Under the pieces are notes generated by a model. The model saw only the letters and a list, made by a program, of their open reading frames with translations. It was not told where the DNA came from and did not search any database. Shown here piece after piece: positions 1-42,335 of a stretch of DNA of 42,335 bases (position 1 is the stretch's first letter; every line of letters begins with the position of its first letter). Both the position numbers and the translations under genes were made by a program. This stretch comes from an uncultured Nitrososphaerota archaeon (lineage in GTDB: Archaea > Asgardarchaeota > Njordarchaeia > Njordarchaeales > Njordarchaeaceae), in NCBI GenBank assembly GCA_964518475.1, contig CAZFGR010000015.1, positions 1 to 42,335 on the forward strand, in the 5' to 3' direction.

Positions 1-1
1 T

Positions 2-88
2 CACGGGAATGTATATTACTTGGATAAAATAGAGCTTGACCCCACCGCAAAAGTAGAGGGAGAAACAATAAAGATCTCTGGAAACTAG
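2..88 (+). CDS. 3' end of a gene truncated by the window edge; possibly a bactofilin-like/beta-helical polymer-forming protein
   Basis: Frame 2 reads HGNVYYLDKIELDPTAKVEGETIKISGN-stop (TAG 86-88). The G.V.....I.L...A.VEG pattern resembles bactofilin-type repeats; only 28 aa are visible. Confidence 0.3.
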   Translation, partial: HGNVYYLDKIELDPTAKVEGETIKISGN

Positions 89-154
89 TACCCCTGAATT
101 TTGAGATTTGGTTCAAAACCATAGATGCGATTATTCAAGGAGTTTCAAATATTT

Positions 155-187
155 TTTAAATATACGTGTACTCACATAATTATGTGA
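155..187 (+). promoter_or_regulatory. TATA box plus perfect 16-bp palindromic operator upstream of the first antitoxin gene
   Basis: TTTAAATA at 155-162; TCACATAATTATGTGA at 172-187 is its own reverse complement; ATG at 194. Confidence 0.6.
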
Positions 188-193
188 AGCACT

Positions 194-481
194 ATGGTGA
201 TTAATATGCCTAACATTACATTATCTCTGCCCGAGGAATTATACAAAAAGATGAAGAAGTATCCTGAGATAAAGTGGAGTGTTGTGATTAGGAAGTACCT
301 TGAGGAGTATATTAGAAAGCTTGAATATGCTGAGGAGGCAAGAACGGAGGAGATCCTCCAGGATCTAAAACCACTCGAGAAGGAATTAAGAGAAATCAGT
401 GATGAGGCCGCAATAAGTTTCGCTATCGGGGCGGTGAGAAAGAGGTGGAGGAGAAGCTCTACGACACAAGTGTCCTCATAG
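194..481 (+). CDS. vapB: VapB-type antitoxin, ribbon-helix-helix/CopG-like
   Basis: N-terminal NITLSLPEELYKKMKKYPEIKWSVVIRKYL is RHH-like; overlaps the downstream PIN gene by 37 bp; start may be the second ATG (MPNITL). Confidence 0.75.
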   Translation: MVINMPNITLSLPEELYKKMKKYPEIKWSVVIRKYLEEYIRKLEYAEEARTEEILQDLKPLEKELREISDEAAISFAIGAVRKRWRRSSTTQVSS

Positions 482-783
482 ATCTCTGGAGTTCAAATAT
501 TAGAAGGTTAGAAGCCTATACAACAATATTCAACATAATTGAGTTCCCCAAGGCGTTACTTATTAAGAATCTAGTCGTGCTTTATCCTACTAGGGAAGAT
601 TTTAACGCAGCTATATTAATTGCGAAGGATTTGCTTAAGATAGGGAAACCAGTAGGTGCCATAGATATCGTGATAGCAAGCATAGCGTTAAGAAAAAACC
701 TAGCAATAGTTACGAGCGATTCGGATTTCAAATATATAAAGAAGGTTCGACCAGATCTCAAAATAGAGCTAAAACAGTTATGA
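445..783 (+). CDS. vapC: PIN-domain VapC toxin
   Basis: PIN acidic tetrad: YDTS, IIEF, AIDIVIA, TSDSDF. Confidence 0.9.
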   Translation: MEEKLYDTSVLIDLWSSNIRRLEAYTTIFNIIEFPKALLIKNLVVLYPTREDFNAAILIAKDLLKIGKPVGAIDIVIASIALRKNLAIVTSDSDFKYIKKVRPDLKIELKQL

Positions 784-1196
784 ACCTAGCATATTGAATA
801 AGTATTTTGAGCTTGAAGATACTTATTTTGTTAAGGAGATCTAATGCCAAGGAGACTAGTTTGGCAAATTAGAGTTTTAGAGAGGAGTAAATTAGGAGAT
901 TTTATAGGCGTATTCATCTTTAATGACTTTGAAGATTTTAAGTTATCTCCTTTCTCAGCCTAGCTTTCTAGTTAACGCCTTCTTCGTGACTTTGTGATAA
1001 TATCAAAAAGAACTAAAGCCGTGCAAACCTTCCAGTTAATCAGTATGTATGGAGAAGTGTGGAAAGAGAGTGATTGTCGAATAGTTATCTCTTTCTTAAT
1101 AATCCATAGTGATATGTATCTATAGCTATATTAATGAAATATTTATATATGCTTATGTCGCTATATTGATATTGTAGGGAAAGCATTCTGAGCCTG

Positions 1197-1412
1197 GTGT
1201 ATGAGATGTCAACAACTGTGTTGATTAAGAAGGATACTTTAAAACTTCTAGAGAAGGCAAAAAAGATCTTTGGAATGAAAACATATGATGAAGTGATTAG
1301 ATTAGCTGTCGAGAAACTATTTGATGTTCCAGAGGATATGTTCGGAGTAGATAAGGGAAAAATTAGTAGTTTTAAAGAAGAGGATAGATTGTTCATAGAT
1401 GAGGAAGAATGA
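1197..1412 (+). CDS. vapB: VapB-type antitoxin
   Basis: TTVLIKKDTLKLLEKAKK..GMKTYDEVIR pattern with acidic tail; 4-bp overlap with a PIN gene; TTTATATA at about 1142-1149. Confidence 0.75.
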   Translation: MYEMSTTVLIKKDTLKLLEKAKKIFGMKTYDEVIRLAVEKLFDVPEDMFGVDKGKISSFKEEDRLFIDEEE

Positions 1413-1837
1413 TAATTATAATGGATTCGTGGGCTTGGATCGAGTATTTCCTAGGTAGTGAATACGGCAAAGTCGTAAGAAAATACCTCTCCAGTAACCA
1501 GTATATCGTTACACCAAATATAGTTCTCCTAGAAATCGCAAGTAAATACACCCGAGAAGGATTTAGTAAAGAAGAAATTCTTAAGAGACTCATGTTCATA
1601 GTGAAGAAAAGCGATATCGCTGAATTCGATTACAAAATTGCCGCAGAAGCCGCAAAATGCATGATCGAATTACGCACCCACTCTAAAAAACTAGGAACCA
1701 AAAAGAAACCGGGAATAGCCGATGGCTTAATTCTCGCCATAGCAAGAAAAATTGGTGGAAAAATCCTTACAGGAGACGATCACTTTAAAGGTTTACCTGA
1801 GACAATATTTATCAAATCAAGCAACACCTCAGACTGA
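1409..1837 (+). CDS. vapC: PIN-domain VapC toxin
   Basis: MDSWAWIEY, LLEI, IADG, LTGDDHF motifs. Confidence 0.9.
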   Translation: MIIIMDSWAWIEYFLGSEYGKVVRKYLSSNQYIVTPNIVLLEIASKYTREGFSKEEILKRLMFIVKKSDIAEFDYKIAAEAAKCMIELRTHSKKLGTKKKPGIADGLILAIARKIGGKILTGDDHFKGLPETIFIKSSNTSD

Positions 1838-2104
1838 TGAAGAAGCTCGCCAAGGTTAAAGGCGAACTGTACTCCGAGATAGGTAGGAGAGGGAGAAGAC
1901 TCAGCTACGACCAATAATCATCGTAATAATCATATACAAGACCGTCTTGAACATCGGCTATTCAAGACTATAAAAATAGAAAAGAGCTAGGCTAAGAAAA
2001 GAGATAAATTTGAAAAGAATACCTATGATCGCTGTGGATTTAAATATCTGAGATCTTATAGTAATTAGTGTGGTGTTGCATCAGTTGTTTAAGAAGGGGA
2101 TATA

Positions 2105-2428
2105 TTGCTGTATCTAAAACTACGAGAAATCCTTTCTATTCTTGTAGATAGACTCAAAAAGCTGCCGGGGGTACAGGAAATTGTTCTGTTTGGATCTGTC
2201 GCAGAGGACAGGTATAGGCCAGATAGCGATGTCGATGTTTTGGTTATTCTTGATAAGGAAATAAGTAGGAAATTTTTCCATGATATTGCTGGAGATATTT
2301 ACATTAATTATGATATTCCTGTAACAATAATTCCGGTGACTATAGAGCGATTAAGAGAAGGTAAGGATCCTTGGCTTCGGAGAATTGTTGAGGAAGGGAA
2401 GGTTTTATGGAGAAGAAAGATAGAATAG
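2105..2428 (+). CDS. Minimal nucleotidyltransferase (MNT antitoxin)
   Basis: LFGSVA...SDVDVLV (GS..DxD) motif; 107 aa; directly upstream of a HEPN reading frame. Confidence 0.9.
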   Translation: MLYLKLREILSILVDRLKKLPGVQEIVLFGSVAEDRYRPDSDVDVLVILDKEISRKFFHDIAGDIYINYDIPVTIIPVTIERLREGKDPWLRRIVEEGKVLWRRKIE

Positions 2429-2808
2429 AAGTGGCTAGGGTAATGATTAAAAAGCCAAGGATAAGCTAGAGAGTGCGTGGATCCTATTCCGGAATTCTAA
2501 GTTCGAGGATGCAGTTAGTAGAGCATACTATGCCGTGTTTTTCGCTGCTTCTGCCGTATTATACTTGCTAGGTGAAGTACCAAAATCTCATGACGGACTA
2601 ATACATTTATTCGGCTTGAAAGTAGTTAAGGAAGGATTAGTGGATAAGAAATATGGCCGGATACTAAGTAGGTTAAGGGAGGCCAGGGAGAGCAGCGATT
2701 ACAGCCTATACACCTTCTTTGAATAAGGAAGAAGTCCTTTCCCTACTAAACGATGCAGAAGCATTCATTAAGAAGATGGAACAGCTAATAAACTCAATGG
2801 ATTCGTGA
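2407..2808 (+). pseudogene. HEPN-domain protein broken by two frameshifts
   Basis: ATG 2407 gives MEKKDRIEVARVMIKK. Adding one A to the A5 run (2449-2453) continues AKDKLESAWILF..DAVSRAYYAVF..SHDG..RESSDY. Removing one base near 2721 continues KEEVLSLLNDAEAFIKKMEQLINSMDS-TGA(2808). Confidence 0.8.
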
Positions 2809-2917
2809 CGATTTTTTAAAAATGCCTTCTCTGGTATTTCTAATGAATTATTCAAATATACAAGTGACCCAGAAATAGACGTCTAGACAAGGAAATTGAA
2901 GAATTCCAGGGGACATT

Positions 2918-3253
2918 TCAGAGCGGTTCTAAATCGTTTCGATCCTCTGGTTCCTTCTTAGACGGCTCCTCCTTGATCAGTATTTTTCCTAAATCAGCAT
3001 AAAGGACGAACCTTTTCTCTCCTTTCTCGATGATTACTCGGTCAACGCTTGCTGTATCCCCTCGCATATGGAGGTTCTCGACACCTACCACAATTCCTCC
3101 GATGATGCTAGGCTCTTTCCTTTTCTCCTTTATCTGGTGGTACTCGTATAATCGTTGCGTTATCATAATCCACACAAAGAAACTTATTAGTGCAAAGAAG
3201 GAACCAATAATGAAAAATGCTATGACATCATAGTGAACCATGATGATCACCAA
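2918..3253 (-). CDS. Small single-pass membrane protein, unknown function
   Basis: N-terminal hydrophobic helix (VIAFFIIGSFFALISFFVWIMI) then a short beta-rich soluble part; GGTGA near the start. Confidence 0.55.
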   Translation of the reverse strand: MVIIMVHYDVIAFFIIGSFFALISFFVWIMITQRLYEYHQIKEKRKEPSIIGGIVVGVENLHMRGDTASVDRVIIEKGEKRFVLYADLGKILIKEEPSKKEPEDRNDLEPL

Positions 3254-3395
3254 GAAGAAAATTCCAATAGTAAGAATTTAGCGTAAATCAAATTATAATA
3301 TTAACTATTGTACAATATCAATTAATAATCAAATGATAAAAGAAGTCAAAAAAATGATATCGAATTGAAAAAAACTTCAGATAAGGGAAATGAGG

Positions 3396-4262
3396 TTATT
3401 TTATGATTATTTCATCTCCGGTGTGTAGTTCTAAGTATTTTTCTTGTTTTGTAGTCGCTATTTTTGAGATAAATTCTGTTCCTGAGCAATGCATTGGGGC
3501 TATTTTCTCTATCTCTAGTTCGTTAATGATCTCTAGAGTCTTATTTATTCTTATCCTATCCGCGTTTATTAGGTGAAAACCGCCTATTGCAAGTTTTATT
3601 CTATTTTGTTTAGAGATTTTTGTTGCGTAGTTTATCATGTTTATTATCCCACTATGGCCGCAACCACTGAGAATTATGACTCCGTTGGGCATTTTAATAA
3701 CGACTCCCTGATCATCTAACATCTCGTCCTTTTCCACGTTTCCGTTCCTGACAATATAGAATCCGCTAATTATTTCGAAATCTGTTTCTCTCGGTATTTC
3801 TCCTAGAACATATATGTTAGGCGCGATTTCTAATGGTTTTCTATTCTTTATAATGATTCCTCCTGCTTTCTCTATTTCTTCTCTACGAAATGGTATACCG
3901 TTGTACCTTATCTTGGGTTTCAGCACGAGCTTTTTTAGCAGTGCGTCTGGGTGCAGAATTATGGGAGTTCTCCTCCCGATTAGCTCTAGAGCTTTTAAGA
4001 GTCCCCCAGTATGGTCGTAGTGACCATGACTAATAACTATAGCGTTTACGTCTCTCAGAGTTTTTCCTAATGCCTTTACATTATTTTCGAGAATGTTAGG
4101 ATCGCTTCCAGTATCGAAAAGGAAAACGAATTGTGAAGAGTCTTCATAGCGGACATGAACCATTAGTGAGAGACCGTGTGCTGCAATTATACCAGGTCTA
4201 TATGTCGAGTTCTCAAATAAGACAGAGAGCTTAACGTGCGAAATCTCCAAATCCATCACCAT
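3396..4262 (-). CDS. Metallo-beta-lactamase-fold hydrolase (MJ0301-like subfamily)
   Basis: AHGLS, FDTG, SHGHYDHTGG, GCGHSG, GGFHL, PMHCSG motifs. Confidence 0.88.
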   Translation of the reverse strand: MVMDLEISHVKLSVLFENSTYRPGIIAAHGLSLMVHVRYEDSSQFVFLFDTGSDPNILENNVKALGKTLRDVNAIVISHGHYDHTGGLLKALELIGRRTPIILHPDALLKKLVLKPKIRYNGIPFRREEIEKAGGIIIKNRKPLEIAPNIYVLGEIPRETDFEIISGFYIVRNGNVEKDEMLDDQGVVIKMPNGVIILSGCGHSGIINMINYATKISKQNRIKLAIGGFHLINADRIRINKTLEIINELEIEKIAPMHCSGTEFISKIATTKQEKYLELHTGDEIIIK

Positions 4263-4378
4263 AAAACTAGTTAAGGAGCTCTAATTCACTTAAACGTCAT
4301 TAACTTTTCAAAAGTTTGTCGTAGCCGTAATAGTGAGAAGAAGGAGAGTAGAAGTATTCTGATACACTATAGGGATTA

Positions 4379-4954
4379 TTATTCTTCTTCGAAGCAATAG
4401 AGAACAAATTCTTTATATGTTTTCTCTTTTTTCCCTCCCATGCCTTCATAGAATGCTACCGCCTCTAAGTTTGGAAACGTAACAACACAGGGCTTTTTCC
4501 CAAGCTCTCTTAGTCGTTGTACGGCTCTTCTGAACAATGTTTTTCCGATTCCCCTTCCTCTATACGCTGGATCTACTGCAAAGAGTTCTATAAAACCCAC
4601 ATCGTTCCTCGCAAGGTACTCCTCTGGTATCCAAGGAATCTTCTTTCCCTTTAAGTTATGGTTAAGCGCTATTATTCCGACAAGCTTCTTTTCAATAAAG
4701 GCAAGGAATATTTCATCAAGCTCCTGGATTAGTCTCCATTTCAGAAACGGTCCATATTTCTTCTTGAAATCGTCTAGGAAATCTTCTCTTGTTGGGTCTG
4801 GTTTTTCCTCTGGGGGAAGCCATTCCATCGCGGGGTATTTACGGTTTGTTGAGACGTAAATCCTAGCCATGAACATTAGTAATTCTTCGTAAAGATCAAG
4901 GAATTCATTTTTATCTAGTAGATGTTTTATCACGAGATTTTCCAACTTCTTCAC
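4379..4954 (-). CDS. GNAT-family N-acetyltransferase
   Basis: Motif A FAVDPAYRGRGIGKTL and AVAFYEGMGG. Confidence 0.88.
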   Translation of the reverse strand: MKKLENLVIKHLLDKNEFLDLYEELLMFMARIYVSTNRKYPAMEWLPPEEKPDPTREDFLDDFKKKYGPFLKWRLIQELDEIFLAFIEKKLVGIIALNHNLKGKKIPWIPEEYLARNDVGFIELFAVDPAYRGRGIGKTLFRRAVQRLRELGKKPCVVTFPNLEAVAFYEGMGGKKEKTYKEFVLYCFEEE

Positions 4955-5130
4955 CCTAAACAGAGATCCCCCATAACTATATTTGCTTTTCCTCAGACTG
5001 GTTTCATACTTAGATTTCTCAAAATCGGATTATGCAAGTATAGTGATTAGATATTTATCCGTGGTATTCTAAACTCACCATATTGAAACCCCGTTGCATC
5101 TTTTTGTAACATTTTGGAAGGGTTGCTACC

Positions 5131-6189
5131 TTGGTTAGGAATTTTTACAAAATCAGCGAAGAAAATCTATATATTTTACTGGATAGATTAGGAAAAGAGT
5201 ATAAAATAGTAGGACCAGTAAAGCGTGACGACGCCATTTTCTTCGAATATGTTAACGATGCTTCAGAGCTAGTGCTACGTTACAATGGGAGATCTTTATT
5301 GCCTATAAAGAAGTTTTTTCTACCCCCGAGAGAGATCCTATTCGAGTACGAAATCATAGATAACGATGTAGTTATTCGAGACAAACTAGAGGAGCTTCAA
5401 AAAAGTAGGACAGTGATCTTCGGTGCAAGGGCTTGTGATATAACGAGTCTAGAAATATTGAAAAAGACTTTTAGCAAAGATTTCGAGGATCCCTACGTTC
5501 TCACCAGGACAAGAACAACGATCATCATCGGAGTCATGTGTGAGGATGTTTCCCCTACATGCTTCTGTTATCAAGCGGGCAGCGGGCCGGTTCCTAAAGA
5601 ATCATTTGATATTTTCCTTTATAGGCTTGGGGATCACTACCTCGTTCAAGTAGGAAGTGAAAAAGGCGAAGAGATAGTATCAAGTAACGCTGATCTTTTC
5701 TCTAAAGCATCTCCAGAAGATATCTCTAAGAAAGATATTATGGCTGAGAAATTAATCGAGAAAATGAAGAAGCTGGATATTCCAGAGCTCCAATCCCTAT
5801 ACAGTACTCTCACGAGTATTTACGAAGCTACACTATGGGACGAGTATGCCAAGAAATGCCTGTCTTGCGGGAAATGTAATTTTGCATGCCCAACTTGTTA
5901 CTGCTTCGACATTCACGATGAGGTAGACCTTGGTCTTAGATACGGGGCAAGGATTAGAGAATGGGACTCGTGTCACTTCCTCAGCTTCACTAGAGTAGCT
6001 AGTGGGGAAGTATTTCGGAAGGACAGAAGCTCCAGAATCAAGCAAAGAATCTATCACAAACTCGTCTATTCGGTAAACGATATAGGCATAACCTCCTGTG
6101 TCGGTTGCGGAAGATGCATAGAAGTCTGCCCCGCATCCATAGATCTTAGAGAAATTATAAAGAGAGTTATGGAGGAGAGAGGGATATGA
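5131..6189 (+). CDS. hydB: Group 3b [NiFe] hydrogenase (sulfhydrogenase) beta subunit, 4Fe-4S
   Basis: GARACD, CFC, CLSCGKCNFACPTCYC, WDSC, CVGCGRCIEVCP motifs. Confidence 0.9.
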   Translation: MVRNFYKISEENLYILLDRLGKEYKIVGPVKRDDAIFFEYVNDASELVLRYNGRSLLPIKKFFLPPREILFEYEIIDNDVVIRDKLEELQKSRTVIFGARACDITSLEILKKTFSKDFEDPYVLTRTRTTIIIGVMCEDVSPTCFCYQAGSGPVPKESFDIFLYRLGDHYLVQVGSEKGEEIVSSNADLFSKASPEDISKKDIMAEKLIEKMKKLDIPELQSLYSTLTSIYEATLWDEYAKKCLSCGKCNFACPTCYCFDIHDEVDLGLRYGARIREWDSCHFLSFTRVASGEVFRKDRSSRIKQRIYHKLVYSVNDIGITSCVGCGRCIEVCPASIDLREIIKRVMEERGI

Positions 6190-7013
6190 AGAACGTGTAT
6201 ATTCCCCAGAAAGCAGTGATAGAAAATATCAGAGAAGAGGCACCAGATACACGAACCTTCAGAATAAAACTAGTTTCAAAAACAAGCAAGTTCCATTTCT
6301 TACCCGGACAATTCATAGAATTAACCGTTTTTGGCTACGGAGAAGCTCCCTTCTCTATCTCTGGTAAGGCGGTAAACAATTCTTTTGAAATAACAGTTAG
6401 AGAAATCGGAACGGTGACTAGGGCTCTTTTTAGGAAAAATATTGGAGATATTATAGGAATAAGAGGGCCCTTCGGAAGAGGATGGCCTCTCGAGACCTTG
6501 ACTGGGAAAAACGTATTAATAATAGCTGGGGGACTAGGCCTAGCGCCTCTAAGAGCACTGATTCAACATATAATAGAGAATAGATCCTCCTTCGGGGAAG
6601 TAATCCTCTTGTACGGGGCTAGAACTCCTCAACACATATTGTACAAGAATGAAATTCCTGAGTGGCAAGACCATATCGAGGTACACCTAACAGTGGATAA
6701 GGGAGATTCCACATGGCGTGGAAAAGTTGGGGTAGTGACCGTGCTACTAGATGATGTGAGAATCGATCCACAGGATACCATAGCCCTACAATGCGGCCCA
6801 CCAATAATGATGCATTTCGTGTCAAAGAAACTGAAACAACTCGGTTTCCCAGATGAGAATATTTATCTCTCATTGGAGAGACTGATGAAGTGCGGTATGG
6901 GTTTCTGCGGAAAATGCACAATTAGCGGCACCTATGTCTGTCTTCGAGGACCCGTCTTCTGCTACAGCGAGATTCGTGGATTTATAGAGAAAATACCAGA
7001 AGCGGGAGTGTGA
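6186..7013 (+). CDS. hydG: Group 3b hydrogenase gamma subunit, FAD/NAD(P)-binding with 2Fe-2S
   Basis: PGQF, GEAPFSIS, RGPFG, AGGLGLAP, CGPP, MKCGMGFCGKC..C. Confidence 0.9.
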   Translation: MKNVYIPQKAVIENIREEAPDTRTFRIKLVSKTSKFHFLPGQFIELTVFGYGEAPFSISGKAVNNSFEITVREIGTVTRALFRKNIGDIIGIRGPFGRGWPLETLTGKNVLIIAGGLGLAPLRALIQHIIENRSSFGEVILLYGARTPQHILYKNEIPEWQDHIEVHLTVDKGDSTWRGKVGVVTVLLDDVRIDPQDTIALQCGPPIMMHFVSKKLKQLGFPDENIYLSLERLMKCGMGFCGKCTISGTYVCLRGPVFCYSEIRGFIEKIPEAGV

Positions 7014-7711
7014 AGGATATGAGAACGTTTAGAATTGGTATCTACTGCTTATCGTCCTGCGAAGGATGTGTAGTCCAGATACTGAATCTTGAAGAAAAGA
7101 TACTTGAACTACTTAACTATGCAGAAATCGTCGATTGTAGAGTGCTGGGAATTCAAAAAAACGAGAAAGTTGACGTAGCTTTAGTAGAGGGCTTTGTATC
7201 AAATGATGAGGAAGAAGAAAAACTGCGTAAAATTAGGGAAAAAGCAGAAATACTTATAGCGTTGGGGGATTGCGCGTGTTCAGGGGGAAGATTCCTAATC
7301 AAAGACTTCAACAACTCAGGAATAAGAGCAGATCCCATCGACAAAATTGTTAAAGTTAATTATTACTTATGGGGATGCCCAATAGATAAGGAAGAATTCT
7401 TACACTTACTAAAGGATGTACTTCACGGAAAAAAGCCAAGAGAAGTAAGTAAGACAGTATGTTCAGAATGTATTCTCTATGAAAGAGAATGTCTGCTTGA
7501 TAAAGGTATCCTCTGCTTAGGACCCATTACAAGAGGCGGCTGCCATGCTCTCTGTATCCAAAATGGCAGGAACTGCTTCGGTTGCAGAGGCCTAAGCGAT
7601 GATGCCAACATCGAGGCCTTTATAGAGATTCTACGCGAGAAAGGGATCACCCCACCAGAATACTTATTCAAAATGATGGAGTTGAGGAGGTATGAGAGGG
7701 AAAACCGTTAA
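7010..7711 (+). CDS. hydD: Group 3b hydrogenase small (delta) subunit
   Basis: CEGC, VEG, GDCACSGG, GCP, and distal CSEC..CLGP.TRGGC.ALC..CFGCRG. Confidence 0.9.
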   Translation: MKDMRTFRIGIYCLSSCEGCVVQILNLEEKILELLNYAEIVDCRVLGIQKNEKVDVALVEGFVSNDEEEEKLRKIREKAEILIALGDCACSGGRFLIKDFNNSGIRADPIDKIVKVNYYLWGCPIDKEEFLHLLKDVLHGKKPREVSKTVCSECILYERECLLDKGILCLGPITRGGCHALCIQNGRNCFGCRGLSDDANIEAFIEILREKGITPPEYLFKMMELRRYERENR

Positions 7712-8981
7712 GGCTAAAGAAATCACGAGAATTGAGGGACATCTCGACCTAGAAGTAATAATCTCGGAAGACAAGGTAAGGGCTAAAGCAATGGCTAGAG
7801 AAGGTACCAGAATCCTAGAAAAAGTACTCATAGGTAGGGACTATTGGGAGATTCCAGAAATTGCCTCTAGAATGTGTGGAGTTTGCAATGCCATTCACAA
7901 GGTAACAGCTGTTATGGCTATAGAAAACGCTTTGGGCATAGAGCCATCCCCAGATATACAGCTCATCCGCGAATTAATAGTTATTGGAGGGCATATACAG
8001 AGCCATATTCTGCATTTGTTCTACTTCGTACTTCCAGACTACTTGGGAACCAGTAGTATAATTAATAATATTATGAGGAATAATTTAGAAATAGTCCGCG
8101 ATGCTATGCGTGTAAAGAAGTGGGCAAATGAACTTGTCGAGAGATTCGGAGGGAGGGCTGTTCATCCCGTTACTCCTGTGGTTGGTGGGTTGAGCAAGTT
8201 ACCTACTCGTGAAGATGTTCTCAAGGTGCTTAAAAAGCTAAAAGATGTTAAAAATGTTGCTAATAGGCTCGTTGAATGCTTGTTAGAGAGGAGTTTTCTC
8301 GATTTTCCAGCCGAGAAAAACTTTGTATCTCTTAGAGAAAGCAACGATGTGCCATTACTTCGTGGCTTTGTAAGCATTTGTGGTGAGAATGTGGTTTCTG
8401 AGAATTATCTTAGTTATGTAAAGTGTGTTATTGAGGAATACTCTACAGCACCGCACTTCGTTCTACGGACCAATGAATCATTTATGGTGGGGGCTCTAGC
8501 GAGACTGAATCATAATCATGAAAACTTGACGGAGTTAGTGAAAGAGCTGTGCGCGAGATACAATATTGGATTCCCGAACCAAGCTGTTTTCGCAAATAAC
8601 CAGGCACAAGCTTTAGAAATTATGCACTTTATCGAGAAGGCAGAAGAAATCCTGACTAGATTTGCAGAGAAGAATAGTATTGGGGCATATTCAAGAAGTG
8701 TAGAGGGAAAACAAATCGGTATCGCTGTCACTGAGGCACCCAGAGGATTACTAATCCATCAATACGGTATCAACGAAGAAGGAAAAATAACTCTAGCTAA
8801 TATAATTACCCCAACAGCTCAGAATCTCAAAAGCATTGAAAGAAGGACTGAAGATCTCGTTAAAGAATTCCTAACCAAGGGAATAGATATAGAAAATCTA
8901 AGAAAAGAAATTGAAAAACTTGTCAGATCCTACGATCCATGCCTATCATGCGCTGCACGATTTAAGAAAATACAGCAATAG
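7692..8981 (+). CDS. hydA: Group 3b [NiFe] hydrogenase large (alpha) subunit
   Basis: TRIEGH, L1 RMCGVCNAIH, GGRAVHP, EAPRG, L2 DPCLSCAAR plus 6-aa extension. Confidence 0.92.
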   Translation: MRGKTVKAKEITRIEGHLDLEVIISEDKVRAKAMAREGTRILEKVLIGRDYWEIPEIASRMCGVCNAIHKVTAVMAIENALGIEPSPDIQLIRELIVIGGHIQSHILHLFYFVLPDYLGTSSIINNIMRNNLEIVRDAMRVKKWANELVERFGGRAVHPVTPVVGGLSKLPTREDVLKVLKKLKDVKNVANRLVECLLERSFLDFPAEKNFVSLRESNDVPLLRGFVSICGENVVSENYLSYVKCVIEEYSTAPHFVLRTNESFMVGALARLNHNHENLTELVKELCARYNIGFPNQAVFANNQAQALEIMHFIEKAEEILTRFAEKNSIGAYSRSVEGKQIGIAVTEAPRGLLIHQYGINEEGKITLANIITPTAQNLKSIERRTEDLVKEFLTKGIDIENLRKEIEKLVRSYDPCLSCAARFKKIQQ

Positions 8982-9113
8982 ACATAAAAATTTGCACATT
9001 TTTTCCAACACTTTTCTCCATAAGATGCTTCTGTATCAATAGTTTTGAGTATTTAGTACTTCCTTATGGATGCATGACCTTGCCAACTTCATAGTGTCTC
9101 GGAGGGATAAGTA

Positions 9114-10280
9114 TTGTTTTCTAAGAGAGTAAAGGAGATGAAATTCCCCTCCCTTTATGACATAGCAGAACTAGCGCGTGGGTTAGAGGATGTTATTTAC
9201 CTAAATGTTGGGGAACCGGATTTCACAACTCCTTCTCATATAATAGAGGCCGCTAAAGAAGCTATGGATAGGGGATTTACCCACTACACATCGGATGAGG
9301 GGATCCCAGAGCTGAGGGAAGCTGTAGCTGAGTACTACAACGAGAGGTATGGATCCGATTATACGAAAGAGAATGTATTAATTACTGTGGGAGCGACGCA
9401 AGCGATCTTTGCGGCAATAATGGCGCTAGTTAATGAGGGAGAAGAAGTAATCGTGCCCGATCCTTGGTATCCAGGATACTTGAGATCGATAATATTGGCT
9501 GGTGGAAAATTTCTCACGGTTAAGCAGGATGAGAAAAATGAGTACCAGCTTGATGTTGACGAGTTAAACGAGAAGATCTCAGAAAAAACTAAGGCTCTAA
9601 TCCTTATAAACCCTAATAACCCCACAGGATCATTGCTGAGCAAAGAACAATTAAAAAGTATTGTCGAGATTGTCAGCGATCATAAGCTATTCCTAATAGT
9701 TGATGAGATTTATGATAGATTCGTTTACGAAGATCGTTTCCACAGCATTGCGGAATTTCCAGAGATTCAGGAGAGAGCGATAATCATAAATGGTTTCTCG
9801 AAAGCCTATGCCATGACTGGGTGGAGAATAGGTTACGCCATCGCAGAGAAGGAAGTTATAAAAGAAATGCTCAAAGTAACCTTAGCTTCTGCTTTATGTC
9901 CCATATCCATAGCCCAGTACGCAGCATTAGCAGCTTTGAAAGGTCCTCAAGAAGTTGTTGACGAATTTGTTAAAGAATTTGACAAGCGTAGAAGAGTCAC
10001 AATGGATGAGTTATCAAAGATAAAGGGGATAAAGTTTGTGAAGCCTAGGGGAGCATTCTACATCTTCCCAAACGTGGGAGAATATAAAATGGATGAAGTT
10101 GAGCTAGTCAAGTACTTGGTCAAAGAAGCTAGAGTTGTTGTATCGCCAGGATACCCATTCTTCGGACCAGGCGGGAAGAATCATATAAGAATAGCTTATA
10201 CCTTAGACACAGAGAAGTTAAGAGAGGCTGGGAGAAGATTGAGAGAAGCGTTCCATAAACTCCTAGAGAAAACCTCATGA
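9114..10280 (+). CDS. PLP-dependent class I/II aminotransferase (aspartate/aromatic type)
   Basis: GEPDF, NPNNPTG, DEIY, SKAYAMTGWRIG motifs. Confidence 0.92.
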   Translation: MFSKRVKEMKFPSLYDIAELARGLEDVIYLNVGEPDFTTPSHIIEAAKEAMDRGFTHYTSDEGIPELREAVAEYYNERYGSDYTKENVLITVGATQAIFAAIMALVNEGEEVIVPDPWYPGYLRSIILAGGKFLTVKQDEKNEYQLDVDELNEKISEKTKALILINPNNPTGSLLSKEQLKSIVEIVSDHKLFLIVDEIYDRFVYEDRFHSIAEFPEIQERAIIINGFSKAYAMTGWRIGYAIAEKEVIKEMLKVTLASALCPISIAQYAALAALKGPQEVVDEFVKEFDKRRRVTMDELSKIKGIKFVKPRGAFYIFPNVGEYKMDEVELVKYLVKEARVVVSPGYPFFGPGGKNHIRIAYTLDTEKLREAGRRLREAFHKLLEKTS

Positions 10281-10424
10281 CCTTCCAGCTATTCTTCTCT
10301 CTTCTCTTCTTTTCTACTATGGGAATCATTAAGAGATTCACTGGATTTCTAGAGAGAAAAATAATATAAACAAAATTTTTGTCAAATACTGTGCTTTTCT
10401 CAGTTATTGTAGCGGTGCATTGAT

Positions 10425-11948
10425 ATGACTAAATACGTGTTATCTCTCGATGAAGGTACCACGAGTGCTCGCGCTATTGTATGGGATCACGAATCAAGAA
10501 TTCTTGGTCTTGGTCAATACGAGTTTCCTCAGCACTATCCAAGACCTGGGTGGGTAGAGCATAATCCAGAGGAAATCTGGGAAGCACAGTTAAGAGCTAT
10601 AAAGACTGCACTTGATAGAGCCAATGTGGTTCCCGAGGATATCGCCGCTATTGGGGTGACTAATCAACGTGAGACAACGATTTTATGGAAAAAGAGTAGC
10701 GGTAAGCCGATCTATAACGCGATTGTGTGGCAATGTAGAAGAACGGCGGAGATCGTGGATTGGTTGAGAAAAGAGTATGAGGACTTAATAATTGATAAGA
10801 CTGGCCTTGTTCCCGATTCCTATTTCTCCGGCCCAAAGATAAAGTGGTTACTTGATAATGTTTCAGGAGCCAAAGAAAAGGCTAAGAAGGGAGAAATATT
10901 ATTCGGTACAATAGATACTTTCTTGATATGGCGATTAACTGGAGGAAAAGCCCACGTTATAGACTATAGTAACGCATCCCGAACAATGATTTTTAACATA
11001 CATAAGCTTGATTGGGATCAAGACATACTCGAGATCCTAGGTATCCCAGAGGAAATCTTACCGGAGCCTCGTCCATCTAGCGATGAAGAAGCTTATGGGT
11101 ATACTGAGAAATCCATTATCGGAGCAAGCATACCAGTTACTGGTGATGCAGGCGATCAACAAGCAGCATTGTTTGGGCAAGCATGTTACGAAGAGGGAAT
11201 GGTCAAGAATACTTATGGCACAGGAAACTTCATATTATTGAATACGGGGTCAAAACCAAGAAAATCCAAGCACGGATTATTAACCACAATCGCTTGGGGA
11301 TTATCGAAGAAAAACGTGACATATGCTTTAGAGGGAAGCATCTTCATAACTGGAGCGGCTATTCAGTGGCTGAGGGACAACTTAAGGATAATAAGGCGTG
11401 CTAGTGAAACAGAGGATCTCGCTAAAAAACTAGAAAGTAATGAAGGAGTGTACTTTGTACCCGCTTTTGTTGGATTAGGAGCACCGTACTGGGATCAATA
11501 CGCACGGGGCTTAATTATAGGAATCACCCGTAGAACCGGTATCGAACATATCGCACGAGCAGCTCTGGAATCCATAGCGTACCAGACACGAGACGTGATC
11601 GAGGCGATGGAGCGTGACGCTGGTATTGAGATAAAAGAGTTGAGAGTTGATGGAGGAGCCGCTAAAAACGACTGGTTAATGCAGTTCCAAGCAGACATCC
11701 TCGGTAAGAGGATAATCAGACCAGTAATATTCGAGACAACAGCATTAGGAGCAGCGTACTTAGCAGGTTTAGCTGTGGATTATTGGGAAAGTGTAGAAGA
11801 AATAAAGAAGCTGTGGAGAGTAGAAAAAATATTTGAGCCAAAGATGTCTGCAGAGGATAGGGAGAAACTATACAGAGCATGGAGAATAGCCGTTGAAAAA
11901 GCCCAGAAGTGGGCTCTAATACTTAAAGAAATTGGTTTTTCTCTCTAA
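10425..11948 (+). CDS. glpK: Glycerol kinase
   Basis: [43 protein letters not shown] motifs. Confidence 0.96.
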
Positions 11949-12064
11949 GGAAAAGCTTAAAAAAGTGTTATGAATTGTGAAAACTTATCATGCCTCTATA
12001 CTTTTTTACTCTCTAAAATCATACTATCAACTAGAGCTGAAGGGTTAAACAAACCTAAGTTACT

Positions 12065-12907
12065 TTAGTGGTTGTTTAGCCACTCAACGATTTTTCTTAG
12101 TGCTTCTTCTTTTTTAATATCGTTTAGGACTTCGTGCTTGATGCCCTCCATTAGGATAAGTTCCTTGTCCTGGCTAGCTATTCTTTCGTAGAGCTCTTGT
12201 GAGGCTGTTGGCGGCACTATTTTATCCTCTTTTCCATGCAGTATCAGTACTGGCACAGTTATTTTATGGGCGTTTTCAAGGGCATAGTTCATTGCTTTGA
12301 GCATTTCATCTAGTAAGCGTATCGTACCTCTCTTAAACACTAATGGATCTTTGACGTATGCCTCATTCACTTTAGGATCGTTAGTTAGGAGAGACGGATC
12401 TATCACAATCTCTGGTCTATACTTAGGTCTGATTTTGGCTAAGAGCTTTAAAAGGGCTAATCTAGGCCCCTTTATTTCTATGCTAGTGGCCAATGCTGGT
12501 CCAGATAAGATGAGGCCGCGAAGAATATCACCATGCTCTATAGCGAATATCGTAGCTATTAACCCACCCATGCTATGCCCGAATAGAAATACTTTATCTA
12601 CATTGTTTTCTTTCATAACCATTTCTGTGAACTCCAAAACATCGTCTACAAAATCCGAGAATTTATCTATGTATCCTCTCTCCCCTTCAGACTTACCATG
12701 TCCCCTTAAATCCTGCATGTAGAAAGCATAGCCATTGGATGCTAGGAATTCTCCAACATGGCTATATCTTCCTGAGTGTTCAGCATAGCCGTGAATACCT
12801 ACTATTACTCCTTTAAGAGCCCCTATAGGTGCCCATAATCTATAGTAAAATTTGATCCCTCTCTGTGAGGAGTACGTCTTCTCCGCTATCTTAATGTCAC
12901 TACTCAT
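12065..12907 (-). CDS. Alpha/beta hydrolase, monoacylglycerol lipase/lysophospholipase family
   Basis: HGYAEHSGRY, DLRGHGKS, nucleophile GHSMGG, HGKEDKIV, HEVLN. Confidence 0.9.
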   Translation of the reverse strand: MSSDIKIAEKTYSSQRGIKFYYRLWAPIGALKGVIVGIHGYAEHSGRYSHVGEFLASNGYAFYMQDLRGHGKSEGERGYIDKFSDFVDDVLEFTEMVMKENNVDKVFLFGHSMGGLIATIFAIEHGDILRGLILSGPALATSIEIKGPRLALLKLLAKIRPKYRPEIVIDPSLLTNDPKVNEAYVKDPLVFKRGTIRLLDEMLKAMNYALENAHKITVPVLILHGKEDKIVPPTASQELYERIASQDKELILMEGIKHEVLNDIKKEEALRKIVEWLNNH

Positions 12908-13202
12908 TCTGATCCCTCTAGAAGCGATGCAAAATGATGATTAATAATGAATCAATTATAAAAATTAACTCCGAAAATTTTCCTCTAGATACGGAATCTG
13001 TAAGTCATTAGAACCTTACTGAGTAACAGGGATAAAAATTTATATTACCGTTAAAGGTATGTATATTTTAGTTAAGGTTAGTCAAAGTCTTCATCTATCT
13101 GACCTTCCAGATTTTTGGCTCTTCTACATACATTTCTTGTAGTCCTCTGAACTATAGACCTTCTAAGCGAGAGAAGAAATAATTTGAAGAAAGGTGTTTT
13201 AG

Positions 13203-14021
13203 ATGCTAGCTAGTCCTCGAGAGGCTGTAATTCTCGCAGCGGGCTTTAGTACTAGGCTTCGAGACTATATTAAGGAGATATCTAAGGTTCTCCATCCAAT
13301 AATGAATAGGCCTTTGATCTGTTTCCCACTGGAAGTTTTGATGAGTATTGGGATAAGAGATTTCAAAATAGTTGCTAATTCTATGAATTATTTCTATCTC
13401 AAGAGTGTTCTAAAGAGCTTTACTGGTGCTATTAGATACGAGTTGATTATTAATAATAAGCCGGAGCTTGGGAATGGATATAGTGCACTGTTAGGTGCCA
13501 GCTATATAAAATCGAGATACTTCATTCTCTCGATGGCTGATCATATCTACGCTCCCTCTGTTGTCAAGAAGCTCTTAATCGCTACTAAGGAAGAGTTCGA
13601 TGTAATAGTTGGGGGTGATAGTTCTCCACAGTTTATAGATATTAAAGAAGCAACAAAGATCTACGTTAAGGGAGATAAAGTAGTTAGGATAGGAAAAAAC
13701 CTGGAAGAGTATACCCATGTGGATATAGGATTATTTATCGTGAAAAGAAAGGTACTGGATATCTTTGATCATAAATCCTTGTATCAAAAACTTAGCTGGT
13801 CTGATATAATTAATCGATTAGTTAAGGAGGGTTATATCGTCAGAGTTGCAGATATTAGAGGAGATTATTGGACGGAAATCGATACACCTCACGATCTAAT
13901 GCAGATTCTGAACGGTGATAGACGAGTAGTTGTTAAGAGAGTGTTGGAACAGTTAGAAACGAAATGGCGGTATGAGGTGCCTAGAGAAGATGTAGCTAGA
14001 TCTAGACTTCTTTTGAAATAA
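13203..14021 (+). CDS. Sugar/polyol-phosphate nucleotidyltransferase, IPCT/LicC-like, stand-alone
   Basis: ILAAGFSTRL, GNGYS, SMADH, EATK, DIGLF, WTEIDTPHD; no CDP-alcohol phosphotransferase domain is fused. Confidence 0.78.
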   Translation: MLASPREAVILAAGFSTRLRDYIKEISKVLHPIMNRPLICFPLEVLMSIGIRDFKIVANSMNYFYLKSVLKSFTGAIRYELIINNKPELGNGYSALLGASYIKSRYFILSMADHIYAPSVVKKLLIATKEEFDVIVGGDSSPQFIDIKEATKIYVKGDKVVRIGKNLEEYTHVDIGLFIVKRKVLDIFDHKSLYQKLSWSDIINRLVKEGYIVRVADIRGDYWTEIDTPHDLMQILNGDRRVVVKRVLEQLETKWRYEVPREDVARSRLLLK

Positions 14022-14027
14022 TTCTCC

Positions 14028-14753
14028 TTATTTCTGCCTTCTCCTCATATATAACTCCTTAAGCAACGGGATTTCTTCCAAATCTTTCTCGGTTAGGAGT
14101 TCCCAGAAGACTCCTCTCGGCTTCTTATAGGGAGTATTTGTTCTAATGACTTTCGTAGGAGTGAGTATTATATCGACGGGCATATCGTGATTTGTCATCG
14201 GTATATGATCAACTATTTGAATATCATGCACAGTTGTTATTATCGGGGCATCCTCATCTATTGCTCCGTATTCTCTCAATATGCCGTATTCTATATCAGA
14301 GTAGCCATGTCCCTTACCGACTCGCCCTCCCACAGTATCCACGGCTACAGAACCAGTTATTTTTATATCTACATGAATCTGCGATGGATGAATTATTCTT
14401 CCATATCTAAAAGCTCCCTTGATAGTTGTGGCTCTCCAGAAATCTCTAGTAGGTATCTTCTCTGGGTCAAGAAGAATAAAACCCCTCTTTATCCTAGGGC
14501 TGGCCATTATGACCTTCTTTCCTTCGAGTAGTGAGAGAGCTCGTACTGGGTGTTGTGGGGAATCGGGATTTACAAAAACGACCTCTGCCTTCCTGAACTC
14601 TGGTAACTTAGTTAGTCTTTTGGCTGCTTCTTCTGCACCGACGAAGTTTGGTACTCTACCGTACACTGGTCGGGGGAACCTTGCAATATTTTTCTCTTCC
14701 ATTATCCGCCATACATACTCTCTAATTTTTTGTTTCTTTTCCTCAACATTCAA
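14028..14753 (-). CDS. 5-formyltetrahydrofolate cyclo-ligase family (MTHFSD-like archaeal type)
   Basis: GRVPNFVGA, NPDSPQ, GSVAVD..GGRVGKGHGYSD.E, TTVHDIQ, HDMPVD. Confidence 0.88.
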   Translation of the reverse strand: MNVEEKKQKIREYVWRIMEEKNIARFPRPVYGRVPNFVGAEEAAKRLTKLPEFRKAEVVFVNPDSPQHPVRALSLLEGKKVIMASPRIKRGFILLDPEKIPTRDFWRATTIKGAFRYGRIIHPSQIHVDIKITGSVAVDTVGGRVGKGHGYSDIEYGILREYGAIDEDAPIITTVHDIQIVDHIPMTNHDMPVDIILTPTKVIRTNTPYKKPRGVFWELLTEKDLEEIPLLKELYMRRRQK

Positions 14754-14861
14754 TTGGTTTCTCCCCTTAGCGAGGGCTTTGATAAAACAATATTATCCCA
14801 GCTAAAAAATTTAATTTGTTATTTCGTAATAACACTAGTAAGTAATGGGAGATGAAAGTGA

Positions 14862-16055
14862 ATGGCCCCCCAAATCATAGTTAATCCCGAAGTTTTCAAG
14901 AGTGATGAGATCTTTCACAAAAGCGACTTATGGCACGATATAATAGAAGAAATCATCAGCGATTTAGTATCTTTCTTTGAGAACGGGGAATCCTTCACGT
15001 CATGGATAATTGTCTATGAAACCAGATTACTTAAGGATCTATTCTTAAAACTCCTTATGGAGAAGAGCAGGAAGAGAATAGAAGACAAAGCCATTGAGAT
15101 ATACATCAATTGTAGAAGAGCTAGGAGAGTATATAATACGGTTCTGAGTATCGTAAAGGGTGTCGATGCTTCACTACCAACTAGGGGGTTATCCTTAGAG
15201 GAACTCATGGATGAGACTATTAGAAGACTTAAGCGTCTAAAGAAAGGGTTATTGATCTACCTAGATCATCTAGGAGAACTCTTCTCTGAGGAAGAATTCG
15301 ATAAAGCAAGGGATTTATTATACATTCTCTCACGCCTAAATGAAAGAGCAGAGAGCGAAAAAATAGTAAGCTTAGCTACTGTAGCAACAATAGATTCTAG
15401 AAAGTATGACGAGATTTTCAATCAGATTGATGGATCGACAAGAGCCTCTTTCTTCAGAAAGGTGATTGAGTTAAGAATGCCCACTCCTGAAGAAATCAAG
15501 ATTCTGTTATCAAACGTTGCGAAGAAGGGGTTACGAGAAAACGCCGTCTCCGAAGAAACTCTTGAAAAGATTTCTCACTGGGTGCTTGATAAGTATGAAG
15601 GCGATCCTAAAAAAGCTGTCGAGTTATTACTAGAGGCGGCACTCATTGCCGAGAAACTAAATGATGATACCATAGACATTAAGCACGTAAATCTCGCCAT
15701 AAAAACCGCTAGAATAAGGAGCACTGATCTCGACTATGTTTTACAACCTCTTAGGAAACATTTTCTTGTCCTATTATTAGCCATTGTTAGAGCCTTGAAA
15801 GAGAAGCAGAGAGAATTCGTTACACGAGTAGAGATAGAACCCTATTACAACGAATTATGCAGACAGTTTAACGAGAGACCTAGAAAAACCACGCAACTAC
15901 TGAGGTATATCAAGGAACTGGCGAAGGATCTCGAAAGCATTGTTAAGGTAGAGGTAAGCGGTGTAGACCAGCGTGGAAGATCAACAAGAATCTATGTAAA
16001 CGCCCCATTAAACGATCTTGAAAGAGCAATATTAGAAAGACTAACTAATCAATAA
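14862..16055 (+). CDS. Cdc6/Orc1-family protein with degenerate ATPase motifs
   Basis: YINC, P.RG.S (ISM), LLY.LSR, GD.K.A, and C-terminal winged helix (Y.ELC....RP....Q....IKEL...RGRST.I) are Cdc6-like; Walker A and B are degenerate. Confidence 0.82.
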   Translation: MAPQIIVNPEVFKSDEIFHKSDLWHDIIEEIISDLVSFFENGESFTSWIIVYETRLLKDLFLKLLMEKSRKRIEDKAIEIYINCRRARRVYNTVLSIVKGVDASLPTRGLSLEELMDETIRRLKRLKKGLLIYLDHLGELFSEEEFDKARDLLYILSRLNERAESEKIVSLATVATIDSRKYDEIFNQIDGSTRASFFRKVIELRMPTPEEIKILLSNVAKKGLRENAVSEETLEKISHWVLDKYEGDPKKAVELLLEAALIAEKLNDDTIDIKHVNLAIKTARIRSTDLDYVLQPLRKHFLVLLLAIVRALKEKQREFVTRVEIEPYYNELCRQFNERPRKTTQLLRYIKELAKDLESIVKVEVSGVDQRGRSTRIYVNAPLNDLERAILERLTNQ

Positions 16056-16422
16056 CAGAGTTCTAGAGAATGAGTCGCTGGAGTCTGAGATTTAATGAGA
16101 CTCCTCCTCAAACCTGTGAAGTTTAAATAACTTTCTCTCAGAACAGAGACGAATAGAGCAATGCAGGGTATTGGTTAACCATTCAGATCTGCACATTCAG
16201 AAAAGGTATCTTGAAAAAGTTAAAGGAGAGCCCCAAGAAACTAGAGGAGAAGATATTCTTCGTTGTAGAGAATTATGTAGTTCCTTGGCTATTTCCGCAT
16301 AAGAGATCTTTCCTCTTTCTCTTAGAATACAAATTTTTATGTTCAGAAAAATATATTATTTTGAAAAATGTAAATATACACTATTTTGTTGGATAATTGG
16401 CTTTGAATAGCTTGGTGTTACT

Positions 16423-18618
16423 ATGATTCATGGGGTCTCAGTAATTTTAAAGACTGGGATTGCTATAGTGAATAAGGGTTTTGAGGAAGGAAAGGATCTT
16501 CTTCCTAAATTCCTGTCCGTATTAACGAGAATGGCTGAGAATCTCGGTTTGAGCAGAGTGAAAAAATCTAGTTTTATGAATTATGAAATATACGTGGTTA
16601 CTAGTGAGAAAAATCCTAACATAGCGTTGGGAATACTGTGTGATAAATCGGATAACGCCGCTTTTCAAAGAGCTAAAATTCTCGCTTATAAACTTGATCA
16701 AATAATTCCCGCACAAATCGATGCGATTACCGATGATCTAAGAAGCAAAATAGAGGAGATTGTAGATGGATTCTTTAAAGAGCAGGTAGATCTTCCAGAT
16801 TTTAAAATAGTTACTGATTTGGCAAAAGTAATTTATGGAGGGATTCCTGGAAAGAAATTAAAAGTATTCGAGAAGAGATTTGAAGAATTCTATAAAAAGG
16901 AGAAAGAACGTGGAGAAAAAATGATATATGTTCCAGAAACTGTTCAAATTAATGATGAGCGCAAGGCCTTGAAAGAAGCCTTATCGTTAGTTTCTCAATG
17001 GAATCTTTATAAAGCTACTGATTTTCTCTCTTCGTTATACGAGGCATCAACCGATTTTAAAGAGTTAGCAGCTTTTCTTTTAGTGAGGTTGAGTTTGTTA
17101 TCAAGGACTTTTCCACGGCAGTACCCAGTAATATCAGCAACGGATGTCGCTGAAATTATTAAGGCTGATAAATTCCCTGGAAACATGTCTTTGCCATGCA
17201 AATTTGTGAAAATGGAGTTTGCTGGGGAAAGCGTTGACAAGATAATAGATTTTCTTAAGAAGTCTTCTCGGGAAATAATTTCTGATTTCAATAAGATTGA
17301 TGATGATGTTTTAAAGCAAGCGTATTTAATACTTCTCTTCACGATTAATGATGAAATAGTTAATTCAACGCTCCTCGGCAATTTCCTAGCTAATGAGCTC
17401 AAGGATCGATCCGAGATCATGTATGAGCAAATAAGATGTTTGAAAGAGTTGAGGAAGTTATATCAATTCTCACCTATTACATCATGGTTCGATATTCAGA
17501 AAGTATTTTCTGATAGTAAATTACTCTTTATGAGAACTGATGAATCAATGCCTAGAATGATTTATCATAAATCACTGCCAACGAAATTATTAGCAACGAT
17601 ACTTAAAACTAAAAAAGTAGGAACCGCGGATAAAGTTTCTACTCTCTCAATGCTTAGGGCTATACCACTACTGCTTTCAGCTATCTTAGTTATTGAGTCT
17701 CCAGATGTAACAATTAAGGATAAACATGCAATAATTCGTGAAGCATATGAACTATTATCTGAACGATTGATCGATATTCCCACGAGTCGTCCATTATTAG
17801 ATGTAATATTCTACTTTAATTATTACCAACTAGCTCTTCACCTGCTTTATTACTTATTATATCTTGAAGAAGGGGAAGCCAAGAAAGAGATATTAATGAA
17901 GGGTTATGAGCTTGGATTGGATGGTGTTCGATATTTCATTAGGATGCTTATTAATAAGAGAATATCTATGCGAGATTTCCTAGTATATATCTCGCCAATA
18001 ATATTTGTCTTATCAAGAATATCAATCGAATTAGATAAGATTCCAGATGAAATAATCGAATTCGCTAGACTTTTAACACTTATGGATGAGAACTATGTTG
18101 AAGAATTGAGCAAGAAGAAAGATTTGGATTACTTCGCGGTTCTCATTAATGCCTTAATGGCTTTAATCGCGACTTTAAAAATGATAGAGATTCCTAAGAT
18201 AATTAAGGAAGTTTTAGCTCAAATTATCAATGTCCTGGATAGTATTTCTAGATGGGCTATCTATAACGGAGTTTTCTCTAGGGAGATCGCTGATATAATA
18301 TATAGTGCTGCTAAATTAGCTATTAGCACTAATAATAAGGAATTAGCGTGGAATTTGATCCAAATGTTGGTAAAGTATGGCAAGGTTTTGTGCTGGGATA
18401 TTCAAGAAAATACTTTCGACGCCGTGATTACTCTCGAGAAAATTGGAGAATTAATGATCTCGTTAATTGAGAGATTCGGAGAAACACCAGAGATTGTAGT
18501 GCTCATTCAAGACTCCTTAACCAAGGCTAAGCATATATGGGTTAGTGAGGAATATATTGCCAAAGTCGCAAAGATTAATGATCTTCTTTCAAAGGTTCTT
18601 TCTCATGCAAAGCATTAA
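16423..18618 (+). CDS. Large protein with N-terminal longin-like domain and alpha-helical solenoid
   Basis: N-terminus MIHGVSVILKTGIAIV...DLLPKFLSVL has a longin beta-beta-alpha pattern; the remaining ~550 aa are amphipathic helices without enzyme motifs. Confidence 0.6.
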   Translation: MIHGVSVILKTGIAIVNKGFEEGKDLLPKFLSVLTRMAENLGLSRVKKSSFMNYEIYVVTSEKNPNIALGILCDKSDNAAFQRAKILAYKLDQIIPAQIDAITDDLRSKIEEIVDGFFKEQVDLPDFKIVTDLAKVIYGGIPGKKLKVFEKRFEEFYKKEKERGEKMIYVPETVQINDERKALKEALSLVSQWNLYKATDFLSSLYEASTDFKELAAFLLVRLSLLSRTFPRQYPVISATDVAEIIKADKFPGNMSLPCKFVKMEFAGESVDKIIDFLKKSSREIISDFNKIDDDVLKQAYLILLFTINDEIVNSTLLGNFLANELKDRSEIMYEQIRCLKELRKLYQFSPITSWFDIQKVFSDSKLLFMRTDESMPRMIYHKSLPTKLLATILKTKKVGTADKVSTLSMLRAIPLLLSAILVIESPDVTIKDKHAIIREAYELLSERLIDIPTSRPLLDVIFYFNYYQLALHLLYYLLYLEEGEAKKEILMKGYELGLDGVRYFIRMLINKRISMRDFLVYISPIIFVLSRISIELDKIPDEIIEFARLLTLMDENYVEELSKKKDLDYFAVLINALMALIATLKMIEIPKIIKEVLAQIINVLDSISRWAIYNGVFSREIADIIYSAAKLAISTNNKELAWNLIQMLVKYGKVLCWDIQENTFDAVITLEKIGELMISLIERFGETPEIVVLIQDSLTKAKHIWVSEEYIAKVAKINDLLSKVLSHAKH

Positions 18619-19117
18619 GGTTCCTTTGTTTTTCTTTAATTAATTCATCAGCAACGGCTAATACGATGACGCTATCGAGTACATCATCAATCGATGGGTT
18701 CGGTGATTCAACGACTTCTCCTCCGCCTTCAACAGTTTTTAATTCAGGAAGTTCTAAAGGTTCTAAAGGTTTTGGTTGGGATGGCCTCGGTGCTACTGGG
18801 GCTTTCGCATGAGGAGAACTTACCAATGATCCTATTCTTTGAGCATTCTCAAGGCTCGAGGAAAGTCTATTAATTAAGTCATTTAATGTTTGTATTATTC
18901 TGGAGAAGTCCTCTGATACACTAACACTCTTTTCTTCATCCTTACTGAGCTCCTCTTTGTAATGTTTTATAGCTCTCAGGAAAAGTTCGTTCAAATCAAT
19001 GTTAAGAGCTTTAGATAATTCGGCCGCTGAATCAAATATCTTTCTTGGTAATCTTACTACTACCTCTATGGTTTCTTCTGATGACTTATTTTCTTTCTTA
19101 ACCTTCTTAATTAACAT
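18575..19117 (-). CDS. Ribbon-helix-helix protein with coiled coil and Pro-rich linker
   Basis: IEVVVRLPRKIFDSAAELSKALNIDLNELFLRAI is RHH-like; followed by a heptad segment and PVAPRPSQPKPLEPLELPEL; 3' end overlaps the convergent gene by 44 bp. Confidence 0.6.
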   Translation of the reverse strand: MLIKKVKKENKSSEETIEVVVRLPRKIFDSAAELSKALNIDLNELFLRAIKHYKEELSKDEEKSVSVSEDFSRIIQTLNDLINRLSSSLENAQRIGSLVSSPHAKAPVAPRPSQPKPLEPLELPELKTVEGGGEVVESPNPSIDDVLDSVIVLAVADELIKEKQRNLNALHEKEPLKEDH

Positions 19118-19364
19118 TCTCTACGCACCAAGCCATCGTATATAACCCGTAACAAATATATCTGAAAAGTATTCTATGAAAATTTGATTCTTATTTTTGG
19201 TAACCGAATTTTTTAAACATATCTTTCAGAAAAAACATTTATATGATTATTTCGAATTATTCTTTTATTCCGCATTGAATAGAAGAATAGTGTGTTAGAC
19301 GAAAGAGATTGAAAAATAATTTAAAAGCACTCGTTAGTCAGATAACCTTCTAAGGTGTCTTTTC

Positions 19365-19826
19365 ATGAAAGTAGGAATCATTAGAGACAAAAAATATGAT
19401 TTTTCTAAACTTCTCCAAGGATTAAAATCCTCCGAAAACATTTGGAAATGTGGTGCTATAGTCTCCTTTATCGGAATGGTTAGGGGAGTAGGAAGAGACG
19501 GATCTAAGGTAAAGAAATTAGTTTACGAGGCCGCGGATGAAATAGTTATTAAAGAGCTTAATGAGATAAGAAGAGAAATTCTAGAGAAGTATGAGGGCGT
19601 GCATGAAGTTCTCATATACCACTTCGTCGGAGAAAGAGAAGTAGGGGAAGACACAATATACATTTTAGTCGCAAGTGAGCATAGAGAGGAAGGATTTAAA
19701 GCAGCGAGAGAAACACTCGAACTCGTGAAAGAAAGAGTCCATATATGGAAAAAAGAAATCACAGAGAAAGGAGCTTACTGGATAATGGGCGAAGAACAGG
19801 TAAAGGTAGAGAATTCCAAATCATGA
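19365..19826 (+). CDS. moaE: Molybdopterin synthase catalytic subunit
   Basis: GAIVSFIGMVR, LVYEA, H..G...VGE, HREEGF, VKERVHIWKKE. Confidence 0.92.
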   Translation: MKVGIIRDKKYDFSKLLQGLKSSENIWKCGAIVSFIGMVRGVGRDGSKVKKLVYEAADEIVIKELNEIRREILEKYEGVHEVLIYHFVGEREVGEDTIYILVASEHREEGFKAARETLELVKERVHIWKKEITEKGAYWIMGEEQVKVENSKS

Positions 19827-20066
19827 TCCTATTCATAGAATTAGTCCTAGCATATTTTAGTTGTCTGGGAAATTTTTAAGAGAATCTTCGCAGGTTTAGG
19901 TCTAATATTGTAGCTTAGAACATTGAGTTTTAATAGATTTTTCTCTTCCCAAAAATGGTCCTTTGGTCTTGTTATCTGCTTTTTTGTAGTTTTGTGGTGC
20001 GGAAATTTTTATATAATTTTTTTCATGTACGGTTATATGACAGTTGTCATATAGGTGTGTTATAGA

Positions 20067-20663
20067 ATGCTGGCTTACGTCACGTTGATTGCTGCTCTCA
20101 TATACTTTATAGCCGCGATATACGGCTATACCAGAAAACAAGGGGTTGATTACTTCTTCTGGATAATCTCAAGCCTGAGCTTCCTTATAGTAGCTGGAGC
20201 ATTGGCGGTAATGGGTCTAGCTGCTCTAGAACAACCATACACACCATTCATAGGTGCTTTATACCCAGCATTCCTAGCAATCGGGATCCTATATAGGCTA
20301 CGAGATACTTGGTGGAAGTACTATTTGGGTTTCGTAGTGGTAATGATGATCCTAATGGCTGCGGGTTACAGTGTAGTATACCCAAGTCTTAGTGTTGGAG
20401 CCGAGGTGTTACTTCATACATTATCAGGACTCATAATTGTGTTCTTACCAATAATTAAGGTTCTGACTAAAGAGTGGAGCTATGAGTATCTGGTAATTAC
20501 TATAGGAGGAATAGTTATTGGTATTGGCGGCTTAGCTCTAGCAAGTATAGTCGCGGGCGCACCCATCCTACCTCTAGAATTAGTGATTGCTCTCTTGCAT
20601 CCCATATTAGCTCTCTCCGCCCTACTCATAGCTATTGGAGTATATTTAATAATAGAGAAATAA
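20067..20663 (+). CDS. Polytopic (~7 TM) membrane protein, unknown function
   Basis: Almost entirely hydrophobic; intramembrane LLHTLSG and GGLALA; ATG 20067 follows AGGTG. Confidence 0.7.
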   Translation: MLAYVTLIAALIYFIAAIYGYTRKQGVDYFFWIISSLSFLIVAGALAVMGLAALEQPYTPFIGALYPAFLAIGILYRLRDTWWKYYLGFVVVMMILMAAGYSVVYPSLSVGAEVLLHTLSGLIIVFLPIIKVLTKEWSYEYLVITIGGIVIGIGGLALASIVAGAPILPLELVIALLHPILALSALLIAIGVYLIIEK

Positions 20664-20727
20664 CGACCTATTCTCATTTATGACTCCAAAATTTTTCCAT
20701 TTTATTTTAAAAATTTATGTGAAATAG

Positions 20728-22116
20728 GTGATCATTTTGAAGAGGATAAAATTACACATTCTTATTGTAGCAACAATTTTCGCTCTCACAGTAGGTTTCT
20801 ACATTCTCTTGTCTCCACCAATGACACAGATAAGATCGGCTCTAGGTCTTCCAAAAGAGCTCCCAGGAGCTAGATATAATGCCACTGTCGGGGGTGCGGA
20901 GATCATTAATCCGTATGAAGGAGAGACCTACTTAGGCAGAATAACCTTTGTTTACCACAGCGTCTTCATAATTCTCTTATACGCTACATTGATAATATTC
21001 GCTGGCAAATATCTGGACGAGAAAATAGGGAATCTAGTCCTCGATTTAGCGGCTATCTCAACCATAATAGTGGTTGCTAGTGCTATTCTTTACGGATATG
21101 TGTCCAAAAATTTCTTCTGGCACGGCACTTTCATAGCTGGTTTAGCAATGTTCTTCCTTATAGGTCTCATAATCATGCTTAATTTCAAACCAAGAGATCT
21201 GCTTGAGTGGAACATCTGGATAGCAGGGATCTTTCTCCTAATAGGGGGGATCTGGGGTGCTTGGTTAGGTTCAAGTTTTATGCATCATAGATCTGAGTTC
21301 TTGGAAGCATTGATAGCTTCTAGATTCAACCCAGATCTCGCAGAAGAAGACTTGTACTGGAGGGCGCTAACATCTCATGAACATGCAATGATAGCGATAG
21401 CATTAGCTCTAGTATTCTTCCTAGCCCTTTCCATAAATAGGCCTAAGGAAAATGCAAAAATGCTTCTTGTATTTACGCCTCAGAGACTTTATCTCCTAGG
21501 TATCCCGGCCCAGATATTCATGGCAGCTGCTTGCTACAGTGTTACATTCTTTGGAGGAAAAACCCACCTCGTAATCACACCTGCGGCACTTATACTCATA
21601 TCAGTTACTCTACTTCTAAGCCTCTCAATGGAGAGAAATGATCTATTGAAAATTGGGGCAGTGATATCAAACCTAGCAGTATGGCTTGGAGTAGCTATAC
21701 CAGGAGCTATCGCAGCAATGAATCTCCGAGAAGCACGCTTTATCTACTCATTGCCCATCAGACATCCTAGCTACGACTGGCTGGAACTGGCCTATAATAT
21801 CGGGCACTGGCACCTACTCCTATTAACGTGGGGCATAGCTCTCTTGATAATCTATATCGTATGGCCAGAAAACATTACAGAGAAGAATAAGCTGTATTTT
21901 TGGATAGGAATAATTGGGCTCATCGGCTACTTAATAGCTATGCTGGGAACCAATCTCTACATGCTAGCTAATCCTCCCCAACCCTACACCCCAAACCCAT
22001 ACAATAACAGATGGGTAACTCTACTAGTAGAGCCAGGGCTAACGCTCCTAACAATAGCTGTAGGGTTAGTTTACTTATACTACCTCCTAGATTTTCTAAA
22101 GTCTTACAGAACTTAA
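20728..22116 (+). CDS. 12-TM His-rich membrane protein, heme-copper oxidase subunit I/NnrS-like architecture
   Basis: About 12 hydrophobic segments; His in TM2 (YH77), TM6 (H217-x-H219) and TM10 (H360-x-H362); the fold assignment is inferred. Confidence 0.55.
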   Translation: MIILKRIKLHILIVATIFALTVGFYILLSPPMTQIRSALGLPKELPGARYNATVGGAEIINPYEGETYLGRITFVYHSVFIILLYATLIIFAGKYLDEKIGNLVLDLAAISTIIVVASAILYGYVSKNFFWHGTFIAGLAMFFLIGLIIMLNFKPRDLLEWNIWIAGIFLLIGGIWGAWLGSSFMHHRSEFLEALIASRFNPDLAEEDLYWRALTSHEHAMIAIALALVFFLALSINRPKENAKMLLVFTPQRLYLLGIPAQIFMAAACYSVTFFGGKTHLVITPAALILISVTLLLSLSMERNDLLKIGAVISNLAVWLGVAIPGAIAAMNLREARFIYSLPIRHPSYDWLELAYNIGHWHLLLLTWGIALLIIYIVWPENITEKNKLYFWIGIIGLIGYLIAMLGTNLYMLANPPQPYTPNPYNNRWVTLLVEPGLTLLTIAVGLVYLYYLLDFLKSYRT

Positions 22117-22167
22117 TATTGCTTTACTATTTTTTATTTACTCTTTTTTTAGCTATGTCATGATTTG

Positions 22168-22614
22168 CTAATTTTTGTTCCTTTCTTCCAGTCCGAGGAG
22201 ATAAGATCCAAAAAGTTCGCGACATAGAGTGCATGTTTTAGGGTCGATATTCTCTATCTGACTATGGAATTGGCAGATCTCTCCACGGCCCATGGCTTTG
22301 AAGACTATCGTGGCTAACCGATACTCCAGTTCCTCTGGTTCGAGGTCACTCTTTGCGATGATTTCGGCAAGTTCTTTGAGTTCTTTCATTGTTTCCGTGG
22401 CTTTTGTGATATCTAAGTATCGCCCTCGACTCCCTCTAATATATCGGGAAACAGCTGACTGGGTAATATACAATTTTCTTGCAATTTCTTTTTGCTTGAA
22501 TTTCTTCTCGTAATATAATATCTCGACAAGCTTTTTCCTTATTGAAGGATAAACGTAGTTAGATATAATGTTGAGTAATTTCATATCAATCCTCAAATGA
22601 CTCGATTTGTTCAT
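22168..22614 (-). CDS. Archaeal HTH transcriptional regulator (COG2522-like) with C-terminal Cys/His cluster
   Basis: P.IR..LV..L....FKQKEIARKLYITQSAVSRYI.G.RG HTH; C-terminal CQFH...CTLC. Confidence 0.8.
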   Translation of the reverse strand: MNKSSHLRIDMKLLNIISNYVYPSIRKKLVEILYYEKKFKQKEIARKLYITQSAVSRYIRGSRGRYLDITKATETMKELKELAEIIAKSDLEPEELEYRLATIVFKAMGRGEICQFHSQIENIDPKTCTLCRELFGSYLLGLEERNKN

Positions 22615-22775
22615 ATATATTCCCGAAGTCTTCCTTTATAATTCTCTTTTGCATAGACCCTAGCTCATTATTGTTAACGTCTCCTTAGCTAGGTTCTAAA
22701 CAGATTATATAGAGCTATTTGTAGAACTCTTATATACTATATAAACCCGATATTCTGTCTTGGCTCATATATAAT

Positions 22776-25466
22776 ATGGGCGAGATGATAGAAATGTCAA
22801 AAGATAAGAAGTATGTCTATGATTTCGAGGAAGGAGGAGAACATCTCCGCCATTTATTAGGAGGAAAAGGAGCTGGTTTGGCGGAAATGACCCGAGCAGG
22901 CCTACCAGTCCCTCCAGGATTCACTATCACAACAGAAGCTTGTAGGGAGTATTACCGTAGAGGTCCTAAATTCATCGATGAGATCTGGCCAGAGATTATG
23001 GAACATTTCCACAAATTAGAGGAGAAAACTGGTAAAAAGTTTGGGGATAAGAATAATCCATTACTAGTCTCTGTAAGATCTGGTGCTCCAATTTCTATGC
23101 CTGGGATGATGGATACAATCCTGAACGTTGGTCTAAACGATGAAACCGTCGAGGCTCTAGCAAGATTAACTAATAATCCAAGATTCGCCTATGATAGCTA
23201 CCGACGACTCATCCAGATGTTTGGATCCATTGTTATGGGAATCGATAGAAGAAAGTTCGAGGAGGCACTAGAAGAGATTAAGAAGAAGTATGGAGTCAAG
23301 CATGATGCAGAGCTACCCGCGGAAGCTATGAAGGAGGTTGTGGAGAAGTTTAAAGAGATTTACAAACGAGAAACAGGTGAAGACTTTCCCCAAGACCCAT
23401 TTGTCCAGTTAAGAAGAGCTATCGAGACAGTGTTTAAGTCCTGGAACAATCCCAGAGCTATAAAGTATAGAGAAATCCATAAGATCCCCCATGATATGGG
23501 CACAGCGGTTAATGTCCAGATGATGGTTTTCGGAAACTTTGGATGGGATTCTGGAACTGGTGTATGCTTCACAAGAAATCCCTCAACGGGCGAAAAAGAG
23601 CTATATGGAGAGTTCCTACCCAATGCACAGGGAGAAGATGTAGTGGCAGGGATTAGAACACCAATGTCTATCAAAGAGCTGAAGGAAAGATTACCTAAAA
23701 TATATGAACAACTAGTTAAGGTTGCTGAACTATTAGAGAGACACTATAAGGATATGCAAGACATTGAGTTCACTGTAGAAAGAGGAAAACTCTGGCTACT
23801 ACAGACAAGAACCGGTAAGAGAACAGCATTAGCAGCTATAAAAATCGCAGTAGATATGGCTAAGGAAGGAATAATCACGAAAGAAGAGGCTATCCTACGT
23901 ATAACGCCCGAACAGCTTCAGCAATTATTGCACAGACAGATCGATCCAAAAGCGAAGGAGACTCATAAACCGATTGCTAGGGGATTACCAGCATCTCCCG
24001 GAGCAGCTGTTGGAAAAGCAGTGTTCACATCTGAGGAAGCTGAGGAACTCGGTAAGAAGGGTGAAAAAGTAATACTTGTACGACCAGAAACTACGCCAGA
24101 CGATATTGGCGGTATGGCTGCTGCTCAGGGAATCCTCACAGCTAGGGGTGGGATGACTTCCCACGCCGCCGTAGTTGCTAGAGCTATGGGTAAACCGGCA
24201 GTTGTAGGGGCTGAGATGATTCAAATAGACCTTGAGAAGGAAGAGTTTAGAGTCGGAGACATTGTTGTTAAGAAAGGTGACATCATTACAATTGATGGAA
24301 CAGCTGGAGAAGTTTATGTGGGTGAGTTACCTACTATTGAGCCTAAGTTGACTCCGGAGGCTTTAGAGCTTCTCTCCTGGTGCGATGAATTCAGAAAGCT
24401 TGGTGTAAGAGCAAACGCTGACACTCCCGAGGAGATGAAAAGAGCTCTAGAATTCGGTGCGGAGGGTGTAGGACTAGCAAGAACCGAGAACATGTTCGTC
24501 AAGGGTGGTCGTACGGATATTGTGTACGAGATCCTACTGGCCGAAACTACTGAGGAAAGAAGAAAAGCACTGGAGAAGCTGATTCCATTGCAGAAACAAG
24601 ACTTCAAAGAAATGTTAGAGGTAATGGATGGTAAACCAGTTATTATAAGATTACTAGACGTACAGTTCTACGCGCTCGTGTTTGCTGATCCAGAACAGCT
24701 CATCGAACAATACTACAAGAAGAAGTATGAGGAGAAAGCCAGTCCAGAAGAACTTGCTAGGCTAGCGAGAGTAATCCAGAGAGTAAGAGCAATAAGAGAT
24801 GCAGACCCCCAGATGGGATTCAGAGCTTGCCGATTAGGAATCGTTTACCCAGAGGTCTATGAGGCACAGATGAGAGCAGCTATGGAGGCAGCAGCGGAAC
24901 TAAAGAAGGAAGGCAAGAATCCAATACTTGAGATAATGGTTCCAGGCACTGCAGAGCCAAATGAGCTAAGATTTATCAAAGAGATTTTCGAGAAGGTAAA
25001 GAAGGAGGTCTCAGAGAAATATGGAATAGAACTCAATGTGTTATATGGTACAATGGTTGAGTCCCCGAGAGCAGCTATTCTAGCAGACGAGCTCGCCGAA
25101 GTATGCGACTTTTTCTCATTCGGTACAAACGACCTGACGCAGTTCACATTCGGTTGGTCCAGAGATGATGCTGAGAGGGCATTTATCCACGCATACATTA
25201 ACAAGAAGATCTTACCGTACAACCCATTCCAGACATTAGACGATAAAGGAGTCGCCAGATTAATGGAGTGGGCTGTTCAAAACGCAAGAAAGGTCAAGCC
25301 AAATATTGAGCTAGGCATCTGTGGAGAGCATGGTGGAGATCCAAGAAGCATAGAGATATGCCACAAGGTAGGACTAGATTATGTCTCAGCATCCCCATGG
25401 AGAATACCAGTAGCGAGACTAGTAGCAGCCCAAGTCGCTATAAAAGAGAAGCAACAGAAACAATAA
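22776..25466 (+). CDS. ppdK: Pyruvate, phosphate dikinase
   Basis: GGKG, SVRSGA..SMPGMMDT, QGEDVVAG, DIEFT, phospho-His GGMTSHAAVVA, GTNDLTQ, GICGEHGG; some pyruvate-domain motifs diverge (see findings). Confidence 0.92.
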   Translation: MGEMIEMSKDKKYVYDFEEGGEHLRHLLGGKGAGLAEMTRAGLPVPPGFTITTEACREYYRRGPKFIDEIWPEIMEHFHKLEEKTGKKFGDKNNPLLVSVRSGAPISMPGMMDTILNVGLNDETVEALARLTNNPRFAYDSYRRLIQMFGSIVMGIDRRKFEEALEEIKKKYGVKHDAELPAEAMKEVVEKFKEIYKRETGEDFPQDPFVQLRRAIETVFKSWNNPRAIKYREIHKIPHDMGTAVNVQMMVFGNFGWDSGTGVCFTRNPSTGEKELYGEFLPNAQGEDVVAGIRTPMSIKELKERLPKIYEQLVKVAELLERHYKDMQDIEFTVERGKLWLLQTRTGKRTALAAIKIAVDMAKEGIITKEEAILRITPEQLQQLLHRQIDPKAKETHKPIARGLPASPGAAVGKAVFTSEEAEELGKKGEKVILVRPETTPDDIGGMAAAQGILTARGGMTSHAAVVARAMGKPAVVGAEMIQIDLEKEEFRVGDIVVKKGDIITIDGTAGEVYVGELPTIEPKLTPEALELLSWCDEFRKLGVRANADTPEEMKRALEFGAEGVGLARTENMFVKGGRTDIVYEILLAETTEERRKALEKLIPLQKQDFKEMLEVMDGKPVIIRLLDVQFYALVFADPEQLIEQYYKKKYEEKASPEELARLARVIQRVRAIRDADPQMGFRACRLGIVYPEVYEAQMRAAMEAAAELKKEGKNPILEIMVPGTAEPNELRFIKEIFEKVKKEVSEKYGIELNVLYGTMVESPRAAILADELAEVCDFFSFGTNDLTQFTFGWSRDDAERAFIHAYINKKILPYNPFQTLDDKGVARLMEWAVQNARKVKPNIELGICGEHGGDPRSIEICHKVGLDYVSASPWRIPVARLVAAQVAIKEKQQKQ

Positions 25467-25530
25467 AATCCTCTTTTCTTCTCTATGTTCTTCTCAAAAT
25501 TCTTTTTTAACTTGTGATTGGTTTATTATC

Positions 25531-25887
25531 TCAGCACGTTAAGTGTAGGGCCGCAACTACTTTTCTTCCTTCTCGTAGATATCTATTATAGATCTCTACA
25601 GCCTCCCTTGTATGAGCTACAATTACTCTTATTCCTTTTTTCTCAAGCTCCAGTATCACTTCCCTCGGAACATCCATTCTACCATAGTAACCAGTCCCAA
25701 TTACGAGAATTTCTGGCTTATACTCTATTACTTCCCATAAATCCTCGATATGAAGATTATGCCCCTCGATTCTCCACCAATCCTCAGAAACCTTATCAGG
25801 AAAAACAATTACGTCGCTACGATATTTTTGGCCTCCAATCTTGATTTCTCCAAATTCATAATCCTCTATAATAGGCATAGGCACCAC
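25531..25887 (-). CDS. Mth938-like (DUF498) protein
   Basis: FG.I.IGG..Y.SDV, WW...GH, VIGTG..G, T.EAV..YN, terminal HLTC. Confidence 0.9.
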   Translation of the reverse strand: MVPMPIIEDYEFGEIKIGGQKYRSDVIVFPDKVSEDWWRIEGHNLHIEDLWEVIEYKPEILVIGTGYYGRMDVPREVILELEKKGIRVIVAHTREAVEIYNRYLREGRKVVAALHLTC

Positions 25888-26263
25888 CTATCTTAATGAA
25901 TAATATTATTAGCTAGCTCATTTAAAATAATTCAAAATTTTAATGCACAGAAATATCCTTTATTCATGTCATAATTTCTAGGAATCCCGAAAAGAATACT
26001 GGTGATGGATATTAACTTTATCGAGAGGGCTTATTTTTATTCATGTGCTTCCGTGATATCCTAGTTCTCGTCAGTGATTATCCATATAAAATATAGTTAT
26101 CTATCTAGAATATATATTTGGCTTATATATTTTAAATCTTGTATTGGCGGAATGAAGAAAAGAATAAAATTGTTCAGCTATATAAATCTCTACTCAGAAG
26201 ATTCCTTCTTCAAAAAGACCAGTTAAGGAATGTTCAGAAATGTTCCTTGTGAGATGGTGAGGA

Positions 26264-28504
26264 ATGCAGCCAGCAGTGTATGCTGTGATTATAGGGATTA
26301 TTGGACTAGTTTTCGTTCTTTGGCTAAGAAAGTGGGTTCTGAGCCAAGAAGCGGGTACTGGAAAAATCCATGAAGTGCATTCTTGGATTAAGAGCGGTGC
26401 GAGAGCTTTTCTTGAGCGTGAATTTATAACAATAAGCTATTTCATCATCGCAATAGTTGTTGGCTTATGTATCATATCCTACGCGGGCATCATCGCTTGG
26501 GAGATTCCAATCGGTTTCGTGATCGGTTCTTTATCATCTTTGCTAATGGCATGGCTGGGAATGGAGACAGCAACAGACGCGAATGTTAGAACAGCACAAG
26601 CCGCTAGAAAATCTCCTGATAAAGCATTAATGATAGCTATCAGAGGCGGAGCAGTCACTGGTCTCTCCTTAATGTCTATAGCCATAATCGGTATTGGCAT
26701 CTTATATCTGTTATTCGGTGATCCTGCATTAGTTGTTGGCTTTGGCTTCGGTGCTTCTCTAGCGGCTCTCTTTGCTCAGTTAGGTGGAGGGATCTACACA
26801 AAGTCAGCCGACGTTGGAGCTGATTTAGTGGGGAAAGTAGAGAAAAAACTTGAGGAAGATGACCCAAGGAATGCTGCAGTGATTGCTGATCTTGTAGGAG
26901 ATAATGTGGGAGACTGTGCTGGCAGGGCTAGCGACTTGTTCGAAAGCTTCTCAGATAATATAATAACTATGATGATTGTTGGAGCCTTTCTAGCTTCGAT
27001 AATGTTTCCAGAATATAGCATAATTATCATAGACCTAGCGTTAGTGCTTCAAGCAATGGGATTAATAGCTAGTATCGTGGGAGTCTTAGCGATTAGAGGA
27101 AAAGAACCCATCAAGGCTATCTATCAAGGCTTCTTCCTAACAGGAATCCTACTCGTTATCGGATTCTACATTATACTGAGAATAATGATTCCGCCAGAAG
27201 TATTTGCTCTAGTAGGAGATCCTGGGCTGGGCACTAGGTTATGGATAGCGACGATGCTTGGAATGCTTGGAAGCTTGTTAACAGCGATAATCGTATGGTA
27301 TTATACTGGGCCCACCAACAAGCCCGTGAAGAATATTGCTGAGATGGCTAAGGGTGGTCCGGCAATCGATATCCTCTCTGGATTATCATGGGGTATGGAG
27401 AGCGTAGTTCCAGCAGCTATAGTGGTAGCGTTTATCACGGTAGCTGCATTTTACTTAGTAGCTGGCGAGTTTAATCTCAGCGGATTAGCTGGTATTAAAG
27501 GATTATTCGGTGTAGCAGTAGCTACTCTAGGACTACAAACAATGGCTGGTATAATCCAGACCTCAGATACCTTCGGGCCAATCGTAGATAATGCTGATGG
27601 TATAGCCACCATGGGTGGTATATCTGAAGAAGTAGGTACATCGCTCGAAAAACTTGACTCTGTCGGTAACATGACGAAGGCCTTAACAAAGGCTTACGGA
27701 ATGGTCTCCGCCCTACTAACATCCCTATCGATACTTTTCGCATTAATAGCTGATTATATTGACACAGCGTTGGAGCTTGGCATAATTCCAACTCCTCAAG
27801 GAAAAATAACCTTCGAGTACATACTACAGATAGCAAATGTAAACATGCTGATTCCAGAACTGATAGCTGGTCTAATAATGGGTATTGCTGTTCCCTACGT
27901 CTTCACAGCATGGGCGATAGGCGGAGCGGTCAGAGGGGCTTTCGAAATGGTTAATGAGGTACGAAGACAGTTTAGAGAGAATCCTGCGATCCTGGAGGGC
28001 AAAGCATTACCAGATTATAGAAGAGCTGTTGATATTGCGACAAGATATGCATTATCAGAAATGATTATGCCCACCACTCTCGGTCTCTTCACGCCTATAC
28101 TGATCGGTACTCTATTCAACATATGGGTACTAGTGGCTTACTTAATAGGTCTGAAGATATCCTCAGCATTATTAGCTATGTTCCAATTCAATACAGGAGG
28201 CCAATTAGATAATGCGAAGAAGCTAATTGAGATTGCAGGTAAGAAAGGTACCGAAGAACACGCCGCAGCCGTGGTCGGTGATACTTTCGGGGATCCATTA
28301 AAGGATACCTCAGGCCCCTCGCTCCACATACTGATAAAACTCTCCAACATATTCAGCATAACCATGATCCCCTACTTCATATGGCTTGAGAGAATAGGAG
28401 ATCTCTCACTAAGAATGCTACTAGCGATAGGTATTGCAATTATATGGATAATCGTAGCCATAATCGCCAGATACTTGAGAAAAAGAACTCAAGTATCCCT
28501 CTAA
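26264..28504 (+). CDS. hppA: Membrane-bound ion-translocating pyrophosphatase, K+-independent type
   Basis: GGGIYTKSADVGADLVGKVE, EDDPRN, DNVGD, GPIVDNADG, GDPLKDTSGP; GNMTKA carries Lys at the K+-dependence position. Confidence 0.95.
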   Translation: MQPAVYAVIIGIIGLVFVLWLRKWVLSQEAGTGKIHEVHSWIKSGARAFLEREFITISYFIIAIVVGLCIISYAGIIAWEIPIGFVIGSLSSLLMAWLGMETATDANVRTAQAARKSPDKALMIAIRGGAVTGLSLMSIAIIGIGILYLLFGDPALVVGFGFGASLAALFAQLGGGIYTKSADVGADLVGKVEKKLEEDDPRNAAVIADLVGDNVGDCAGRASDLFESFSDNIITMMIVGAFLASIMFPEYSIIIIDLALVLQAMGLIASIVGVLAIRGKEPIKAIYQGFFLTGILLVIGFYIILRIMIPPEVFALVGDPGLGTRLWIATMLGMLGSLLTAIIVWYYTGPTNKPVKNIAEMAKGGPAIDILSGLSWGMESVVPAAIVVAFITVAAFYLVAGEFNLSGLAGIKGLFGVAVATLGLQTMAGIIQTSDTFGPIVDNADGIATMGGISEEVGTSLEKLDSVGNMTKALTKAYGMVSALLTSLSILFALIADYIDTALELGIIPTPQGKITFEYILQIANVNMLIPELIAGLIMGIAVPYVFTAWAIGGAVRGAFEMVNEVRRQFRENPAILEGKALPDYRRAVDIATRYALSEMIMPTTLGLFTPILIGTLFNIWVLVAYLIGLKISSALLAMFQFNTGGQLDNAKKLIEIAGKKGTEEHAAAVVGDTFGDPLKDTSGPSLHILIKLSNIFSITMIPYFIWLERIGDLSLRMLLAIGIAIIWIIVAIIARYLRKRTQVSL

Positions 28505-28710
28505 AACCCTATCCCTATACAATAGATCCTAGAGTAACCAATCCCTTATTTTTCTCCAAAAATTCTCCTCTCGAAAACAGAAATGATAGCTCAAATTCTG
28601 AGAAAGATGAATATATCTTATTCGATGATAAATTAGGATTAGCCAGAAGATTAAAATATAGTTATGTTATTTTTATTTTCTCTGCGAAGTTAATTTTCGG
28701 GTGTATTTGT

Positions 28711-29748
28711 TTGGTTAAAAAGGTTTTATTAGAGAAGTTTGAGGGTAATCCTATCCTTAAGCCTAGAAGTGGTTGGGAGAAGGAAGCTGTTTTCAATCCT
28801 GCAGCCTTCTTTTTCGATGGAAAGGTCTTCCTTTTCTACAGAGCTAATGGAGATTGGAGTGAAGCTATATCTCGCCTAGGAATTGCTTGGAGTCGGGATG
28901 GTTATCATTTCGAACGGTTCGGAGAACCTATTTTCGAGCCAAAACTGGATTTTGAGAAATGGGGTATCCAAGATCCTAGGACTACGATAATTGGGGACAC
29001 CCTGTATATGACGTATGTTGGTTGTCCTGGGAGATGCGATCCGCCTTTATCGATCCTTGAAAAAATGGGTTTGCCGAGAGAGGAATTTGAGAGGATCGTG
29101 GCTGAGAAGAAGGGTACTATTCCGCGTATAGGTCTAGCATCCCTGAAACTAGAATTCTTAAAAGAACCAACAAAAATTAAAAACAAGTTCATTAGGTATG
29201 GTCCTATAACTCCTCCTGACGTTCATCAAAGAGATGCGGCCTTATTTTCTGAGAAAATTAACGGTCTCTACGCTATGGTTCATAGACCAAGAAATTGGGT
29301 AGGGCCCGAATATGGTACGCATGCACCCAGCATATGGATAGGCTACTCTAGAGACTTAATTAACTGGGGTAATCATCGAATAGTAATGAGGCCTAGGGAG
29401 AATTGGGAGAGCGAAAAAATAGGCGCTGGCCCTCCTCCCATAAAGACGGAGAGGGGTTGGTTACTAATTTATCATGGAGTTGATGATAAGCATGTTTACA
29501 GAGCAGGAGCGGCCCTACTAGACCTAGATGATCCCTTAAGGGTTATCGGTAGGCTGAGTTATCCGATTCTTGAGCCTAAAGAAGATTATGAGAGAATAGG
29601 TGTTGTACCTAATGTCGTTTTTCCAGAAGGAGCCGTTGTACTCAATGGCGAGTTATTTGTATATTATGGAGCTGCTGATAAGTACTGTTGCGTAGCTACA
29701 TGTGATCTCGAGGAATTATTAGATGCGTTAGAAGAATCTGGAGAATAG
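28711..29748 (+). CDS. GH130-family glycoside phosphorylase/hydrolase (5-bladed propeller)
   Basis: NPIL.P, VFNPAA, YRA, QDPR, HRP, KIGAG.PP, YHGV, NVVFP.G, YYGAAD. Start moved from 28444 to TTG 28711 (GGGTGT upstream; avoids overlap with hppA). Confidence 0.88.
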   Translation: MVKKVLLEKFEGNPILKPRSGWEKEAVFNPAAFFFDGKVFLFYRANGDWSEAISRLGIAWSRDGYHFERFGEPIFEPKLDFEKWGIQDPRTTIIGDTLYMTYVGCPGRCDPPLSILEKMGLPREEFERIVAEKKGTIPRIGLASLKLEFLKEPTKIKNKFIRYGPITPPDVHQRDAALFSEKINGLYAMVHRPRNWVGPEYGTHAPSIWIGYSRDLINWGNHRIVMRPRENWESEKIGAGPPPIKTERGWLLIYHGVDDKHVYRAGAALLDLDDPLRVIGRLSYPILEPKEDYERIGVVPNVVFPEGAVVLNGELFVYYGAADKYCCVATCDLEELLDALEESGE

Positions 29749-29842
29749 AATTTATATGACGAGTAGAGGTAGGAGATTATTGCAATTTTTTATATCTATT
29801 TCTCGTTAATTTTCTAGAGAGATCTGGGAAAGATGAATTCTT

Positions 29843-30928
29843 ATGAAGATTGGAATAATGTCTACTTGGAATGATGCTTGCGGAATAGCTCTTCATGCCG
29901 AGCTTTTAAGTAATGCCTTTCTTAAACTGGGTCATAAAGTGGTTATTTTTGCTGCCAAGGATGAGAGAGTAAAAGGCAGAATTCCCCTAGATAAGGAGGA
30001 TGAGGATTTCGTTTACAGGAATTGGGAAATGTATAGATATGGTTGGAGGATAGGGGACGATAACGCTTTAGATCTTTATTTTGATCCTAAGCCTATGCTT
30101 GAGGAAGACTTTGATGCGCTGCTTATAGAGAAACCCACTACTACTCCTCTAGGTAAACTCCTCTCTATAATGAATGAGTTAAAGAAGAAGGGTCCTATTA
30201 TCGCTGTTATGCATGAAGGAGAACCAATAATCAACGTTAATTTCATGAGGATGGATTTTGATGCCTATACAATTTTCGATGAGAGATTCTTGAGAGTCCT
30301 AGGGAATGTATTACCTAAAGAGAAAACATTCATAATTCCTTATCCATGCCATCCTATAAAAGAAGGGGATAAGAGTAAGGCTCGGGAAAAGGTGAATCTT
30401 CCCAGCACTTCTCAAATTGCTTTCGCATATGGTTTAAGACTAAAGAACATTGGGGATATCCTACCAGTTCTAGAAGAGCTGGCTAGGAAATACGACTTCT
30501 TCTTGTTAACGATGGGTAAGGAGTCCGAGAACGTTCAAGCTGCTAAAGAATTAGCGAAAAAGTATGGATGGGTCTTGTTTAGGTATGGTGCACCACCTAC
30601 TGAAGAGCTCTATGATTATCTCCACGCATCAGACGCCATTCTACTGCATAGACCAGCACCAAATTATGTAGCAGTATCCTCAGCTGTTCACCAAGTCTTA
30701 GGAGCTTTGAGACCAGTGCTTTGTCCAGATAACGGATTCTTCGAAATGCTTCATAGGGAGGTTCTTAAGTATCGGACTTCCGAGGAGTTGCGTCAATTAT
30801 TGATAAAAGTCTTCGAGAAAGATCCAATAATTCAAGAAACCTTGAGATATGCTCGAAAATATGTTGAGGAGAACTCAGTCCTGAATATAGCCAAAAAATA
30901 TCTTAGACTGATAAGGGAGCTCACATAG
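29843..30928 (+). CDS. GT-B fold glycosyltransferase (GT4-like)
   Basis: MKIGIMSTWN..CGIA.HA..L...F..LGH.V N-terminus; LHASDAILL..SSAV..LG C-terminal lobe. Confidence 0.8.
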   Translation: MKIGIMSTWNDACGIALHAELLSNAFLKLGHKVVIFAAKDERVKGRIPLDKEDEDFVYRNWEMYRYGWRIGDDNALDLYFDPKPMLEEDFDALLIEKPTTTPLGKLLSIMNELKKKGPIIAVMHEGEPIINVNFMRMDFDAYTIFDERFLRVLGNVLPKEKTFIIPYPCHPIKEGDKSKAREKVNLPSTSQIAFAYGLRLKNIGDILPVLEELARKYDFFLLTMGKESENVQAAKELAKKYGWVLFRYGAPPTEELYDYLHASDAILLHRPAPNYVAVSSAVHQVLGALRPVLCPDNGFFEMLHREVLKYRTSEELRQLLIKVFEKDPIIQETLRYARKYVEENSVLNIAKKYLRLIRELT

Positions 30929-31116
30929 TATCTCAATAAATGCTTCATTTTCTATTCCCGAACATGCATGCATCACCAGATATTGAGTAAGTATTTTAAG
31001 ATGTTTTTCTGACTTAATGTTTTTGTGTCACAACTCGGGGACTTTTAGGTATTCATATACGGTTCCTAAGACGGTGGTTCTTGCCTTATTCATATGGTGG
31101 TTAGGGAGGTAGAGTA

Positions 31117-31770
31117 GTGATCATTGATTTTCACGTGCATACCAGTAGGTCTGATGGATTACATAGTCCTAAAGAGATTGTTAATGCGGCCATTAAGAAG
31201 GGTTTAGATGGTCTTGCGATAACTGATCACGATATTCCCTCGCCTTCGATAAAATCGCGGGATATCCTAATTATTCCTGGTATAGAGGTTAGTAGTGATC
31301 TTGGCCATATACTAGTACTTGGTGGCTCTCCATCTTTCAGAAAAGGCACTCCTATTGTAGAGATTCTTGAATATGCGAGAGAAAACGCGCTACTAGTTGC
31401 TCCAGCTCATCCATTCTTCCTACATAACAGTATCGGCAAAGCTATTTTAAACTATAGATTTGACGCGATTGAGGTCTTGAACGGTTCTATGGTTCCAGGA
31501 TTCTTGAATACGTATGCTATAAGAGTGGCTGAGATGCTTAATATCCCTATGATAGCTGGTAGCGACGCGCATTGCATCGATGTTCTCGGATCTTGTTACA
31601 CTATTCTAGACATCAACACCCATGATGTTGACGATGTTATAGAAGCTGTGAAAAAGGGGGAAACTAGAGTAGCTGGATCACCAAATTTTCTCAAGAATAT
31701 AAAATGTTCAATAAAGAGGCTCCCAATATCTATTAGGAGGTTCCTCCTCGGCTACTCTCCTTATAAGTAA
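31117..31770 (+). CDS. PHP-domain metal-dependent phosphoesterase
   Basis: DFHVHT..SDG, ITDHD, GIEVS..GH, AHPF, GSDAH. Confidence 0.92.
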   Translation: MIIDFHVHTSRSDGLHSPKEIVNAAIKKGLDGLAITDHDIPSPSIKSRDILIIPGIEVSSDLGHILVLGGSPSFRKGTPIVEILEYARENALLVAPAHPFFLHNSIGKAILNYRFDAIEVLNGSMVPGFLNTYAIRVAEMLNIPMIAGSDAHCIDVLGSCYTILDINTHDVDDVIEAVKKGETRVAGSPNFLKNIKCSIKRLPISIRRFLLGYSPYK

Positions 31771-31788
31771 TGCTCCCAGGAATAAAAG

Positions 31789-32646
31789 CTATTTACTCTT
31801 TATGCTTCTTCCAATTACTACTTTTACTGCTCCATAAACAGTTGTTATTACCGCAAAAACGAAACCTATGAACGCTATTGTAAATATTATTTCTGGAACC
31901 ACTCCTTTTGACACTCCCATGAACACGATAAGGAGATGGGGGATATACGTCATCAGGCCCATTAGTGAGAGAGCGAAACCTATTTTATATTTCTTTATTC
32001 CATGAAGAATCCCTGCTAGAAAAACAATGTTGCCCGAAAAGATTATTACCCATAGTAATCTGATAGTGTTCGGGGTGGGCTCCAGTATTCCGAAACTCGC
32101 TAAGAAAGCTATTAAGATCTTGGATTCTATCAAAGAGCTAGAGATATTTGTCAGGAAACCTGCTATGAATCCTAGAGAAAAACCTATTGTGTCTCGTATC
32201 ATTGCTAGGAACGCTAATACGGTTCCTAGTGTTAGGAGGATATAGTTTGTTCCGATACTGGATGCATTCTCCACATATTGACGGAGAAGTATTAGCTTAA
32301 CCGTAGGTGCCGAAAAAATCATAAATGAAATCAGATCGAGAAGACTAGCTCCAGAGCCAATAGATATAAAGAAATTGGCGAGAAAAGATGCTTTACGTGT
32401 GACGAGAATCAAACTCCCTAGGATGACTAGTAAACCACCAAATAGACCTATAAGAAAAAAGAACCTCACAACCGCTCTTGCTATTTCTGGTGGAAGGAGT
32501 CCTCTCTCGACAAGTTCTCTAATCACTACGAGGAGTCCAGATAAATCTGCATGTACTTTCGCTACCAATAGAATTACTCCCGCTAAGAACCCGAAAAAAG
32601 CTCTCCTAGCATATTCTATTTTCTCGCCAATAGATTTTGAATCCAT
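31789..32646 (-). CDS. Polytopic membrane protein, unknown function
   Basis: About 8 Gly-rich hydrophobic helices; GGGGA SD upstream; no recognisable motif. Confidence 0.7.
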   Translation of the reverse strand: MDSKSIGEKIEYARRAFFGFLAGVILLVAKVHADLSGLLVVIRELVERGLLPPEIARAVVRFFFLIGLFGGLLVILGSLILVTRKASFLANFFISIGSGASLLDLISFMIFSAPTVKLILLRQYVENASSIGTNYILLTLGTVLAFLAMIRDTIGFSLGFIAGFLTNISSSLIESKILIAFLASFGILEPTPNTIRLLWVIIFSGNIVFLAGILHGIKKYKIGFALSLMGLMTYIPHLLIVFMGVSKGVVPEIIFTIAFIGFVFAVITTVYGAVKVVIGRSIKSK

Positions 32647-32822
32647 TAGAAATCCCCTATAAAGGCTATCTATGATGACATGTTTGAAGATAGATCAGGA
32701 GATAAAGAGATATCTCAAATATAAATTTCTCTAGTCCCACAAATAGTAAGAGTTATAGTTATAATATTCATTCATCTTCGATGAGTAATAAAAAATATGA
32801 GAAAAGAATCGCTATGTATGCA

Positions 32823-33416
32823 TTATTTGACTTTGTGAATACCTTCTTTCTTAAATAGATTTAGAATTGATTCGGCTCTTTCTTCAGAAAATGTCCATTC
32901 TATCGTAAATTCGCAGTACTCATCCCCAACAGCTATGCATTTGGTCTCGTCCACTCTTACACTTTGTGCTCCAAACACGTCTTTTCTTAACTCTGTCAAA
33001 ATCCATTCTAGAGTTCCCGCCAGAGTTGCTGAGAATCTTATCCTTGGGTCAGGGGAAATCATATCCTTGCATATTGGGTTATTTTTAATTCGTAGAACTA
33101 AGAGAACTTTTCTTCCTCCTTCCCTCACATCATAGAATATTTCATCAAATTCCTTACCGAGAAATATTTTTATTCCCAGGTTTGCTGCTTTCCAATAGTC
33201 TTTGACTGTCTCAGCTACTGGTTTTGTTTTCTCGAGATAATGCATTATGATCCATTTTCCGCCTTTCCTGCCGAGCTCTTTTAAGACCTCGTACGTATTC
33301 TCTACCCCCTCGTTCTCCACAATATACCCAGTTACAGAGTGCAAAAGAGCTTTAAAAACTACTAAATTTATCTTCTCTGTCATGAGATACCAAGCAATAG
33401 ATCCTTTAATCCCCAT
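32823..33416 (-). CDS. V4R-domain protein (V4R/Bet3-like fold)
   Basis: LKELGR.GG, NNPIC, AGTLE, VDETKCIAVGDEYCEFTI signature. Start moved to ATG 33416 (GGTGA upstream). Confidence 0.85.
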   Translation of the reverse strand: MGIKGSIAWYLMTEKINLVVFKALLHSVTGYIVENEGVENTYEVLKELGRKGGKWIIMHYLEKTKPVAETVKDYWKAANLGIKIFLGKEFDEIFYDVREGGRKVLLVLRIKNNPICKDMISPDPRIRFSATLAGTLEWILTELRKDVFGAQSVRVDETKCIAVGDEYCEFTIEWTFSEERAESILNLFKKEGIHKVK

Positions 33417-33534
33417 TTTTAAAATCACCAATTTACCTGATTTTGGCAAAATTCGCAAAAACTTAACAAAAATATCACAAATAACGCATAAATTTATATT
33501 CTTCCAAAACGGTGTTGTTCTAAAATTTTTCACA

Positions 33535-33563
33535 TTTCGTCTTCGGAGTTTCGTCTTTATATA
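33535..33563 (+). promoter_or_regulatory. Direct repeat abutting a TATA box in the divergent V4R/ligase promoter region
   Basis: TTTCGTCTT at 33535-33543 and 33549-33557, overlapping TTTATATA at 33556-33563. Confidence 0.4.
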
Positions 33564-33609
33564 ATTTGTAACTATTAATTAACAGACATGCGTATATAGG
33601 GGGCTAATT

Positions 33610-34965
33610 TTGCTGAAAAAACTTATTGTAAGACACGCTGTTAATAAATGGATAAAAAAGACTAAGGATTGGGATAAAAACGATTGGATAAACTACTTAA
33701 ATAATGTCTTCGATAAATATAAAGGATCAAAGTGGACAAAGCAATACTTCCCAGAACTAGAGAAGATGAAGTATCGCGATTTAATAAACTATAAAATTGT
33801 TCATGATTACCCATCCGCCCCACCAGATTATCCGAAATATATTGAATGGACTAGTAGTGGAACCGTGGAGAGGAAAGTCATACGGATTAGCAGAAGCGAC
33901 GCTATGCGGATGATGTATGGAATTGGTCGTTACTTAGCTGATACTGGCATACTTTCTAGAGTAAATAGTGTATTGGCTATTTATAGTCGTGAGGAATTCG
34001 CGACATCGAAAGTATTTATGGTGACAACCGAGATCTTTGCTAGGAAGCGACTCCTAGTTGCTCTTCCTAGGATTAGGGAAGAAACCCGTAAGATCATTAA
34101 AAAAGGGCCATATGATACAATTGCTGGCTTGCTAGGATTTCTAATGTATCTCTTCGATCAAGTAATTGCCGAGCATGACGTTTTGGACGATGTCATTGAT
34201 ATTGTCACGACCGGTGAGTCCTTAACTAGATCCGTAGTGAATTATTTCGAAAACATCATCAAGCGATGGAATAAAGAGTTTAGGATATACAATATTTACG
34301 GTTGTGCTGAAGTTGGGCTAATCGCGGGTTCCTTAAAGGATTACTCCAGACTCACCTATTATCCAGAAAGCGCTGGTCTAATGATACTCACTGAGAATAA
34401 CGAACTAATAGATGTCTTTGAGGCTAAACCTGGTACTGTAGGAGAGGCTATAATAACTATGCTGAAAGAGATGATTATTCCAAACTACGCCCTCGGAGAC
34501 ATAATAGAGATCGTAGGTATTGATCGTAAAGGCATGCCCATAATTAAGGTACTGGGCAGAAAAGCCAAAAAAATAAGAGTAAAAATACCAGAATTTGGAG
34601 AAGTTGAGGGGTATGTCGGGGGTATTCTTAGATTCGCTAGCGTTGAGCTGAATACCTATGCATGGGAGGAAGCTCTCGGTAATCTAGGTATCAACTATTT
34701 TGTACTAGTAAGAGACTACAGAACATATGCAAAAATGATCATATACACGGATAAGGAAATTGATGAAGAGGAATTCTTCAGGGAGCTCCAAAAGGATCCT
34801 GTACAAAACTTCGTCGGAAAAATGATTCAGCAAGGCATAATAAAACTAGAAATCGTAAGAGACCCCGAAATCCTCAAGAAAATACTATTCGCTATAGAGC
34901 AAGCAGCTCAAGAAGAAAGGAGCCCAAAAATCCCCAGAATCATACTTCTTAGGGAAGAATCTTAG
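33610..34965 (+). CDS. Adenylate-forming (ANL) enzyme, phenylacetate-CoA ligase/LuxE/GH3-like branch
   Basis: WTSSGT, TTGE, YGCAEVG, YALGD, VLGR and C-terminal PKIPR motifs. Confidence 0.8.
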   Translation: MLKKLIVRHAVNKWIKKTKDWDKNDWINYLNNVFDKYKGSKWTKQYFPELEKMKYRDLINYKIVHDYPSAPPDYPKYIEWTSSGTVERKVIRISRSDAMRMMYGIGRYLADTGILSRVNSVLAIYSREEFATSKVFMVTTEIFARKRLLVALPRIREETRKIIKKGPYDTIAGLLGFLMYLFDQVIAEHDVLDDVIDIVTTGESLTRSVVNYFENIIKRWNKEFRIYNIYGCAEVGLIAGSLKDYSRLTYYPESAGLMILTENNELIDVFEAKPGTVGEAIITMLKEMIIPNYALGDIIEIVGIDRKGMPIIKVLGRKAKKIRVKIPEFGEVEGYVGGILRFASVELNTYAWEEALGNLGINYFVLVRDYRTYAKMIIYTDKEIDEEEFFRELQKDPVQNFVGKMIQQGIIKLEIVRDPEILKKILFAIEQAAQEERSPKIPRIILLREES

Positions 34966-35074
34966 AAAACTGGGGATAGATCATCTTCTCCAATCTAATA
35001 TGTATTGGTTTAGGAGATTATTTGGTATACCTCATTAATTTGTTGAGAAGGGCGATCGCTGCTAGGAGGTTCCT

Positions 35075-35794
35075 CTATTTAAAGATCAGCTTGTAACCCA
35101 CTTTATACTTGATTTTACCCTTATTAACATAGGGTTTTATTTCCAGCATGACACGATCTAATGGCAACGATACTATCCTTGCTATTTCTTCGATATCTCT
35201 GTTACCGTTGCATTGAGATAAGATAAGCCTCTTTATGGGATTTCTCTCCTTTTCGACCAATGATTTATCGACAAGAATGGGGAATAAGGCTTCTTTAATG
35301 TACGGTTTTAGTTTCTCGGGAACCACCCTAGTTTTCTCTAGGATACTTCTGAATAGGTCTTGAGCTATTCTCCTTAGAGTCTCATCGGGTAGTTTCGCTG
35401 GTGATACGAGTTCTTTGATTATCCTTACTAAGGATTGTTCCAGTTCTTCGTCAACAATAAAAATTTCTCCACCAGGAAGTACCTCATCAAGATTCTTGGC
35501 TAGATTGGATAAGAGTAAAAAGACTTTATCGCTTTCCATTTTTTCACGCAACATAAGAACATAGAAGGCTTTTCTACCGCGAAGTATGTAGAAAGAGCCT
35601 TCACTACTTTCAATGGTGATTCTATCACCGATCTTGCCTAATGCTTCCCTATTCAATGCAATAATAGATGATACAAGGGCTGATAAGAGGCCCTCCTTAT
35701 ATTTCTCAATAACTGTTCTGGGGAAACTATATATGGGAACGCCCCCCTCACTCATTATCAATAATAAACTCGCGACACTTGATATAGAGGCCAA
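35075..35794 (-). CDS. Longin-like domain fused to winged helix (NPRL2-like architecture)
   Basis: LLIMSEGGVPIYS...LLSALVSSI is longin-like; C-terminal ILSQCNGNRDIEEIARIVSLPLDRV...I..YV.KG.I is wHTH-like. Confidence 0.65.
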   Translation of the reverse strand: MASISSVASLLLIMSEGGVPIYSFPRTVIEKYKEGLLSALVSSIIALNREALGKIGDRITIESSEGSFYILRGRKAFYVLMLREKMESDKVFLLLSNLAKNLDEVLPGGEIFIVDEELEQSLVRIIKELVSPAKLPDETLRRIAQDLFRSILEKTRVVPEKLKPYIKEALFPILVDKSLVEKERNPIKRLILSQCNGNRDIEEIARIVSLPLDRVMLEIKPYVNKGKIKYKVGYKLIFK

Positions 35795-36087
35795 TCTCTA
35801 CCCCCTAATAGTCTTGGTGATTAAACGGTTAAAATATTGTGAAGAAACACTCACATGTTTAATTTTCATAAAAGACAGTATTTAAAGGTGTCTTATTCTC
35901 CGTCATCAAGTCTTTAACGAAAAACCATTCATCGATACGAAAACAACTACATTGAGAATTCGTACAGTTCTCATATTAACGTTACGCTTTTAAGAATCCT
36001 TAGGTGAAAAGTTTTGTCATTACGGTTATGATAATGTGCTAAGAAGTCCACAAAATCCCAGATTTATTTAGAGATCGTTGATGCCTT

Positions 36088-37323
36088 ATGAGGGAAGATG
36101 ACTCTAACGATTTGAGGGACAGTATTATATGGAGTAACGTTCTAGGATTATTAGCGAGTTGGATCGTTTGGAATCCTTTCCAGGATGCTGTATATACCTA
36201 CTGGCAAATCTTTCTATATGCTCTCGGAGCTACACCAGCAATAATAACTCTCATAGCCGCAGTTTCTGAGCTAACCCTCTCATTAGCAAGAATACCAGGT
36301 GGATATTTAGCGGATAAAATTGGCCGAAGAACATTAATTGTTACGATGACTTATGTAATAGCGGTTAGCTATCTCCTTATGTTTTTCGCGAAATCATGGC
36401 AGGAAATACTCATTATTAACGTAGTGATGAATACAGCCCTCTTTTACCAGCCAGCACTAGATGCTCTTATAGCGGATAGTTTCCCAAAAAAAGCGAGAGG
36501 TAGAGGTTTCGCACTCCTTTCCACAATTCCAAGTATCGTCGCTATAGCCTCTCCATACCTAGCTTACTTATTTATTAGTAAACATGGAATTGTTGAAGGT
36601 ACTAGACGACTTTTCCTCTTAGCTTTCATATCTGGCTTAATTGCGGCTACTATTAGAGTTTTATCACTTAAGGAAACAGTATCGTCCGACGAGAGATTAT
36701 CAAGGAACGTTTTCTCCGATTTTGTACAAGATTATAGAACTGTGCTGAGACATATTACCAAGAAGATGAAGGTAGTGATTATAGTATGCATTCTCTTCTC
36801 ACTGACAAATGGTTTAACATACCTGATACAACTCTTCGCCCTAAATTATTTGGGAATAAGCGAGGGGTATTGGGCGCTTGTACAGACTATAGTATTCATT
36901 CTTAACCTACTTCTTGTTTATCCCTGTAGTTTCATAGTTGATAGGATTGGTCGAAAACTCCCTTTGATGATTGGTTCTTTAACATTGTTAACAAGTATTA
37001 TTCTACTTGTATACGCTCCGGTCGGACCAGTAGCAAATCCATACATCCTAGCATCTTTGGGAATCTCTTCAATCTCTTTCTCATTCTTCTCCTCGGCTCT
37101 TCCCGCTATCCAAGCGGATCTTTTACCATCAGAATACAGAGGGAGGGGCTATGCTATCATAATGCTTATGGACTCTGTAAGCCTAGCTACTGGAGAAATC
37201 CTCAGCGGTATAATTTACGATACCTTAGGCCCTAGATCACCGTTCTCATTAGCAGCTATCGTATGTGTTATCTTAACGATAGTTTCTCTTAAAACTCCAG
37301 AAACAATAAAAAGTAAAGAATAA
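36088..37323 (+). CDS. Major facilitator superfamily transporter
   Basis: About 12 TMs; motif A GGYLADKIGRR and IVDRIGRK; P...RGRG in both halves. Confidence 0.92.
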   Translation: MREDDSNDLRDSIIWSNVLGLLASWIVWNPFQDAVYTYWQIFLYALGATPAIITLIAAVSELTLSLARIPGGYLADKIGRRTLIVTMTYVIAVSYLLMFFAKSWQEILIINVVMNTALFYQPALDALIADSFPKKARGRGFALLSTIPSIVAIASPYLAYLFISKHGIVEGTRRLFLLAFISGLIAATIRVLSLKETVSSDERLSRNVFSDFVQDYRTVLRHITKKMKVVIIVCILFSLTNGLTYLIQLFALNYLGISEGYWALVQTIVFILNLLLVYPCSFIVDRIGRKLPLMIGSLTLLTSIILLVYAPVGPVANPYILASLGISSISFSFFSSALPAIQADLLPSEYRGRGYAIIMLMDSVSLATGEILSGIIYDTLGPRSPFSLAAIVCVILTIVSLKTPETIKSKE

Positions 37324-37326
37324 GAA

Positions 37327-38616
37327 TTATTCATCCTCGATAGGCTCTCCTCTCTTCAATTTCTCTAGAATCTCTTGAGCGTAATGGAATCTTATTTTTC
37401 CTTTCTTTATCATGATTTCCGCTACTTTATCGATTAATTCACCAGTAGCACCAGCCATTACAGCTAGGTTTCTGGCATGCAATTTCATGTGACCTTTCTG
37501 GATACCCTCTGTAGCAAGAGCTCTTAAGGCTGCTAAGTTCTGGGCTAACCCAACCGCTCCAATCACTTCTGCTAATTCCTTAGCTGTTTTAACTCCCAGA
37601 ATCTTTAGACATACCTTTGCTAAGGGGTGAACCTTTGTTGCTCCCCCCACAATCCCTATTTGAATAGGCATCTCTAAGGTACCGACAAGGTCGCCGTTTT
37701 CGTTCTTCTCCCACACACTCAATGGTTTGTACGCTCCCCATCTAGCAGCATAGGCATGTGCTCCAGCTTCAACAGCTCTCCAATCGTTACCAGTAGCTAT
37801 TACTACCGCATCAACACCATTCATTATTCCTTTGTTATGGGTAGCTGCCCTGTAGGGATCCGCATCCGCAAACGCCCACGCTAAAACTATCCCATCTACG
37901 ACCTCCTCGCCCCCAAGCACATCTTTCGGCACTACACAGTGAGCACGGACCAATCTTCTATCAGCTAGGTTCGAGATTATCCTAAGGTATACCTTCCCAC
38001 CCGTTATCTCCTCTATATAGGGCGCAACAGCCTCAGCCATCGTATTGACGGCATTAGCACCCATGGCGTCTTTAACATCAACCAGTAAATGTGTAATGAC
38101 CATGGGTCCATAAGCCGATTTTATCACTCTTACCTCGATATCCTTTGCTCCTCCACCGAGCTTAACAAGAACAGGATCTTGCTCATTAGCGATTTTTAGG
38201 ATCTCATCCTTATGCTCCAGAATCTTCATCTTAGCTCCATAAGGATCCGCTACCCCTGTTAACTGCACCTGCCCAATCATTATTGACTCTGTCGCTATAG
38301 AGGTTATTCCTCCACCCTCTCTACACAGTTTAGCCGCGTGACTAGCCGCAGCAACAACTGATGATTCCTCAATAGCCATCGGTATCAGGTAGTCCTTACC
38401 ATTTATGAGAAAGTTTGTCGCTATCCCAAGAGGGAGCGGGAAAGTACCCACAACGTTCTCAATCATCACATCAGCCGTTTTTAGGTCTAAGGCTCCAGTC
38501 TTCTTCAATAACTCTATTTCTTCGTCCGTTAAGTCGGCGAATTCTTTCAAAATTCTGATTCTTTCTTCTATTGGAAGCTTGTAAAAACCTGGAATGCGCG
38601 ATGTCTTTCTACTCAA
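37327..38616 (-). CDS. mvaA: Hydroxymethylglutaryl-CoA reductase, class II
   Basis: ENVVG, EESSVVAA, DAMGAN, THNKGIMNG, GIQKGHMKLH. Confidence 0.95.
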   Translation of the reverse strand: MSRKTSRIPGFYKLPIEERIRILKEFADLTDEEIELLKKTGALDLKTADVMIENVVGTFPLPLGIATNFLINGKDYLIPMAIEESSVVAAASHAAKLCREGGGITSIATESIMIGQVQLTGVADPYGAKMKILEHKDEILKIANEQDPVLVKLGGGAKDIEVRVIKSAYGPMVITHLLVDVKDAMGANAVNTMAEAVAPYIEEITGGKVYLRIISNLADRRLVRAHCVVPKDVLGGEEVVDGIVLAWAFADADPYRAATHNKGIMNGVDAVVIATGNDWRAVEAGAHAYAARWGAYKPLSVWEKNENGDLVGTLEMPIQIGIVGGATKVHPLAKVCLKILGVKTAKELAEVIGAVGLAQNLAALRALATEGIQKGHMKLHARNLAVMAGATGELIDKVAEIMIKKGKIRFHYAQEILEKLKRGEPIEDE

Positions 38617-38880
38617 AACTTAATCCTCCTGTACTAGATCGCCAAAAATTCGAAAGCTCGGAAAGATTATCTCATTAAGTTTTCTCTGGATAAAGAGTTA
38701 TTGAATACTTATTTATAAAGCTTATTCCGAGAAGCGACGTAGTCTACATCTATTATTTGCATTAAGTGAATATGAGAAGATGCTTATCAATGATCTGAGA
38801 GCATCACTAGGGAGTAATTAGGAAAAATCTAAATTATTCTCTCCGTTAAGATGTATCAACTACTTATGTGTAGGTGATGA

Positions 38881-40014
38881 ATTATCACTGATTGGGCTCG
38901 TATTAGAGAGAAATTTAGTATTTTAAAGAGCATCACTTACATAAACACGGCTTCTATAGGTTTAATACCCGACGATGTTCATGAGAAAGTTAATGAATGG
39001 TTGAAAGAGAGAATGTATGGCAACTTATATTGGAGAAAATGGTACGATGAAAGCCAAGAAGTTAAGAAACTATTCTCACGCCTAATAAATGCGTCTCCCG
39101 AGGAAGTCTCTTTGATAGAGAATACTTCGATGGGTCTTAACTTAGCGGCTAATTCTATAAAATGGGAACCCGGAGATAATATAGTGATTAATGATCTTGA
39201 GTTCCCCACTAATATTTTCCCATGGCAGGTTCAGGCCAGGAAGCACGGATTAGAGATCAGAGTTGCTAAAAACAGGAACGGTAGGTTAGATATTGATGTT
39301 TATGAAAAATTGGTCGATGACCATACTAAAGTAATTGCTTTATCTTGGGTAGAATTCTCCAATGGTTACGTACATGATCTAAAGGCTTTATCAGAACTTG
39401 CCCATACTCATGGGGCATACTTGGTAGTGGATGGTATTCAGGGCGTGGGAGCCTTAAAAATAGATGTCAGAGAGACCGATGTTGATGTTATAGTATGCGG
39501 AGCTCAGAAGTGGCTGATGGGGCTCCCCGGTACTGGTTTGATGTATATAAAGAAAAGCGTACTAGATGAGCTAGAAGTATCCTTTGGTGGATGGTTAGGT
39601 GACGAAAAACCTTTCGAATTTGCCTATAGGGAATACTCTCCTGTGCGAAGTGCTCGAAGATTCGAACTTGGTACTCCGAATTTTGTTGGTTACTATGTCC
39701 TTAAGAGTTCTCTCGAGCTTATCTTATCCATAGGAATCAATAATATACAGAACAGGGATTTGGAACTTGCTGGATACCTCATCGAGAAAGTGCAAGATAT
39801 TGCTAAGATCGCCTCACCACTGAATAATGGCAAACCAGAATCTCCAATAATTAGTCTAGAAGTGCCAGATGCAGAGAATATTGTCAATGCTTTATGGAAT
39901 GAAGATAAGATTAGAGTAGCTGCTCGAATGGGTAGGATACGAGTATCCCCACACTTCTACAACAATGAAGAAGATATCGATAAACTCGTGGAAGCGCTAA
40001 GAAAAAGATTATAG
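38881..40014 (+). CDS. Class V PLP-dependent enzyme (no cysteine-desulfurase Cys); N-terminus extends 40 codons upstream of the listed ORF
   Basis: In-frame IITDWARIREKFSILKSITYINTASIGLIP from 38881; VDGIQ, QKWL, RFELGT, RVSPHFYN. Confidence 0.85.
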   Translation: MITDWARIREKFSILKSITYINTASIGLIPDDVHEKVNEWLKERMYGNLYWRKWYDESQEVKKLFSRLINASPEEVSLIENTSMGLNLAANSIKWEPGDNIVINDLEFPTNIFPWQVQARKHGLEIRVAKNRNGRLDIDVYEKLVDDHTKVIALSWVEFSNGYVHDLKALSELAHTHGAYLVVDGIQGVGALKIDVRETDVDVIVCGAQKWLMGLPGTGLMYIKKSVLDELEVSFGGWLGDEKPFEFAYREYSPVRSARRFELGTPNFVGYYVLKSSLELILSIGINNIQNRDLELAGYLIEKVQDIAKIASPLNNGKPESPIISLEVPDAENIVNALWNEDKIRVAARMGRIRVSPHFYNNEEDIDKLVEALRKRL

Positions 40015-40341
40015 AGAACCAGGAACCTCCAGAACGAGATCTTTGAGCATATCGAGTTTGTTCTCTATCTCCTCCAACATTTTACTAGCTTGAAACCGCT
40101 GGATCTCGTCTGGGATATCATCTATTCTTTCTTTAAGCTCATTTATGGCCACTCTAATCCTCTCACAAAAACGCTCAAATTCGCGAAAACTTAGTTCACC
40201 AGCACGCATCTCTTCAGAGATTTTCCCAGACTCTTTACTCTCCAGAACCCTCTTCCTCAGATTCTCGATCAATTGTTGAAGAAAATAACATTTTTTCCTA
40301 ATAAATTCCAGAGTCCCAGAATTAATTGAAGAAAACTCCAT
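40009..40341 (-). CDS. Small helical/coiled-coil protein, unknown function
   Basis: Heptad-rich and charged; ATG 40341 preceded by GGTGA. Confidence 0.6.
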   Translation of the reverse strand: MEFSSINSGTLEFIRKKCYFLQQLIENLRKRVLESKESGKISEEMRAGELSFREFERFCERIRVAINELKERIDDIPDEIQRFQASKMLEEIENKLDMLKDLVLEVPGSL

Positions 40342-40525
40342 TTTTAAATCACCAAACAATTATGATAACCCACGCTTATTCATGATTGGTATCTCATTTA
40401 TATATTTTTGTTCTTTACAATCACTAATAATCAATACTTAAAGAAAATTTTGCGAAAATTGAATTAATTAGGGAGTTTTTCTCTAGGAAATAAAGGGATA
40501 TTTTTTATCAATCGTTTTTAACGTT

Positions 40526-41353
40526 CTACTTTATTCTCTTTGAGAGTTTGTTAAGGTTTAGAATTGTTAGTGCAAGGAAAATAGATGCTATCGTGGTAGT
40601 TGCTAAGCTTGCTTCTATACCAAAGGAACCTCCACTTAATAATACCTCGTTAATGCTCAGTTCTAGGGTAAAGACTGTGTCGCTGTATATGAATCCCGAG
40701 ACTGGTAATCCGAAAATGATTCCTTCGATAAGGTTCCAGCCCATATGGAATCCCGCGACTAGGAATATATTTCGCGTCAAAACGAATAAGAGGGCTAGGA
40801 AAACGCCTATTAAGAAAAGATTTATCAGGGCTATTAAGTTGTAACCTATGTTTAAAGAATGCATTAGTGAGAAGATTATTCCGGTTATTATTGCTGAGAA
40901 GATAGGACTAAAAGACTTGGTTAATACCTTTAAAGGATAAGCTCTGAAAATTAGTTCTTCTGCGAAAGCAATTGATAAGAAAAGTATCAAGTACCTAAGT
41001 AACTCCAGAACTTCAAGAGATCCAGTATAGTGAATTGTAGCTATTCCTCCAATTACTAGAATAAAAATGACGAGACTGATCATTGAAGCTGATAGTAAAA
41101 ACCCAAGAATAAAGTACGGCAAGGCATTTTCTCGGAGTATTCCAAGACTTATAATAGTGTCTCCGTCTAAGACTCTGTTGAATATTAGTACGTAGATTAT
41201 TAATGAGACGTAGATAAGATCCATTGGAATTATCTTAGCGCTATATGCTGTGCCTGCTAAGGAGCTTATGAGTAATAATAGGAAGTAGAAGAGAATTAGT
41301 TTTACAGTGGCTTCTTCCTTATTTTCATCCATTCTCATCATCTTCTCTCCCAC
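40526..41353 (-). CDS. CPBP (CAAX protease/Abi) family intramembrane protease
   Basis: EELIFR, FSLMH, HMGWN motifs within TM helices. Confidence 0.92.
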   Translation of the reverse strand: MGEKMMRMDENKEEATVKLILFYFLLLLISSLAGTAYSAKIIPMDLIYVSLIIYVLIFNRVLDGDTIISLGILRENALPYFILGFLLSASMISLVIFILVIGGIATIHYTGSLEVLELLRYLILFLSIAFAEELIFRAYPLKVLTKSFSPIFSAIITGIIFSLMHSLNIGYNLIALINLFLIGVFLALLFVLTRNIFLVAGFHMGWNLIEGIIFGLPVSGFIYSDTVFTLELSINEVLLSGGSFGIEASLATTTIASIFLALTILNLNKLSKRIK

Positions 41354-41376
41354 ATTCTCCTATTTCTACTCCCCAA

Positions 41377-42114
41377 TTACTTGCTTCTTATCATATCTAC
41401 TATTAACTGGCCAGTGGGTAGCATGCCGTGATTGTTGTTTAGGAAGATGTATACTTGATCAACATTGCCGTAACTCATTATAGTGCTTATTATTTCCCGT
41501 ACCTCCTCTTGTGAGTATATGTGTGAGTACCACTGGCTCCTCCCGTGCAAGCGGAGATATATGACACCATTGCATGGGTATATCTTATTAACAAAGTCTG
41601 GCGCGTCTACGGATACGAAAACTCCTCCCAGTTTTTCTATCCAGGAGATCCATTTCTCATCAAACCATTCTGAGCTCCTAAATTCTATTGCGAATTTTCT
41701 CCCCAATTCAACTTTCTTCATGAATTCTTTAATCCTAGCGATATTCTTAGCGGTGGCTTTGAAGCTAGGAGGTAATTGAAAGAGGTAAAAATCGATTAAG
41801 TCTTTCTCTTCCATTGGGTTAAGGATTCTTCTAAACTTGTTAAACGACTCAACAGCTCTAGCACTTAGTCTAAACCTATGAGTAATGAGTTGATTAACTT
41901 TAATACTCCAGCGTAAATCTTTTCCCCGCCTAGCCCATGACCGTGCTTGATTGGGAAAGGGGAATCTATAAAACGAGGCATTCAACTCAACTGCGTTAAA
42001 CGGTGTATTCTGGATATACCATTCGAGACTATTCCCTTTATTCCAGAAGTACATCCAGCCGCTAGTTCCAATAAAAAATCTTACACCATTGAAGATTAGT
42101 TCTCGAATAACCAA
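41377..42114 (-). CDS. DUF72-domain protein
   Basis: IGTSGW, VELNASFY, FQLPPSF, EFR, YLRLHG, FLNN. Start moved to TTG 42114 (GGTGA 5 nt upstream). Confidence 0.9.
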   Translation of the reverse strand: MVIRELIFNGVRFFIGTSGWMYFWNKGNSLEWYIQNTPFNAVELNASFYRFPFPNQARSWARRGKDLRWSIKVNQLITHRFRLSARAVESFNKFRRILNPMEEKDLIDFYLFQLPPSFKATAKNIARIKEFMKKVELGRKFAIEFRSSEWFDEKWISWIEKLGGVFVSVDAPDFVNKIYPCNGVIYLRLHGRSQWYSHIYSQEEVREIISTIMSYGNVDQVYIFLNNNHGMLPTGQLIVDMIRSK

Positions 42115-42335
42115 CGAATTCACCAGGCATGAAGAACGATTCTTGTCCTTATTATTCATAGTAGTAACATACGGCTATAATATCCTTATTCTAACATTGA
42201 GCAAGAACTGCAAAATACTATTTACATATTTGAAGTTTTATAGTATAATTTATTAAATTATTATTCATTTCTCGGTATTTTCCTAATCTTTTTATAGGTT
42301 TTCTCTTATATATTATATATTTTGGTTATTGGGTC

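Follow-up and report, generated by a model that had tools for sequence, protein, structure and literature searches.

Structural and profile comparisons revealed that the gene at positions 20728..22116 (forward strand) of the window, the whole stretch of 42,335 nucleotides analysed here, encodes a protein of 12 transmembrane (TM) helices that, in its predicted structure, has the three-repeat fold of subunit I of the heme-copper oxidases (HCOs) and NO reductases (NORs). The family of this protein, which is 462 residues long as listed from the open reading frame and its translation, is placed in the HCO structural superfamily as a deeply divergent variant and belongs to no described HCO or NOR family. 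It retains the helix X HxH and a helix II histidine that may be the HCO heme ligand, and has lost the CuB motifs, the Arg pair and subunit II. Unlike the HCOs, it has a second HxH on helix VI, and helices IV and VIII each carry one histidine where they begin on the outer side. The protein probably represents a new type of redox enzyme in the membrane of organisms that do not respire oxygen. We give about an even chance to the full reading, in which the family would be a new, deeply divergent branch of the HCO superfamily acting as a putative heme/metal redox enzyme by the mechanism proposed below.

The listed reading frame contains a TTG codon at 20737, three codons inside its start and 8 nt past a GGTGA. 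Because of this upstream GGTGA and of the N-termini of the homologues, which are 3 residues shorter than the listed frame (consensus MDxxxxH), TTG 20737 is preferred and, as read from the DNA, is probably the true start, so that residue numbers might drop by 3; numbering throughout follows the listed start at 20728. The product contains 11 histidines, at positions 10, 77, 132, 186, 187, 217, 219, 280, 346, 360 and 362, and a glutamate at position 435. The periodicity that had first drawn attention to the protein was confirmed in the translation, with 142 residues from H77 to H219 and 143 from H219 to H362, as were the motifs SHEHAM in TM6 and GHWH in TM10.

The protein has no match in Pfam (E up to 10) or NCBIfam, and PDB searches with the protein and with its profile were blank. 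The Pfam COX1 model PF00115 does not detect it at E up to 10, and no HCO was found among PDB sequence matches. The AlphaFold2 model, built on the family alignment without templates or HCO sequences, reached a pLDDT of 91.6 and a pTM of 0.92 and consists of 12 TM helices, in agreement with the about 12 segments that had been expected. Alignment of the model (residues 1-462) with structure representatives by VIA-align placed HCO or NOR subunit I in all of the top 10 positions, with Z-scores of 16.2-23.0. The best match is the cbb3 subunit CcoN (3mk7_A; Z 23.0, rmsd 3.8, 385 aligned residues), with residues 1..462 lying on 8..465, followed by the cNOR 4xyd_A at Z 22.6 and then by A-type, B-type and qNOR chains at Z 16-20. 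The next unrelated fold appears at Z 12.1, 11 Z units under the best HCO match. The top 50 Foldseek matches are likewise all HCO/NOR, with TMq values of 0.55-0.59 and a weak E of about 1e-3. In the ESM Atlas the nearest structures include a COX1-bearing cluster, and the named-cluster search gave sub-threshold matches only. The suggestion of an HCO/NOR subunit I fold is thus borne out by both structural searches. A likeness to NnrS, put forward at the same time, found no sequence support, as no Pfam family, NnrS (PF05940) included, matched at E up to 10. NnrS is a 12-TM membrane protein with conserved histidines, putatively a heme-copper protein, with a proposed role in NO stress, and we know of no solved structure of it.

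Profile comparison by hhalign showed a remote homology to the HCO repeats at the sequence level. The HCO alignment comprised E. coli CyoB and eight archaeal COX1 genes from genomes that carry the family, and both it and the 12-TM protein were cut into three repeats of four helices. Repeat 2 of the query aligned with HCO repeat 3 at an E of 1.7e-6 and a probability of 90%, placing H217 and H219 on CyoB H419 and H421. Query repeat 3 (TM9-12) aligned with the same HCO repeat at an E of 6.3e-5 (probability 65%), placing H360-W-H362 on CyoB H419-F-H421. Controls with reversed HCO blocks and with an unrelated 7-TM alignment gave E values of at least 0.037. The profile check proposed in the original prediction therefore supports the link to the HCOs, through HCO repeat 3. 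Query repeat 1 yielded no significant profile alignment with the HCOs; H77 on its TM2 is invariant. The whole-length comparison gave a probability of 17-44% and preferred a shift by one repeat; this shift is not taken as evidence of a circular permutation, given that HCO repeats 1 and 3 resemble each other (E 1.7e-6). Because of the preferred shift, the residue-level register of H77 is ambiguous. The full-length structural alignment of the model suggests a match of its helix with HCO helix II, and H77 itself may be equivalent to the helix II ligand.

The three repeats of the query resemble one another as well, most closely repeats 2 and 3 (E 5.6e-4), followed by 1 and 2 (E 3.6e-3) and 1 and 3 (E 0.018), and share the elements R-[FY]-N...A-E...W...H-x-H. 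The protein had been described as more symmetric than the HCOs. This is true of its ligand pattern but not of its overall repeat similarity, since the E values of 5.6e-4 to 0.018 compare with 1.7e-6 for canonical HCO repeats 1 and 3. In a similar way, the proposed set of H132, H280 and E435 at the starts of the fourth helices stands as to positions, the three residues sitting 4, 4 and 8 residues into TM4, TM8 and TM12 of the model, but their equivalence is approximate only, because in the internal repeat alignment E435-P436 pairs with T284-P285 and not with H280.

A search over 5.8 billion proteins returned 62 homologue clusters, all of about 440-490 aa, all lacking a Pfam domain and either unannotated or labelled 'hypothetical'. 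An exhaustive profile search over 1.84 billion representatives returned only 88 proteins. No published description of the family was found in the literature searched, which does not prove that there is none. The alignment of 56 sequences has a mean column identity of 52% and 43 invariant columns. Among these are H77, H132, H217, H219, H280, H360, H362 and E435, so that all seven histidines named in the original prediction are conserved, and further Y76, Y124, Y411, R71, R199, R212, R345, E353 and W361. That 7 of the 11 histidines fall on the 43 invariant columns has a hypergeometric P of 9e-6. The seven histidines are kept in distant full-length relatives (E down to about 1e-14; about 20-25% identity), such as those of Hodarchaeales and Infirmifilum lucidum, in which Y76, Y124, Y411, R71, R345 and E353 also persist and position 435 is mostly Asp or Glu. 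One distant subfamily is a fusion with an FGE-sulfatase domain. As 43 invariant columns, the seven histidines included, are shared across several archaeal phyla, the alignment points to strong purifying selection and not to decay, and to a real gene family with strong selection on a His-rich site. These data also bear on the view that the HCO resemblance is an artefact, the protein being a generic 12-helix bundle or the product of a decayed, functionless oxidase gene. Such a view would fit the missing Pfam COX1 match, the weak Foldseek E and the whole-length hhalign probability. However, Z reaches 23 over 385 residues, 11 units over the next fold, the block-level E is 1e-6 against at least 0.04 in the controls, and the invariant columns with their seven histidines extend across Thermoproteota, Archaeoglobi, Korarchaeota and Asgard lineages, which makes an artefact very improbable.

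In the AlphaFold2 model, the conserved residues occupy one layer near the outer face, all of the ligand set lying 2-9 residues under the outer-face helix boundaries. Short K/R-rich loops are found on the N-terminal side, as in HCOs. H77 (codon 20956..20958; this and the following codons on the forward strand) lies in TM2, in the position that the helix II heme ligand takes in HCOs, provided that the helices are in register. H132 (21121..21123) lies at the start of TM4 in the motif HGxFxxGLxxxFxxG; every core member has it, and it is also conserved across the wider family. H217-E-H219 (21376..21384) in TM6 forms, according to hhalign, a second HxH of the helix X type that replaces the HPxVY motif of the CuB site, and H360-W-H362 (21805..21813) in TM10 is the counterpart of the HCO helix X HxH. 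H280 (21565..21567) is located in the outer turn between TM7 and TM8, near the position of the HCO helix VII HH pair, to which it may be spatially equivalent. E435-P436 (22030..22035) in TM12 is invariant in the core family.

Several canonical features are absent. The translation bears out that the CuB motifs are missing: TM6 has SHEHAM instead of HPxVY, and TM7 (251-275) contains no histidine in place of the helix VII HH pair, H280 being the nearest candidate. The Arg pair of loop XI-XII is also missing, as CyoB R481/R482 align with NPPQPY in the query, within a conserved loop rich in Pro, Asn and Tyr (NPPxPYxPNPY), and the protein lacks the cross-linked Tyr motif. In HCOs, the two histidines of the helix X HxH lie on opposite faces and in two pores, as ligands of the high-spin and the low-spin heme. 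The helix II histidine completes the low-spin heme, and the Arg pair binds heme propionates. An HxH with i,i+2 spacing on a helix cannot chelate one ion. In all oxidases and NO reductases known to us, the third HCO pore is empty. If the helices of the 12-TM protein are in register, one pore would hold H77 and H362, a second H360, one TM6 histidine and H280, and the third the other TM6 histidine and H132. Alternatively, if H77 is symmetry-equivalent to H219 and H362, two sets of three histidines and one His/Glu set would result. With a threefold ligand layout of this kind taken as ancestral, the protein would be a three-site HCO relative with a cofactor, heme or metal, in each pore and no copper site, a form of the scaffold surviving in strict anaerobes from before oxygen; we regard this as unlikely.

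The same symmetry permits the sets H77/H217/H132 and H219/H360/H280 together with H362/E435, and hence an HCO fold without heme, in which the seven histidines, with E435 and the conserved tyrosines, would bind non-heme Fe, Cu, Zn or Ni at two or three sites within the membrane, and the protein would be a metal transporter, a metal handling or insertion factor, or a non-heme metalloenzyme. The missing Arg pair for heme propionates is consistent with this view, as is the FGE-sulfatase fusion, whose domain class uses Cu or Fe. Against it, a helix II histidine and the helix X HxH, which in HCOs make up the scaffold for two hemes, seem to be precisely the part retained, and we know of no HCO-fold protein without heme.

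The heme inventory of the genomes bears on both sides of this question. The host genome (2.33 Mb, 91% complete) was found to have no COX1, cytochrome bd, HemB or HemC, and the same four are missing in the two closest carriers (G007 and G008), which speaks for binding of metal without heme. The lack of COX1 and cytochrome bd in the host genome also fits the apparently anaerobic life assumed in the original prediction. HemB is present in 24 of the 48 carrier genomes and HemC in 24, with neither in 22, while 25 have cytochrome bd and 22 have COX1. Many of the genomes with one of these oxidases have no HemB and HemC, and therefore absence of HemB and HemC is a poor predictor of the absence of heme enzymes. 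All four markers are missing only in the host, G007, G008, G020, G004 and G048, and heme synthesis or heme enzymes are evident in 43 of the 48. The host genome itself contains a QmoC-like gene of a di-heme b family (NF038018, E 4.8e-62, under the equivalog cut-off). The argument that a genome without heme biosynthesis can have no heme protein was rejected on these grounds, since carriers without HemB and HemC still encode cytochrome bd and/or COX1 and the host encodes the QmoC-like protein. Most carriers thus use heme, and heme is plausibly the likelier putative cofactor of the 12-TM protein; binding of non-heme metals alone we consider possible but improbable.

The 12-TM gene is preceded by a gene for a 7-TM membrane protein of 202 aa (20055..20663, forward strand; probable start ATG 20068 after GGTG) with an invariant histidine, H121. 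A TATA-box-like element read from the sequence, TTTATATAA (20008..20016, forward strand), lies upstream of the two-gene unit and may be its promoter. The 7-TM family was found in 24 loci; in the 22 seen to adjoin the main gene, it directly precedes that gene on the same strand, and the two often abut or overlap. Of the 48 carrier genomes, 26 have it, three of them with an interrupted copy, so an obligate partnership was rejected and the 7-TM gene is a facultative operon partner. Its AlphaFold2 model (pLDDT 94.9) shows a generic 7-TM bundle with one invariant histidine and a best Z of 13.9. The best matches are GPCR/rhodopsin-like bundles at Z 11-14, with no cytochrome oxidase subunit III in the top 50, and an assignment as subunit III or NorE is unsupported. 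Complex prediction for the 462-aa protein and the 7-TM protein gave a score of 0.00, which carries no weight for or against binding.

On the other side, a convergent gene (22168..22614, reverse strand) encodes an HTH regulator with Pfam HTH_3 and MarR-like matches and a C-terminal CxxH...CxxC. Its homologues lie close to the family gene in two loci (L009 and L043), and it may or may not be linked to the two-gene unit. The neighbours in the window are thus MoaE, the 7-TM protein, the HTH regulator and PPDK. As expected from the original prediction, no cupredoxin or cytochrome c cluster that could serve as subunit II was found in the window, nor in 50 related loci. HTH_10 regulators lie beside the family gene in 6 loci, and a DUF438-hemerythrin-PAS_10 gene is divergent from it in 6 related Thermoproteota loci and one Heimdall locus. 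An ABC transporter recurs in 8 loci and a molybdopterin oxidoreductase with ferredoxin in 4, alongside assorted metabolic genes; none is general. No nitrogen-cycle or denitrification genes (NorQ and NorD included) and no quinone genes were consistently near the family gene in the related loci, and these loci revealed no conserved gene for a redox partner at the outer face.

This context also touches on the view that the protein is a non-catalytic electron conduit, in which two or three bis-His b hemes would pass electrons from the quinone pool or the 7-TM partner to an outer-face acceptor, with no active site for a small molecule. In favour of this view, the HxH pairs of TM6 and TM10 together with H77 would supply the ligands of two or more bis-His hemes, neither the CuB/FeB triad nor the cross-linked Tyr motif is found, and half of the lineages have a gene for a membrane partner. 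However, all of the histidines lie in one layer near the outer face and do not span the membrane, the invariant H132 and H280 would be superfluous for bis-His hemes, and the loci showed no such conserved gene for an outer-face partner. We therefore find this role distinctly unlikely.

Based on these comparisons, we return to the redox enzyme with heme or metal sites and propose the following mechanism. H77 and H362 would be the two ligands of a bis-His b-type heme, a site that all known HCOs have, and H360 would be the proximal ligand of a second heme. On the distal side of the latter, one helix VI histidine and H280 may form a non-canonical site, either for a non-heme metal or by direct sixth ligation, and the other helix VI histidine with H132 may provide one more site, in the pore that known HCOs leave empty. 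As subunit II is missing, electrons would most likely come from membrane quinol, or via the 7-TM partner where it is present. Close to the outer face, the enzyme would reduce a small, diffusible oxidant, either NO or an oxygen species, in a protective rather than a respiratory role that may be controlled by the adjacent sensor and regulator genes.

This reading is preferred because of the match to the HCO/NOR fold, with its gap from Z 23.0 to 12.1, and the alignment of HxH on HxH in the block comparison; because the seven histidines are invariant and the HxH geometry serves two cofactors in HCO helix X; and because heme is evident in 43 of the 48 carriers and the host has its QmoC-like gene. 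The link to regulation and stress is suggested by the DUF438-hemerythrin-PAS and HTH_10 genes that adjoin the family gene in some loci. Counted against it are the host and its two closest carriers without the four heme markers, the replacement of the propionate Arg pair by NPPxPYxPNPY, the ambiguous register of H77, and a gene context that is weak and varied.

Similar to cbb3 CcoN, the C-family HCO that is its best structural match, the protein has the 12-TM subunit I fold over the whole length, a histidine on TM2, a histidine on TM6 and the HxH on TM10 at similar spacing, and a minimal core of 12 helices with no extra C-terminal helices. However, the two share about 10% identity, and in the 12-TM protein the PF00115 match, the helix VII HH pair and the cross-linked Tyr motif are all missing. 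It has an HxH on TM6, its family adds the invariant histidines at the starts of TM4 and TM8, and no genes for the cytochrome c subunits CcoO or CcoP lie nearby. NorB and qNOR share the fold as well (4xyd_A, Z 22.6; 3ayg_A, Z 16.8; 6fwf_A, Z 16.2), and by analogy an anaerobic chemistry other than O2 reduction is plausible; in qNOR this fold is able to run from quinol without a separate subunit II. Unlike these enzymes, the 12-TM protein does not have the FeB site of three histidines and a glutamate in canonical form, nor an N-terminal qNOR extension, and no NorC or denitrification genes lie near its gene. The A-family cytochrome bo3 subunit CyoB of E. coli is similar in fold (1fft_A, Z 18.7) and in the profile homology with repeats 2 and 3, but its GHPEVY motif (H284) and its H333/H334 pair are absent from the 12-TM protein and its R481/R482 give way to NPPxPYxPNPY. 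The 12-TM gene is accompanied by no subunits II, III and IV, and the small protein encoded next to it is a generic 7-TM bundle.

The family is archaeal and found mostly in thermophile lineages. It occurs in Thermoproteota (including Aeropyrum, Pyrodictium, Thermofilaceae and Desulfurococcales), Archaeoglobi, Korarchaeota-related lineages, Caldarchaeum, Geoarchaeota and Asgard archaea related to Njord and Heimdall. In a sample of 201 genomes of the host's own phylum, 25 gave a match, and close homologues were seen in its own genus only (3 of 7 genomes). The DNA of the stretch occurs in sediment and hydrothermal-vent metagenomes, with no RNA run listed.

Heme-copper oxidoreductases have a central place in aerobic respiration and in denitrification, and whether an O2 reductase or an NO reductase came first in their origin is debated. 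To our knowledge, the six canonical histidines are kept in all HCO families described so far. The 12-TM family has the HCO fold with apparently only the two-heme part of this ligand set, an HxH doubled on helix VI and no copper site, and it spans several archaeal lineages, Asgard archaea included, among them genomes without any known oxidase. Were the three-site, pre-oxygen form to prove true, it would show what the HCO fold did before O2 or NO reduction evolved. If cofactors are bound as proposed in the preferred reading, the family would widen the chemistry of the HCO scaffold, offer a testable outgroup for rooting the superfamily, and be a candidate for the unexplained tolerance of anaerobic thermophilic archaea to NO or O2.

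Alignment of the first repeat (TM1-4) of the canonical heme-copper oxidases (HCOs) against the third (TM9-12) by hhalign revealed a detectable similarity with an E-value of 1.7e-6 (alignment A2, E. coli CyoB plus archaeal COX1), which at the sequence level is a direct trace of internal triplication. In the 12-TM protein of the window, the polar or small residues Thr284, Thr294 and Ser298 of TM8 (21565-21624) lie on roughly the same helix face as His280, and position 284 remains polar in distant family members (Thr, Asn or Tyr). Speculatively, this polar face might resemble the helix VIII K-channel of HCOs. Two of the distant members, representing two separate subfamilies, carry C-terminal fusions: P0105 (785 aa) to an FGE-sulfatase-like domain, and P0131 (777 aa) to PD40 beta-propeller repeats.

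At three loci (L003:190-636, L016:615-1040 and L006:7703-7963), stop codons break up the gene of the 7-TM partner or it is cut short, whereas the adjoining 12-TM gene is intact. The genes flanking the family gene in the window belong to ordinary metabolism, encoding MoaE (19365-19826), a pyruvate phosphate dikinase/PEP-utilising enzyme (22776-25466), an H+-pyrophosphatase (26264-28504) and a GH130 phosphorylase (28444-29748), none of which recurs beside the family gene at other loci. In eight loci, a very hydrophobic 496-aa protein with no family match and an ABC ATPase are encoded convergently to the family gene, as in L009 (7410-8900 and 8906-9646, both on the minus strand).

Six loci of Thermoproteota and one Heimdall locus have, divergent from the family gene, a gene whose product combines DUF438, hemerythrin and PAS_10 domains (for example, L009:4565-5899, L007:10235-11548 and L050:1905-3122, all on the minus strand). 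This protein is a candidate sensor of gas, iron or redox state for the family-gene unit. Convergent to the family gene in the window is a small HTH regulator (22168-22614, minus strand) with a C-terminal CQFH...CTLC motif. L009 and L043 encode homologues of this regulator close to the family gene.

The window's own genome, 91% complete, encodes a QmoC-like protein (contig C6, L060:1342-2490, minus strand; NF038018, E-value 4.8e-62), in which an HdrC-type 2x[4Fe-4S] domain is fused to an HdrE/NarI-like membrane domain; despite this gene, neither HemB nor HemC was found in that genome. Cytochrome bd and/or COX1 genes are nevertheless present in many of the archaeal MAGs among the carrier genomes in which neither HemB nor HemC could be detected (G011-G019, G022, G026, G029, G032, G037 and G003, the handles of loci L007-L036). 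This suggests that these carrier lineages scavenge heme or make it by a route not yet recognised.
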